NCBI GenBank assembly: GCA_963675745.2
Contig: CAXXWX010000027.1
Span: 177,985 to 241,984, forward strand
DNA from: Phycisphaerae bacterium
GTDB taxonomy: Bacteria; Planctomycetota; Phycisphaerae; UBA1845; Fen-1342
DNA length: 64,000 nucleotides
Direction of reading: 5' to 3'
Shown: piece after piece, positions 1-64,000 of the stretch
How positions within the stretch are numbered: the stretch's first letter is position 1
Layout: each line of letters starts with the position of its first letter
Position numbers and translations under genes: made by a program
The notes under the pieces: generated by a model
What the model was told of the DNA's origin: nothing
Seen by the model: the letters and a program-made list of their open reading frames with translations, nothing else
Database searches by the model: none

Positions 1-2168
1 ATGACGAAGCCCACCGTGTCATTGACCAGCCGTTCGTGAAGGCGCTGCGCTTCCTTGACCACCACATCCATGCGGCTGTCCAGTTTGCCGAGCTGTGCGC
101 GAATGCGCGCCTGGGCACCACGGCGCGCGCCGCTGTGGTACTCATCGACCAGGTCTGAATACTCCTGACGAAGGGCGGTGTACTGATCCCACTTGGCGGC
201 CAATCCCTGGTTCAGCATCTCGATAAGTTTGCTCTGCGCGATCCCGATCGAAAGCCGGTCCGCGATGTCCAGGTCGCGCTCGAGCTCGCGCAGCTCGCGC
301 GTCTTGCGGTTCTCATTGATTTCAGGGAACTCCTCCATGCGCGCGTCGATCTCGACCAGCATCTGCCGGGCCACATCCCGACTGGCGCGCCACATCGCGT
401 CCGGCGTGCTGAGCGGGGCGCCCATATACTGGTGGTCGGGAAAACGCTCCATCACCGCCAGGTAACCGCCCGCAAGCAGCCCCACATCATCGTCGCGCGC
501 CACGCCGCGGAACTGCTTGGCGGCGTCGGCATAGTCCCCCAGGCGCAGCGTGTTAACGGCTTGCAGCAGCTTGACCTGCGCCTGATACGCGCCGTGCTTC
601 CGCATGAAGCCCTTCCGCACTTCCTCCAGCAGCGGACCAGCTCGCTCCCAGTCGGGGCTGTCGAGCACTTCGGCGATCTCTCGGATCTCGTCGTCCTTGA
701 TATCCAGCCGCTCCACCAGCCGCCGCCCACTGGCGTTGTAGTACGCCCATTCGACAATTCGCAAGTCAACGCGCTCGGCCGCCGCCAGGTTGAGCTCAAG
801 CGGGGCAGCCGACCAGGTTGTTACCGCCTTCACCGGCTTCCCACCCATCTTGCCGCGCAGCCGCTCCCCACTGCGCGTCTCGACGGTGCGCTGGTCGTTC
901 TTGTAGGCGCGAATGGTCTCGATGTCGGATACGGCATAGTGCGCGTCGTCAATCACCACTTCGCCGTCGATATCCGCGACGCTCAGCACGTTCTGATCTG
1001 CGCTGACCACCGCCCCTGTCCCCGAGAGCAGGGGGACCACCTGCGTGCGATATGGGAATGCCAGCACCGAGATGCCGCGCAGCGAGGTGGCCTTCTCTTT
1101 GCCGGCCAATTCAAAACGCAACTCCGCTTCCGCCGCGGCGAAGGTCAGTTGGTCCCCGCCATCCATGATGACCGTCGCCGAATCGCCGTCCACAAACAGG
1201 TAGGCGGCCTGGCTGAACGGTACTTCATAGGTTCCCAGCTCGGTCTCGACAGTCAGCGAATCGGTCAGCAGCTTGGCCTTGCGCACCGTGCCGTCCGGAT
1301 GGTGAATCACCACGGTCTCTTCGTCCGATTCCCGCTCAAAGGTCGGCAGGCGCAGGATGCCGTTCTGATCGAGGAAAATGTCGGCAAACGGAAATATGTC
1401 AGCCTGCTTGGAAATAACCTCCTTCTCGAACGCCGCCTTGAGAAACTGCTTGAGCAGATGGGCCGGCACCGCCCCGGAACGGTCCTTCTCTCCCTGTCTG
1501 AAACGCTTGTGTGTCGCGATACCGATCAACTGCCCGGCCCGGCTGGTCACCGGCCCGCCGCTGTTGCCGGGATGCACCTCGGCGTCCGTCTCGACATAGC
1601 TGATCGCCCCGCTCGTCGTACGCATCAGCTCGGTGACCTCGCCGCGCGTGATCACCACGCCCGTTCCGCGCGCGCCGGCCGCCGGGAACCCCGTGACCTG
1701 GGCTTTCAGCCCTTCGACCAGCATTCCGTCCGGGATCAGCGAGATGAAGTATGGCGTCTTGGGGAATTCGCCGTCCTCGGCCTTGAGCTGGAGAATGGCG
1801 AGGTCGGTGGATTCGACGTGGTGCAGGAGCTCCGCATCCACGCGGTGCTCCTGGTCAGTGCCGGGGTAGACCAGGATGTAGTAATTCGCCTTGGTCATTC
1901 CGTGGCTGGTCATCTGGAGCCGCTCCTGCACTGATTTGCCGTGCATCGCGTCAACCACGTGGTTATTGGTGATAACCAGACCGTTGCGGTTGATGAAGAA
2001 ACCGGTGCCCTGGCCTCCCGTGTTCGAGCCCGGCACTTCGCGTATGACCAGCACCGTTGCGCGCTTTACGCGTTCTCCGATTGAGACCGGCCCCGCGGCG
2101 ACGGCCTGGTCGAGCATGAGCGTCCCCGCCAGCAGCGCCAGGCATTTCACGGTCCATGATCGCTTCAT
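1..2168 (-). CDS. Secreted trypsin-like (S1) serine protease with a long C-terminal extension; runs off the window edge
   Basis: Not in the ORF track; I translated it from the ATG at 2168 (MKRSWTVKCLALLAGTLML..., signal-like). Triad motifs: GTGFFI..TNNHVV, STDLAIL and HPGNSGGP. GGAG lies upstream, and the frame stays open to position 1. Confidence 0.85.
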   Translation of the reverse strand, partial: MKRSWTVKCLALLAGTLMLDQAVAAGPVSIGERVKRATVLVIREVPGSNTGGQGTGFFINRNGLVITNNHVVDAMHGKSVQERLQMTSHGMTKANYYILVYPGTDQEHRVDAELLHHVESTDLAILQLKAEDGEFPKTPYFISLIPDGMLVEGLKAQVTGFPAAGARGTGVVITRGEVTELMRTTSGAISYVETDAEVHPGNSGGPVTSRAGQLIGIATHKRFRQGEKDRSGAVPAHLLKQFLKAAFEKEVISKQADIFPFADIFLDQNGILRLPTFERESDEETVVIHHPDGTVRKAKLLTDSLTVETELGTYEVPFSQAAYLFVDGDSATVIMDGGDQLTFAAAEAELRFELAGKEKATSLRGISVLAFPYRTQVVPLLSGTGAVVSADQNVLSVADIDGEVVIDDAHYAVSDIETIRAYKNDQRTVETRSGERLRGKMGGKPVKAVTTWSAAPLELNLAAAERVDLRIVEWAYYNASGRRLVERLDIKDDEIREIAEVLDSPDWERAGPLLEEVRKGFMRKHGAYQAQVKLLQAVNTLRLGDYADAAKQFRGVARDDDVGLLAGGYLAVMERFPDHQYMGAPLSTPDAMWRASRDVARQMLVEIDARMEEFPEINENRKTRELRELERDLDIADRLSIGIAQSKLIEMLNQGLAAKWDQYTALRQEYSDLVDEYHSGARRGAQARIRAQLGKLDSRMDVVVKEAQRLHERLVNDTVGFV

Positions 2169-2223
2169 CGCTCGTCTCCAACTACGCGTGCGAAACCCCA
2201 AGAAGTGCAACACCATCACCCCG

Positions 2224-2251
2224 ACTTTATAAGACGCCGCCCCGCCGTCAA
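2224..2251 (-). promoter_or_regulatory. Putative sigma70 promoter of the protease gene
   Basis: TTGACG-16 nt-TAAAGT on the minus strand, about 55 nt upstream of the ATG. Confidence 0.4.
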
Positions 2252-2395
2252 GCTGATTCCCGGTGATTGAGCGGGATGGCGCCGGGCATTCGTGGAGACT
2301 TGGCACGGCGGTTGTGTCAAACGTGAGCGAGTTGGATACCGTACGGTGCGCCCCGCTGACCACTCGTGGCGTCCGCGTGCCGGCGGCGGTGCGCA

Positions 2396-2441
2396 TAAAG
2401 GAGCGGTGCCCGGCATGCCTGCCACACGCCGAACACCGCTC
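2396..2441 (-). terminator. Putative intrinsic terminator downstream of the small lipoprotein gene
   Basis: Minus-strand stem GAGCGGTG...CACCGCTC followed by CTTTAT. Confidence 0.4.
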
Positions 2442-2541
2442 TAACCCCCCTAAGCGGCGGCTCTCTCCCCGGCCCCCCCGCGGGCGATCGACGGCTTGTC
2501 AACCGTCGATCCTTGGGCCGGCCCGCGCCGCGGCCGCGAGA

Positions 2542-2739
2542 TTATTCGTCGCCCGTCAAGAGGTCGTAAACCGAGTAGTCATAGCCGTAGGGCGAGAAGT
2601 CCATCGGCTCCACGGTCGGCGTCATGAAGTCGCCGGCTTCGACGTAATCGTCACAGCCGGTGCCGAGCGTCCCAAGCACGATGGCGGCGATAGTGACAAC
2701 CAGCGTAACGACGTTCTTGCGGGTGTTGGTGCGAGTCAC
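2542..2739 (-). CDS. Small (~65 aa) predicted lipoprotein
   Basis: AAGGAG RBS before the GTG at 2739; basic N-terminus, hydrophobic stretch and lipobox-like LGTGC; acidic, Tyr-rich mature part. Confidence 0.65.
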   Translation of the reverse strand: MTRTNTRKNVVTLVVTIAAIVLGTLGTGCDDYVEAGDFMTPTVEPMDFSPYGYDYSVYDLLTGDE

Positions 2740-2995
2740 GGTCAAGCTCCTTTGGTAGGCAAACACTGTTTCACTCTCCCGGGTGACCGCCGCTTGCGTT
2801 CACCTCATGAGAACATTGCCGCCGGAGAGAGGTTTCTGACAAAACCCGCTAAAAAAAGTCCGCCGGGTGGCGTTGGTGGCGTGGCGCGCTGCTCGCGAAA
2901 TGGTGCGGAGAAGCGTATAATCGGCGAATGAACCGCATCATCATGCAGGTTACGTGATGGGCGCGGATCGCCACTCCCTCTCAAGGAGCCCGATT

Positions 2996-5809
2996 GTGGA
3001 CGCTCTAAATGCCCGATTCCATCTATCACTCGCCCTCGCGGCCGCCGCCCTCGCCTCTTTGGCCGTCGCCGGCCAGCACGAAACGCTGCTACGCCGCTAT
3101 GTGCCCATCACGGCGTACGAAGACTACAGCGATGCGGTCAGCGTTGACGCGAACCGCCGCTATACCTACATGGATGTCGAAGACACGCACATCAGCGCCG
3201 CGACCCCCGACCTGAACTTCGGCCACAGTCCGCAACTGGTGATCAGCGACGGCGCGCGCGATCGAATCCTGATCGCGTTCGAGCAGCTTTATCGCGCCTT
3301 AACCGTCGGCAGCGAGGTCACCGATGTTGAGCTGATCCTGGTACCCGCCGCCGATCTCGATCTTGACGCCGTCGTCGAGCTGCATCGCGTATTGCTCCCT
3401 TGGCGTGATGGCGGCGGTACGGGTACGCGCCTGGTCGGGGCGGTCACCTACAACGACCGTTTCGCCGCCGAACCCAGGTTTCGTCGCGCCTGGACAACGC
3501 CCGGCGGCGATGCGGATCGCGCGGAACAGCCCAGCTTGCGCGGCAGGCTGCGCGACTTCTTCGACGCTGATACCGGCCGCCTGGTCCTCTCGGGACCGGG
3601 GCTCGTCGATGACGTCAAGCTCTGGCGAGGGCGACACTATCGCAACTATGGTTGGGCAATCTCGATCGCCGACGCACCGACGACCGAAGAGGGCAAGGCG
3701 CGTCCGCCGCTGGCGTTCCACTCGTCCGACGTGCTCGAAGAAGCACACCGGCCGGCGTTGCGTGTGGTCTATGTGGACAAACCCCTGGTGAAGCCCGCGC
3801 TGCCCGACCTGGACGTCACCTTCATCGAGCGTACGCCACGTTACTACCGCTACAACGATAACGGCCGCACCAGTTACGTGCGCCAGGACTTCCACGGCGA
3901 CACACCCGGCATCATGCTGCATCCGGACTATGAGCGGTATCAGAAGCACCCCGAACCAGGTGACTTGGTTGTATTCATCGCGCACATCAAGAACGCCAGC
4001 GACGTCCCGTTCTCCGGGCCGCTGACCTACCACTGGCGGATCAATGAGCGGGTGGTGAAGCAACGTGCGTCAAACGCCGCCGGCACTGAGGATGGTGTGA
4101 CCGCCGAGCCGGTGACGGTGACAATTGCACCCTGGGACGAGATCACGACGCGACTCGAGTGGGAATGGGATGTTGATCTCGCCGATCCGCGCAAGGTCGT
4201 GCTCGAGTTCGAGGTTGATCCCGAGGGCGCGATCGCGGAGATCACCGAGAATAACAACGCGCTGACGAAATACGTCGCCGGCCGCACGTTGAAGTACTGG
4301 GTGGAGCGAAGTGTGTACGAATACGTGAAGGACTACGTCTCCTGCTGGGGTTCGTATTCATTCGAGGACTATTTGCAGTGGCACGTCGATGTATGGAACG
4401 AGACGTATTTCTGCAAGTCGCGCTTTGACGATTTCGCGCCGGACGGCGGACTGCCGCGCGTCACGCTCGATGATTTCGAGATTGTGCCGGACGGTGTCCT
4501 TCAAGGCGGCATCCACCGCCCTGAGGACGAACTTGACCCCCGTTTTGACGGAGAATGGGGCACGACCTGGGCCAAGGTGCGCGAACCCGACAAGACCGAT
4601 GAACAGTTGCGCGACTACTACTGGTTTCTCCAGCGCCACCGCGTCGTGCTCGAGCCCTCGCTGCTCCACGAATGTTCGCACCAGGTCTGGGGGGCGTACG
4701 ACATTTACTGGTCCAACATTGAGCCCTCCGAACCCACGAAGCCGGTCGGCAAGTGCAAAATCACCGACGAGACCGGCAATTATATCACGCGCGGCGGTTT
4801 CTATGTCTTCACCGGACTGATGGGCGGCGGCGATACGCGGCCCACGCCCGAGTATTCACAGGGAACCGGGCTTTACGCCGCCAACTCCATCGGCGGCGCA
4901 AACGCCAACACGCCTTTCCGCAACGGGTTCTTTGGCGAATGGCAGTATGACCTGCCCGAAAAGTGCTTCCTGAAGATCACCTCGCGTGACGGTGTGCCCC
5001 TGGCCGGAGCCAAGGTCTCGGCCTGGCAGCAGACCTGGAAGGGAATCCTCGACGAGAATCTGGTCTTTGAAGACCTCGCGGTTGATTCGGACGGCATCCT
5101 CCTGTTGCCTGATCAGGACTCGCTCGAGTCCGAAGACCGCACCACGGTGACCGGGCACACTCTCCGCAAAGCCAACCCCTGGGGGCGCATCGACGTGGTT
5201 GGTCAAAACGTCACGCTGATGCTGCGCGTAGACTATCAAAACCAGCGCGATTATCAGCTTGTGCGGGTCACCAGCTTTAACCGGGCGTTCTGGATGGGGC
5301 ATCATGACCAATGGACTCACCCCCTGCCGTGCCGAATCTCGCCAGCGCCAGACATCGACTTGAACACCAATGTCGCCGTCGGTGCGACGGTGCGCGCATC
5401 GCAGGAGTCAGCCGACGCAGCGCTGCTCGTCGATGACCAGGTCGAGACACATTGGCGCTCAAGGGGCGCCAACGCCGGCGACTACATTGAGATTGTCCTT
5501 GCGCAACCCAGGAATGTCGGCATCGTCCGGCTGGTGCAGGACGGGGCCAACCCGGCCGACTTCTTCGGGCGATTTGTGATCACAACCAAGCCTGACGCGA
5601 GCCCTGGCACGCCTTCTCAACCGTTCGATGAGCAAGGTCCGATACGATTCAACTACGCGATGTCGTTCGAGAAGGATGTCAGTCCGACACGGCCCAGCGA
5701 GCGATGGGTCACTTATGCCGCTACGCCTCGAACAGCCCAGGTGATCCGAATAGAAGCAGTCGAACCCGGTCCGACAGATCTTAGCGAGGTGCGCGTCTTC
5801 GCCAGGTGA
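2996..5809 (+). CDS. Large secreted multidomain protein (DNRLRE-like + CARDB-like + HExxH metallopeptidase-like + F5/8-type-C-like)
   Basis: AAGGAG before the GTG at 2996; TATAAT at 2916-2921; signal peptide; EDTHIS..PDLNFG (DNRLRE-like); PDLDV...VDPEGAIAEITENNN (CARDB-like); LLHECSH zinc motif; NVAVGATVRAS..LVDD..THW (discoidin-like). Confidence 0.7.
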   Translation: MDALNARFHLSLALAAAALASLAVAGQHETLLRRYVPITAYEDYSDAVSVDANRRYTYMDVEDTHISAATPDLNFGHSPQLVISDGARDRILIAFEQLYRALTVGSEVTDVELILVPAADLDLDAVVELHRVLLPWRDGGGTGTRLVGAVTYNDRFAAEPRFRRAWTTPGGDADRAEQPSLRGRLRDFFDADTGRLVLSGPGLVDDVKLWRGRHYRNYGWAISIADAPTTEEGKARPPLAFHSSDVLEEAHRPALRVVYVDKPLVKPALPDLDVTFIERTPRYYRYNDNGRTSYVRQDFHGDTPGIMLHPDYERYQKHPEPGDLVVFIAHIKNASDVPFSGPLTYHWRINERVVKQRASNAAGTEDGVTAEPVTVTIAPWDEITTRLEWEWDVDLADPRKVVLEFEVDPEGAIAEITENNNALTKYVAGRTLKYWVERSVYEYVKDYVSCWGSYSFEDYLQWHVDVWNETYFCKSRFDDFAPDGGLPRVTLDDFEIVPDGVLQGGIHRPEDELDPRFDGEWGTTWAKVREPDKTDEQLRDYYWFLQRHRVVLEPSLLHECSHQVWGAYDIYWSNIEPSEPTKPVGKCKITDETGNYITRGGFYVFTGLMGGGDTRPTPEYSQGTGLYAANSIGGANANTPFRNGFFGEWQYDLPEKCFLKITSRDGVPLAGAKVSAWQQTWKGILDENLVFEDLAVDSDGILLLPDQDSLESEDRTTVTGHTLRKANPWGRIDVVGQNVTLMLRVDYQNQRDYQLVRVTSFNRAFWMGHHDQWTHPLPCRISPAPDIDLNTNVAVGATVRASQESADAALLVDDQVETHWRSRGANAGDYIEIVLAQPRNVGIVRLVQDGANPADFFGRFVITTKPDASPGTPSQPFDEQGPIRFNYAMSFEKDVSPTRPSERWVTYAATPRTAQVIRIEAVEPGPTDLSEVRVFAR

Positions 5810-5854
5810 CGCCGGGAGTCCGCACGGAGAAACCGGCGGCAATCAGAGACCGGC

Positions 5855-5884
5855 TTGACGCGATCTATACGCAACTGGTACCAT
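5855..5884 (+). promoter_or_regulatory. Putative sigma70 promoter of the PEP-CTERM gene
   Basis: TTGACG-18 nt-TACCAT with an extended -10 TG. Confidence 0.4.
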
Positions 5885-6165
5885 CAAGTTCGTGTTGTTG
5901 TCCAAGGACAGGCTCGCACACCGGCCCTGCTCTTGCTGACGGTGGGAGTGAGAAGCAACTTCATCCCTCGCCCAGCCATGGTGCGCCGGTTCGTGGCGCG
6001 CTTGCGGTTCATGCGCGCACGCGTGATCCTGACCGGCCGTTGAGGACGCCGGTTGGCGCCCCGAACAACACTTGGAAGAGATGGAGACCCGCGGGTTGGC
6101 CATGCCGTGTCGTGCGCGTCGCCCGACTCCAAACCGCGGACGGCTTAGCTTCGGGAGGAGCAATT

Positions 6166-6779
6166 ATGAGGAGAGCGTTATTGGTTCTGACAGCGGCCGC
6201 GCTGATCGCGCCGCTGGCAATGGCGGATGATCTCAATCCGCCGGCGTGGCGTGGAGCGCCGGGCTCCACGTTCCAACACTGGAATTTCGACAATGGCCCA
6301 TACAGCCAGCCGATCGCCCCGGATATGGTTGACAATCCCTACGGAAGCCCCGCTGCTTGATTCCGCGTATGGGGACTACGAAGTGCTGCCCAGCTACGGT
6401 GGACGCGACGGGGTTCTTCAACGCGTTCTACGATTGGGAAGAGATCGAGCTCTTCATCCCGAATCAGCCCATCGAGAACGACTACAAGGAAATCATCCTG
6501 CAAGTCGTCTGGCATTGGGATGGACCGCCCGGCTACTCCTGGGAGCCGCAAGGGACAATCATTGATTCAGATCTCAGTGTGCCGCTGGGAGATGACTGGT
6601 ACTATGATTACATCCACTACCGTTACGACTACAATCCCGACTGCGAAACCCTCACACTCACCAACGACTTTGGTGACCTTTACATCGATCAGATTGTGAT
6701 CGATACGATCTGTGCCCCCGAGCCGGCCTCGCTTAGCCTGCTCGCGCTGGCGGGCCTGCTGATCATGCGGCGCCGCTAG
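6166..6779 (+). CDS. PEP-CTERM sorting-domain protein, broken by two apparent +1 frameshifts (~6348, ~6413)
   Basis: GGAGGAG RBS; signal peptide MRRALLVLTAAALIAPLAMA; C-terminus APEPASLSLLALAGLLIMRRR. The protein is continuous across ORF frames 5806, 6227 and 6357. Confidence 0.85.
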
Positions 6780-6806
6780 ACATTCGTTTGTCGTAATCAG
6801 CAAACC

Positions 6807-6838
6807 ACAAGGGCCGTCCACCTCGGGCGGCCCTTTGT
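6807..6838 (+). terminator. Intrinsic terminator after the PEP-CTERM gene
   Basis: ACAAGGGCCGTCC-acctc-GGGCGGCCCTTTGT. Confidence 0.7.
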
Positions 6839-7237
6839 CGCTGGTCTCCAGCGTGCTCTCAGTGGTTGTGAGCACATTGGCACCGAACGTTATAGGACTC
6901 CCCGCTCTCCTCGACTTCATAAACGCCGGGCTTCCGCACGACTCCCTTTTCGCCCTCGTGCTTGACGTGCGCACTCCAGGGGGGTTAACTTAGCGTAAGC
7001 GGCGGTTTCTGAGCTTCCCCAAGCGGGAATCTAGATATCGCCGGTCGAGCCATGGGGATGTGGGATGGGTGCATAACTTCTGGCCAGCGGCGGCGCGACC
7101 CTGTTTCAGACGCGGGGAGGTTCTGAGTGCGCCGCTTCCACGCCGCCGTGCAGGTGAGTTGCGAAGACTGGCGCCGCCAATTACGGCGGCGGATCTGCCA
7201 ATAACGGAGCGGACCGGCTCCACGCGAGGAGAATCCG

Positions 7238-9604
7238 ATGTCAGGGAACTGCGTCAATCTGATCGTCACCGCTGCACTTGTCGTGTCAACCGCCGCCGCG
7301 GGGTACAACATCGATCTGGGCGATATTGCGATCGGAGGTGATGGCACCGGTTCCGCAGTCGACGGGAGCGGCGTGAAGGTCGTGACCGGACAGACTCCTG
7401 GATCCCCTGACGCCCGGCGGTCGCACCACCGGCGGGCCTCTGTTCACGGCGACCGATGGCACAGGACGGGGCGGTCGACTTTCCATTCGTCGACGGTGTG
7501 TTCATTCCTAATGGGACGACGCAGATCCAGAGTGATGGCTCCGCATTCGACTTTCCCAACACGGCTGGTGACACTTGGGACGCTATCCGCGGCGCCGCCG
7601 CGCTCTACGCCGAAACGACTAATTCAGTCCGCCCCATCCAACTGGCTGACCAACCGGATGTTGACCGGCGCGGGCTCGGGATGCACTCCAACACCGGCAT
7701 CACATTTGACCTCGAGGCCTTGCGCGATGCCGGGCACAAGTTCAACCGATTCGTCGGGGTCGGCGGCATCAACTTCACAGCCTCAGGCAACTCGGGCACC
7801 GATTTCACACTCCGGGTTCTGGTCGACGGGGAGGTCCGCTATCAACAGGCATTCCGCAATTCTGCGAACCAATGTTGATGAGATCGAGGTGTGGATCGTT
7901 GAGGCAGACCGCTTCCTGACGCTCGCGGTGACCGACCTCGACCGCTCAAACAGCGGCGATCATGCGGCAATCGCGGACGCCGCCCTGCTGACGGTCGAAC
8001 AGCTCGACCTTGGCGACATTGCGGCCGGTGGTGATGGCTATGGCGCCGCGACCGACGGACTCGGCCTGCACATCGCAACGGGGCAAATCGTGGACCCGGA
8101 CACGTTCGGAGGCGCTACGTCCGGTGGACCTCTGTTCACGGCCACCGACGGCACGGGGGGAGCTGTCGATTTTCCGCTTGTTGATGGTGTGTTCCTCCCG
8201 AACGGGACAACGCAGATCCGCACAGACGGGTCAACCTTCGACTTTCCCGCCACGGATGGCAACAACTGGGACGCGATCCGCAACGCCGCCGCGCATTATG
8301 GCTTCACAACCCCGGAGTTGCAGCCGATCCAGCTTGCCGATCAGCCGGGCGTCGACCGGCGTGGACTTGGCATACACGCCAACGCCGGCATCACGTTTGA
8401 TCTCGAGGCCATACGCAACACCGGACACTATGTGAACCAATTCACCGGCGTCGCCGGCATCAACTTCACGGCCGTAGACGGCCCGTACGCGGACTTTACT
8501 GTCTGGGTCCTGCTGGACGGCGAAGTACGCTACGAGCAATCGTTCAGTTGGGATGGACTGACATACGAGGCGTTTTCGGTGCCGATCATGGAATCTGACG
8601 AGTTCCTGACCATCGCGACGACCGACTTCAACGCCTGGTTTCACACGGATCAAGCCGCGATCGCCGACGCCACACTGCGAAAGATCGACCTTGCGTCGTG
8701 CTGTCTGCCAGGCCAGGTATGCCAGGTCTTGGATGAGGCGACCTGCATCGACCAGGGCGGCTACTGGCTCCCTAATGTGCCGAACTGCGACGACAACCCC
8801 TGCGCGGCTATCTACTACGCACCCGGTGAGGCCAACGCCTGGGACAACACCGCACCGATGATTCCCCAGGGCGATGGTACACATCATTACGAAGTCGTCG
8901 GGTTTGTTGACCCATCGCCGGCAACCAGTCTCTTTGACATTCTAAGCGTTGCGGGTGATTGGGGCTCGACGATCTACCCGTTCGGCTTCCAGTGGCTGAC
9001 TCTTGACGCGAACGGAGACAACACACTGATCCTGGACACCAACACCTATGCGGATGGTTGGATGCCCGAGACAAACCGTGTGAAGGTGGCCTACGAGCCC
9101 GCCACGTTCTGGACCGCGATCGGCGACTGGCAATCGCAGATCGGTGGCTATGACTGGGACAACGCCAACCCGAACACCGCAATGACTCACGAGGTCGATG
9201 GCATTTACTATCTCGATGCAGCGCTGGCCCCCGGCGACTACGAATACCAGGCCGTCGTAACCGGCACGTGGGATGGCATCGGCACCAACAGCCGTAACGT
9301 CAACACGGATAGCCTCCCCTTCAACGTCCCAGGTACGGGCGGTGTGGTGAACATGTGGGTGGATGTGATCGAGGGCACCATCAAGGTCGAGGTCGTTCCC
9401 TACTGTATGGCGCCCGGTGATTCGAACTGTGATGGCTACGTCAACAGCGGAGACATAGACCCGTTCGTCATAGCGCTGACGCAAGACCAAGCCGATTGGG
9501 AAGCGCTCTACGACTGCGACTTCCTGTGCGCGAACGATGTAAACGGCGACGGCTTTGTTACCAGCGGCGACATCGACCCGTTTGTCCTGCTGCTCGGACG
9601 GTAG
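7238..9604 (+). CDS. Secreted protein with two tandem NPCBM-like domains, a Cys-rich repeat, a carbohydrate-binding-like region and a C-terminal dockerin/EF-hand-like domain; three compensating +1 frameshifts in repeat 1
   Basis: Repeat DLGDI.IGGDG...GLG.H.N.GITFDL...VLLDGEVRY occurs twice; repeat 1 is read partly in ORF 7456..7878. Also SCCLPGQVC...C..C and GDSNCDG.VNSGDIDPFV / NDVNGDG.VTSGDIDPFV. Confidence 0.75.
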   Translation: MSGNCVNLIVTAALVVSTAAAGYNIDLGDIAIGGDGTGSAVDGSGVKVVTGQTPGSPDARRSHHRRASVHGDRWHRTGRSTFHSSTVCSFLMGRRRSRVMAPHSTFPTRLVTLGTLSAAPPRSTPKRLIQSAPSNWLTNRMLTGAGSGCTPTPASHLTSRPCAMPGTSSTDSSGSAASTSQPQATRAPISHSGFWSTGRSAINRHSAILRTNVDEIEVWIVEADRFLTLAVTDLDRSNSGDHAAIADAALLTVEQLDLGDIAAGGDGYGAATDGLGLHIATGQIVDPDTFGGATSGGPLFTATDGTGGAVDFPLVDGVFLPNGTTQIRTDGSTFDFPATDGNNWDAIRNAAAHYGFTTPELQPIQLADQPGVDRRGLGIHANAGITFDLEAIRNTGHYVNQFTGVAGINFTAVDGPYADFTVWVLLDGEVRYEQSFSWDGLTYEAFSVPIMESDEFLTIATTDFNAWFHTDQAAIADATLRKIDLASCCLPGQVCQVLDEATCIDQGGYWLPNVPNCDDNPCAAIYYAPGEANAWDNTAPMIPQGDGTHHYEVVGFVDPSPATSLFDILSVAGDWGSTIYPFGFQWLTLDANGDNTLILDTNTYADGWMPETNRVKVAYEPATFWTAIGDWQSQIGGYDWDNANPNTAMTHEVDGIYYLDAALAPGDYEYQAVVTGTWDGIGTNSRNVNTDSLPFNVPGTGGVVNMWVDVIEGTIKVEVVPYCMAPGDSNCDGYVNSGDIDPFVIALTQDQADWEALYDCDFLCANDVNGDGFVTSGDIDPFVLLLGR

Positions 9605-9648
9605 CCTGCGCGCAACCGCGCACTCCGCGGTGTTCGCCGTTGGCGAGT

Positions 9649-10911
9649 CTACTCGCTGTGCGCGGCGAGAATGCCCTCGATCATGTCCGCTTCATAGCGG
9701 ATCATGCGGACGATGCCGATGCGCTCATCCTTCTCGCTGTAGTGCGTGTTGCGGAATTCCCAGACGATCTCGCCGTCCGTGGTGACCTCAAACGCGCGGC
9801 CGGTGCTGGACTCGGAAATCAGCGTGTTGCCGTTGGGAAGCCGCTGCGCCGAACCGCCGCCGCGCGTGTAGAAATCCGTCGGCTCCGGGGCCTTGTACTC
9901 CCACACAATCTCGCGCGTCAGCGGGTTCATCTCGACGACACGCGACCAGTCTCGCCGCAGGCCGTTATCAAAGACCATGATGTTGCCGGTGGGCAGCACC
10001 TGTGCATCGTGGGGCCCCGAGAGCACGCCGTGCCCCCACGCCCAGACCACTTCATTTGCGGGCCAGTTGATTATGAAGATCGCGTCCTGGTGGCGCGAAC
10101 ACACCAGGATGTTGTCGGGGCCATAGATGTCGTCGCGCTCGAAGAGGTGTTTCTGATGCATCCACTCGATCGCGTTGAGGTGGAAGAGATCGACCCAACG
10201 TTCACCGCCCAGAGTGTTGGGAGTGACCCGCCGGAATTTGTAGATATCCGGCCGCTTGGCCAGGGCTTCATAGACCGACTTCATGTGCTGAAGTTGACCG
10301 TCTTGGTTCAATAGAAACAGGTGATCCTCGCGCGTCGGAACCTGCGCGTTCATCTCGGCGATCAGACGGCGCTTGAAGCCCAACACCAGGAGCTGGTCGT
10401 CAGGGGTCACCTCAATATCATGATGCACACGCAGTTTCTGCTTCCAGAGTACCGTCCCATTCCAGTCAAAGCGCATCACGTAGCGCGCCTCGTCTGAGAT
10501 GCGCGGCACCGGCAGTTCGCTGTTCTCCGAGCCAACCACGAGTAACTCGCCGCTCGGCAGCAGCACGGCCCGTTCCCAGAAGCGGTTGTCATCGACACTC
10601 CAGGAATTGACGAGGTTGCCCTCGGCGTCGATCAATTCGGCTGTGCAGAGCTTGCGAATCGTGTAGAGGTTGAACCCGGGGTAAGAACGCTCCACGTCAC
10701 GCGACACGACGCCGTCCGCCTCCTCACCCTCCTCAACCTCGGTGAAGCTGACATAAGGCAGCGAGCGCAGATGGTCGAGCTTCGCCTGCACCGCGGCATC
10801 GTCTTCGGTGTCCGGCTCTGTCGTATTGGAGGCCGGTTGCTCGGGCGCGCGGTCGCACCCCACAATGGCAAGCACGATGGTCACACAAGCGGCCAAACGG
10901 CGGCGGTTCAT
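9649..10911 (-). CDS. Arylsulfotransferase (ASST)-family beta-propeller lipoprotein
   Basis: Lipobox IVGC; motifs VHHDI, DLFHLNAI, GPHDAQ..GNIMVFDNG, SAQRLPNGNTLISE, GEIVWEF. Confidence 0.8.
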   Translation of the reverse strand: MNRRRLAACVTIVLAIVGCDRAPEQPASNTTEPDTEDDAAVQAKLDHLRSLPYVSFTEVEEGEEADGVVSRDVERSYPGFNLYTIRKLCTAELIDAEGNLVNSWSVDDNRFWERAVLLPSGELLVVGSENSELPVPRISDEARYVMRFDWNGTVLWKQKLRVHHDIEVTPDDQLLVLGFKRRLIAEMNAQVPTREDHLFLLNQDGQLQHMKSVYEALAKRPDIYKFRRVTPNTLGGERWVDLFHLNAIEWMHQKHLFERDDIYGPDNILVCSRHQDAIFIINWPANEVVWAWGHGVLSGPHDAQVLPTGNIMVFDNGLRRDWSRVVEMNPLTREIVWEYKAPEPTDFYTRGGGSAQRLPNGNTLISESSTGRAFEVTTDGEIVWEFRNTHYSEKDERIGIVRMIRYEADMIEGILAAHSE

Positions 10912-11045
10912 AAGATCGTCTCCCATCAGCAGCGCCGCGTTCGGCGTATTACTGTTAAACTCCTCATGATACGGAGTGGCCATCGACCGAACAAGTAACG
11001 GGCACCGGCCGAGCCATCACCACCATCACCGAGCGCGGCGCCGCG

Positions 11046-12470
11046 CTATGGCCCATCTTCTCCTCCGAGGTAACCGAGCGCCTTTAACTTGCGCCGCACG
11101 TCCTCGGGCCAGTCCTCTTCCGCCAGTTTCTCCGGGCCCGCGTCGCCATAGAGCGCGGCGAATCGCTCGGCATCCTGCGTCATACGGTTCGAAATCTGCT
11201 CCATCAGCAAGCCGGCCTCTTCGCGATAGCGCCCCGCGCCGTGCACCGTCTCATCCGGCGACTCTTCCACGTTGAACACTATGCGCGCGTCACTCTTCAG
11301 ATCGCGGATCAGCTTCCAAGGGTAATCTCGCACCGAGGCGTGACTGGCGCGCGGTGTTTCAAGCCGCGCGAATGTGGCAACCTCATCGGTAGCGTCCCGA
11401 CCAAAGAGCGAACGACCCTGCAAACCCGGTGGAATCGGCAGATTCGCAAGTTCGAAAACAGTCGGGAAAATGTCAATTGACTCGACCGTGGGCCGGAAAC
11501 GCTCGCCGGCCTTCACCACCCCGGGGTACGCGATGATCAGCGGAACGTGGAGCGACTCGACGTAGAGCTGATAGCCGTGCCCGCGCATTCCGTGTTCCCA
11601 CAACTCCTCGCCATGGTCGGACGTGAACACGACGATGGTCTGCTTGTCCAGCGCGCGCTCCGCCAGATAACGCCGCAGGTCACCAAATGACGTGTCATTG
11701 TGTGTGATCTCGCCGAGATACAGCGAACGAATGCGCTGTTGGTCGGCGTGCGTCAGGTCACGCCGGTTGATAGCTTGCAGCGTGCCGCTCTTGACGCTGC
11801 CCGCATATCCACCGCCGTACCGGTCAAACTGCGCCGCGGGCACATACGGCTCGTGCGGATCAACGGTCAGAATCATCAGGAAGAACGGCTGCTCCACGGA
11901 CGCCATCCAATCCTTGGCCACGGCCGTGACCTGCTCCGATGACGCCGTCAATTCGAGTGCGGTCACCGGCCCCGGTTGACGGCGATCGTACAACTCCATG
12001 TATTGGTCAAAACCCTGGGCGAATCCGAAGAATGAGCCGATGTTCGGGTTGGTGACGATGGCCGCGGTGGCGTACCCGTGTTTCTTGAGCGCCTCCGGCA
12101 AAGTCAGCACGACGTCGTCGAGGCGGTCTTCGCGAGTCTGCGTACCATGTGCGTCCGGGTACAACGAGGTCAGCATCGAAGCGAACGAGGGCCGGGTCCA
12201 CGAGGTCTGCGAATAGGCATTCTCAAAAAGCACGCCATCCTCGGCCAGTTGATCGATGCTCGGCGTCTGGACGACCGGATGCCCGTAGCACGCGAGGCTG
12301 TCGGCGCGCACTGTATCAACGACGTACAGGATTATGTTCGGCGGCACCTTCGGCGAACCGGGTGTGTCGCCGGGCTTCTCACTTGTGGCGTCACGACCAC
12401 AGCCGCCGCTGGGCAGCGCGACACTCACCAGCACCAACACGGCCAACGCACATTTGCAGACAACCGGCAT
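11046..12470 (-). CDS. Sulfatase-like hydrolase (alkaline phosphatase superfamily), lipoprotein
   Basis: NIILYVVDTVRAD, SWTRPSFASMLT, DPHEPY, FTSDHGE, GHG..LY, LHVPLII; C-terminal LKALGYL. Confidence 0.85.
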   Translation of the reverse strand: MPVVCKCALAVLVLVSVALPSGGCGRDATSEKPGDTPGSPKVPPNIILYVVDTVRADSLACYGHPVVQTPSIDQLAEDGVLFENAYSQTSWTRPSFASMLTSLYPDAHGTQTREDRLDDVVLTLPEALKKHGYATAAIVTNPNIGSFFGFAQGFDQYMELYDRRQPGPVTALELTASSEQVTAVAKDWMASVEQPFFLMILTVDPHEPYVPAAQFDRYGGGYAGSVKSGTLQAINRRDLTHADQQRIRSLYLGEITHNDTSFGDLRRYLAERALDKQTIVVFTSDHGEELWEHGMRGHGYQLYVESLHVPLIIAYPGVVKAGERFRPTVESIDIFPTVFELANLPIPPGLQGRSLFGRDATDEVATFARLETPRASHASVRDYPWKLIRDLKSDARIVFNVEESPDETVHGAGRYREEAGLLMEQISNRMTQDAERFAALYGDAGPEKLAEEDWPEDVRRKLKALGYLGGEDGP

Positions 12471-12517
12471 TCGCTTGCACCTCGCACATCTCCATGCGCA
12501 TAGTTATCGTCTTTGCA

Positions 12518-14206
12518 TTATAGCTTGCTCGCGACGAGCTCGAGTATTTCGCGTTCGAGCGTGACGGCTTGCGCCTGTATTTGCTCACCACGCGCGAGAA
12601 TGTCCGCCATCCACGACTTGTCCTCAATGTCCTTCGCGTTGATCTTCACGTTCAAAAATGCGCCGATAACCGCCGAGCGCGCCGCAAGCGCGCCGACTCC
12701 CGCGTCGGACACGCTGGCCGGGTTGCCAATCTCGGCCATGGCCTTACAGACCTGCATGCACGCCAGCGATTGCTCCATGGTGCGGAACGGAACCTCGATG
12801 GCCTCCTTGGTGGCGGCCTGGATGGCGTCGTTCTTCGCGGCCTGCTCCGCATCAGTGCCGCTCGGCAGACCAAAGGCGGCCATGATCTTGTTGAACGCGT
12901 CAGTGTCCTCGTCGATCAGCCGCAACAATTCGTCATGACACGCCTTGCCCTTTTCGGCCCACTGCGAAAACTCCTCCCAACGCCCATCCCAGCCGCGCTT
13001 GTGGCTGGAGAGATTGGCGACCATCGTGCCCAGGGCCGCCCCCATGGCGCCCATCGCCGATGAGATCGACCCGCCACCCGGCGCCTTGGACTCGCTGGCG
13101 GTTTCCCACACAAAGTCGCGCACGCGCATGTCAACCAGTCGGCGTTGCTGTGTCTCCGCCGCGATCGCGTATTCGATGATCTTCTCTTCCGGCTTGAACG
13201 GATACAGCTCGTCGAGCCCGAGTGACTTCACCGCGATCTTGATCAACTCGCGATCGCAAACGCCCAACGAACGCTCCTGCTTGCGCAGGAAATAGCGTCC
13301 GGCGTCGAGCATCGACTTGAGAGGGACAAGGCCGACCACCTCCGACCCCGTGACGCGCACGCCGCGCGCCGCCGCCCGCTCACAACACTTGTCAAACGCG
13401 ATATGAATGGGGGTCACGCTGATATTGGTGAGGTTCATCGAAATCTGCGCGACGCCATACTCCTCGATGAACCAGCCGATACCTTTAACGCACTTCAACT
13501 CACCGGGGATCCAGACGTCATCGCCGTTTTCGTCCTTTACGAGTGGGCCGGTGAGCGGATCACCGTCGCGTTTCTTCCGGCCCTTTTCTCGCACATCGAA
13601 TGCGATGGCGTTTGCGCGGCGGGTCGATGTCGTGTTGAGATTGACGTTGTAGGCCACCAGGAAGTCGCGCGCCCCGACCGCCGTCGCGCCACTGCGCGGA
13701 TTGAAGGTCGCCGGACCGAAGTCAGGCGCCCATTCGGGTTGGCTGAGCCGCTCGGCCAGCGCTTCGTATTCGCCGGCACGCACCACCGCCAGGTTGCGCC
13801 GCCCTTCCTGTCTCGCGGCGTGCTCATAGCAAAACACGGTGATACCGAGCTCGTCGCCGAGCCGCTTGGCCAGCACATGCGCATGGGCCACGGTCTCTTC
13901 CATCGTGATGTTCGACACCGGCACCAGCGGGCAGACATCCGTCGCACCAAACCGCGGGTGCTCGCCGTGGTGCTTGCGCATGTCAATCAGCTCGGCGGCT
14001 TTGCGCACTCCGCGCACCGCCGCCTCAATGACGGCCTCGGGCGCGCCGACGAACGTGACGACCGTGCGGTTGGTGGCGGCACCGGGGTCGACGTCGAGCA
14101 GTTTCACGCCCTCGACCGTTTCGATCTGGTCGGTGATATGTTTGATGACGGACATGTCGCGCCCCTCGCTGAAGTTCGGGACGCACTCGATGAGCTGATT
14201 GGCCAT
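12518..14206 (-). CDS. ftcD: Glutamate formimidoyltransferase / formimidoyltetrahydrofolate cyclodeaminase (bifunctional)
   Basis: LIECVPNFSEGR, HHGEHPRFGATDVCP, GARDFLVAYN, APGGGS, GNPASVSDAGVG. Confidence 0.95.
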   Translation of the reverse strand: MANQLIECVPNFSEGRDMSVIKHITDQIETVEGVKLLDVDPGAATNRTVVTFVGAPEAVIEAAVRGVRKAAELIDMRKHHGEHPRFGATDVCPLVPVSNITMEETVAHAHVLAKRLGDELGITVFCYEHAARQEGRRNLAVVRAGEYEALAERLSQPEWAPDFGPATFNPRSGATAVGARDFLVAYNVNLNTTSTRRANAIAFDVREKGRKKRDGDPLTGPLVKDENGDDVWIPGELKCVKGIGWFIEEYGVAQISMNLTNISVTPIHIAFDKCCERAAARGVRVTGSEVVGLVPLKSMLDAGRYFLRKQERSLGVCDRELIKIAVKSLGLDELYPFKPEEKIIEYAIAAETQQRRLVDMRVRDFVWETASESKAPGGGSISSAMGAMGAALGTMVANLSSHKRGWDGRWEEFSQWAEKGKACHDELLRLIDEDTDAFNKIMAAFGLPSGTDAEQAAKNDAIQAATKEAIEVPFRTMEQSLACMQVCKAMAEIGNPASVSDAGVGALAARSAVIGAFLNVKINAKDIEDKSWMADILARGEQIQAQAVTLEREILELVASKL

Positions 14207-14436
14207 GGTTTGCGCTTCCTGTTGCATTAGAGTGCGGATCGGGCTCTTCCCGCATCACCGCCGCGTGCGTCAACGCCGCTCGCGCCTCGAAAACACCCAT
14301 GCTGACATTGATTCCCCGCGCACGCAAGCCACCAGGCCCACTAACTCATGACCGGCGGCGCACACAAACCCAGTCAGCCGTCGCGTCCGCCCCCGAGTCG
14401 GCCGCCGGCAGCATGCCCATCCGTCAGCCGACGAGG

Positions 14437-14506
14437 GTGTGCCACGGCTCTGTGAGCCGTGCTGTGCTTCGCTGCAAAAAACACGGCTCACAGAGCCGTG
14501 GCACAC
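14437..14506. repeat. REP-like inverted doublet (GTGTGCCACGGCTC family)
   Basis: GTGTGCCACGGCTCTGTGAGCCGTG (14437-14461) and its exact reverse complement (14482-14506); related units at 21041-21064, 22579-22603 and 51327-51351. Confidence 0.85.
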
Positions 14507-14622
14507 GATACACGTTACCGCCGCCGATCAAAGCGTCCTTACAGCGTAGTGGCTCGACGTCGGAGTCGGCCGTGACCGCGCGAGAATGTGCGCTCGTGAG
14601 CCACGCACGGCGCGTTGACGCG

Positions 14623-15351
14623 TCATTCACCGCGGCGGGCGCGGGCGGCGGCCCGGCGTTCCTCGTAGACTTCCTCACAGGCCGGCGGACGGAGGTAGTT
14701 GGGTATGATCTCGTGCGGCTTGCAGAAACGCCGCTCGGCCGCCAGGCGCTGTCCGACAGCCGCCGTGTGGGCCGCGCGGGGGCGCCAGTATTCCGCTGCC
14801 AGCACATCGCCGCCCGACGCTTGGCACGCCTGTTCGTGATACTTCACGCCCTCACCGAGGATCGCGAAGGGCCGCTGCACGCCGGCCAGCCACGCTTCCG
14901 GCTCGCGTATTTCCGCCGGCGCCAGGGTTCGCAGGTCATCCGCAGCGGTACGCTCGAATGCCGCGCCAAAAACCTGACCGCGTTTGGCGTCGAGAATGGC
15001 GATCACGCGTTGTGGTCGGTTCGGATGCCCCAGCGCATTGCGCGCGATCACTTCCAGCGTCGGAACCGCCACAACCTCACAACCGACTGCCGACTGCGCC
15101 ATGCGCGCGACAGTCGCCGCCACGCGCAGGCCGGTGAAGCTGCCCGGCCCGGTTGAATACGCCAACACCCCCACGTCCATCAATCGACAGCCCTGATCGG
15201 CGAGCAGATCACGGATGGTGGGAATGAGTTCCGTGGTGTGTCGTCGATCGGCCGACAAGTCCCGCGCGGCGATGACCGCGCCATCACGCGCCAGCGCTAC
15301 GCTCCCCCACAATGAAGCCGTCTCAATAGCAAGCAGCAGGTCCACCGACAT
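14623..15351 (-). CDS. tsaB: tRNA t6A biosynthesis protein TsaB
   Basis: LLAIETA..GSVAL, GPGSFTGLRV, LDAKRGQV, IPNYLR. Confidence 0.95.
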   Translation of the reverse strand: MSVDLLLAIETASLWGSVALARDGAVIAARDLSADRRHTTELIPTIRDLLADQGCRLMDVGVLAYSTGPGSFTGLRVAATVARMAQSAVGCEVVAVPTLEVIARNALGHPNRPQRVIAILDAKRGQVFGAAFERTAADDLRTLAPAEIREPEAWLAGVQRPFAILGEGVKYHEQACQASGGDVLAAEYWRPRAAHTAAVGQRLAAERRFCKPHEIIPNYLRPPACEEVYEERRAAARARRGE

Positions 15352-15385
15352 GCGGACATTGTAAGTGACCAGCGACGAATTGCGA

Positions 15386-15514
15386 GTAGAGGCGGTCAGC
15401 AGTCAGCTTTCAGCGGTTAGCCAAGAGCGGCAAGCCGCGTGCTTCGGCTGAGTGCTGAAAGCTGATAGCTGATAGCTGATAGCTGAGTGCTGATAGCTGA
15501 CCGCTGACAGCTAC
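15386..15514. repeat. Heptamer tandem-repeat hairpin (GCTGANN)n
   Basis: TCAGC heptamers at 15391-15421 are inverted relative to about 9 GCTGA(TA/GT/AA/CC) units at 15448-15511; similar units occur at 32441-32489 and 56557-56580. Confidence 0.75.
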
Positions 15515-15517
15515 GCG

Positions 15518-18500
15518 CTATTTCTCAAACGTGGTGTCGAAGTATCCGCCCCGCCGCTCGGCGATAATCTCGGGCCGCGCGTTGTCCTGGCGCAGGATGA
15601 CCGCACTATCAATAGTCCCGTTACCGTTGCTGTCTTCGAGCAGCGGATCACCGTTACTGTCGAGCACCAGACGCGGCAGCATTCGGCTACAGTCGATCGT
15701 CGCCTGCGTGTGGACGCTTGACTCGGGGGTGTCGCGGTCAAACACCGTGCTGTAGACGGTAAACGTGTTGCTGCGCGTCGTCAGGTAGTGCGTGTCGAGC
15801 AAAAGCAGCAGGTTGATCGAGCGCAGGAAGTCACCGCGATGCACCGCCGACAGCACATCCACGACCGGCAGGCCGTCCTTGTCGAACCAGGTCGAGTCAA
15901 AGCCCTTCACATTCAGCAATTCGCCGACGGTCAGGAAGCCGAGGTGCTCATCGGTGCCGATGCCGCGCGGCGTGTGCTCCCCATACACCGCCGGATTACC
16001 GTACCACGGGCGCGCATGGGCGTTTGTGTAAATCTGCTCGATGACCGGGCCGCCGCCGAGTGACCCACCCTCGTAGTACGGTGTCTTGTCGCGATAGGCC
16101 GCGATCGCCTGGCCGAGCCACGCGCCGAGGCGGTAGGTGTCATACGTGGTGTCGGTCGGGTGATTCCAAACGTGCGGATGCGTCTTGGGCTGCGAGTCGG
16201 CGACGTACCCTCTCACGTCGGGCAGATACGTGTCGTCCGCGTTGCGCAGCATGCAGCGCGGCGCCCCATTCGCGTCTAATCCGACAAACACGCCGCTGTT
16301 CACATCCCAAAACGCGGGTGATGCGCCCGCCGCCGACAAATCGCCGACCGGGTTGAGCAAAGGCAGTCCGGCGAGCACATACCAGGGCGCCGTGTTGATG
16401 TTGATGCGCCCGGGAATGCGATAGTAGTCGGTCTCGATATCGTCCGCGGTGCCGTAGGTCTCGTCCACCCCCGGGTAAACCGGCAGAATCGTGGTGAAGT
16501 AATCGAATACCAACTGCCCCCAGGGCACACGCCCGGCGTTGTCATCCGTAAAGAGCCCACCGGTAACCGCCGGCTGCTTGTTGTCAAACAGCGGCATGTG
16601 TCCAAAGTCCAGCGGAACCTGCGCAGCGTCTGGCACTACCGGCACACCGTCGTAACCCTTGCGCACCCATTCGTCGCGCAATGTCATCGACACCGACCGC
16701 CAACCAGTGGATTGCGTACCGTCTCCGCCCGTGAATTTCCCGCGGCCGTGCGCATAACGCGGGATCAACGCCATCCAGCCGACGGTCGGATATGCCTTGG
16801 GCCGGTAGTCACCCGCATGCATGGTGAAGAGCGCACCACCCGGGGCCAGCGGATTCAGCTTCGGATTCACGGTGTACAGCGGCACGGCCCGGGCCTTGTT
16901 CGTGACGCCCGGACCTTCAATACCGATTGCCGGCTTCAATTCCTCGCCAAGCCCGTCGTGGTCGCCGGACATGGCGCCATAGCGGGCATCCGGAGAACCC
17001 GTACCGCCAACCGGCACCGGCTGGAATGCGATCGCCGTCCGCCAACGGGTCGGGCTACCCACGGGCCCTCCGAGATAGTCTTCCGCAGTGGTGTCGCGAT
17101 ACGCCGTCTCCCAGTCTCCGTGTAAATCCTTGAGATCGGTCGTATCCTCGGTGCTGGTCGGATAGTCCACCTCCAACCGGTCAACAAGATACTGGCCACC
17201 GACGCTCCCTTCACGCCACAGCCAGACTTTGACCCGTTGCGGGCCGATGGCTGCCCACTGCGCCGCCGTCAGCCCGGTTTCCTCATAGTCCGGCGCGCCG
17301 GATGTTGTTCCCAGGTTGTCGGCAAAGGCCGTATTTACAACATTACTGAATGCCACAACGTAAAAACTGCGCGGCGCGATCTTCACGCCGGCCGCCGAGA
17401 TGGCATGGCTGTCCAAAGGCCCATCGACGCCGGGCTCGTTCGAGTCAAAGCTGACCTCGTACTGCCCCAGATTGAGCTCACGGTCATACGGGTTAAAGAA
17501 CTCCACCGCCAGCGAAAGCTCGTACGTAGTCGCGTCTTTATTCGGGTCCACGTCCGCAAGGAAAGCACCCACTTGCGTTATGAACGGCTGCGGCGCGTAG
17601 CCGAAGAAACGCTCGCGCGTCGTGTCATACCGCACGGCGTCGATTGTGCCGTTGACGTATGGCGCGGCGGAGGCAACCGTGTTGATCGCCAACATATACG
17701 CCTGTTGCTGGCGCGTCACGATCTCGGTGGCGGCTGATTCGCCGGCCCACCCGGCGTGTCCGCTGAGCATGTCGTAGTAGTAGTTCGCCAGACGCTTGAT
17801 GATCGGCTCCCCAACCGCCGGCACGTAGTTGCCCGTGGTCGCGTTGAACGCCGTGCTGACGTCACCGAGGTAAAACTTGATCTGCCCCTCAAAGACACCC
17901 TGCTTGGTGCCGAGCGGAAGATCATCATCCAGCTTGCGGCAGATCTCATCGCTGTAACTCACCGTCGTCAGCAATTGTCGCCGGTTATAGCTCTCGATCG
18001 GGCCGCCATTGGCCATGGTGTTGTAGGCGGGGGCATCGAGCGCCGCCGCCTCGGTCCAGTATTCAAACTGCCGGCCGGAGCCGATCACTGCGTCCTGGTG
18101 TATGTTGTAACGTTCGTTGTCCTTGTTGACCTGCGAACCGCGAGCACGGTATGGCGGCGCGAAGATCGCCTCCAGGTCCTGGTCCCATTCCAGTTCGGAG
18201 AGGACTGCGGGTACACGACTCGAGCGGTTGTCATCGGAGCCGTAAACCAGCCCCCCCCGCCGCCGCAACCACGGCTCAACGTTTTCCGCATCCTCAAACA
18301 GTGCGGCGTATTGGTCGTTTGGATCACCAAGCGTCGCGCCGCCGAGCGTCAGGCCATCGGCCAGCCAGCCGAACATCGAACGCGCAAACCACTCGCTCGG
18401 CGAGCCATCATAGCCCGCCCCGATCGAGACCATGCCGCCATGCGACACCACGCGCCCGGCGACTTCAAAACTCGCCTGCTCCTTGAAACGCTGCCAGAGG

Positions 18501-19186
18501 GGGTCACCCTGTCCGCTGTTAAGGCTGAAATCCTCTTGGATTGCCAGGGGCACACGCACCGGCGTACCGCCCACCTGGTTCGCAAAGGCAGTCAGCGCCG
18601 CGGTCGCCACCAGCGAGCAGTCGGGAAAACCGACGCCCGCGGCATCCATGAATGCGCTGAGCGCACTGCGATCCACGTCCGCCTCGCTGATCCCGTTGTC
18701 GTCGCTTCCCTCCTGGTCGTAGTTTCGCAGAAGCTGCACAAGCGAGTGACCAAGCGTTCCGGTGCCCCGCGTTCCGCCGGCAAACTGCGACAGTGCCGGG
18801 AAGCGCACGCGCAGCAAACCCTCATAGACGCCCAGCTCGGCGGGGTTATCGTCCTGCACGTATTGCGGGGCATCGAACAGATAGCCATCGGGGATCAGCA
18901 CCGGCTGCGAAGACGACAGCCACTTCGTCTGGCCATAGCCGGCGATGTCCGCGTAAGCGCGGCCGAAGGTTTCGTAGCGCGTGGCGGCGATCTCGGAGTA
19001 AATCAGGTCGTTTACGTCGATGACGACCGCCCGGACTTCCTTCCCCTTCTGAACGGAAGTCAACGTGAGCTGATCGGAGCGTGCGACGGCGATGTAGGCC
19101 ATTAACACGACAAACAGCATCGCCAGCAACCCCACTACCATGAGCAGGATCGTCGCTCGTCGATCGCTTGTGTGCCTACGTCGCAT
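15518..19186 (-). CDS. Giant (~1220 aa) GspK/PilX-like minor pseudopilin
   Basis: MRRRHTSDRRA-TILLMVVGLLAMLFVV (pilin-like helix lacking Glu5); GRININTAPWYVLAGLP (GspK-like); LTTRSNTFTVY; last gene of the pilin cluster. Confidence 0.7.
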   Translation of the reverse strand: MRRRHTSDRRATILLMVVGLLAMLFVVLMAYIAVARSDQLTLTSVQKGKEVRAVVIDVNDLIYSEIAATRYETFGRAYADIAGYGQTKWLSSSQPVLIPDGYLFDAPQYVQDDNPAELGVYEGLLRVRFPALSQFAGGTRGTGTLGHSLVQLLRNYDQEGSDDNGISEADVDRSALSAFMDAAGVGFPDCSLVATAALTAFANQVGGTPVRVPLAIQEDFSLNSGQGDPLWQRFKEQASFEVAGRVVSHGGMVSIGAGYDGSPSEWFARSMFGWLADGLTLGGATLGDPNDQYAALFEDAENVEPWLRRRGGLVYGSDDNRSSRVPAVLSELEWDQDLEAIFAPPYRARGSQVNKDNERYNIHQDAVIGSGRQFEYWTEAAALDAPAYNTMANGGPIESYNRRQLLTTVSYSDEICRKLDDDLPLGTKQGVFEGQIKFYLGDVSTAFNATTGNYVPAVGEPIIKRLANYYYDMLSGHAGWAGESAATEIVTRQQQAYMLAINTVASAAPYVNGTIDAVRYDTTRERFFGYAPQPFITQVGAFLADVDPNKDATTYELSLAVEFFNPYDRELNLGQYEVSFDSNEPGVDGPLDSHAISAAGVKIAPRSFYVVAFSNVVNTAFADNLGTTSGAPDYEETGLTAAQWAAIGPQRVKVWLWREGSVGGQYLVDRLEVDYPTSTEDTTDLKDLHGDWETAYRDTTAEDYLGGPVGSPTRWRTAIAFQPVPVGGTGSPDARYGAMSGDHDGLGEELKPAIGIEGPGVTNKARAVPLYTVNPKLNPLAPGGALFTMHAGDYRPKAYPTVGWMALIPRYAHGRGKFTGGDGTQSTGWRSVSMTLRDEWVRKGYDGVPVVPDAAQVPLDFGHMPLFDNKQPAVTGGLFTDDNAGRVPWGQLVFDYFTTILPVYPGVDETYGTADDIETDYYRIPGRININTAPWYVLAGLPLLNPVGDLSAAGASPAFWDVNSGVFVGLDANGAPRCMLRNADDTYLPDVRGYVADSQPKTHPHVWNHPTDTTYDTYRLGAWLGQAIAAYRDKTPYYEGGSLGGGPVIEQIYTNAHARPWYGNPAVYGEHTPRGIGTDEHLGFLTVGELLNVKGFDSTWFDKDGLPVVDVLSAVHRGDFLRSINLLLLLDTHYLTTRSNTFTVYSTVFDRDTPESSVHTQATIDCSRMLPRLVLDSNGDPLLEDSNGNGTIDSAVILRQDNARPEIIAERRGGYFDTTFEK

Positions 19187-19296
19187 AAACCACCTGATAT
19201 CGTGGTGCCAAAACTCCCTTGTCACCACATTATGCCGAAGCCGGTCAAGTTCCCAGGTTTCCCGTGCGCCCATTATCGGACGACGATTTCGGGCTA

Positions 19297-19540
19297 GTGG
19301 CGGCCGACGTTTTCGTCGGCCGACCAGCATGCCGACGCGAACAGCCGTCGGCATGGCACCCGATCTGACGGCCGGCGCCCAATCCTGTAACGACTGGCGC
19401 CCGATCGTGTAGCGGCCGGCGCCTCGTCGGCCGTCGATCGCCGACCCGCGTCCGTGTGACGATCAGTCCCCCACCTCAAGAGGTGGGGCACCCGATCTAA
19501 CGGCCGGCACCCGATGTAACGGCCGGCGCCTCGCCGGCCG
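19297..19540. repeat. BIME-like cluster of REP palindromes
   Basis: GTRG-CGGCCG..CGGCCG units at 19297, 19409 and 19516 alternate with ...GGCACCC-ended hairpins at 19328-19361 and 19461-19494. The same paired units recur at 34894-34958 and 21065-21151. Confidence 0.85.
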
Positions 19541-19598
19541 TCAATCGCCTAGCGCACTACTTAATACATGACCTGTACAACGCCGCCTGCCAAGATCA

Positions 19599-21194
19599 TC
19601 AATCAAACCGATGCACGATCGTCCGCACCAACGGCTGGTCCAGACGCCCGCGCGGGTCGATCGCCCGCACCGTGATCCGGATCGCGTACGGCCACATGCG
19701 GATGTCGCGGTTGGACAGCCGCGGGCCACTGGCATCGTCGGCAAGCTGCGGGTTGATCCTCGCAAAATCAAACACGCCGGTACTGCTGTAGCGCAAGTTG
19801 TCGCCACCCTCGGGCTGCGATGGCTCCGTCGCCACCAGCTCACGGTTCTCCGCCGTGTCCGGCACGAATACATACGTACAGCCGTCCTCGACTTCCATCC
19901 AGCGCAGCGGATCGTAACGCTTGGTGTAATCGTCCTCATCGGCCGGCGTCGGATCGTCATAGCGCAAACCGTTGCGCGGGTCTTCCGGCATCAGGAACTC
20001 GACCTGAAACCACACACAGCCCGGCAGCATCTGCAAGCCGACATTGCTGGCCAATTCCAACGGCGGGTTTTCAATCACCGTGGCAACGTGGCGATCTTCG
20101 AGCGCGCCACTGGCGTTCGCATAGAGCAGCTCGGTGATCAGCCTGACATCGTTCGGCGGCCACTCGGTGTTGTTATCTTCATCGAGAAACGTGTACGGCC
20201 GATACAGCGCCAACTGCTCGTTGGTGTTCTCACTGAACGTGAACTGGCGCAGGTAATACGGGAAATCGAGCGTGCCGACATCGCCGGCGTAGTCTTCATC
20301 GTCGCTGTGGCAACGCACGATCGCGGCGATCTCGTTGCCATCGTAGAACGACACGGCGTCCGCGGGAGTCGCGGTCTGGTCTTTCTCGATGATCGTCGCC
20401 CGCCGCGCCAGGTGCCATCGTGACGCGGGAATCGAGCTGATCTCGTCGCCGCGGTCGTCCTCGCCCCAGATGTGATCGAGGTCGTTGGCGAAGCTCGCGC
20501 CGTTGGCCATATCAAAGGCGGCGTGGCCGTACACGATCTGCACCGGTGAGAACCTGGCGCCGGCCAGATACGCGGGGTCGCGCAACACCTCGTCCGCCCG
20601 CGGGTTCAACGGCGGCGCCTGCGACGGCAGGGCGCGCTGCGTGAAGAACATCATGATGTCGGCCCGCGGGTCGCTGTATTCTTCGCGCCCGCTGGAGTTG
20701 TCGTCGGGAGGATCGAACTCCGGATCGAAGTTGCCCCCGTTGGCTTCGTTGATGTCGCCGACCAGCTCCCGGTAATAGCGCCGGGCCTGGAGGTCATCTT
20801 CGGACAGCGCCGCCGGCACCTCGCGGCCGACCAGCACGAGCACGCTGTGAGCCGGGTCGCACTTCTCCAGGTCGGCCTTGATCTCGTCGCCGAACTGCCG
20901 CAGCCACTGCTGCGTCTCGGACAGAGCGGCGGCCTGCGAAGCGGTCTTGGTGGTGACGGAAAACACCACGCCGATGGTGGCCAGCGCCACGCTCATGACG
21001 GCGAGCGAAACCAGCAACTCGACCAACGTAAACGCCCGCCGTGTGCCACTGCACTTGAGCAGTGCGGGTGCCCCACCCCTTGAGGTGGGGGACTGATCGG
21101 CGTGCGCAGGCACACCGACACTCAACGGCCGATGGGGGCGTCGGCCGCTACGGGCCCCACCAACCACCAGGATGTGCCACGCATTCCGGATCAT
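19599..21194 (-). CDS. Prepilin-type N-terminal cleavage/methylation protein (PilW/GspJ-like, 531 aa)
   Basis: RRA|FTLVELLVSLAVM; start overlaps the upstream stop (ATGA); C-terminal WPYAIRITV. Confidence 0.85.
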   Translation of the reverse strand: MIRNAWHILVVGGARSGRRPHRPLSVGVPAHADQSPTSRGGAPALLKCSGTRRAFTLVELLVSLAVMSVALATIGVVFSVTTKTASQAAALSETQQWLRQFGDEIKADLEKCDPAHSVLVLVGREVPAALSEDDLQARRYYRELVGDINEANGGNFDPEFDPPDDNSSGREEYSDPRADIMMFFTQRALPSQAPPLNPRADEVLRDPAYLAGARFSPVQIVYGHAAFDMANGASFANDLDHIWGEDDRGDEISSIPASRWHLARRATIIEKDQTATPADAVSFYDGNEIAAIVRCHSDDEDYAGDVGTLDFPYYLRQFTFSENTNEQLALYRPYTFLDEDNNTEWPPNDVRLITELLYANASGALEDRHVATVIENPPLELASNVGLQMLPGCVWFQVEFLMPEDPRNGLRYDDPTPADEDDYTKRYDPLRWMEVEDGCTYVFVPDTAENRELVATEPSQPEGGDNLRYSSTGVFDFARINPQLADDASGPRLSNRDIRMWPYAIRITVRAIDPRGRLDQPLVRTIVHRFD

Positions 21195-22642
21195 TCGACC
21201 TCACTCAGACGCATCGTTCGGCGGCCAATCGACAGAATCGGCGAGCGGCCCTCAAACACCGGCTGCCCATCCCCGTCACGTTCCGTAAACGACGGCGGAA
21301 TGACCCACACGGGCCAGTAACCAGGACGGTCGGCTACATTGCTCACAAGATCCGGATCGACCCAGGGGTAGAATCCGGGATTCTCGACGATCAACTCATA
21401 TCCGTCATCGGTCGGCTTGCTCTCGATGACCCGGTAAATCGGCAGCGAATCGGGTGCCGCGGGCACGAACCCAGACACCTGCGTGGCTCCCGCCGCCGAC
21501 GAGGGTGAATAGCCGTTGGTAGCCGGCAGGAACACACTGCCCTTCGGCAATAAGCGGCCCACCTCATCTTTACACCTGAACGCCAGCGTGGGACGCTCGG
21601 TGAAATTCTCGGTCAGAATCGGGCGGTTCGGATCGCTCAACTCGTAGTCCGGCGTGCTGCCCGTGTCATCCAGCCAATCGAATTCGGTGAACGTCACCAG
21701 CACGGGAACCGGCAGCAAAGCCTCTTCCTCGCCAAACTGGGGATCGTTTGGTTCCCAGTCTTCGTCCTGATCCACCAGCGGGAAGCTGTGTTGCAACGTG
21801 GGGCGCTGCACGGCCACGACGACAAACTCGTAGAGGCTCGGATCGGCCGCCGGGAGATACGACGCGCGCCGATAGAAGGCCACCCAGCCCACGCGGCGCT
21901 CGAGCACCTTGAGCGTTTCGGTGCCGTCGTCATTGTCGGCCGACTTGCCGCCCGGCCAGCGAACTGGCTGACGTTCGTCCGGGTCGTCCAAGAAGTCTTG
22001 CCAGGTCGGGCGCTTGTCGGCTGTCACCGCGGGAAAGACGCAGTCGAACGTACCCACCGCCGGTGGCAGGAGGCCTACGCCATCCGGGTAAATCTGTGCC
22101 TGCGCAAACACCTCTTCCGTTCTGTTCTCTATACCAGGCACCTCACAGGCCGTGTGCACCTGGTGCTCGATCATCTGGCCGACGTCAGCAATCGTCTGAC
22201 CAACCTCCAGCTTATCACCACCGCTGCCCGTCTCGGCCGTCGACAGGCCGGCTGTCACCAGCGGACGCACCTTGATCCACGGCTCCCACGGCCGCTCGCC
22301 GCTAGCATCTTCGGCGAGCGCGCCGCTGCCCGCGCGCGGACGGAAGAGGCTGTCGCGCTGCGGTGCTTCAACAGGGTTATCCGCATTGTCCTTCGGCAAC
22401 CGCAAACGCATCTCAATCGAGTCCAGCGCATACTCCACCGCGGCGTCACCGACGGCGGCTTCGCTGGTTTCGCGCGTCTTCATGACGGCGATCGGCAGGG
22501 CCGCCCCGATGATCAGCAGGCCGATGCCGAGAATCGTCAGCGCGATCATCATCTCGGCCAGGCTGAACGCCCGTGAAACACGGCTCACGAAGCCGTGGGA
22601 CACGACAGCGCTCTCAGTCTGAATGTGCCGCACTCTACACAT
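21191..22642 (-). CDS. Prepilin-type protein (PilV/GspI-like, 483 aa)
   Basis: SRA|FSLAEMMIALTILGIGLL. Confidence 0.85.
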   Translation of the reverse strand: MCRVRHIQTESAVVSHGFVSRVSRAFSLAEMMIALTILGIGLLIIGAALPIAVMKTRETSEAAVGDAAVEYALDSIEMRLRLPKDNADNPVEAPQRDSLFRPRAGSGALAEDASGERPWEPWIKVRPLVTAGLSTAETGSGGDKLEVGQTIADVGQMIEHQVHTACEVPGIENRTEEVFAQAQIYPDGVGLLPPAVGTFDCVFPAVTADKRPTWQDFLDDPDERQPVRWPGGKSADNDDGTETLKVLERRVGWVAFYRRASYLPAADPSLYEFVVVAVQRPTLQHSFPLVDQDEDWEPNDPQFGEEEALLPVPVLVTFTEFDWLDDTGSTPDYELSDPNRPILTENFTERPTLAFRCKDEVGRLLPKGSVFLPATNGYSPSSAAGATQVSGFVPAAPDSLPIYRVIESKPTDDGYELIVENPGFYPWVDPDLVSNVADRPGYWPVWVIPPSFTERDGDGQPVFEGRSPILSIGRRTMRLSEVE

Positions 22643-22647
22643 GGCTC

Positions 22648-23640
22648 CTATTCCGTCTGTTCCGTCACGCCTTCGACCAGCAATGCCCCGCGCGGGTGTA
22701 CAAAGTACGCCCGCCCGTCGCTCTTCAGAAAATCAGCCCGCATCTCGGCATCCGCCTCTGTGCCGAGCTTTTTGAAACCGTCACGGCTGTACAACACCAA
22801 ACCGCTCGACGAATACCGCCGCAACTCGGCGAACTCGACCTTGTCGGGTCGCGTGAAATCGGCGGCGTAGAGTGGGCGCTGATAGTCGTCCAGCCTGTCA
22901 GTACTGATGTCAGGCTGCCGCGGGCCGGGCAGCAGGCCTTGTTCCGGATCGAAGATCAGCAGGAAATCGTCGGCATTGAGAAAATCGTCGGCATAGTCGA
23001 ATTCGCCATCATCGTCCTGCGTGGCGAACTCGCCGATGGTGCCGTCGAGCAGGCGCTCCTGCGCGCCGCTTTCTGTGAACGTCACGCTTTCAAGCGGGGC
23101 CGCCCACACATCGCCGGGCAACTCCGCGGCCGGCGTGTCGGGCCGCGCTTCGAAGCGCTCGCTGTAGTCGATTGTGAAGCCACCACTTTCCCACTTCTGC
23201 GAGCTACCCACCCAGCGGTAAAGCACCAGCCGCTGCCGACCGACAGTCGGCGACTGGGTTCCGCTCTCATCCTGCTCCCAGGCGCCGGCGACCACGCGCA
23301 CGGCGATCTTGTTGTTGTCCTCAATGGCGGCGTACTTGGCCCGCGTCAGCATCCCGTTGATCGTCTGAAGCGCCTCGGTGTAGTGGGCGTCGCGGCTCAT
23401 CCCGCTCAGCCCCGGCATGGCGATCGCCAGCACGATCCCGATCACCGCGATGACCACGATCAGCTCGACCAGCGTGAACCCGCCCTTATGGCGGGCCGGC
23501 CTCCGGCCGGTCATGGCGAACATCGGACTCCGCACCGAGTGGCCAGAACCCGCGCGCAAACTCCTGTGGCACCGGTTTTCAACCGGTGAGTTCCACAGGC
23601 TACAAGCCTGTGCCACAGCCTCGCGATAGGTCCTACTCAT
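22648..23640 (-). CDS. Prepilin-type protein (FimT/GspH-like); start at 23640 or 23523
   Basis: HKGG|FTLVELIVVIAVIGIVLAIAMP; LTRAKYAAI. Confidence 0.85.
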   Translation of the reverse strand: MSRTYREAVAQACSLWNSPVENRCHRSLRAGSGHSVRSPMFAMTGRRPARHKGGFTLVELIVVIAVIGIVLAIAMPGLSGMSRDAHYTEALQTINGMLTRAKYAAIEDNNKIAVRVVAGAWEQDESGTQSPTVGRQRLVLYRWVGSSQKWESGGFTIDYSERFEARPDTPAAELPGDVWAAPLESVTFTESGAQERLLDGTIGEFATQDDDGEFDYADDFLNADDFLLIFDPEQGLLPGPRQPDISTDRLDDYQRPLYAADFTRPDKVEFAELRRYSSSGLVLYSRDGFKKLGTEADAEMRADFLKSDGRAYFVHPRGALLVEGVTEQTE

Positions 23641-24616
23641 CACCCGTACCATCCCACTGCGGCAGATAGCCGATGTCGGTCACATGCTCCGGCACGGCGC
23701 GCACCCAGCCGCCGTCCGTCGGCTCCGGACTACTCGGCAACTCGCCGTCTTCATCGACCTTCGCCTGCGGCGACGGCAATTCGCTGCTCCAGATCCACTT
23801 GTCCGCCGGGGCGTTGCCGTTGGCGATCTGCTCGGGCTTCACGCCGCGCGACATGAGCACCGGCCGCCGATCGGTCACGACCCACTGCCCGGCTCCCGAC
23901 CCCGTGGGCTTCAATTCGATCTTCACATACAGCAGATACTCAAACGGCACGCCCCAAGCGTCGTAAAAGCCCAGCACGGGCGTGCGATTGGCGGAGTCTC
24001 TTTCGTCCCCGGTGTTGATGAACTCACCTTCCGGGAAGTCATCAGGATCTTCGACCGGCAACGGCCGAATGTTGGCCGGCGGGAACGCCGACAGACTGTC
24101 CCGGGCATACGTCGTGAGGTAGGCGAACAGCGCCCGATTGGCATTGTGAGCCGCCGCGTTACCATCCTGCGAAATCTTCAGCTTGTCCTCGTCGTTGTGT
24201 TCATCCACATCGCTGAGAAAATCACGCGCCAGACGCTTCAGCAGCGTTGTGCTGCTGCCATCCGGCGGGTCCGGCTCAAGCACATTGGTGACCGTGTCAC
24301 CCGACGCGCCGTAGCCGGCAAGTTGATAAGGCGGATACGGCCCGAAGGTCTTCTTGGCCACATCGCTTTGATCGTATGTCCGGCGCAGTGGATTCGCCGC
24401 CGCGAACTCGTCGATCGTGGCGAGCAGACTGGTCTCAAGCGCCTGCGTCAGCGAGATTTTCTGTTGCCCCAAGACATGCGTGGACACAGTCACGAGCAGG
24501 CCGATCAGAATACCGATGACGATGATTACGACCAGCAGCTCCACCATGGTGAAGCCCCGTGCCGGCGAGTGCCTCTTCGCAGACTGCGTCATCATCGCGC
24601 CGTACACCCCCATCAT
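23633..24616 (-). CDS. Prepilin-type protein (type II secretion pseudopilin-like)
   Basis: ARG|FTMVELLVVIIVIGILIGLL; DAWGVPFEY; ATGA overlap with the upstream gene. Confidence 0.85.
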   Translation of the reverse strand: MMGVYGAMMTQSAKRHSPARGFTMVELLVVIIVIGILIGLLVTVSTHVLGQQKISLTQALETSLLATIDEFAAANPLRRTYDQSDVAKKTFGPYPPYQLAGYGASGDTVTNVLEPDPPDGSSTTLLKRLARDFLSDVDEHNDEDKLKISQDGNAAAHNANRALFAYLTTYARDSLSAFPPANIRPLPVEDPDDFPEGEFINTGDERDSANRTPVLGFYDAWGVPFEYLLYVKIELKPTGSGAGQWVVTDRRPVLMSRGVKPEQIANGNAPADKWIWSSELPSPQAKVDEDGELPSSPEPTDGGWVRAVPEHVTDIGYLPQWDGTGDE

Positions 24617-25752
24617 TTGCTGCCGTTCGGTTTGAAATTGGTGACATCGTCGGGCGTGCCATAGCGCATATCGACGCCGGGACTGATCAGCAGGTACGAA
24701 TCCGGCCGTTGCGGGGTGAGCTTTGCACGAATGTTGGTGTCAACGATGAACCGCGCAAAGGTGCCGTGAAAGTCCGAGCCCATGACGCCGTCGATGTCCT
24801 CGCCATCGGTGCTTCTGTGGTCGAGCATGTGCTCCCCGGCGGAGGACTTGAGCCTGATAGTCCGGTGCCGGCGCTCATCGTTGTCGACCAGCACGCCGTT
24901 ATCCACCCAGTGGTAGATGCCGCGGTCGCGGCGGGCGTCCGAGTCGTCCGGGTCAGGCAGGTCGCCGTCACTGGTCCAGTCCACAAGTCGGCGACCGGCC
25001 GGATCGGCACGGTAGTAGAGGATCGGATAGCCGAAACCGTCAAGGAACATGGGATAGCTGCGGGCCACCTCTTCGTGCTCTTTGGCGCGCTCTTCAGCCT
25101 TGATCACAAACGCGGTGTGCGCGGAGCGCACCTCGTTGTAGTGGCTGTCGTCCAGGCGCGAGTCTCTTTCGCCGATGCTGTCGCTGGTGCGCACCTTGGA
25201 CAGATCGACATACAGGCCGCCGCGCGGGTGCATTGGCTCGCCGGTGTCGGGCGTGCCGGACTTACCGTCGTTCATCGCGTAGGCGCCACCCTCAGCCGCG
25301 CCGCCAAAGACGCCCCGCTTGGTACGGTGTGTGTCCTCGGCCCAGTAGTCCGATCCGGAAACGAACGTCTTGTAGCCCGGACACCCGAGGAAGTCGGCGC
25401 CGACCATTGACCAGACCAGCAGGCCGGCCCCCGGCATCTCGGGGATGTAGTTGCTGCTGGAATCGCCGCCGTCGTGATAGGGATTCGCCACGGCCCCGGC
25501 GTCACCATCGTCACTCGGGAAATCAGCGCGTGATGGCGGCAGCGCCCCGCCGATACGCGACTCCGCCATGAAGGCCGCCAGCCCCGTCTCGATTGCGGCC
25601 AGCGCCGTCTCTGACGCCGTGCGCCTGGCCTGGTTCCGCACGATGCTGGTGGCGGGCACGAGAATGCCGATCAGCAACGCGATGATCGCAATCACCGCCA
25701 GCAGCTCGACCAGCGTAAAGCCGCGGTTGTCTCTCTTACGCAGATACTTCAT
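24613..25752 (-). CDS. Prepilin-type protein (GspG-like)
   Basis: MKYLRKRDNRG|FTLVELLAVIAIIALL; LDGFGYPILYY; YLLISPGVDMRYGTPDDVTN. Confidence 0.85.
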   Translation of the reverse strand: MKYLRKRDNRGFTLVELLAVIAIIALLIGILVPATSIVRNQARRTASETALAAIETGLAAFMAESRIGGALPPSRADFPSDDGDAGAVANPYHDGGDSSSNYIPEMPGAGLLVWSMVGADFLGCPGYKTFVSGSDYWAEDTHRTKRGVFGGAAEGGAYAMNDGKSGTPDTGEPMHPRGGLYVDLSKVRTSDSIGERDSRLDDSHYNEVRSAHTAFVIKAEERAKEHEEVARSYPMFLDGFGYPILYYRADPAGRRLVDWTSDGDLPDPDDSDARRDRGIYHWVDNGVLVDNDERRHRTIRLKSSAGEHMLDHRSTDGEDIDGVMGSDFHGTFARFIVDTNIRAKLTPQRPDSYLLISPGVDMRYGTPDDVTNFKPNGSK

Positions 25753-25800
25753 TGTCAAATCTCCGTGACTCGTGCCAACTTGCGGCCAGCAACCTCGCAC

Positions 25801-27063
25801 TCAACCGGACAACGTCTGAATGAGCTGCACGAGCGGCAGGAACAGGGCCAACACAATGAAACCGACAATCAAACCCAGCACGACGACCATGATCGGTTCG
25901 AGCAGGCTGACCAGGGCCGCCACGAGCGTATCGACCTCGTCGTCGTAGTTGTCGGCGACCTTCATGAGCATCTTGTCGAGCTCACCGGTCTCCTCACCGA
26001 CATCGACCATGTTCACCACGATCGAGTCGACGCAGCGTGAATCTCGCAGCGGGTTGGCAAACGTGTCACCCTCGCGAATCGAGTCGTGGACCGCACCCAA
26101 CATGTTGCGGTAGACCTCGTTGGACGTGGTGTCGCGCGTGATCTTGATCCCCTCCAAAATCGGCACGCCCGCCGCGATCAGCGTGCCCAGCGTACGCGTA
26201 AAACGTGCGATGCCCGACTTCGCCACAATCTGTCCGGCCACCGGCACCTTGAGCATGACGATGTCAAAGACCAGACGGCCGATCCGGGATGACCGTACCA
26301 GTTTCAGCACCGCGAAGATGATGAGCGGCGACAGAACCACGATGATCCAACCGGGCGGCGTTCCGGTTGCAAACCAGCTCGAAACGCTGATCAGCATGAC
26401 CGTGGGCGCCGGCAGCTTGGCCCCGAAGTCCTGGAAGATCTCCTTAAACTTCGGAACCACCTGGACCATGATGAACGTAACAATGGCGGCGGCGATCACG
26501 ATCACGACCGACGGGTAGATCATCGCACCCGTGATCTTGGCCTTCAGCTTCTGGGCCTTCTCCATGAACTCCGCCAGACGCTGGAGAATGACGTCCAAAA
26601 CACCGCCAGCCTCGCCCGCCGCCACCATGTTGCAGTACAAACGATCAAACGCGTTCGGATGGCGGGCCATGGCCTCGGAAAGCGTCGCCCCACCCTCGAC
26701 GTCATCGCAGACTTCCTTCAGACAGCGCCTCAGCATGCCCGGCTTCTGCTGCTGCTCGAGGATTCGGATACTGCGCAGGATCGGCAGACCCGCGTCCTGA
26801 AGCGTCGAGAGCTGGCGCGTGAACGCGGTTAGCTGTTTGGTCTTCACCCAGCCAAAACCGGTCCCGGCGGCCTTTTTCCGCGACGCCCCACCGGCTGCCT
26901 TGCGCGCCGCAATCTTCTTTTTATCTACTTTCTCAGCGATCTTCGTCGGGAAGTATCCCAGGCTCCGGACCTTCGCGACAGCCTCTTCTTTGGTCGGCGC
27001 TTCGATCTCGGCCTTGACCTCCTGGCCGGAGGAATTGAGCGCCTGGTAGTTAAAGACAGCCAT
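25801..27063 (-). CDS. pilC: Type IV pilus / T2SS platform protein PilC/GspF
   Basis: FTRQLSTLQDAGLPIL, MVAAGEAGGVLD, AMIYP, VGEETGELDKML, LLEP. Confidence 0.95.
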   Translation of the reverse strand: MAVFNYQALNSSGQEVKAEIEAPTKEEAVAKVRSLGYFPTKIAEKVDKKKIAARKAAGGASRKKAAGTGFGWVKTKQLTAFTRQLSTLQDAGLPILRSIRILEQQQKPGMLRRCLKEVCDDVEGGATLSEAMARHPNAFDRLYCNMVAAGEAGGVLDVILQRLAEFMEKAQKLKAKITGAMIYPSVVIVIAAAIVTFIMVQVVPKFKEIFQDFGAKLPAPTVMLISVSSWFATGTPPGWIIVVLSPLIIFAVLKLVRSSRIGRLVFDIVMLKVPVAGQIVAKSGIARFTRTLGTLIAAGVPILEGIKITRDTTSNEVYRNMLGAVHDSIREGDTFANPLRDSRCVDSIVVNMVDVGEETGELDKMLMKVADNYDDEVDTLVAALVSLLEPIMVVVLGLIVGFIVLALFLPLVQLIQTLSG

Positions 27064-27242
27064 CGGCCACACTCCAAAACACTGCTGAATAAAGACTTAC
27101 GACGAGAACCGCAACCGCGCGCCGCCCGGTAGCGTACCCATCGCCATATGAACAGTCACCACATTATCACCGTGCCCAGGTGACACGACAAACTTCGGGA
27201 AAGGAGCGCGCCGATCCGGCCAACCACGTGGACAAGTCTGTG

Positions 27243-28997
27243 TTATTCGCCAGTCTCCGCCAGCGTCTCCTTAACCACCTCTTCGATCGTAGTTATCCCA
27301 TCGAATATGCACAAGAGCCCCGACTCACGCAGCGCGCGCATGCCACGCTTGCGCGCCTCGACGCGCAGCAAAGCGGCCGAGGCGTGCTTCATGATCAGGT
27401 CGCGCAGCTCGTCATCCATGACCATGATCTCGAAGATCGCCGTCCGGCCGCGATAGCCCGTGTTGTTACAATAATCACAACCACGGCCGTAATAGAACGT
27501 CCGCCCGGCCACGTCTTCTGGTGTGAGCCCGACCTGCATGAGCTGCTGCTCGTTGGGCTCGTATTCCTCCTTGCAGTTCTCGCAGATTCGGCGTACGAGC
27601 CGCTGGGCGACGATGGCGTCCAGCGTCGCGGTCAGGAGGAATGGCTCCATGCCTAGATCCAACAGACGGGCGATCGAGCTGGGGGCATCGTTGGTGTGAA
27701 GGGTCGAGAAAACCAGGTGGCCGGTAAGTGAAGCCTGGACAGAGATTTGCGCTGTTTCCAGGTCACGAATCTCGCCGACCAGGATGATATCGGGGTCTTG
27801 CCGCAGGAAACTCCGCAGGCAGCGGGCGAATGTCAGCCCAATATCCTGCCGAATCTGGCACTGGATCATCCCGTCGATGTCGTACTCGACCGGGTCCTCG
27901 CTGGTCAGGATCTTCACTTCCGTCTTGTTCAGCTCACGCAGGGCTGAGTACAACGTCGTCGTCTTTCCCGACCCCGTCGGACCGGTGACGATGATGATGC
28001 CGTGTGGTTTGCTGATCAACTGGCGGACCACGCTCAGATCATCTTCGCGCAACCCGACTTGTCCCAGATCCAGGTTCACCTGCGTGCGGTCAAGCACGCG
28101 GAGCACCACGCTTTCGCCAAACATCGTCGGCAGTACGCTGACACGCAAATCAACCGGGCGCCGCTCGACCAATAGCTCGATACGCCCATCCTGCGGCACG
28201 CGGCGCTCGGCGATGTCCAGGTCGGCCATGACCTTGATACGCGAAGCGATCGCCATCGCCACGTACTTGGGCGGCGGCACCATTTCGAACAGCACGCCGT
28301 CGATGCGATAACGCATCTTGAATTCGTCCTCGAACGGCTCGAAATGGATATCCGAAGCCTTGTCGCGGATGGCCTGCAACAGCACCAGGTTGACCAGCTT
28401 CTTGACCGGGCTGCTCTCGGCCATTTCGCGCAGCTCGTCGAGGTCGATGCTCTCACCCCGGCCCTCGAACTTCTGGAGTTCCTCGTCGTCCCCCAATTCG
28501 CCGATGAGGTCGTTGATCGTCTCGGCCGCCTCCTCGGGGTAGTAACGATTAAGCGCCTCGTTCATGTCGTCAGAGGTGGTGATCCGCGCGACGACGTTGT
28601 AACCCATCAGACGTCTGAGATCGTCGGTGGCCTGGAAGTTGTCCGGGCTGTCCAGTGCCACGCCCAGCGTATTGCTCTCGCGATCGTACTCGGTGGGCAT
28701 GATGCGGTATGTGTGGGCCATCTGGTTGGGCACCAGGTCGATGACGGAGCGGTCGATGTCGATGTCGGCGACAGTGATGGAGTCCATGCCGACCTGGGCC
28801 GCCAGAGCGAGATGAACCTCGGCCTCCTCGATATAGCCCATCTCGATCAGCAACTGACCAAGCGGGCCGCGTTTCTTGCGTTGCAGCTCGAGGGCTTCTG
28901 ACACCTGAGCACGCGTCAGCTTGCCCATTTTGATGAGAATACGGCCGAGTGGGCGGCCTTTTAGCTGCGTGAGAGCCTGCTTGCGATCCGAGGCCAT
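27243..28997 (-). CDS. pilB: Type IV pilus assembly ATPase PilB/GspE
   Basis: MshEN-like PLGRILI/PLGQLLI; ASDIHFEP; Walker A GPTGSGKTTT; LRQDPDIILVGEIRD; two CxxC zinc pairs. Confidence 0.95.
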   Translation of the reverse strand: MASDRKQALTQLKGRPLGRILIKMGKLTRAQVSEALELQRKKRGPLGQLLIEMGYIEEAEVHLALAAQVGMDSITVADIDIDRSVIDLVPNQMAHTYRIMPTEYDRESNTLGVALDSPDNFQATDDLRRLMGYNVVARITTSDDMNEALNRYYPEEAAETINDLIGELGDDEELQKFEGRGESIDLDELREMAESSPVKKLVNLVLLQAIRDKASDIHFEPFEDEFKMRYRIDGVLFEMVPPPKYVAMAIASRIKVMADLDIAERRVPQDGRIELLVERRPVDLRVSVLPTMFGESVVLRVLDRTQVNLDLGQVGLREDDLSVVRQLISKPHGIIIVTGPTGSGKTTTLYSALRELNKTEVKILTSEDPVEYDIDGMIQCQIRQDIGLTFARCLRSFLRQDPDIILVGEIRDLETAQISVQASLTGHLVFSTLHTNDAPSSIARLLDLGMEPFLLTATLDAIVAQRLVRRICENCKEEYEPNEQQLMQVGLTPEDVAGRTFYYGRGCDYCNNTGYRGRTAIFEIMVMDDELRDLIMKHASAALLRVEARKRGMRALRESGLLCIFDGITTIEEVVKETLAETGE

Positions 28998-29110
28998 TGA
29001 CTACTCCTTATCTCGAAGCGATGCATAATAACGGCTCTGGCGGGCAGCGCATACGCCAACCATCCACGGCCTCCGGATAGTTGGGGACGCGCGCCGGTTT
29101 CATCCGGCGA

Positions 29111-32100
29111 TTATGGATCACGCGTGTGGTCTGGCTGTGGCGCGCGCTGCTTGGCGAGTGACTTGTAGTAGGCGTCCAGCAGTGGCTGCAACTCGGGCGC
29201 GACATGCTGGTCGGGCGGCGGTGCGATGAGTGCCAGATCGTCCGCCGACTCCGGCACATCGCCGAATTCCTCTGACGCATCGCCGGCCCGCCCACGTCCG
29301 CGCTGCCGGCCGGCGTCACCAACGGCGTGATCATGCGTGATCTTCGGTGCGGCGTCGGCGGCTTGCGCGCGGCGCCACTGTTGCCGCAGTGTCTCAAACG
29401 CGCGCGTGAACTGCTCGACGCGCTCCGGCCGCCACTCGGTATCCTCGAGCCAATCGCGAAGCTCACCATCGCCACGCTCGAGCAGGTGTCGCAGCGACAG
29501 CGGGAATGACTCGCCGCTCGTCTCGGGCGTGGAGCCTGGCGGCAACGGCCCAGCCGGCTCAAGCGGGTCAGCGGTTGAGCGCGGCGTTGTGTTCGCGCCA
29601 GAGCCATTCGCGGCTCCGCCACCCGGACCCGCAGCGTCGCCATTGTGTGCCGCTTCACCGTTTGAGTCTGACGCACAAGAACCGGCGGTGGGTTCATCGG
29701 CCGCGTTGCCGGGCGTGTCGCCCGCGCCGGGTGCGCCTTCCGCCGATCCTTGTTCACCACCGGCGGGCGGCTGATCGCCGGCGCCAGCGGACTGCGCGCC
29801 GGGCTCCTTGCCGTCAGACTCGGATTCTGAACCGGCGGCCCCGGCACCCTCCTTGGATGCCTCATCAGACCCCGCATTGCCCGGCGTGTCACCAGCGCCG
29901 GACGCACCTTCCGCCGATCCTTGTTCACCACCGGCGGACGGCTGAGCGCCGGCGCCAGCGGACTGCGCGCTGGGCTTCTCGCCGTCAGACGGGGGCTTTG
30001 ACTCCGCCGCTTGCGCCACCCCCACGTTGGATGCCTCGTCGGAACCCGCGCCCGCGTCCGCCCCCTGTTCACAGGCCGCTGACTCACCCTCCGCCTGATC
30101 AGCATCCGTAGTAGACTCGCCCGGCGAGGTGGACTCACCGTCCGCCGCAGCTTCACCCGGCGAGGTCACATCGGCTGGGCTTGCTGACCCCGGCTCATGC
30201 TCGACACCGTCCGGCCCGGGCTGGCGGCTTTCCCGTTGTGATTCTGCTGAAGGCCTCTCTGACGCCTGCTCCCCGGCGGGTTCTTCAGCTTCGAGAATAC
30301 GGTCCAGGTCGGCGAGTTCCTCGCTGAACTCCCGCGCGAAGTCCGCCAGTGCCTGCTCCAGTTCCGCATTGCCCTCGCCGCGATCAGCGGAAGCGTCAGT
30401 GTCGGCGCCAGGTTCGCGCGGGGATTGCCCCTGGTCCGCATCATCGCGTCCCACAGCAGCCGACTCTCGGCGTTCATCATCAACCGTCTTACCATCCGCG
30501 TCAGGCTGATTCCGGTCTTCCGGGCGGGTTTCGGGTGCTGGCTCGTCCGCTTGATCCATGGCCCCGGCGGCTTCGGCAGTGTCCGGATCAGCTTCTGAAC
30601 CACCCTCACCGTCTCGTGACTCCGCAGTGCCGGCAGCCTCGCCATCGCCGTCCCCTTTGGATGGGTCGGCAGCTCCATCACTATCGCCGGGGTGGCGTGC
30701 CCCGTCGTCCGACGGCGCGTTGTCAGGCTTCGCGTCCGGAGTGGGCGCCGGAGGGATGGGATTCACCAACGTCAGCCGGCGACTGCGGCCGAGTTGCGGC
30801 GCCGCCACGCCGTCCGGGCGTGCGTGGTTGTCATGCGCCTCGAACCACAGGTAAGCCTCCTTGCCCGGGGCCAGCCCTAAGCGGCGTAACGACATGTCGA
30901 GCGGGATGCCGCGCGATTCGCTCTCGCCCAGATCATCTAGCGCCTGCGGAAACCGTGTCTGCAGGCCATCCAACTCGTATACGGCGGCGAGATCGGTGAT
31001 GCCATAATCATCGCCGGCCAAGGCCCGCACGCTATCGATCAGCCGCAAATCGACGACATCCGCCGCATCGTCCACCGGTTCCACGATGCTGACCCGTGGC
31101 GCCGCGTCAGCCAGCAGCGTGACGCGGTAAAGCTGCGACGCCGTTGCGGGATACTCCCACGGATCAGTGTATGTGACGCCGATCGTGCCCGGCTCGGTAA
31201 TCCAGAAAGTTCCGGTGGCGGCGGCTGGGTCGTGCGCGGAAACACGCATTCTCGTGCGCTGTTCAGCGGCGGATCGATAGATCAAGGCCGGGCTGTGAAT
31301 ATCGCCGTTACTGGTGATCGTCAGCGCAGCGCGCGAACCGGGCAGAACGGCGACGTCCGATGTCGCGACCGAGTGCGGCGCGAGTTTGCTATACGCCGGC
31401 GGCGTGATCTCGAGTGCCTGGCTGGTAACGCGCGGTTGGGGTAGCACCTCAACATCGCCAACCAGCCGTCCGTCGCCGGCGACAATCTCGAAGTGCAGAT
31501 CACCGGCGACCTCGTGCGGTGCCAGCACGGTTTCGAAGACTGGCCGCCCGGCGAAGCTGCCAACCGCCATCGGCTCATATGTGAGCATTTGCTCGGAATC
31601 GGTGGGCCGCACGTACAGACGAAGGTCGTCCGCGCGCCGTCCGAGCATGGAGATCCGAAACCGCAAAGGCTCGCCGGCGTGAACAATATCGTCCGCACTT
31701 GGGGACAGCAGCGTGAGGCGTGTGGCGGTCGGTGCAGGTAACGCCGCCCCAAAGAAGCGCGCCAGCGATGGGCCTACCGGCTTGGGGGCCGCCAGACAAT
31801 AGACGAGCCAGCCCAACACCGCGCCGCCGACCGCGATCGCCGGCGTGGTGTGCAGCCAGCGGATGCGCAGCACCTGGACCGGATGCGTGCGGATGCCGCG
31901 TTCCGCCTGTTCGGCCGCGGCGGCGTGTGCATATTGCGTCTGCGTCGCGCGCCCGAGCAGGACGGCGTTCACCACACTGTTGTGCGGAATCGCGTAATGC
32001 CGCTCCAGGTGGCGCGCGGCAAACGCGGAATCGACACGCCGGATTACGCCCAGAACCAAGCACGCGGCGAGCGAAACCGCCAGGCTACCAGACCAGACGA

Positions 32101-32335
32101 ACAGCGCCCCTCGCAAAACGCCCCGCGGCAAGCCTCCCGGCCAGGCATGATCGAACATGACCACCAGCAGCGGGAACAGCAGCACCGGCACGGCGATCAG
32201 CAACACCTGTCGCCGTAACGTGTGCCGGCAAATCGCACGTCGCGCGGCGTCAAGAGCGGCCTCAAGCCCGCTACGGGCCGTAACCGACCCCGGCGTCGTC
32301 GGACAATCAGCGTCAGTAGGACGAACGGCTGACAT
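29111..32335 (-). CDS. Membrane-anchored DUF4175-like protein with a long low-complexity acidic/Gly-rich tail
   Basis: Three N-terminal TM segments; ITPPAYS; DAAPRVSI; DDYGI; EAHDN; C-terminal VAPELQPLLDAYY. Confidence 0.65.
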   Translation of the reverse strand: MSAVRPTDADCPTTPGSVTARSGLEAALDAARRAICRHTLRRQVLLIAVPVLLFPLLVVMFDHAWPGGLPRGVLRGALFVWSGSLAVSLAACLVLGVIRRVDSAFAARHLERHYAIPHNSVVNAVLLGRATQTQYAHAAAAEQAERGIRTHPVQVLRIRWLHTTPAIAVGGAVLGWLVYCLAAPKPVGPSLARFFGAALPAPTATRLTLLSPSADDIVHAGEPLRFRISMLGRRADDLRLYVRPTDSEQMLTYEPMAVGSFAGRPVFETVLAPHEVAGDLHFEIVAGDGRLVGDVEVLPQPRVTSQALEITPPAYSKLAPHSVATSDVAVLPGSRAALTITSNGDIHSPALIYRSAAEQRTRMRVSAHDPAAATGTFWITEPGTIGVTYTDPWEYPATASQLYRVTLLADAAPRVSIVEPVDDAADVVDLRLIDSVRALAGDDYGITDLAAVYELDGLQTRFPQALDDLGESESRGIPLDMSLRRLGLAPGKEAYLWFEAHDNHARPDGVAAPQLGRSRRLTLVNPIPPAPTPDAKPDNAPSDDGARHPGDSDGAADPSKGDGDGEAAGTAESRDGEGGSEADPDTAEAAGAMDQADEPAPETRPEDRNQPDADGKTVDDERRESAAVGRDDADQGQSPREPGADTDASADRGEGNAELEQALADFAREFSEELADLDRILEAEEPAGEQASERPSAESQRESRQPGPDGVEHEPGSASPADVTSPGEAAADGESTSPGESTTDADQAEGESAACEQGADAGAGSDEASNVGVAQAAESKPPSDGEKPSAQSAGAGAQPSAGGEQGSAEGASGAGDTPGNAGSDEASKEGAGAAGSESESDGKEPGAQSAGAGDQPPAGGEQGSAEGAPGAGDTPGNAADEPTAGSCASDSNGEAAHNGDAAGPGGGAANGSGANTTPRSTADPLEPAGPLPPGSTPETSGESFPLSLRHLLERGDGELRDWLEDTEWRPERVEQFTRAFETLRQQWRRAQAADAAPKITHDHAVGDAGRQRGRGRAGDASEEFGDVPESADDLALIAPPPDQHVAPELQPLLDAYYKSLAKQRAPQPDHTRDP
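29702..29990. repeat. Intragenic tandem duplication, 171-bp (57-aa) period
   Basis: GATCCTTGTTCACCAC at 29745 and 29916; protein SDG..P.AQSAGAG.QP.AGGEQGSAEGA.GAGDTPGNA occurs twice. Confidence 0.85.
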
Positions 32336-32530
32336 GGTTTGATTTTAGCGTTAAAAAAGGGAATGATTAAGGGAACAGCACGAACGGCTATCTGCTACCA
32401 ACCATCCGCCACCGGCCACAGAAACAGCGTTTCATCGGCCGCAGTCAGTTGTTGCGGCTGACCGCCGATAGCTGAATGCTGACCGCTACGTCGGGGAACG
32501 GGGAACACGCACTCGGCTGGTGTGGCGCCG

Positions 32531-34858
32531 TTATGGGGTCGCTGGTCTGATCGGCGGCAGCTCGCCCAAGTACCAGGAATCCCACGGTGGCAGTGGGTTG
32601 TTGGGATTCTCCGGCGACCGCTCGAAGCGTATGTAGCCGTCGGCGTTGTATCCGTCACTGACAACGCCAGTCTCCCCGGTGATGATCCAGCCGCGTCTTG
32701 CATGCTCACCGACGATGGTGTTGGGTTTGCCTTCGATGTTGTCCGCGAGCGTAATAGTGAACCTGACCGCATTGTCAGGGTCGACGGCGTACACGGTAGG
32801 TTCGCTCAGGATCTTGTTGTCTGCTATGTTGAACGTGACTTGGCAATACTGCTCCGAGAATGGTTGGACACAGTGGTACCACACCGGGCGCAGCGGTGCC
32901 GGAGCGGACTTCCGCAGGGCCGGCTCCTGCTCGATGTACGAGGTGGCACACAACGCTGTGTTCGGCAGGATCAGATCCGCCTCCGGCTTGATGGCGAAGA
33001 CGACGGGGGGATGTGCAGGTCCGCATCCCGGTGGATCATTAACCAGGCGATCTTCCAGCAGTGCCGCGCCGTTCAGACCGGCACAGACGAGCAAGCGCGG
33101 CTTGGCCATCCAGTACAGATCGCCAATGGCGGCATCTACCCACACGCGATAGCACAGCGTGCCGTCGAGGCGGTAGATACAAACCGCCGAATGTGTGACA
33201 CTCTCGTGCATGAAGACCGCGATCAACTCATTGACGGCCGCGCCGCCGGCGTCAGGGAACACGTCGGCGAGCAAGGCCCGTACGGCACCGAAGTTCTGCG
33301 CCAAGAAGACACGTCCATCGTCCCTCCGACGCTGCCTGATCTCTTCGACCGGGATGTCAGCATCGTCGAGGCGTAGTTCCATGTAAGCCGCGTTGCGGTC
33401 TCGATTCAGGTCGTAGAACGCAAAAGAGCCTCTCGGGCCTCGCAAGTTGTTCCCCCTGTAGCCGATGATCGCCAACGGACCGCGGCTCGCCGCCGCGGGC
33501 GCTGCGACAAGTTCCGCGTACTCTATCTGGCCTCTGTCGCCCCCATACCAGCTTTTGAGAACCGTTCCTGTTGCCGTCTGGAGCTGCGCCGCCTTGTTCT
33601 TGCCTACGATGACGACCCGATCCGGACGCATGGACGTATACCAGACCACGAGCGCACTGGCGATCGCCGTGATGACGAGCATAAGAACACATGCAGCGCT
33701 CGTCACGATCACAGGATGTCGAACGGCCCACCGGAGCACTCTCGTAGCGAGCGTCGGCGGCCGGGCTTCAATTGTCTCCCCCGACAGATGGCGGCGAATG
33801 TCCTGCGCCAGGGCGGCGGATGATTCGTAGCGACGGGCTGGGCTCTTCTCCAGCGCCTTCAGCAGGATCGCCTCCACGTCGCCGCGCAGACGCCGTTTGA
33901 ACTCGCTCGGACGGCGGGGCGGCTCGTCCTTGATGACGCGGATGGCTGCGTAAATGGTCGTGCCGGACGTGTCATATGGGGCGCTGCCGGCCAGCAACTC
34001 ATACAGCACGACGCCGAGCGAATATATGTCCGTCCGCGTATCGATCGCAGAGGAGTCGCCATCGCATTGTTCGGGGCTCATGTAGTGCAGCGTGCCAACG
34101 AGCTCGCCGGTGCGCGTACATTGCGTGGTTAGCATAATGTCCGCGTCTGTTGACCGCGCCACACCGAAGTCGATCACCCTGGGCTGACCGTCGCGGCCAA
34201 CCAGGATGTTCGAAGGCTTCAGGTCGCGGTGAATGATCCCCTTCTGGTGCCCGTGCTGGACCGCGTCGCAGACGTGAGCAAACAGCTCCAATCGCTGCCG
34301 TACGGTGAGTCGCTCCACGTCGGCATAGTCGATCAGCGGCTGCGCCTCGGGAATGAGCTCCATCGCAAAGTATGGCAGCGCCCCAGGCTCGTCGTCGTGC
34401 ACCCCCGCTTCGAACACCTGGGCAATGTTGGGGTGGCGGAGTCGCCCCAGCACCTCAGGCTCCAGCCGAAACCGCGCCAACGCCGATGAGGCACTGAGCC
34501 CCGGCCGCAGGACCTTGAGCGCAACGGATCGCGCGGGCTGGTCCTGCGCAGCTTCAAACACGCAGCCCATACCGCCTACGGCGATCAGCCGAACGAGCGT
34601 GTAGCGCCCGATCTTCGTGCCAAGCAACTTGTCGGCCCAGGTATCAGGCTCGGCTTGGGCAGCTTGGGACGCCAACACCGGCGATGCCAGGAAGCCGTCG
34701 CAAGCTTGCGATTGGTGCGCTAGCAGCGATTCCACTTCGGCGCGCAGCCCGGCATCGTCGCCACATGCTTCGTCCAGCATCGCGGGCCGATCTTCCGGCG
34801 GCGCATCCAGCACGCGTTCAAAGATGTCCTGCACGCGTTGCCAGATGTCGGTGGTCAT
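32531..34858 (-). CDS. Hanks-type Ser/Thr protein kinase with a TM segment and extracytoplasmic domain
   Basis: N-terminal WQRVQDIF...LRAEVESLL; GGMGCV; VALKV; HRDLKPSN; DFGVA; GTLHYMSPEQ; DIYSLG. Confidence 0.95.
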   Translation of the reverse strand: MTTDIWQRVQDIFERVLDAPPEDRPAMLDEACGDDAGLRAEVESLLAHQSQACDGFLASPVLASQAAQAEPDTWADKLLGTKIGRYTLVRLIAVGGMGCVFEAAQDQPARSVALKVLRPGLSASSALARFRLEPEVLGRLRHPNIAQVFEAGVHDDEPGALPYFAMELIPEAQPLIDYADVERLTVRQRLELFAHVCDAVQHGHQKGIIHRDLKPSNILVGRDGQPRVIDFGVARSTDADIMLTTQCTRTGELVGTLHYMSPEQCDGDSSAIDTRTDIYSLGVVLYELLAGSAPYDTSGTTIYAAIRVIKDEPPRRPSEFKRRLRGDVEAILLKALEKSPARRYESSAALAQDIRRHLSGETIEARPPTLATRVLRWAVRHPVIVTSAACVLMLVITAIASALVVWYTSMRPDRVVIVGKNKAAQLQTATGTVLKSWYGGDRGQIEYAELVAAPAAASRGPLAIIGYRGNNLRGPRGSFAFYDLNRDRNAAYMELRLDDADIPVEEIRQRRRDDGRVFLAQNFGAVRALLADVFPDAGGAAVNELIAVFMHESVTHSAVCIYRLDGTLCYRVWVDAAIGDLYWMAKPRLLVCAGLNGAALLEDRLVNDPPGCGPAHPPVVFAIKPEADLILPNTALCATSYIEQEPALRKSAPAPLRPVWYHCVQPFSEQYCQVTFNIADNKILSEPTVYAVDPDNAVRFTITLADNIEGKPNTIVGEHARRGWIITGETGVVSDGYNADGYIRFERSPENPNNPLPPWDSWYLGELPPIRPATP

Positions 34859-34893
34859 GGCTTCGTGTCTCTTCGCAACGGAGGCGCCTACGC

Positions 34894-34985
34894 GTGGCGG
34901 CCGATGTGCTCCTCGGCCGAAGAACATGCCGACGCGAACAGCCGTCGGCATGGCACCCAGTAGCGGCCAACCCCCGAGTCAGCCG
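34894..34985. repeat. BIME-like REP unit between the ECF sigma factor and kinase genes
   Basis: CATGCCGACGCGAACAGCCGTCGGCATGGCACCC is identical to 19328-19361 and is flanked by GTGG/GTAG-CGGCC hairpins. Confidence 0.85.
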
Positions 34986-35003
34986 TTCTTTTGCTCCGGA
35001 CTG

Positions 35004-35567
35004 TCACGACAACTCGCGGTGCAACCAGGTCTTGGCGAACCGCCACTCCTTGTCGACCTGTCGCGGGGATACGCCCAGCACGTCCGCCGTTTCATCTATG
35101 GACAATCCACTGAAATACCGCAATTCGACGACTTCCACTTTGCGAGCGTCGTGTTGCCGCAGTTTCCCCAGCGCCTCGTCCAGCGCCAGGACCTCCGCGG
35201 GGTGATATTCAAGGGCGACGGCCACCTTCCCAAGTTCCCCGGGCCGTCGGTCGCCGCCGCGTTTAAGCCTGCCTCTCTTACGTGCGTCATCTACGAGGAA
35301 TTGGCGCATGGCTTTCGCGGCGGCGGAGAAAAAGTGTCGGCGGTTGGCAGGGACGGCGGCCCCATCGCGGCCCATGAGGCGCAGGTAAGCCTCCTGGACC
35401 AGCACAGTCGTCTGAAGATGGCTGCGGTGGCCCTCGCGCGCCATCCGCGCCTTGGCGACGCGGTGCAGCTCCTCATACACGACACGCCAAAGCCGCTCCG
35501 CGGCCCCGGCGTCGCCATCACCAACGGCGGAGAGGAGCGATGTGATCTGGCTCCGCGGACCGGTCAC
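35004..35567 (-). CDS. ECF sigma factor, planctomycete kinase-associated type
   Basis: ITSLL...VYEELHRVA...LQTTVLVQEAYLRL...FFSAAAKAMRQFLVD.AR...KRGG...VELRYFSGLS. Confidence 0.9.
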   Translation of the reverse strand: MTGPRSQITSLLSAVGDGDAGAAERLWRVVYEELHRVAKARMAREGHRSHLQTTVLVQEAYLRLMGRDGAAVPANRRHFFSAAAKAMRQFLVDDARKRGRLKRGGDRRPGELGKVAVALEYHPAEVLALDEALGKLRQHDARKVEVVELRYFSGLSIDETADVLGVSPRQVDKEWRFAKTWLHRELS

Positions 35568-35952
35568 GGCTGAACCCCCAAGCGGCGGCGCGAGTTCGGC
35601 GTCTGAAGTGACTCTTCCCAGAAGAAACCGCAGTATAGCCCCATCCATCGCCCAACCCAAGAGCCCGCCCCGCCGGCACCGCAATCGAGTGACCCGCGTC
35701 CTGAACACCGCTTGCAAGCCGCATTGAGCTTCCCGGAGTCCTGACTACCCGGCGGGCAGATTATTCCGAAAACGCGTGCGCCCCGCCGAGCAGGCCGGCG
35801 CACCTGATGATGGCGGCACGAGACCGCCCTAAAAGACACGGCCGCTCAAGGCAAAGAGCAATGCGCGGACCACATCACGGCTAATTGGGAAATGCCGGGG
35901 ACGTTATGTGTGCAACGCCCATTCACCGACGTATCGAGACAAGGAGATGCAG

Positions 35953-37154
35953 ATGAGACTCGGAAATACGATCGGAATCGCGTGTGTGTGTAGCCTGGCC
36001 CTGGCTACCGTGTGTCCAGCCGCCGTAATCACCGTATGCTGGGATGGAACTGCAGACTACACGGAGATACAGGTCGCGATCAACGCCGCTAACCCCGGTG
36101 ACGAGATTGTCGTCTGCCCGGGTACCTACAGCGAGACAATCACCTTCACTGGCAACCCGGTCACATTACGCAGTTCGGAAGGGCCAGATGTCACGGTAAT
36201 CAACGGCACGGGCGGTGCCGTAGTCAGATGCCTCAGCGGCCAGGGGCACGAGACAGTCCTGCAAGGCTTCACGATCACGGGGGGAGCATCGGAAACGAAG
36301 GTTACCATGGCGGCATGCACAACGAGGGTAGCAGCCCCAAGGTGATGGACTGCATCTTCCTCGGGAATGTCGGCGGCGATGGCGGCGGAATGGCTAATTT
36401 CAACGGGAGCAGCCCCCTCGTGATCAACTGCAGCTTCTTTGGCAACACGGCCAGCGATGGCGGCGGGATGGAAAACCAGATCAACTGCAATCCGATCGTC
36501 GTGAACTGCGTGTTCAGCGGTAACCGTGCGAGCGAGGGAGGCAACCCTGATGGCGGCGCCGTCCGCGTCGTCAACAACAGCGCTCCCGTCTTCATTAACT
36601 GCACCTTCAGCGGGAACACGGCGTTGAGACTCGGCGGCGGCATCATGTGCTACAACAGCGCGCCCGTTTTCCGAAACTGCATCATCTGGGGCAACTCGGA
36701 CAGTGGTGGAACAGGTGAATTCGCCCAGATCATCGTCGAAAGTGGCACCGCTATCGTGACAAGTAGTTGCATCCAGGGCTGCTCAAGCTACTGCGCCGAC
36801 CCCAACGACGGCAACATCGGTGACGACCCGCTCTTGCTCGGCCCGGCCGGGGTGGACGGCACCGTCGGCACGGTGGACGATGACCTGCACCTGACCACCG
36901 CCTCGCCATGCATCGATGCCGGTGACACATCGCTGTTGCCCGCCGGCCTGTACGTTGACCGCGACGGCAGCGGGCGCGTGCTCGACTTGAGCGAGGCCCC
37001 GAACACCGGCGTTCCATCCCTGCTCACGCCGGCCACGGTTGACATGGGGGCGTATGAGTACCGCCGATTCCGTCTGCCCGGGGATGTCAATGGCGATGAC
37101 CTCTTCAATAATGCCGACATCGACCCGTTTGTCGCTCTGTTGAGTGGCAGTTAG
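35953..37154 (+). CDS. Secreted right-handed beta-helix protein with a C-terminal dockerin-like motif; one apparent +1 frameshift in a G run near 36280
   Basis: AAGGAG RBS; signal peptide; IQVAINAANPGD.I.V.PGTY; GGGM/NC.F.GN repeats; SPCIDAGD; VDMGAYE; GDVNGD..NNADIDPFV; split over ORFs 35908 and 36228. Confidence 0.8.
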
Positions 37155-37324
37155 CGGCCAATACGCATTGCGCGACGTGTGCTTATGGGGCGTCAATGGC
37201 GCGATGGCCGGAGGAACTCGCTGAGGGAGCGGGGAATACCGGGCTGACGGATTAAGGCCGCGACGGAAGTACGAACACTGTCCCCCAGCCCCGCTCCCCG
37301 CTCCCTCAATCCCTTGGCCCCTCA

Positions 37325-37589
37325 GGGTCCGTGACACAATTCGGCGGGTCGTAGCCAGGGCGTCCAGCAGGGACGCAATGAACGTAGCACAGCACGAAGT
37401 GCTGGGGCAATTGTGGCCACGTGAAAACCGAGTCCCACGGGGACGGCTGAGCTTTCAGTCGTCCCTGCGGGACTTGGCGGCTGGGATCGAGACCCAGCAC
37501 TGCGTGCTGGGCTATATTCAGATGCCCCTTCGGGGCGAATAACTCGGAAACCACCGGCGCGGAATTCCCGCCGCAAGTGTCACGGACCC
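37325..37589. mobile_element. 265-bp MITE-like element with a 9-bp TSD
   Basis: Ends GGGTCCGTGACACAATTCGGCGG and (reverse complement) GGGTCCGTGACACTTGCGGCGG; direct repeat GGCCCCTCA at 37316-37324 and 37590-37598. Confidence 0.9.
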
Positions 37590-37611
37590 GGCCCCTCATT
37601 CCCTGCCCCCC

Positions 37612-38922
37612 CAGGGCGATCGCATTCTCAGGTTTTCGGTTTTGGGTCGTGGATCAGGAGGCTGAGGAGGTAGTCGTGGTTCCAGCCGGCGAGTAGGCGT
37701 CGGGCGCGGATGCTGCGGGCTTTGGGTGGTCCGGCTTTGAGCAGGTTCAGGGCGATCCGGCTCAGACGCGAGAAGTTTTCGGCTGCGTAGCCGCTGCGGA
37801 TCCGTCGCTGGTCCTCGCCGAAGATCACGTCGAGCCGCCAATGCAGCCGATTCTCGACGCCCCAGTGCCCGCGGACGCGTTCGAGCATGCGGGCAGCGTC
37901 GCACTTTTCGATGCTGCTGATGTAGTAACGCCGGTCGGTCTCGACCTGCTCGCCGATCCGCCGCGTGGCCTCGACGCAGGCAAAGCTGCTGAGGTTTTGC
38001 CACTGCGCCCCAGCCGGCAGCCAGCTGACATCGGTGGTCATCCAACAGCGCCGCGTCTCGATCCGCCCGTGCCCCTTGTCATGCTCCTGCGTATAGTCGT
38101 GTGCGACGGCGTGGGCGTCTTTCCGGCGACACTCGTCGAAGAGCAGCTCCAGTTCTTTCTGCAAGTGCGGATGATTGCCCTTGACCTGGAGCACGTAATC
38201 GGCTCCACAAGAGATGGCCTTCTCGGCAATCGCCTTCTGGCAGCCCATTGCGTCGGTGGTGATCACGGCGCCGTCCAGGTCCAGCAACTCCAGCAGCTTT
38301 GGAATAGCGGTGATCTCGTTGCTCTTGGCGTCGGTTACGATCTGTCCGAGAACCGTTTGGTTGCTCGCGCACCAGGCGCTGACCATGTGCAACGCAGATT
38401 TCTTCGCCGCCGTGTCGAAGCTGCGGCGGATCGTCTTGCCGTCGATGGCGACCAGCCGGCCGACCTTCGTCCGCGACAGGTGGCGTACCCAGGCGAGGAA
38501 GCAACGCTCGAAGGCGTCGGGGTCGAGCCGCGCGAAGACGCGACCGAAGGTGTCGTGCGAAGGGATGCCGTGCGGCAGACGCAGGAAGGTGGCAAACCAC
38601 TTCTGCTTGCCGCGGCCGAAAAGTTCGACATCCTCCCAACCCTCGGCGCCGCAGATCACGGCGCAGATGGCGATGACGAGGATGTCCAGCAACTCGTGCC
38701 GGCGACCCTGGTTGGAACGCGGATCTTCCATATCACTGAAAAAGCGCAGGATGCCACGCGGGGCGTTGACGTCCATGCCAAAGCTCCTTCTCGAAGGGAC
38801 CGCTGATGTCCCTGCGTGGCCAACGCAGAACGATGATAACCTGCTTACCCCCAACCGCGCGCAAGCGCAACCCGTACATACACCGAACATCCATTATTTA
38901 CCACGAGAATGCGATCGCCCTG
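37612..38922 (-). mobile_element. ISAs1-family insertion sequence (1311 bp)
   Basis: Perfect 18-bp TIR CAGGGCGATCGCATTCTC at both ends, enclosing the transposase. Confidence 0.9.
37628..38776 (-). CDS. ISAs1-family DDE transposase
   Basis: GAAGGAG RBS; DPR..GRRHEL; IPSHDTF; AIDGKT; KSNEITAIP; DAMGCQ; KGHGRIETR; RGHWGVENRLHW.LD. Confidence 0.95.
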   Translation of the reverse strand: MDVNAPRGILRFFSDMEDPRSNQGRRHELLDILVIAICAVICGAEGWEDVELFGRGKQKWFATFLRLPHGIPSHDTFGRVFARLDPDAFERCFLAWVRHLSRTKVGRLVAIDGKTIRRSFDTAAKKSALHMVSAWCASNQTVLGQIVTDAKSNEITAIPKLLELLDLDGAVITTDAMGCQKAIAEKAISCGADYVLQVKGNHPHLQKELELLFDECRRKDAHAVAHDYTQEHDKGHGRIETRRCWMTTDVSWLPAGAQWQNLSSFACVEATRRIGEQVETDRRYYISSIEKCDAARMLERVRGHWGVENRLHWRLDVIFGEDQRRIRSGYAAENFSRLSRIALNLLKAGPPKARSIRARRLLAGWNHDYLLSLLIHDPKPKT

Positions 38923-38994
38923 ACACCGGGACAATCGTGTTGCCGGCGGCGGTTGTACAGCGCCGCGATTCGCTTATACTACGCGACACTTGTC

Positions 38995-39714
38995 ATGTTC
39001 GAATATCGATGGAAGATACCCAGCACGCCTGACGAAGACCTTGTGCTTCGGATTCACAGCCGCTCAGGCTGGTTCGGACGCAAGCAACTCACATATGGCC
39101 AGCGCCAGGTTTTCAACCGTGGCCCGTTCGCGGGGATTGAGTGCCGCTTTGCCGGCAGCCGGCCCGACGAGAAGCTGCACCTGCGCTTCGTGAGGCTCCC
39201 CGATTCTGAATCCTGGCGTCCGGCGGTGTTTCACGCGGATCAGGAACTGCCCGAGGTGACCGGCGGCCCCCTGCCACGCGTGATCACGCCGCCCGCGCCG
39301 CTGGCCGCGACGATCGGGTTGGCCTACCTGCTGATGTTCATGACGACGGTGATGCTGCCCGCGATCGTCAAGGTTTTGAACGCGCTGCACATGCAGGACG
39401 CCACCTATGACGCATCGCAAGACATCGTGCCGTGGATCACGCCAATTGTGGTCACGGCTGCGTGTCTGCTGGGCATTCTGAATATGAAGCGCGGCGCACT
39501 GTGGCTGTTTGGAATCCTGATCATCGTGGAAGGCCTGCTGTTGGTGCTTACGAGCGGGCCACTCTCGCAAACTGTATCCGCGATGGAACTGGAAGGCATG
39601 TTGTTGGCGTTCGCGAGCAGGCCGGTCTCGCTGATCGCGCTGGCGATGCAGGTTGCCCTCTGGTTGGTGGGCGCCGCATACCTGATGCCGAAGCAATCGG
39701 AACGGACGGCGTAG
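38995..39714 (+). CDS. Hypothetical membrane protein (about 4 C-terminal TM helices)
   Basis: Open frame with hydrophobic segments; ATG at 38995 downstream of the IS end and of TATACT. Confidence 0.6.
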   Translation: MFEYRWKIPSTPDEDLVLRIHSRSGWFGRKQLTYGQRQVFNRGPFAGIECRFAGSRPDEKLHLRFVRLPDSESWRPAVFHADQELPEVTGGPLPRVITPPAPLAATIGLAYLLMFMTTVMLPAIVKVLNALHMQDATYDASQDIVPWITPIVVTAACLLGILNMKRGALWLFGILIIVEGLLLVLTSGPLSQTVSAMELEGMLLAFASRPVSLIALAMQVALWLVGAAYLMPKQSERTA

Positions 39715-39759
39715 CGGTTCGGTGGGAATAGATGGAGGCGGCGATAGGCGCATGCTAGC

Positions 39760-41172
39760 ATGAGTACAGGCAACCCAGACGCCACGGCCAACGGCGTATC
39801 GAGCATCGTGCATCCGCCCGGGTTCAAAGCCCGGCGCGGCGCGAACTGGTTCATGCTCGGCCTCATGTACGCCTCGTATTACATGTGCCGCTACAACCTG
39901 GCAATCGCCGCCCCGCGCATCCTGGAACAGTTCGGGCTGAACAACGCGCAGTACGGCATGATCGGCACAGCCCGCCACCTGTCCTACGCATTTGGACAGT
40001 TCTTTAACGGATTGCTGACCGACCGGCTAGGGGGCAAGCAGGCCATGGCGCTTGGGGCCGGGCTCACGATTGTCCTCAATGTGCTGTTCGGTATGGCCTC
40101 GTTTGCCGGCGCGGGCAGTGTCCTGCTGCTTTTCATTATCATTCGCGCGTCCGACGGCTACGCCCAGGCGTTTGGCGCGCCTGGCATGGTCAAGGCCAAT
40201 ACGGCGTGGTTCGCACGGGTCGAGCGCGGGCGCTTCGCCGGCGTTTTCGGGTTGATGATTCAGTTTGGCCTGATCGCGATCAATTCGTTTGGACCATTGC
40301 TGCTGGCCGGTTGTACGATCCCGCTGCTGATCGTAACGCTGCACATCCCGCCGCTACACTGGCGCTGGCTGTTCTGGATACCGCCGTGTGTCGTGGCTGT
40401 GGTCGTGCTGTTGATGTATGTGGTAGTGAAGAACGACCCGGAAGAAGCGGGCTACCGCGTTCAGCACGCGGCCGATGAAGATCACGCCGACGCGGACCAC
40501 GATGAGCGCATCCCGCTGAGCGTGGTGTTCAAGACGATCGCGCGCAAGAAGATGGTCTGGGTGACAGCCGGTGCGTACTTCTGCACCGGCGCCGTTCGGA
40601 CGGCACAGTTCGAGTGGCTGTGGCTCTACTTCGAGGGCGAATGGGGGCTGGATTCGCGCAAGTCGGCACTAGTGGCCCTGACCGGCGCCTTGATGCCAAT
40701 CACGGCGGTCATCGGCTCACTAAGCTCCGGCTTCATCTCGGACCTGCTCTTCAAGGGGCGCCGCGCACCGGTGGCGATGGCCCTGTACGGGCTTGAGAGC
40801 CTCTGTATTCTCGCGGCGGCGATCCTGTTGGGCAACTCGGCGACGACCAGCGCGGGGCTGGCCGCGATAATGACGCTCGCAATCTCGTTCACGTGCAACT
40901 CGACGCACTCGATCCTGGGAACGGCGGCGGCGATGGATCTGGGCGGCCGCAAGATGGCCGGGTTTGCGGCAGGTGTGATCGACTCCTTCCAGTACTTCGG
41001 CGCTGCGGTCGCCGGGTTTGGCTTGGGACACCTCATTGACTACGCAATCAAGAACACGGCGCTCGGCTGGACGGCGTGGTTCTGGTTCATGTTGCCATTC
41101 AGCGTGATCGGTATGCTGCTGATGGGATACGTCTGGTGGCGAACCCGCGGCCGAAATGTGACCGGATCCTGA
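39760..41172 (+). CDS. MFS transporter, OPA (GlpT/UhpC-like) family
   Basis: YASYYMCRYNL, GLLTDRLGG, WFARVERG, GFISDLLFKGRR, GFAAGVIDSFQYFG; about 12 TMs. Confidence 0.85.
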   Translation: MSTGNPDATANGVSSIVHPPGFKARRGANWFMLGLMYASYYMCRYNLAIAAPRILEQFGLNNAQYGMIGTARHLSYAFGQFFNGLLTDRLGGKQAMALGAGLTIVLNVLFGMASFAGAGSVLLLFIIIRASDGYAQAFGAPGMVKANTAWFARVERGRFAGVFGLMIQFGLIAINSFGPLLLAGCTIPLLIVTLHIPPLHWRWLFWIPPCVVAVVVLLMYVVVKNDPEEAGYRVQHAADEDHADADHDERIPLSVVFKTIARKKMVWVTAGAYFCTGAVRTAQFEWLWLYFEGEWGLDSRKSALVALTGALMPITAVIGSLSSGFISDLLFKGRRAPVAMALYGLESLCILAAAILLGNSATTSAGLAAIMTLAISFTCNSTHSILGTAAAMDLGGRKMAGFAAGVIDSFQYFGAAVAGFGLGHLIDYAIKNTALGWTAWFWFMLPFSVIGMLLMGYVWWRTRGRNVTGS

Positions 41173-41262
41173 CGACGACACGCAGCGCTTGCCGATCGGG
41201 TGACCGGCCGGCTATTCCGAGATCAACCCATTCTGCGAGCAGTGGCCCGGCATCAGAGCCCA

Positions 41263-41342
41263 GTTACGGCCTGCGCCTCGCAGGCCGTCGACGCCGAGTG
41301 GCCCTTTCAGTATCCTGCGGCCTGCGAGGCGCAGGCCGTTAC
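41263..41342. repeat. REP-like inverted doublet
   Basis: CGGCCTGCGCCTCGCAGGCCG and its reverse complement, bounded by GTTA...TTAC. Confidence 0.7.
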
Positions 41343-41452
41343 ATTGCCCAGCGCCACGGTGCCGGCGCCGGGCTGTTCGGCGCTGGTACGGTATTCCGTC
41401 CTTTTTTCCAGGAAGCTCGCGCGGTTTACTGCCGTGAGATGAGGTGTGCTCG

Positions 41453-42319
41453 ATGACCGCCAAACTCGAAGACTACGTGGGGAAAGTGACCGTCACCGAT
41501 GGCGCATGGGGGACGGAGCTCGACAAGCTCGGCTGTCCTCCGGGCTTCTGCCGCGAGGAATGGAACATCAGTCAGCCGGACTACGTCGAACAGGTCGCGT
41601 CGGCCTACGTGGCCGCCGGATCGCGGATCATCCTGACGAATACGTTCGGCGGCAACCGCTTTGTGCTCGCGCGTCACGAGCGCGCGGACAAGGTGGCCGA
41701 GTTCAACATCGCCGGAGCACAGATCAGCAAACGCGCCGCCGGGGCGAAAGCCAGGGTCTTTGGCTCGATCGGTCCCAGCGGCAGCATGATCATCACCGGC
41801 GAGGTTACAGAGGACGAGTTGTTCGCCGGGTTCAAAGCGCAAGCCGAGGCCCTCGCCGAAGGCGGTGTCGACGCGCTGGTTGTCGAGACAATGGCCGATC
41901 TGACCGAGGGTTGCGCGGCGGTTCGCGCCGCCAAGACCACCGGCCTGATGGTGGTGGCCTGCATGACTTATGACTCGGGCAAAGACCAGACGCGCACCAT
42001 GATGGGTGTCACTCCCGAGCAGGCCGCCGCCGCCTTTGACGAGGCGGGGGCCGACGTGGTCGGGTGCAACTGCGGTGTGGGTATCGAGAACTATGTCAGG
42101 GTCACCGCGATGTACCGACAGGTCACGACGAAACCGATCTGGGTCAAAGCCAACGCCGGCATGCCGGTGGTGAAGGATGGCCAGGCGGTCTACAACATGC
42201 AGCCGGAGACCTTTGCGCAACAGGTGAAGGAACTGGTGGCGGCGGGAGCGAATTTCGTCGGCGGCTGCTGCGGCACCAGCCCGGAGTTCATCGCCGCCAT
42301 GGCCCGGATGTCATACTAG
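41453..42319 (+). CDS. Homocysteine S-methyltransferase family protein (stand-alone Hcy-binding domain)
   Basis: TDGAWGTEL, TNTFG, GSIGPSG, VETM, GCNC, KANAGMP, GGCCGT. Confidence 0.9.
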   Translation: MTAKLEDYVGKVTVTDGAWGTELDKLGCPPGFCREEWNISQPDYVEQVASAYVAAGSRIILTNTFGGNRFVLARHERADKVAEFNIAGAQISKRAAGAKARVFGSIGPSGSMIITGEVTEDELFAGFKAQAEALAEGGVDALVVETMADLTEGCAAVRAAKTTGLMVVACMTYDSGKDQTRTMMGVTPEQAAAAFDEAGADVVGCNCGVGIENYVRVTAMYRQVTTKPIWVKANAGMPVVKDGQAVYNMQPETFAQQVKELVAAGANFVGGCCGTSPEFIAAMARMSY

Positions 42320-42372
42320 CGGGGACTCGGCCGCGGAAGGTCCGCATGCCGTGCGAAAGCTCGGCGCGAATC

Positions 42373-42452
42373 GTAACGGCCGGCGCCCCGCCGGCCGCCG
42401 AACGTCGAGAAACCCGCTTCGCGCCGACGACCTGCGAGGCGCGGGCCGCTAC
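42373..42452. repeat. REP-like inverted doublet between convergent genes
   Basis: GTAACGGCCGGCGCCCCGCCGGCCG ... CCTGCGAGGCGCGGGCCGCTAC. Confidence 0.65.
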
Positions 42453-42462
42453 AGTTGGCGAA

Positions 42463-42906
42463 TCAATGATCTTCGGGGCGGCGTTTGCGGCAGTAGACGA
42501 CTGGGAACTCCTCGTAGCCCAGCCGGCGACACAACTCGCGCGAGGCGTCGTTGTGTTCTTCGACCAGCGCCGAGACTATGTGAACGCCCTGTGCAAAGAG
42601 CGCGCTTTCCGCCGCTTCGCTCAGACGCCGGGCAATGCCGCGCCGGCGATAGTCGGGATGCACGGCCAGGCGATTGAGCCAGCCCTTGCGCCGCTCATGC
42701 GTACCCAGGAGCACACCGACCACGTTTCCCGCGTGTTCGGCCACCAGGTAGCTGTCCCCAAACAACTCCAGTTGCCAGCGGATGGCCTCGCGTGAATCGC
42801 GACCGTGCGGGCGTGGTGTCAGACCGCCCGTCTGCCACAGGTCAAGCACCGCCGAGTAATCTTCGAGGGTCATCGAGCGAATAGTGATATCCGAACTGCC
42901 GTGCAT
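42463..42906 (-). CDS. GNAT family N-acetyltransferase
   Basis: ITIRSMTLEDY, KGWLNRLAVHPDYRRRGIA, N..S....RRLGY. Confidence 0.9.
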   Translation of the reverse strand: MHGSSDITIRSMTLEDYSAVLDLWQTGGLTPRPHGRDSREAIRWQLELFGDSYLVAEHAGNVVGVLLGTHERRKGWLNRLAVHPDYRRRGIARRLSEAAESALFAQGVHIVSALVEEHNDASRELCRRLGYEEFPVVYCRKRRPEDH

Positions 42907-43014
42907 CGCGCAAGTTGTCTCCTGCATGGGCCGCGCCGTTCGCCGTGCGCGGCCCGTGCAGGATACCCTTGCGCTGACGGATGTCGAGTCAGCCCGGTGA
43001 TGCTCGAAATTGCG

Positions 43015-43662
43015 GGGTGCGTGACACTTGCGGCGGGACGTTGGCAGCGGTGGTCCGGTGAGGCTTGCCCCAGAGGGGCATGGGGCCGGTGCCACGGGTG
43101 CAGCGCAGCTTAACCCGTGAGCACGGTCTGCTCAGCCGCGACTCTTCGCCCTGAAGGGGCGCAGGCGCATGGCCACGGGTGGAGCGCAGCGCAACCCGTG
43201 GATAGGATGCGGGCTGACATGTCATTCCGCCCCGCAGGGGCGGGGGAGGCGCGCAGGCCGGGGACCTTCACGCGATTGCTCTATCACGTGGCCTTCAGCA
43301 CCAAGCACCGCGCCGACCTCATCGCCACGGAGCTGCAACCACGCCTGTACGAGCACGTCGCAGTTCGAGATCGTGCGGCGATATATCCAAGTTCAGGCGG
43401 CGCATCATGGTCGACGAGGATTCGTGGAGGAGCCGAAGGCGTTGCTGGACGCACACGGGATCGAGCACGACGCGCGATACCTGGAGGGCTGAGCGCATCT
43501 TCCGCCGCCCCTGCGGGGCGGAGAGCTTGTGGTGGCGGACCGTGTCCACGGGTTCCGCTGCGCTCCACCCGTGGCTACGCGCCCACGCTCCTCCGGAGCG
43601 AAACGCTCGTGCCCGGGCCGCTGGCACGGATGACCACACGCCGCCGATTCTGTCACGCACAC
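43015..43662 (+). mobile_element. 648-bp non-autonomous element (copy 1) with REP-like hairpins and a tnpA remnant
   Basis: TIR-like ends GGGTGCGTGACACTTGCGGCGG and (reverse complement) GTGTGCGTGACAGAATCGGCGG; 9-bp TSD GAAATTGCG at 43006-43014 and 43663-43671; near-identical to 61941-62588. Confidence 0.92.
43258..43492 (+). pseudogene. Internally deleted IS200/RAYT-like Y1 transposase remnant
   Basis: PGTFTRLLYHVAFSTKHR..I..ELQPRLYE is joined out of frame to VRRYIQVQAAHH..F.EE..ALLDAHGIEHDARYL; the central HUH segment is absent. Confidence 0.8.
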
Positions 43663-43713
43663 GAAATTGCGCCGCAGCGCAAGAATTGCGCCACGTAGTG
43701 CCCGGCGGCGCTG

Positions 43714-44340
43714 CTATTTACGTGCAGCGCTGCGTTGGTGGTTGATGTCCTTCAGCTCGATGATCAGCAACGTGACGGAGTCTGGACTCTGCGGGTTGAG
43801 CCACTGCACGACGCTCGTATTCGTGCGCATGCGCAGGAGTGACTCGGTGCTGATCTGGCGGTCACGGTGATTGAACTCGAGCCCGAGGCGTAGAGTGGCG
43901 CTCTTCTGCGTGACGTCGGTCGGCCAGACGATCAAGCGCCCGGCGCGGCCACGATCGCCGAGCAGGAGTTTGCCGGGCCCACCCTCGAAGACCGTCGTCT
44001 GAGGCGCCTTGGCCATGGCGCTCTGTCGTTGTGGATTCGTCATGTTGACCAGTGCGCCGATCTGCCGACTGGTGACGACGACCGCGTCAGAGCTGTTCAC
44101 GTTGAGCAGATCGAGCACCGCCCTGCCTTCGGCGCGCTCGAAGTTGAGCACGCGGGCTGCGACGGTCACGGCGGCCCGGTCCTGGTTCATTGGTGTCTTG
44201 GGGCGTGTATCGACATTGGCCGCCAGCGCCGGCTTCTGTCTAGCCTGGTGCTGCCTGGTGGGCGCCGGGCCGGCGGTGCGCGGATCGGTGGTGGCGCAGC
44301 CAATCAATGGCAAGAGCAACAGCACTATGTAAACTCGCAT
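43714..44340 (-). CDS. Hypothetical lipoprotein
   Basis: AAGGAGG RBS; MRVYIVLLLLPLIGC lipobox. Confidence 0.7.
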   Translation of the reverse strand: MRVYIVLLLLPLIGCATTDPRTAGPAPTRQHQARQKPALAANVDTRPKTPMNQDRAAVTVAARVLNFERAEGRAVLDLLNVNSSDAVVVTSRQIGALVNMTNPQRQSAMAKAPQTTVFEGGPGKLLLGDRGRAGRLIVWPTDVTQKSATLRLGLEFNHRDRQISTESLLRMRTNTSVVQWLNPQSPDSVTLLIIELKDINHQRSAARK

Positions 44341-44691
44341 GCGGGGCCTCCTTACGTGGATCGGATCGCGCCGAACGCGCGGTCGGTTTTCCAGGAAACT
44401 CTCCCCGGCCTCCGTCGCCGGGCCGGGTGATACCGGCCATGCGCCGCAAGCTGCGGCCACTTGGCCATCGAATCTCCTGTACCCAGGTTTTCGGCGTATC
44501 GACGACCCGAGGTTTACCGCAGCTTTGTTGGTCAATGGCGCGAACGGGGATGCGTGGCCGAACGGGTTTGGTAAACTGGCGCCTCGACGTGCGGCGCGTG
44601 CGCCAATTGGCGTGTCGGCTCTGCGACAAGCTGGAGATAGTGCCGCCGCGCGTATGACGGCTGTTGCTTTAATCCCAGGATCGAGACAAGC

Positions 44692-45531
44692 ATGAGCGAT
44701 ACAAAAAACGCGACATTCAGCGGCCGGGGATTCACATCGGTGGCGACGACGCTGTGCTTTCTCGCTCTGGCGGTGACGGGTGTGGGGTTATTCGTCACAC
44801 CACCGGGACGCGTCGCCTACTGGACCGATTGGCGTCTGTTGGGGCTCACCAAGGACAACTGGAGCGCCATACACATCTGGTTTGGCCTCTTGTTCCTGAT
44901 CGCTTCCGGTTTCCACATCTGGCTGAACTGGCGAACCTTGCTCGGTTACTTCAAGAGCACGGTGACGCGGCGATTCGCCCTGCGCCGGGAGTGGGCGCTG
45001 GCGCTGATTCTGGCGGTCACCGTGGTGTCCGGGACGCTCCTGGAGGTGCCGCCCTTCTCATCGCTGGTGGCCTTCAACGAGATGGTCAAGGCCAGTTGGG
45101 AGCGGCGTGACGAGCGCGCGCCGATTCCGCACGCCGAGTTGCTGTCGCTGCGTGAGCTTTCCAGCCAAGCAAACCTGGATTGGGAGGCCATGATCGCGCG
45201 AATGAAAGCCAAGGGGATTACGGTCGATTCGCCGGAGTCGATTCTGGGCGATCTGGCGCGCGCGCACGGCATGACTCCCGCCGAGCTCTACAACATCGCC
45301 ACTGGCGCAAACAGCGCGGAAAGCAGTCGGCACGCAGGGGGTGGTGGCGGGATGGGCCGAAAGACGCTCAGACAATTCTGCGCCGATGAGGGGCTCGAAT
45401 TGGCCGTGGCGCTGGAGCGGCTCCGCGCGGCAGGGCTGGAAGCCGACGCGCAGATGACGATGCGCGACATCGCGACGCAGGGCAACCTGCATCCGCCCGA
45501 CCTGCGAAAGATCCTGAGCGAGCGACCCTGA
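44692..45531 (+). CDS. DUF4405-like membrane protein
   Basis: LAVTGVGLF.TPPGRVAYW..W.LLGLTKDNWSAIHIW...FHIWLNW; PIPHAELLSL. Confidence 0.75.
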   Translation: MSDTKNATFSGRGFTSVATTLCFLALAVTGVGLFVTPPGRVAYWTDWRLLGLTKDNWSAIHIWFGLLFLIASGFHIWLNWRTLLGYFKSTVTRRFALRREWALALILAVTVVSGTLLEVPPFSSLVAFNEMVKASWERRDERAPIPHAELLSLRELSSQANLDWEAMIARMKAKGITVDSPESILGDLARAHGMTPAELYNIATGANSAESSRHAGGGGGMGRKTLRQFCADEGLELAVALERLRAAGLEADAQMTMRDIATQGNLHPPDLRKILSERP

Positions 45532-45581
45532 GCCGACAACCCGCGCGGAACGCCGGCGCGCGGGCAATCCGCCCGCCTGGC

Positions 45582-46556
45582 TTACTCAATCCCCTCGGCG
45601 GCCAGCCAGCGTTCGGCGTCGAGGGCGGCCATGCAGCCGGTGCCGGCGGCGGTTACCGCCTGGCGATAGGTGTGGTCGGCCACGTCGCCGGCGGCAAATA
45701 CGCCCGTGACGCTGGTGTAGGTGCTGCCGGGGGTCGCCAGCTTGATGTACTTCTTGTCGTCCAGCTCGAGGGAATCGGCAAAGAGGGTCGTGTTCGGCGT
45801 GTGGCCGATCGCCATGAACAGGCCCTTGCAAGGCAGGTCGCGCTGCTCTTCGGTCTTGACGTTCTTGAGGCGTACGCCGGTGATCGACTCATCGCCGAGC
45901 ACATCGACCAATACGGAATCCCAAACGAGTTCGAGCTTGCCGGTTTGCTCGAGCTTCATGGCGCGCTCCTGCATGGCCTTGCTGGCGCGCAACTGGTCAC
46001 GGCGGTGGATCAGGGACACTTTCGACGCGAACTTTGTCAGGTAGCTGGCCTCCTCGACCGCCGAGTCGCCGCCGCCAACGACGACGAGGTGCTGTCCGCG
46101 ATAGATCGGCATGGCGCCGTCACAGACAGCGCACGCCGAGACACCGCCGCCACTCTCGGCCAGGCGTTTCTCGTTCGCGAGGCCGAGCCAGTTCGCCCGC
46201 GCGCCCGTGGCAATGATGATCGCGTGCGCCTGGACGGTGTGACCGGTGCTCTTGATCGTGAACGGCCGGTGCGCGATGTCCACCTCGGTGACGTCTTCGC
46301 GAATGAACCGCGTTTCGAAGCGCTCGGCCTGGTCTCGGAAGCGCTTCATCATCTCCGGGCCCATGATGCCTTCGGGGAAACCCGGGAAGTTCTCGACATC
46401 AGTGGTAAACATCAACTGGCCGCCCGGAATGAGACCGGCGGCGTTAAAGCCCTCAAAGCAGAGCGGCTTGAGATCTGCGCGAGCGGCGTAGATGGCCGCC
46501 GTCAGACCGGCCGGGCCGGACCCGATGATAACGACTTTCTCGATGGTATCAGCCAT
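45582..46556 (-). CDS. trxB: Thioredoxin-disulfide reductase
   Basis: GSGPAGLTAA, GGQL..TTDVENFPG, CAVCDG, GGGDSA.EE, HRRDQLRAS, YRQAVTAAG. Confidence 0.97.
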   Translation of the reverse strand: MADTIEKVVIIGSGPAGLTAAIYAARADLKPLCFEGFNAAGLIPGGQLMFTTDVENFPGFPEGIMGPEMMKRFRDQAERFETRFIREDVTEVDIAHRPFTIKSTGHTVQAHAIIIATGARANWLGLANEKRLAESGGGVSACAVCDGAMPIYRGQHLVVVGGGDSAVEEASYLTKFASKVSLIHRRDQLRASKAMQERAMKLEQTGKLELVWDSVLVDVLGDESITGVRLKNVKTEEQRDLPCKGLFMAIGHTPNTTLFADSLELDDKKYIKLATPGSTYTSVTGVFAAGDVADHTYRQAVTAAGTGCMAALDAERWLAAEGIE

Positions 46557-46655
46557 TGCTGGACCTTTCAGAACCTGATGTTGAGCCAGGGGTTATGCGA
46601 CTACGGCGCGTGTCCGACCGGAAATCGGCGTTCCACGCTGTTGCGCCGGTTGCGG

Positions 46656-47810
46656 TTACTTCTTGTTGCCCTCGCCGGAGTCGTCGGCGGTGCCATCGTC
46701 CATCTTCTTGTGCATCATGCCGCCCGGCCCGGCTTGACCACGCAGCTTCTCATCAATTTTCTTCTGCAATTCGGCAGGAGCCTGGGCGTGTTCGAGCACC
46801 TCTTCGGCGGCGACGATGCCCTCGTCGTAGAACAACCACAAGTGGTCATCGAGCAACTGCATGCCGAATTTCTTGCCGGTCTGGATGGCCGAGTTGATGC
46901 GATAGGTCTTGTTCTCGCGGATCAGGTTGGAGATGGCCGCCGTGATGACCAGGAACTCATAGGCCGCCCGGCGTCCCTGACCATCGGCGGTCGGCAATAG
47001 CGCCTGGGACAAAATGGCCAGCAGGTTCGTGCTGAGCTGCACGCGGATCTGCTCCTGTTGCGCCACGGGGAACGCGTCGATGATACGGTTGATCGTGCCC
47101 TGCGCACCGGTCGTGTGCAACGTGGCAAACACCAAGTGGCCGGTTTCGGCGGCACGGATCGCCGCTTCCATCGTCTCCAGGTCGCGCATCTCGCCGACCA
47201 GAATCACATCCGGGTCCATTCGCAGCGAACGCCGCAGGGCCTCGGCAAAACTGGGGACATCGATGCCCACCTCGCGCTGGGAAAAACACGACTTGTAGTG
47301 GTTGTGATAATACTCAATCGGATCTTCGATACTGATGATGTGGCGATCGAAGTTGCGGTTGATGTAGTCAAGCATCGTCGCCAGGGTTGTGGTCTTGCCG
47401 GAACCGGTCGGCCCGGTGACGAGGAACAAGCCGCGCGGCCGCCGGCACAGCGACTTCACGATCGGCGGCAGGCCAATCTCCTCAAACGTGAGGATGCGTG
47501 ACGGAATCAGTCGCAACACCAGTGAGACATTTCCACGCTGTCGGAACACGGAGACACGAAAACGCCCCTTGTCGCCGAACGCGAAGCCGAAGTCGGTTCC
47601 GCCCTCTTCCTGGAGTTCCTGCTGGTTGCGCTCGGGTGTGACTGACTTCATGAGCGCGACGGTATCGTCGGGTTCGAGTGTCTTGGTTTCGAGGCTGCGC
47701 AGACGGCTGTGAATGCGGAGTACGGGGGCTCGTCCGACGTGCAGGTGAATGTCGGACGCGCCGACACGGATACAGGTTTCCAACAGGCGATCAATATGAA
47801 CAGTTGCCAC
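46656..47810 (-). CDS. pilT: Type IV pilus retraction ATPase PilT
   Basis: ASDIHL, GPTGSGKTTTLA, EDPIEY, LRMDPDVILVGEMRD, AETGHLVFATLHT, ISNLIRE. Confidence 0.95.
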   Translation of the reverse strand: MATVHIDRLLETCIRVGASDIHLHVGRAPVLRIHSRLRSLETKTLEPDDTVALMKSVTPERNQQELQEEGGTDFGFAFGDKGRFRVSVFRQRGNVSLVLRLIPSRILTFEEIGLPPIVKSLCRRPRGLFLVTGPTGSGKTTTLATMLDYINRNFDRHIISIEDPIEYYHNHYKSCFSQREVGIDVPSFAEALRRSLRMDPDVILVGEMRDLETMEAAIRAAETGHLVFATLHTTGAQGTINRIIDAFPVAQQEQIRVQLSTNLLAILSQALLPTADGQGRRAAYEFLVITAAISNLIRENKTYRINSAIQTGKKFGMQLLDDHLWLFYDEGIVAAEEVLEHAQAPAELQKKIDEKLRGQAGPGGMMHKKMDDGTADDSGEGNKK

Positions 47811-47857
47811 TTTGGGGCCTCATCCAACTAGGCGGCCGTCAGCCGTCGTCTGGGTAA

Positions 47858-49582
47858 TTAGTCATCCTCGGCAATAATGCCTTCCATCTGGGCGATGCGC
47901 GCAACCTCGTCGGGCGTAGTGATGCCGCGCAGGATTTTGCGCTTGCCGTCTTCGAGAATCGGCCGCATGCCCGAGGCCGCCGCCGCCTGCCGAACCTGCT
48001 GTGTGGGTGCCCGGTTGAACGCCAGTTCGCGGATCTCGCTGTTCATCTCGAGCATCTCGAAGATGCCCTGTCGTCCACGGAATCCTATGCCGCTACAGCG
48101 CTTGCAACCGACCCCGCGATATATGTGGTTCCCAACGAGGTCGTCATCCGTGATGCCCAGCATCTTCAGCACAAAGCGGTTGGGGTTCGGGTCGATGTCC
48201 TTGCACTCACCGCAGACCCGGCGAATCAGGCGCTGGGCCATGATGGCCTGGATCGAGGAAGCAACGAGGAACGGCTTGATCCCCATGTCCACCAGACGCG
48301 TAATGGCGCTGGGGGCGTCGTTGGTGTGCAAGGTGCTGAACACCAGGTGACCGGTCAGAGCGGCCTGCACGGCAACCTCGCCCACTTCGCGGTCACGAAT
48401 CTCACCGACCAGGATGATGTTCGGCGCCTGACGCAGCATGGATCGCAGAATGCGCGCGAACGTCAGCCCGATGTCCTCGCGTACCTGGCACTGGTTCATC
48501 CCCGTGAAGTTGTACTCCACCGGGTCTTCCGCGGTGATGATCTTGCGGTCCGGGCGGTTCAGCTCCTGAAGGGCGGCGTACAACGTCGTCGTCTTGCCGG
48601 AGCCCGTGGGACCGGTTACAAGAAAAATGCCGTTCGGCTGGCGAATGATGCCGCGGAACCGTTCGTAGTCGTCTTCCTCGAAGCCCAGTCCGCGAATACC
48701 GATCTTGACTGAATCGGGACGCAGAATACGCAGCACCACGCTCTCGCCGTGATATGCCGGCAGCGAGCTGACGCGGAAGTCAATCTGGCTTCCGCCGATC
48801 TTCATCTTAATGCGGCCGTCCTGCGGCAGCCGTTTCTCGGCGATATCGATTCCGGAGATGATCTTGAATCGCGCGATAACCGGGCCTTGCATCGACTTCG
48901 GTATGTTGTCGCGGTCAATACACACACCGTCAATGCGATAACGCACGCGCACCCGGTCGGTCATCGGTTCGATGTGAATGTCCGACGCGCGCATGCGAAC
49001 GGCTTCACCGATGAGCAGGTTGATCAGCTTGATGACCGGCGCGTCGGCGTCCGCCTCAATCTCAGCCTTCTTCTCCGCCACCTCATCCTTGGCGAGCAGG
49101 TCGGCGTTGCGGTCAATCGCCTCGATCGTATCGTCCATGCTGGTGCCGACATCGCTCAGGAACGTGTCGATGTAGCGTTGGATCTTGCTCTTGGGAGCCA
49201 GGACGCAGTCGATCTCGCTGTTCAGCCGAAAACGCAGCATGTCGAGCAGTTCGAGATCGAGCGGGTCGGAAATAATCACCTTGAGACGGTTGTTCTCGCG
49301 CGCTATTGGCAGCACTTTGTGGTTGCGGATGATGTTCTCGGGAATCAACTGGAGCGTGTCGGGAACGACCGGGTTCTTGTCGAGATCGACATATTCCAGG
49401 TCGAACTGCGCCGCGAGGGCCTTGGCCACATCATCCTCGGCGGCCATGTCCAATTCAACCAGCGCCTCGCCGATGCGTTTGTTGTGCGTGGTCGAATACG
49501 CGAGCGCATCGGCGAGATCGTTGGGCGATACAACACTCCACCCAACCAGGATTTCCCCGAGCTTCTTCCGACGCCGCGCCAT
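47858..49582 (-). CDS. pilB: Second PilB/GspE-family assembly ATPase
   Basis: KLGEILV/RIGEALV; ASDIHIEP; GPTGSGKTTT; LRQAPNIILVGEIRD; CxxC pairs. Confidence 0.9.
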   Translation of the reverse strand: MARRRKKLGEILVGWSVVSPNDLADALAYSTTHNKRIGEALVELDMAAEDDVAKALAAQFDLEYVDLDKNPVVPDTLQLIPENIIRNHKVLPIARENNRLKVIISDPLDLELLDMLRFRLNSEIDCVLAPKSKIQRYIDTFLSDVGTSMDDTIEAIDRNADLLAKDEVAEKKAEIEADADAPVIKLINLLIGEAVRMRASDIHIEPMTDRVRVRYRIDGVCIDRDNIPKSMQGPVIARFKIISGIDIAEKRLPQDGRIKMKIGGSQIDFRVSSLPAYHGESVVLRILRPDSVKIGIRGLGFEEDDYERFRGIIRQPNGIFLVTGPTGSGKTTTLYAALQELNRPDRKIITAEDPVEYNFTGMNQCQVREDIGLTFARILRSMLRQAPNIILVGEIRDREVGEVAVQAALTGHLVFSTLHTNDAPSAITRLVDMGIKPFLVASSIQAIMAQRLIRRVCGECKDIDPNPNRFVLKMLGITDDDLVGNHIYRGVGCKRCSGIGFRGRQGIFEMLEMNSEIRELAFNRAPTQQVRQAAAASGMRPILEDGKRKILRGITTPDEVARIAQMEGIIAEDD

Positions 49583-49820
49583 CCGATCTCCCTATGTCCG
49601 CAGGAACGTCCCGACGCTGCGCCCGCGCGCCGTCACCGGGCTGAGGTTTCCGGGACCGCGTATTGTCGCGGCGCAGAGCGCACATTGCAAGTTCAGCCGC
49701 CGCCCCGGCGCGAAGTGCGTAGGCTGCCACCCTGTTTGGGACGGGCGCCTGCCGCGTGGAGCGTGAAACGAGAAACACCGCGTGCTATGGGGCCATCGGT
49801 GGGACTTCAGCGACGGAATG

Positions 49821-51194
49821 CTATGCCGCCCCAAACCGCTCCTGTAGCCAGTCACGAAATGGCTCGTACGCGGACGTCATCGTCTCAAACCGCTCGACGC
49901 GCCCATCCAGCCCGGCAAGACTGGCGGGCACTTCAGGTTCAACGCCCAGCACGCCGCGAATCTCCTCAGGGAACTTGGCGGGATGGGCCGTCTCGACTGA
50001 TACGGTCAGGCTGTCGGCGTGCTCGGGGTGCTCGCGCCAGAAGTGCTCCAGGCCGGCCCAGCCGACGGCACCGTGCGGTTCGAGCACCACGCCGTGCTCG
50101 TCGTATACCGTCTTGATCGTTGCGCGGGTCTGTTCGTCACTGATGCTGACGGCGAACAGGTCGCGGTCCATCCGCGCGAAGTCCGGCGGCGAGTGCAACT
50201 TGCCGACCTCATCCATGTGCCCGCCATACACGTCAATGAGCCGGGCGAGATTCGAGGGGTGGCCGACGTTCATCGCGTTGGAGATGCAGACCTTTGACGG
50301 CACGATCTTGGCGTAATGCCGCGTCCGCAGGAGCGTGGGAACTTCGTCGTTCGCATTGGTCGCAATCACTATCCGATCAATCGGCAGCCCCATCTGTCTG
50401 GCGATCACGGCCCCCATCATGTCGCCGAAATTGCCGGACGGCACGCAAACCACGATCGGCTCGCCGGCCGCAACGTCGGCCAGGTTCACGTAAGCGTAGA
50501 TGTAATAGACGCTTTGCGGCAGGAGCCGGCCGATGTTGATCGAATTGGCGGACGTCAGACGGATGGACTCTAGCGCCGGATCGGCGAACGCGCGTTTTAC
50601 AAGTGCCTGACAATCATCGAACTTGCCATCGATGCCGATCGTGGCGACATTGCCGCCGATCGTGGTCATCTGGCGACGTTGTCGATCAGACACCTCGTCG
50701 GGCGGGAACAACACGACGACCGACATCCGCTCGACGCCATGGTACGCGTGGGCCACCGCGCTGCCGGTGTCGCCCGAGGTGGCGGTGAGAATGACAAGCC
50801 GGCCGGTCTGCTCGCGCATCAAAACGCCCATCCAGCCAGCCATCATGCGGGCGGCGAAGTCCTTGAACGAGGCGGTCGGCCCGCGATCGAGACGCATCAG
50901 ATGGCGCTTGCCGCTGACACGTTCGAGCGGCACGTCGAAGTCGTACGCGTCGGCACACAACGCCGAGAGTGTCGGCTCGTTGATCACGCCGGCCGTGTAA
51001 CGGCGGAGGACGTCCAAGGCGACGTCGGCGTAGGGCTTGCCCGCGAGCCCTTGCAACTCGGCGCGGGTAATCGATGGATAGCGCTCCGGCAAAAACAGTC
51101 CGCGATCGGCGGCCTGCCCCTGCAAGAGGGCCTGGCCGAGATCAATGTGCGGCACGCCGTTGTTGGTGCTATAGAGCAGGATCGGCTCGGTCAT
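49821..51194 (-). CDS. thrC: Threonine synthase
   Basis: GPTASFKDF, ATSGDTGSA, SANSINIGRL, VPSGNFG, ETAHPAKF. Confidence 0.95.
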   Translation of the reverse strand: MTEPILLYSTNNGVPHIDLGQALLQGQAADRGLFLPERYPSITRAELQGLAGKPYADVALDVLRRYTAGVINEPTLSALCADAYDFDVPLERVSGKRHLMRLDRGPTASFKDFAARMMAGWMGVLMREQTGRLVILTATSGDTGSAVAHAYHGVERMSVVVLFPPDEVSDRQRRQMTTIGGNVATIGIDGKFDDCQALVKRAFADPALESIRLTSANSINIGRLLPQSVYYIYAYVNLADVAAGEPIVVCVPSGNFGDMMGAVIARQMGLPIDRIVIATNANDEVPTLLRTRHYAKIVPSKVCISNAMNVGHPSNLARLIDVYGGHMDEVGKLHSPPDFARMDRDLFAVSISDEQTRATIKTVYDEHGVVLEPHGAVGWAGLEHFWREHPEHADSLTVSVETAHPAKFPEEIRGVLGVEPEVPASLAGLDGRVERFETMTSAYEPFRDWLQERFGAA

Positions 51195-51387
51195 ATGTGG
51201 TTTCTCGCGTTTTGCGGGCGCCGCCGCGCGACGCCCTGCCTGTCCGGTCGCACGCGGCCGTGGTGCCGCCAGGTCAGCCGATTGTAGGGCTTGGGACGAT
51301 TCGTTGCGAACGCCGGCCGGCATCTGCACGGCTCACAGAGCCGTGGCACACCGCGTAAGCACGCCTGTGCGAGATACGCTCACGCTG

Positions 51388-51545
51388 GTGCGAGATTCCC
51401 ATCTCGCACCCACCCCGGCGGGAATCCCTTCCCGCATCCCACCGGCAGGAGCGGATTCCCGCAGAAGGACGTGCGAGAAGGGATTCTCGCACGAGCACGA
51501 GAGACGATTCTCGCGCGAGCGGTTCGAGGGGATTCTCGCACGAGC
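51388..51545. repeat. Array of about 6 degenerate palindromes GTGCGAGAA-N4-TTCTCGCAC
   Basis: Perfect stems at 51388-51410, 51418-51435 and 51470-51493, plus degenerate copies. Confidence 0.75.
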
Positions 51546-51777
51546 ACCCCTCGCGCTAGCAGATCCCCCACGCCGTTGCAGCGCAGAGGAGCTACTCGAC
51601 GGCGAGCAGTGATTAACGCATCCACGTCCTCCGGTGATAGCTCGGCTAACGCCGATGGGGGATCGGCGGCACATGCTTGCCCGGCCACTCGTATAACCAA
51701 CCGGCCCGTTGCCCGGGTCGCCCACGATCGGGTATGCTGAGTGCCTGTCAACAACGCCACATTCAACGGAGGCAACC

Positions 51778-53232
51778 ATGTTCGGCGGCGAAGATGTCGA
51801 GATCACCCCGGGGATGCAGAAGTACATCGACACGAATAACGAGTATCTGGCGCGGCGGTCGAAGTACATTCGCGACGTCGTCAAGAAGTGGAAGTTCGAC
51901 ACCATCGCCGTCCACGGGCTTTACACCGTCGAGGATGCCATCGAAGACTATCAGGGCGCCATCATCGAGCCCGTATTCATGAGCAGTTCGCAGGCCTACC
52001 GCGATTCCGACGAGATGGCCGCGGCCCTGGCGTATATGATCCCCACCTGGTGCTATTCGCGCATCGCCAATCCTTCAACGTACTACTACGAGTGGACCCT
52101 GGCGTTGCTCGAGGGCTACGGCTACGACGGCGAGACGGGCTGCTGCTCGACATCGTCGGGTATGGCCGCCGTGATGACCGCGGTTCAACCTTTTCTGGTC
52201 CACCGTTTCCGCAACAAACTCGAACCGCGCAACTTCCTGGCCACCGCCCAATGTTACGGCGGCACGTTTCAGCAATTTAACGTGCGCTTGATGGAAGAGC
52301 GGGATATCGAGTGCCGCTGGATCGAGGATCCCACCGACATCGATGCATGGGCGTCGCGGATCGACGAGAACACGCGGTTTCTATATGGCGAACTGCCCAG
52401 CAATCCCGGACAGGGATTCTTTGATATCGAGGCGGTCGCGGACCTGGCACACAGCCATAATCTGCCGCTCATCTGTGATGCCACGGTCGCTTCGCCGGCG
52501 CTGCTGCGCCCGATCTGCCATGGTGCCGATATCGTCATCCAGTCAGCCACCAAGAGCCTGACGACCAGCGGCTTCGGCGTATGCGGCGCGGTAATCGCAC
52601 GTAGAAACCTCACCACCAATATTGACAACGCCGACCTGAAGCAGGACTTCACGGCGTATGTGAAATACCTGCCGAATCGCGACTACGGCCCCAATCTGCA
52701 CCCGATGCAGGCCATCATGACGCTCAACGACATGCGCACGCTGCGCTCCAAGATGGACCTGATGAGCCGCAACACGATGAAGGTCGCCGAATTCCTCAAC
52801 GGGCACCCCGACGTCGAGAGCGTGCAGTACCTCGGGCTGCCGGACCATCCGCTGCACGAGCTGGCCAGCAAGTACATGTGGCTGGTCGATTCGGAATTCG
52901 ATGATCAGTATGGCGGGCAACGCGTAAACCGGTATGGCCACCTGATGTCGTTCTGCGTAAAGGGTGACGCCAAGCGCACGCGCGATTTCTTCGACGGGCT
53001 GCAACGCATCTGGCGCGCGACCGATCTGGGACGGATCAAAAGCGTCGCCACGATTCCGGCAATATCCACGCATCAGCAACAGGGTGAGGAAGGGCGCCGA
53101 CTGGCACACATCTCACCCAACACCGTGCGTCTGTGCGTCGGCGGCGAGCATCCGGACGACGTAATCGCCGACCTGGACCAGGCTCTGCGGAGCATCAGCA
53201 CAAGGACGGCGGTCGCCGCCGGCGCTTCGTAG
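51778..53232 (+). CDS. Cys/Met metabolism PLP-dependent enzyme (O-acyl-homoserine sulfhydrylase / gamma-lyase family)
   Basis: GGAGG RBS; FDTIAVHG; YSRIANP; SSGMAA; YGGT; DATVASP; QSATKSL (PLP Lys); VRLCVGGEHPDDVIADLDQAL. Confidence 0.9.
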   Translation: MFGGEDVEITPGMQKYIDTNNEYLARRSKYIRDVVKKWKFDTIAVHGLYTVEDAIEDYQGAIIEPVFMSSSQAYRDSDEMAAALAYMIPTWCYSRIANPSTYYYEWTLALLEGYGYDGETGCCSTSSGMAAVMTAVQPFLVHRFRNKLEPRNFLATAQCYGGTFQQFNVRLMEERDIECRWIEDPTDIDAWASRIDENTRFLYGELPSNPGQGFFDIEAVADLAHSHNLPLICDATVASPALLRPICHGADIVIQSATKSLTTSGFGVCGAVIARRNLTTNIDNADLKQDFTAYVKYLPNRDYGPNLHPMQAIMTLNDMRTLRSKMDLMSRNTMKVAEFLNGHPDVESVQYLGLPDHPLHELASKYMWLVDSEFDDQYGGQRVNRYGHLMSFCVKGDAKRTRDFFDGLQRIWRATDLGRIKSVATIPAISTHQQQGEEGRRLAHISPNTVRLCVGGEHPDDVIADLDQALRSISTRTAVAAGAS

Positions 53233-53320
53233 GCGCGACACCCGACAGCGGCTGTTTCCGCCGCGACGTTGAGAGCGTCCGGTCATCGGCCATGGCCGGA
53301 CGCTCTGCGCGCGCATAAAG

Positions 53321-53357
53321 GAGGCCCGTCACCGCACATGCGGTGACGGGCCTTAAA
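53321..53357. terminator. Strong hairpin terminator after 5S (possibly bidirectional)
   Basis: AGGCCCGTCACCGCA-c-ATGCGGTGACGGGCCT between convergent units. Confidence 0.75.
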
Positions 53358-53465
53358 GCCGGCGATCACCTACTCTCGCCCGATCAGGACTACCATCGGC
53401 CGTGTGGTCTTTACTACTGAGTTCGGAATGGGATCAGGTGTTGCTCCACACGTATGGTCACCGGC
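53358..53465 (-). rRNA. rrf: 5S rRNA
   Basis: Minus strand CCTGATCCCATTCCGAACTCAG..GATGGTAGT..GAGAGTAGG; terminal helix GCCGGTGA/TCGCCGGC. Confidence 0.95.
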
Positions 53466-53606
53466 AAATCGTGTGCCGCACCTCGCGTGAGCGCGAGGCC
53501 GGATGGCACTCAACTATGCCGATAGGCAAACTGCGTAGATGCTGATCGCACCGGACGACCCGGATACGTCGTGAAAATACTAGATGACCACAGTGATTCA
53601 TAAATG

Positions 53607-56440
<2,834 letters not shown>

Positions 56441-56656
56441 ACATTTATGAATAACTGTGATCACGCCATATCCAGTACATACTTCAATACATCACAATAC
56501 ATCGCGATGCGATACCTACGCAGTATTGCCTATGGACTTGTCACAGAACGACGAAGCTGTCAGCGCTCAGCCGTCAGCTTCTCCCGCCAGCGGCGGGCCC
56601 GGGGGCACCGCACTGCGATGCCGCGGGGCTCGTCGCCCGCGTACTACTTCGCCGAT

Positions 56657-56729
56657 TGGAGCCGACCGGGCTCGAACCGGCAACCTCCGCGTTGCAAACG
56701 CGGCGCTCTCCCAGTTGAGCTACGGCCCC
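56657..56729 (-). tRNA. tRNA-Ala(TGC), CCA not encoded
   Basis: GGGGCCGTAGCTCAACTGGGAGAGCGCCGCGTT-TGC-AACGCGGAGGTTGCCGGTTCGAGCCCGGTCGGCTCCA. Confidence 0.97.
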
Positions 56730-56902
56730 GATCTTCTTCGTGGCCAGGACACGCCTAGCCGCAACTGCGGGGGCCTCACCCGCCGCCGCCTCGCAGTATG
56801 CCAGACACTGCGATGATCAGAAACACGCCGATCCCCAGCAACATCAGCAGATCAGCCATGTTCCCATCACTCCGGCGGCCGGTACAACCGCGAGCAGCCG
56901 AA

Positions 56903-56976
56903 TGGGCCCGCGAGGATTCGAACCTCGGACCTCGTCCTTATCAGGGACGCGCTCTAACCAACTGAGCTACGAGCCC
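56903..56976 (-). tRNA. tRNA-Ile(GAT), CCA not encoded
   Basis: GGGCTCGTAGCTCAGTTGGTTAGAGCGCGTCCCT-GAT-AAGGACGAGGTCCGAGGTTCGAATCCTCGCGGGCCCA. Confidence 0.97.
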
Positions 56977-57100
56977 GTCATCTTGCGGGCGGTTGTCGCC
57001 CGACACACAACGTCCTCGAGACGGCGCTCAGCTCGTCGGCTCACCGACTGCTCCCCGTCACTGGTTGCCAGCAGAGCTCCCAACGTCAAACGGGCTCCGT

Positions 57101-57128
57101 AGTGTATCATCAGCACCGACCGTGTCAA
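57101..57128 (-). promoter_or_regulatory. rRNA-type promoter for the tRNA-Ile/tRNA-Ala/23S/5S unit
   Basis: TTGACA-16 nt-TACACT followed by a GC-rich discriminator (ACGGAGCCC). Confidence 0.75.
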
Positions 57129-57249
57129 CGCGCCCACCCAGAAAAAATCGACCCCCGGCGCGGGCGTCGCCCAGCCAGGTCCAAGATGCGCAAACCCTGA
57201 CCCCACCACATCTTAGCAACATGCCCCTCACCGACATCGCCCGAGCCGA

Positions 57250-59586
57250 TCAGAACGACGCCCCCATGCTGAAATTAAATACCTGCGTATCATCGTCGTC
57301 GCTCTTGGCGATCGGAAAACCGAAGTCGAATATCATCGGCACCGGCCCGAAGAAGTCGATATCGATGCGAATCCCGAAGCCGGCCGACACACGCCAGTCG
57401 GTAAGCTCGAAATCTTCCTCCACCGTACCCATATCGATGAACGTCACGCCGCGAATCGTCCGGCCGTACAGCGGGAAGGAATATTCCGCGCCGGTCAGCA
57501 GAATGAAGTTGCCGCCGATGGCGTCATCGCGAATGCCGTTTCGCGGGGAGATTCCGCGATATTGAAAGCCGCGGACCGAGCCGAACCCGCCGCCGTAGTA
57601 CTTCTCGAACATCGGTGCGTCGCCGGCGATGTAGGCCACGTCGCCGCGCACGCCGAGCACGCTCTTGCGCTCGAGCAAGTCGGTGCGCAGCGTCTTATAC
57701 CATGTGACGCTCGCGCTGGGTTTGCTGAAGGTGTATTCGCCGCCCAGCGCGCCGAACTGCTCCCAGCCAAGGGTAAAGCGATAGCCCTCACTCGGCCGAA
57801 AGCGGCTGTCGGTCGTGTCGCGGACGACCATCGCCTTCACGGATGTGAGCGTGTGGGTGCCTCTTTCGGCACGGATCTGACGGGCGGCCAGCGCGTCAAC
57901 CTCGGTAATGTCGACGCGTTCGAGGCGCACGGCCCCCTCCACAGCCCACCCATCCAGTGGGCCGGTTTCGAAGCGCTTGCCAAGACTCAACGTGGTCCCC
58001 AGGCGCTCTTCGTCGTACGTCGCGCGGCCGCGCTGGAACAGATACACCGACGTGCCCAGTCGCAACGGTCTATCCAGCAGATATGGTTCGATGAAGTCTA
58101 TACGAAAGCGCGTCAAGTCGGTGCCGGGCTCGGCGGTGAAGCGCAGTCGCTGTCCAGCGCCGCGAAACGCCTGTCCACGGAAGAGCTCACCGAACGTGCG
58201 TGGCCAGTCGCCGATATCGAAATTGCGGTTCTCCAGCGTGATCGATCCGAGCAAACCGCTGTCGGTGCTCACACCGGCGCCGATCAGGAAGAGGATCGAG
58301 TCGGACTCCTCAATCTCGACCAGCGCCTCGCGAACACCATCTTCGCCCGGCAACGGGCTGATGGTGGCGCGGCTGAACAACCCGGTCTCGCGCAGTCGGC
58401 GTTCGGCCTTACGCGCTTTCACCGTGTTATAGTCTTCGCCGGGATAGAAGCGCAGCTCACGGCGAATGACTTTGTCCTTGGTCTGCAAGTTGCCCCGGAC
58501 GGTGATCCGGCCGAACTTGAAACGTTCGCTCTCGCTGATCTCGACGCGCAAGCGAACGACGCCGGGAGCTTCGAGAAAGTCATACGCCGTGTTGATGCGC
58601 GCATCGACATAGCCGATCTCACCGTAAAGGTCCTGCAATCTTCGTGTATCAAGCTGAAGCGCCTCGTCGCGGAAGAACTCGCCCGGGGCGAGCTTCATCT
58701 CGCTCAGCAGCGTCTCGGTAGTGAAGGCCGTATTGCCGTCGATCGCGATTTCCTCAATGCGATAGCGCGGCCCTTCCTCGATCACGAAGATGACGGTCAG
58801 TTTGCTGCGGTCGACCTCATCAAACTCGAGCCGATATCCGGCGCGCGCATCGAGGAAGCCCTCGTCGCGGTAGAAGCGCTCAAGTTCGATCCCATCGCGA
58901 TCCGCCTGATCGTTGTCGAATGCGCCGGCGCGGAACACCCAGACGTAAGTCTTGGTTTTCACCAGCGAGCGCAGTTTGCGCGTGCTGAATGAGTCGGCCC
59001 CCTCGAACAGGATCTTGCGCACTTTGACGCGCGGCCCTTCGTTTATCTGAAAGACGAGCCGGCGTTCGCGCTCGAGGACCTGGGCATCGACTTCGACCGT
59101 CGCGTAGAAGTACCCGGCCTGCCGATACTTGCGGATGATCTCGTCGCGGCCGCGATTGACTTCGTAAATGTCCAGCGGCTGACCGGTCGATGGCGCGAGG
59201 GTTATGAGATCCTTGTCCTTGAGTTTCTGGTTACCGATGAACTCGACGGACGCGAGTTGGGGCTTCTCCTCGACGACGAATATGACAACGGCCTCGCCGC
59301 CTTCGACGCTTGTGTTGGCGAAGACGTTTATGAACTTGCGTGTGCGCAGAAGCTCGCGCACGTCACTCTCGACCCGGGCGCGTGAAAACGTCTGTCCGGC
59401 GCGGGTTTTGACGATGGCGCCGCGCACAAACCCCTCGCTGATCGCCTCCAGCCCCTGGATCTCGACCCGCTGGATGATCATGCCGTCACGGGCCTGTCCA
59501 TCCTGCGCCGCCGCACCGGCGGCCCACCAAACGCCGATAAGAACGGCGAGAAGGCCCCAGCATCTGCTTGATCGATGGTATCGCAC
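57250..59586 (-). CDS. bamA: Outer membrane protein assembly factor BamA (start approximate)
   Basis: POTRA repeats (VEEKP..F.GN, INEGP, IEEGPRY, GNLQTKDKVIRRE); SVRGF; C-terminal FNFSMGASF. Confidence 0.92.
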   Translation of the reverse strand: MRYHRSSRCWGLLAVLIGVWWAAGAAAQDGQARDGMIIQRVEIQGLEAISEGFVRGAIVKTRAGQTFSRARVESDVRELLRTRKFINVFANTSVEGGEAVVIFVVEEKPQLASVEFIGNQKLKDKDLITLAPSTGQPLDIYEVNRGRDEIIRKYRQAGYFYATVEVDAQVLERERRLVFQINEGPRVKVRKILFEGADSFSTRKLRSLVKTKTYVWVFRAGAFDNDQADRDGIELERFYRDEGFLDARAGYRLEFDEVDRSKLTVIFVIEEGPRYRIEEIAIDGNTAFTTETLLSEMKLAPGEFFRDEALQLDTRRLQDLYGEIGYVDARINTAYDFLEAPGVVRLRVEISESERFKFGRITVRGNLQTKDKVIRRELRFYPGEDYNTVKARKAERRLRETGLFSRATISPLPGEDGVREALVEIEESDSILFLIGAGVSTDSGLLGSITLENRNFDIGDWPRTFGELFRGQAFRGAGQRLRFTAEPGTDLTRFRIDFIEPYLLDRPLRLGTSVYLFQRGRATYDEERLGTTLSLGKRFETGPLDGWAVEGAVRLERVDITEVDALAARQIRAERGTHTLTSVKAMVVRDTTDSRFRPSEGYRFTLGWEQFGALGGEYTFSKPSASVTWYKTLRTDLLERKSVLGVRGDVAYIAGDAPMFEKYYGGGFGSVRGFQYRGISPRNGIRDDAIGGNFILLTGAEYSFPLYGRTIRGVTFIDMGTVEEDFELTDWRVSAGFGIRIDIDFFGPVPMIFDFGFPIAKSDDDDTQVFNFSMGASF

Positions 59587-59992
59587 GCTGCACCCGGATT
59601 CGTGGATAGGTAGTGCTCTCGGCCGAGCGGCCGCGGGACCGCTCTCACAGCCTCGCGTACTATACAAGCGTATGGGCGCCGTGCAACGGCATCAGCCACC
59701 CCACGGCTCAGCGGCTTTCTCGGACGTAGCGCGCTTTGTGCATGAACCGCCGACGGCCGCGAGGTACAACGCGTGTTATTCTCGGCGGCGCGCGAAAAGC
59801 GTGTGTCCATTCACCTGACCGGCCTAAGATCGACTGACGAACCGACAGTCGAGACCTGCCATCTGCGGCTGACCTCCATCGCCAGACGAACCACGCGGGC
59901 CCGCGCTAAACGGAAGCGCGGGCCCGCACTCCATTGGCCACAACGCGCATTCCCCCGCCCCGTTCCCTGTTCCCTGTTCCCAGCCCTTCACA

Positions 59993-60021
59993 TTGTCCGG
60001 GAACAAAACCCGATTTAGAAT
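59993..60021 (+). promoter_or_regulatory. Putative sigma70 promoter
   Basis: TTGTCC-17 nt-TAGAAT upstream of 60098. Confidence 0.5.
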
Positions 60022-60097
60022 GTATGTATAAGGGGAGCCGCGCGTTGCACGACTCGCGCGGCACTTACCCTTGGCCGCCTGTTCAAAGGGGAGCGCA

Positions 60098-61885
60098 GTG
60101 ACGCAGCTTGATCGACAAATCCTACGCACGCGCCGACGGCTGATGACCAACGTTATTTTTGAACGGGCGGCAAGCGGCATCCTGATCGCAACATTGATCT
60201 GGTCGGCCGTGCTCGTAGTCGAGCGCCTCTGCGTTTTCGGCATTCCGGTGTGGTGGGGGCTGGCGGGGGCAGCCGCGCTGGCCCTGGTCATAACGCTGGC
60301 CGGCGCGGTCGCGGGCCGCGTAAGCCGCTTGCACGCCGCAGTCGCGCTCGATAGCGCCGCCGGCCTTAAGGAACGTATCAGCACGGCGCTGGCTTGCCAG
60401 TCCGACCGGGATCCATTTGTCCAGGCGGCGGTTCACGACGCCGAGCAGAAGGCGGGCGGCGTGCGCATTCCCGTTTGTATTCCGTTGCGCGCGCCGCGCC
60501 TGTGGGGCTGGTCGGTGTCAGCCATTGTGCTGGCCACGTTGCTGGGTCTGCTGCTCCCACCATTGGACTTGTTTGCCCGTGAGGAGCGCGCGCAACAACG
60601 GCTCTTGGCACAAGCGCAGCAGGCCGAAAAAGCGGCTATCTCGTCGGATTTGAATAAGCAATTCGAGAAGCTGAAGGAATTGGCGCAACACAACCCCGAG
60701 TTGGCCCAGTTGCAGGATGCGCTGCAACCGCTCGATGTGCCGAACGACCCCGGCCAGACACCCGACGACATACGCCGCGACGCCGTGCGGCGCATAGACG
60801 ACGTACGCGACCAACTCGCCGACAAGATGCGCTCCGGCGACCTTGACATGCTCAAACAGCTCAAGAAAAACCTGAGCCAACTCAACCCGCTGTCGGGCAA
60901 CGACAACGCCGCCAAATTGTCCAAGGCGCTTGCGGCTGGAGATTTCAGCAGCGCGCAAGAGGCGGTCAAGCAGTTGAAACAGGAGCTCGAGAGCGCCGCC
61001 AAAAGCAGTGACCCTGAGCAGCAGCAGAAAGCGCGTGAGCTTCAGAAGCGGCTCGACGAGCTCGCGATCAAGCTCGGCAAGCTGGGCGACACGGCGGCGT
61101 TGCGCAAAGAGCTTGAGAACAAGGCCGGCCTGTCGGAGCAGGACGCCAAGGATCTGATCGACAAGCTGACGAAGTCCGGCGAGACAGACCCCAAGGCCCT
61201 CGAAAAAGCGCTCCAGCAGGCCCTGGGCGGCTCCAAGATGTCGAAGCAGGCGATGCAGAAGCTGGCCCGCAAAATCTCTCAGAACAACAAGGCCTGCAAG
61301 GCTTGCCAGGGGTTGGGGCAATGCCTGGCACAGGCCGCGCAAGCCGCGCAGCAGAGTGATGCCGCCGGCAGCGGAGGCGGTGGCGCGCAGGGCGCGGGCG
61401 GCGCCCTCAGCAATGCGCTGGGGCAACTCTCCGACCTCGAGATGAGCGAACAACTCATGAATGAACTCGAGGCGCAGATTTCAGACCTCAGCAACCTGCG
61501 CGACGGCGTGTGCCAGAACCCCGGCACCGGCGCCGGCCAACAGGGACAACCGGGGGGAACCGGGCCAACCTACGGGCTTGGCTACGGCGATGGGATCGGC
61601 AAGGAAAAGGCCTCGCATCGGCTGACACCCACCAAGGCCGAACTCAAGCTCGGACCGGGTGAGATGATCGGCCAGGTTCTGATTGACGGGCCGCAGACAC
61701 CCGGCGACGCGCAGGCCGCTGAGAAAGCGGTCATCACTTCCGCCGTGCGTGATGCCCAGGATGCCATCGAGTATGAGCGCGTCCCGCGGCAATACCACCC
61801 GGCGATCAAGGCCTACTTCGACCGACTGGCCGGCTTGGGCAACGAGGCCAAGCCCGACAAACCCGCCAAACCCGACAACCACTAA
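60098..61885 (+). CDS. Membrane-anchored coiled-coil protein (DUF4175-like)
   Basis: GGGGAG RBS; three TMs; AVALD...LKERISTAL; Q/E/K-rich coiled coil; C-terminal VPRQYHPAIKAYF. Confidence 0.7.
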   Translation: MTQLDRQILRTRRRLMTNVIFERAASGILIATLIWSAVLVVERLCVFGIPVWWGLAGAAALALVITLAGAVAGRVSRLHAAVALDSAAGLKERISTALACQSDRDPFVQAAVHDAEQKAGGVRIPVCIPLRAPRLWGWSVSAIVLATLLGLLLPPLDLFAREERAQQRLLAQAQQAEKAAISSDLNKQFEKLKELAQHNPELAQLQDALQPLDVPNDPGQTPDDIRRDAVRRIDDVRDQLADKMRSGDLDMLKQLKKNLSQLNPLSGNDNAAKLSKALAAGDFSSAQEAVKQLKQELESAAKSSDPEQQQKARELQKRLDELAIKLGKLGDTAALRKELENKAGLSEQDAKDLIDKLTKSGETDPKALEKALQQALGGSKMSKQAMQKLARKISQNNKACKACQGLGQCLAQAAQAAQQSDAAGSGGGGAQGAGGALSNALGQLSDLEMSEQLMNELEAQISDLSNLRDGVCQNPGTGAGQQGQPGGTGPTYGLGYGDGIGKEKASHRLTPTKAELKLGPGEMIGQVLIDGPQTPGDAQAAEKAVITSAVRDAQDAIEYERVPRQYHPAIKAYFDRLAGLGNEAKPDKPAKPDNH

Positions 61886-61940
61886 GCGGCGCCGCACGCC
61901 GCGTCCGGACCGCCACGCTTGCGCGGCGGCACGACCTCCC

Positions 61941-62588
61941 GTGTGCGTGACAGAATCGGCGGCGTGTGGTCATCCGTGCCAGCGGCCCGGGCACGAGCGT
62001 TTCGCTCCGGAGGAGCGTGGGCGCGTAGCCACGGGTGGAGCGCAGCGGAACCCGTGGACACGGTCCGCCACCACAAGCTCTCCGCCCCGCAGGGGCGGCG
62101 GAAGATGCGCTCAGCCCCCCAGGTATCGCGCGTCGTGCTCGATCCCGTGTGCGTCCAGCAACGCCTTCGGCTCCTCCACGAATCCTCGTCGACCATGATG
62201 CGCCGCCTGAACTTGGATATATCGCCGCACGATCCCGAACTGCGACGTGCTCGTACAGGCGTGGTTGCAGCTCCGTGGCGATGAGGTCGGCGCGGTGCTT
62301 GGTGCTGAAGGCCACGTGATAGAGCAATCGCGTGAAGGTCCCCGGCCTGTGCGCCTCCCCCGCCCCTGCGGGGCGGAATGACATGTCAACCCGCATCCTA
62401 TCCACGGGTTGCGCTGCGCTGCACCCGTGGCCATGCGCCTGCGCCCCTTCAGGGCGAAGAGTCGCGGCTGAGCAGACCGTGCTCACGGGTTAAGCTGCGC
62501 TGCACCCGTGGCACCGGCCCCATGCCCCTCTGGGGCAAGCCTCACCGGACCACCGCTGCCAACGTCCCGCCGCAAGTGTCACGCACCC
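61941..62588 (-). mobile_element. 648-bp non-autonomous element (copy 2, inverted)
   Basis: Reverse complement of 43015-43662 with about five substitutions seen; 9-bp TSD CGACCTCCC at 61932-61940 and 62589-62597. Confidence 0.92.
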
Positions 62589-62727
62589 CGACCTCCCCCC
62601 TCCAGGTGCGAGGCGCCGCGATATCGCTTATAATTGCTGGAGTGCCCTATCCCGTGTCGCCGGCCTGAAGAGTTGGTGAGCGGGATAGGGCACGCCCCCA
62701 ATGCGGGCTTTTGCAAGGGTACGCTCG

Positions 62728-64000
62728 ATGAGCAGCGCCGAACCGGCACAAAATGAACGACTGATCCTGGTCTCGACGGAGATGCAGGAGTCGTATCTGA
62801 CGTACGCGATGAGTGTGATCATGGCCCGCGCGCTGCCCGACGCGCGCGACGGGCTCAAGCCGTCCCAACGGCGCATTCTGGTCGCGATGAACGACCTCAA
62901 TCTGCACCCGCGCGCAAAGCACCGCAAGTGCGCCAAGATTGCCGGCGACACCAGCGGTAACTATCACCCTCACGGTGAGGGTGTCATTTACCCGACGCTG
63001 GTGCGCATGGGGCAGGAGTGGAGCCTGCGATCCACCCTGGTCGATCCGCAGGGCAACTTCGGCAGCATCGACGGCGACCCCCCCGCCGCCATGCGCTACA
63101 CCGAAGCACGGCTTGCCGGGCCGGCCCAGGAAATGCTGGCCGATCTCGACAAGGAGACCGTTGACTTTGAAGAGAACTATGACGGCACGCGCAGCGAGCC
63201 GGTTGTCTTGCCGAGCAAGTTCCCGAACCTGCTGATCAATGGCTCGGAAGGCATCGCTGTCGGCATGGCCACGCGCTTGCTGCCGCACAATCCCAGCGAA
63301 ATATGCAGAGCCGTCATCGAGTGCATAAACAACCCGGCGATCACCACGGACGAGTTGATGGCCGTCGTGCAGGGCCCCGACTTCCCCACCGGCGGCGTGA
63401 TCTGCGGACGCGATGGAATCCGCGAGGCCTTTGAGACCGGCCGCGGCGCCCTGGTGGTCCGTGGCGTGCTCGAGACCGAAGAGACACGCTCCGGCCGCAT
63501 CCAGATTGTCGTAAAGGAGATCCCCTACGGCGTCCTGCTGCCCACGATCAAAGACCGCCTGATCGACGCCGTCCAGAGCGGCACGATCCGGGGTATCGAC
63601 GATCTGCGGGATGAATCCGGCCGCGAGTCCCTGGTACGGCTGGTGATCACGCTGAAGAAGGATGCGAACGTCAACGTCGTCATCAACCAGCTTTGGCAGT
63701 ACACGCCGCTGCAATCAAACATCCACGCGATGAACGTGGTTTTGGTCAATCGCGTACCGAAAACTCTCGGTTTGCGTCAGCTCATCGACCACTTTGTGAA
63801 ACACCGCGTGGATGTAATTCGCCGGCGAACGCAGTTCCTGATGCGCAAAGCGCGGCAAAGAGCGCATGTGCTCGAAGGGTTGATCCTGGCGGTGGCCGAC
63901 ATCGACGAGATCATCAAGATCATCCGCCAGTCACCCGATGTCGACACGGCCCGCGAGCGGCTCATGAGCAAGGCGCTGCGGCTGAGCGAACAGGCGACGG
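62728..64000 (+). CDS. gyrA: DNA gyrase subunit A (N-terminal part; runs off the window edge)
   Basis: Translated by hand: [74 protein letters not shown]. The C-terminal GyrA box is not visible, so parC is not formally excluded. Confidence 0.85.

Follow-up and report, generated by a model that had tools for sequence, protein, structure and literature searches.

Foreign DNA carried between the ends of a DDE transposon is a familiar arrangement. The mobile insertion cassettes of IS231 are non-autonomous elements of this kind, and the Pack-MULEs of plants, cargo carriers of the Mutator superfamily, generate a 9-bp TSD and prefer the 5' ends of genes. Prokaryotic insertion sequences of the ISKra4 group (p-MULT 4) have IRs of 18-39 bp, DRs of 8-9 bp, a DDE transposase with a C/D(2)H motif and, in some members, two frameshifted ORFs; they insert upstream of sigma-A promoters, on either side, at a constant distance that leaves 13-17 bp between the IR junction and the -35 box when counted on the flank, and the circle intermediates of the superfamily have IR spacers of 6-10 bp (PMC3942029). 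The same paper names Pack-MULEs, and the term MITE does not occur in its main text. TIMEs, which are likewise non-autonomous, combine DDE transposon ends with foreign DNA inside (PMC4133298).

The spread of REP/REPIN repeats and Y1 genes, and the origin of new families of them, are usually treated as the business of a closed HUH system. In REPtrons and REPIN-RAYT systems, and in TnpA-Y1 subclass 1.2, a Y1 gene lies between inverted REP-like hairpins of which doublets are dispersed (PMC6006769, PMC3116915). Subclass 1.2, with Y---Q--HH as its signature, generally lacks terminal structures and is known mostly from Cyanobacteria and Bacteroidetes (PMC6006769), and RAYTs are described as single-copy genes, mostly vertically inherited. 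In TIRtrons (TIRYT), inverted repeats on both sides of the Y1 gene replace the REPs and are ascribed to the Y1 system (PMC3733652).

A 648-bp element in the genome of a Phycisphaerae bacterium brings such parts together. It is, with high probability, a non-autonomous transposon (a MITE or mobile cassette) with ISKra4-like ends and a REP-tnpA-REP cargo, its transposase being supplied in trans; it has multiple dispersed copies and no transposase of its own. Alignment shows the ends and the 9-bp TSD to be shared with an autonomous 1.5-kb IS found in the same order, and the cargo to be a module of an unrelated Y1/HUH system whose tnpA, judged by its reading frame, is dead here and intact in a related genus. 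Each part is known (ISKra4-family IS, cargo MITEs, REP-flanked Y1 genes, TIRtrons), and the identity of the element is well supported; neither the combination nor the 27-bp promoter spacing described below was found in print in a mainly open-access literature (including PMC6006769, PMC3337134, PMC10969869 and PMC3116915). The element differs from REPtrons in that DDE ends, accompanied by a TSD, enclose the module, from TIRtrons in that the REPs are retained and the TIRs are those of a DDE IS, and from other cargo MITEs and Pack-MULEs in that the cargo is strongly biased to REP/Y1 modules, recurs across an order and has apparently been exchanged at REP homology. This recurrence raises the interest of the case.

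The window, the whole stretch of 64,000 nucleotides that was analysed, lies on contig CAXXWX010000027.1 (C27) of assembly GCA_963675745.2, which is metagenome-assembled, 5.2 Mb in size, 91% complete and 6% contaminated. Proteins clustering with the tnpA of a same-family relative carry the label Phycisphaerae, in keeping with the class of the host. As the first-pass annotation had reported, the element occurs twice in the window, at 43015-43662 (+) and once on the opposite strand (Table 1), with five substitutions between the copies; the imperfect TIRs (22 bp) and the perfect 9-bp TSD belonging to each copy (GAAATTGCG and CGACCTCCC, mutually different) were likewise confirmed.

Table 1. Features of the element and its neighbourhood, in window coordinates
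Feature	Position	Strand	Remarks
TSD left, copy 1	43006..43014	+	9 bp, same as 43663-43671
Left TIR, ISKra4-like IS end	43015..43036	+	motif also ends the autonomous 1518-bp IS of G058; the element's first 25 bases also form the left terminus of a G024 element that encodes a transposase
Left shell and first REP unit	43037..43166	+	hairpins 43067-43079 and 43148-43160; palindrome 43091-43120; element positions 1-152 share 79% identity with the 320-bp REP-doublet MITE of G077
Second REP unit, upstream arm of tnpA module	43148..43241	+	palindrome 43172-43201; hairpin 43229-43241; 82% identity with the intact TIR-bounded G077 cassette, 81% with the TIR-less C26 tnpA locus
Y1 tnpA remnant	43255..43492	+	start codon lost; out-of-frame deletion of ~215 nt at 43351-43352; stop retained
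Third REP unit, inverted	43507..43599	-	hairpins 43507-43519 and 43587-43599; GTAG-footed palindrome 43546-43575; inner part matches tnpA cassette, outer part 320-bp MITE
Right shell	43600..43640	+	element positions 532-646 share 89% identity with the G077 320-bp MITE
Right TIR	43641..43662	-	
TSD right, copy 1	43663..43671	+	9 bp
Predicted sigma-70 promoter of GNAT gene	42960..42987	-	sole promoter-like site in 42800-43800
Second 648-bp copy	61941..62588	-	TSD 61932-61940 and 62589-62597; upstream of gyrA
Third TIR element, MITE	37325..37589	+	265 bp; doublet of a different REP family; 9-bp TSD GGCCCCTCA

A genome-wide blastn search found six copies rather than two (C27 twice, C7, C19, C15 and C6). 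The C15 copy is 729 bp long, one REP unit being doubled, and the C6 copy 530 bp, its tnpA remnant having been deleted further; the four copies of 648 bp differ at 3-11 positions. A perfect TSD of 8 or 9 bp flanks four of the six, and the lack of a clean TSD on C7 and C19 may mean that a neighbouring end was targeted. On C19 (395074-395998) the copy abuts a 270-bp MITE with a 7-bp spacer between the TIRs, which resembles the 6-10-bp IR-IR junction of the ISKra4/p-MULT superfamily (PMC3942029); on C7 (90900-91828) the copy adjoins a 270-bp MITE, with about 20 bp between. Logan contigs from two runs of one sample, which may be the source sample of the assembly, are consistent with the structure of copy 1: unique flank contigs extend 25 and 29 bases into it (bridging threshold 31 bases), and the contig of the remnant has a depth of 36 against 6-7 in the flanks, about fivefold, depth here not being copy number. 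Shorter joints within the element were left out, as other REP loci can produce them. No joint across the element, as expected of an empty site, was found in the contigs of the two runs, from which rare variants are dropped; in a search of five close genomes for empty sites, the flanks in congeners are absent or too diverged, and intergenic DNA is not alignable. Nor was a circle seen in either data set.

The same TIR bounds about twenty further elements of the genome, 102-272 bp in length, which carry a second palindrome family or its deletion products, and the idea that REP hairpins have thereby gained a second route of spread is strengthened by this abundance of TIR-bounded REP elements. In a hand-compiled list of 26 paired elements, 15 have a TSD within one mismatch. 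Counting by hand as TIR-associated any REP cluster with a TIR-like site (at most three mismatches) within 230 bp, we find 7 of 16 clusters for the first REP family, 24 of 30 for the second and 2 of 14 for the third. An exact 8-9-bp direct repeat was found at the borders of none of 11 TIR-less REP modules, which may simply be older. Twelve unpaired TIR-like sites were read inward and none led into a transposase, several being decayed MITEs or chance matches in genes. Across the order, the TIR pattern is present in 70 of 201 genomes and its reversed control gave no match; a slightly stricter pattern gave none in 160 genomes from the rest of the phylum. A metagenome scan with the right-end motif returned two loci, both one-ended and without intact tnpA.

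The search for an autonomous IS with these TIRs succeeded in a relative and failed in the assembly itself. In the genome G058, an IS of 1517-1519 bp has the same TIRs and, at all six loci fetched, perfect 9-bp TSDs; its two ORFs overlap at a T5C5 run. When fused in frame, its transposase aligns to positions 7-421 of the 422 of ISKra4 model NF033572 with 204.8 bits (cut-off 205), the next family reaching 37 bits, and the DDE triad and C/D(2)H motif are recognisable by eye in the translation (IGMDG, MGDAG, DYYH, VTES). The ends therefore belong to an ISKra4-like IS (prokaryotic Mutator, p-MULT 4) and not, as the first-pass annotation had suggested, to one of the IS256 or IS4 type. IRs, an 8-9-bp DR, the DDE motif, the frameshift and insertion upstream of promoters are all shared with ISKra4/p-MULT 4 (PMC3942029), from which the window element differs in having no transposase; its TIR core was not found at any element end in Table S1 of that paper.

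Homologs of the transposase occur in 23 of the 201 genomes, a TIR-like site being present at 16 of 20 fetched loci, and the cognate transposase is found, broken off at contig ends, in G077 and G024. Beyond the TIR, the left ends of the IS and the left shells of the MITEs show a weak likeness by eye. No ISKra4-like transposase was found in the present, 91%-complete assembly, where it may be unassembled or lost; a blastn search with the G058 IS gave short matches only, confined at TIR elements to the terminal 27-28 bases. The core of the claim that the element is mobilised in trans is thus upheld by the autonomous IS, but the word 'now' in that claim goes beyond what the assembly contains. A DDE transposase acting in trans, now or recently, would move the element, probably by copy-out/paste-in. 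The genome's one IS256, on C16, was tried as a partner and rejected, its 27-bp IRs being unrelated.

The T5C5 run is conserved at the nine loci (two of them the same element) where the pattern was found among twelve examined, and one has T4C6; it lies at the overlap of the transposase ORFs (L063:3507-3520 and homologs), where a +1 shift is needed, in contrast to the -1 shift of the ISMich2 group (PMC3942029). In another IS, slippage at a run of this kind is described as dropping one C (PMC5009743), which would produce the +1 shift that the partner transposase requires. T5C5 is a candidate for programmed transcriptional slippage outside the IS family in which it was described.

Both MITEs and autonomous IS lie preferentially about 27 bp upstream of predicted sigma-70 -35 boxes. 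Read outward from the TIR ends, 165 flanks have a peak of the TAnnnT core at positions 50-52 and of TTG at 28-29. In this genome the -10 core stands at flank positions 50-52 at 10 of 46 ends, and in relatives at 29 of 131 MITE ends; for the IS the counts are 4 of 12 (left ends) and 3 of 8 (right ends), other positions having 0-3% (flank classes were assigned by pattern, and a few false ends are included). Per element, 13 of 26 in this genome have the core at this distance on one side. That the spacing is common to MITEs and IS argues for one transposase serving both, which would target DNA about 27 bp upstream of the -35 box. The shorter spacing of the superfamily, 13-17 bp, was seen in 5 of 198 flanks, and, on predicted promoters, this lineage would insert about one helical turn further upstream. 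Copy 1 fits the family spacing exactly, its predicted -35 beginning 27 bp from the TIR, before a gene assigned to GNAT by Pfam. Copy 2 departs from it: the -10 box begins at flank position 41, with about 17 bp to a weak predicted -35 upstream of gyrA. The contrast between 27 bp and the roughly 16 bp of known relatives offers a natural pair for asking how Mutator-like transposases read promoters bound by RNA polymerase, and the wider spacing puts strong hairpins next to predicted promoters of host genes.

Within the TIRs the hairpin units are as first described, with five hairpins of the GCCCC-N3-GGGGC type and three CCACGGG..CCCGTGG palindromes, and the element folds with z = -8.8 (against 20 shuffles). 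At its N-terminus the tnpA remnant keeps about 35 codons and at its C-terminus the Tyr helix (Y---Q--HH), whereas the HUH core is lost, again as claimed; the deletion being out of frame and the start codon gone, no protein is expected from it. Its ancestry was clearer from alignment than from a profile: Pfam alone is weak (Y1_Tnp E=0.14, not significant), but the remnant aligns to a full-length paralog, an intact tnpA on contig C26 of the same genome (tblastn E=1e-18 and 8e-17, two pieces in two frames; 81% and 73% nucleotide identity). This paralog lies between the same hairpins as the cargo of the element and has no TIRs. There are six Y1_Tnp genes in the genome, and two further Y1 genes, on C15 and C1, lie between palindromes of two other families.

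The description of the remnant as IS200/RAYT-like holds for IS200 and not for RAYT proper. Intact tnpA scores 68-74 bits with the IS200 model (cut-off 55) and 27 bits with RAYT model NF047646 (cut-off 80), and the intact paralogs (Pfam Y1_Tnp E 1e-27 and 1e-25) have invariant H54-V-H56, Y114, Q118, H121 and H122. By its HUH and Y---Q--HH signature, the source tnpA is assigned to TnpA-Y1 subclass 1.2, to which it is closer than to RAYT proper. Beside the intact gene, at C26:449700-449990, there is a second REP doublet that holds only the last tnpA codons, a TIR-less example of the same decay of tnpA as in the element.

An intact close homolog of this tnpA, with REP arms, is found inside these very TIRs in G077, which represents another genus of the same family. 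Two copies are complete (757 and 839 bp; one mismatch in the 9-bp TSD), whereas another two have a left TIR and run into contig ends; the four are 96-99% identical, a multiplicity that sets them apart from single-copy RAYTs. The same genome has two complete copies of a 320-bp TIR-REP-doublet MITE and a truncated ISKra4-like IS. In G008 a similar tnpA inside TIRs has a different deletion and no clear TSD. In G049 degenerate TIRs enclose a Y1 gene that has class-3-like motifs and is accompanied by other REPs; its cassette shares ends with the common 218-bp MITE of that genome. For the Y1 gene such enclosure is the exception, and for MITEs it is common: a TIR pair encloses tnpA at 1 of 30 family loci (that of G077 itself) and at none of 80 loci of distant homologs, and the closest homologs (in this genome, G024 and G221) have no TIRs. 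Since tnpA is normally without TIRs and the autonomous IS occurs in relatives, the earlier suggestion that a REP/tnpA module was captured between the ends of an unrelated DDE IS is sustained. At L207:576-800 (G081) a TIR is immediately followed by a fragment belonging to another Y1 class, with no second TIR nearby.

The element is a mosaic. Its positions 1-152 and 532-646 follow the 320-bp MITE, and positions 129-338 and 337-582 follow the intact G077 cassette (82%), with the switches between partners falling in 20-35 bp of shared REP sequence, inside hairpins. Comparison of spacers makes the first REP unit a downstream-type arm and the 320-bp MITE a tnpA module minus its gene, in opposite orientation. 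Switches inside REP hairpins suggest that cargo was loaded by REP-guided recombination. The simplest history that we can infer from these alignments has two rounds: capture and deletion would have produced a REP-doublet MITE; a second module would then have taken the place of this MITE's centre through exchange between homologous REPs; tnpA would have been killed by the loss of 215 nt at a 2-nt microhomology; and the gutted element would have spread. The tnpA was probably captured intact and gutted afterwards, decay proceeding, we suppose, by microhomology deletions after entry; rather less certainly, the cargo may have entered a TIR shell that already had a REP doublet by recombination at the shared hairpins. 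Repeated cycles of capture, deletion and amplification would yield TIR-bounded REP doublets, and doublets of this type do form the majority of the loci that one REP family has in this genome. With 79-89% identity and a place in another genus, the G077 elements are cousins and not parents, so that this order of events is provisional.

An alternative that shares the chimera and its movement by the DDE enzyme, and differs at the loading step only, is that a Y1 (HUH) enzyme loads REP modules, by insertion or exchange, into single-stranded, hairpin-forming TIR shells. Cargo starts and ends at the hairpins of REP modules, not in arbitrary host DNA, and near-empty shells with a TSD exist, two minimal elements of 48 and 59 bp (L028:1501 and L053:1501, minus strand) being nearly just two TIRs. 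Among 33 TSD-validated short elements of relatives, a subset of the listed TIR sites, 22 have cargo that matches the surroundings of Y1 genes, compared with 2 of 30 flank controls, in a search of 69 Y1 loci in which the counts are non-independent and some matches are TIR elements situated inside the Y1 loci themselves; the other 11 have no match. These 33 elements form 20 cargo families, 15 of them strongly structured (z < -3) against 1 of 18 flanks, and 5 not; cargo is thus not REP-like throughout. Since the switches lie in shared sequence of 20-35 bp, host recombination or template switching would suffice without a Y1 enzyme, and we regard loading by Y1 as possible but somewhat doubtful.

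That the element is instead the relic of a composite transposon, in which a REP-tnpA locus lay between two IS copies whose bodies were later deleted, we consider unlikely. TIMEs are known to carry along the DNA that lies between them in such a manner (PMC4133298), and deletion derivatives of the IS with these ends do occur, but blastn with the G058 IS detects no transposase DNA left in the 648-bp element, two precise deletions would be needed each time in many independent cases, and the mosaic points to exchange of the centre.

It is more improbable still that the TIRs belong to an autonomous Y1 element whose own enzyme spreads the unit, the likeness to DDE ends being coincidence. Y1 genes flanked by TIRs have been described (PMC3733652), the assembly has intact Y1 genes and no cognate DDE gene that we could find, and several G077 copies hold an intact tnpA. 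Against this, the same ends bound a true DDE IS, with equal promoter spacing and a TSD of equal length; the Y1 classes and REP families found between such ends are unrelated, and the nearest relatives of the gene do without them; the TIRYT consensus GGGGWSAS is absent from the ends, and neither 'TSD' nor 'target site' occurs in the main text of PMC3733652. The general statement that Y1 enzymes make no TIRs, though true of this tnpA as normally found, was too strong given the TIRYT/TIRtron loci on record, where the repeats are others. In this genome Y1 genes at C24:43.7 kb, C28:1.8 kb and C15:67.2 kb have short inverted repeats like those of TIRYT loci, in part as tandem arrays, which are unrelated to the ISKra4-like ends.

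Finally, an artefact of repeat resolution is scarcely credible, for although the assembly is metagenomic with its share of contamination and hairpin repeats are hard to assemble, TSDs and copies differ, independent contigs agree with copy 1, and homologous TSD-bearing elements occur in other genera.

On the preferred reading, a non-autonomous transposon with ISKra4-like ends and a REP-tnpA-REP cargo, REP copies and a multi-copy Y1 gene inside DDE ends imply that a DDE vehicle can amplify, and possibly transfer, REP systems. The scale is indicated by the family with 24 of its 30 clusters inside DDE ends and by an intact Y1 gene that is multi-copy there. A wider proposal, which is plausible although we hold it only tentatively, is that the ISKra4-like IS is a prokaryotic Pack-MULE specialised on REP/Y1 modules across one order of Phycisphaerae: unrelated Y1 classes would be loaded repeatedly by REP-guided exchange (possibly Y1-catalysed), immobile single-copy loci would become transposable and transferable, and REP hairpins would be delivered one helical turn further upstream of sigma-70 promoters. 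For repeat-finding tools there is a caution in that some 'REPINs' are MITEs.

Three further observations concern the surroundings. A complete ISAs1-family IS with perfect 16-bp IRs lies at window positions 37612-38922, 22 bp from the third MITE; it has three full copies in the genome (99.6-100% identity), and it was rejected as a partner on account of its own, unrelated IRs. The stretches C1:~297.5-298.2 kb and C14:1-880 hold a near-identical coding sequence, one at a contig end, which is either a duplication or an assembly overlap. At 56657-56976 of the window, tRNA-Ala stands beside tRNA-Ile in an ORF-poor stretch that is probably the spacer of an rRNA operon.
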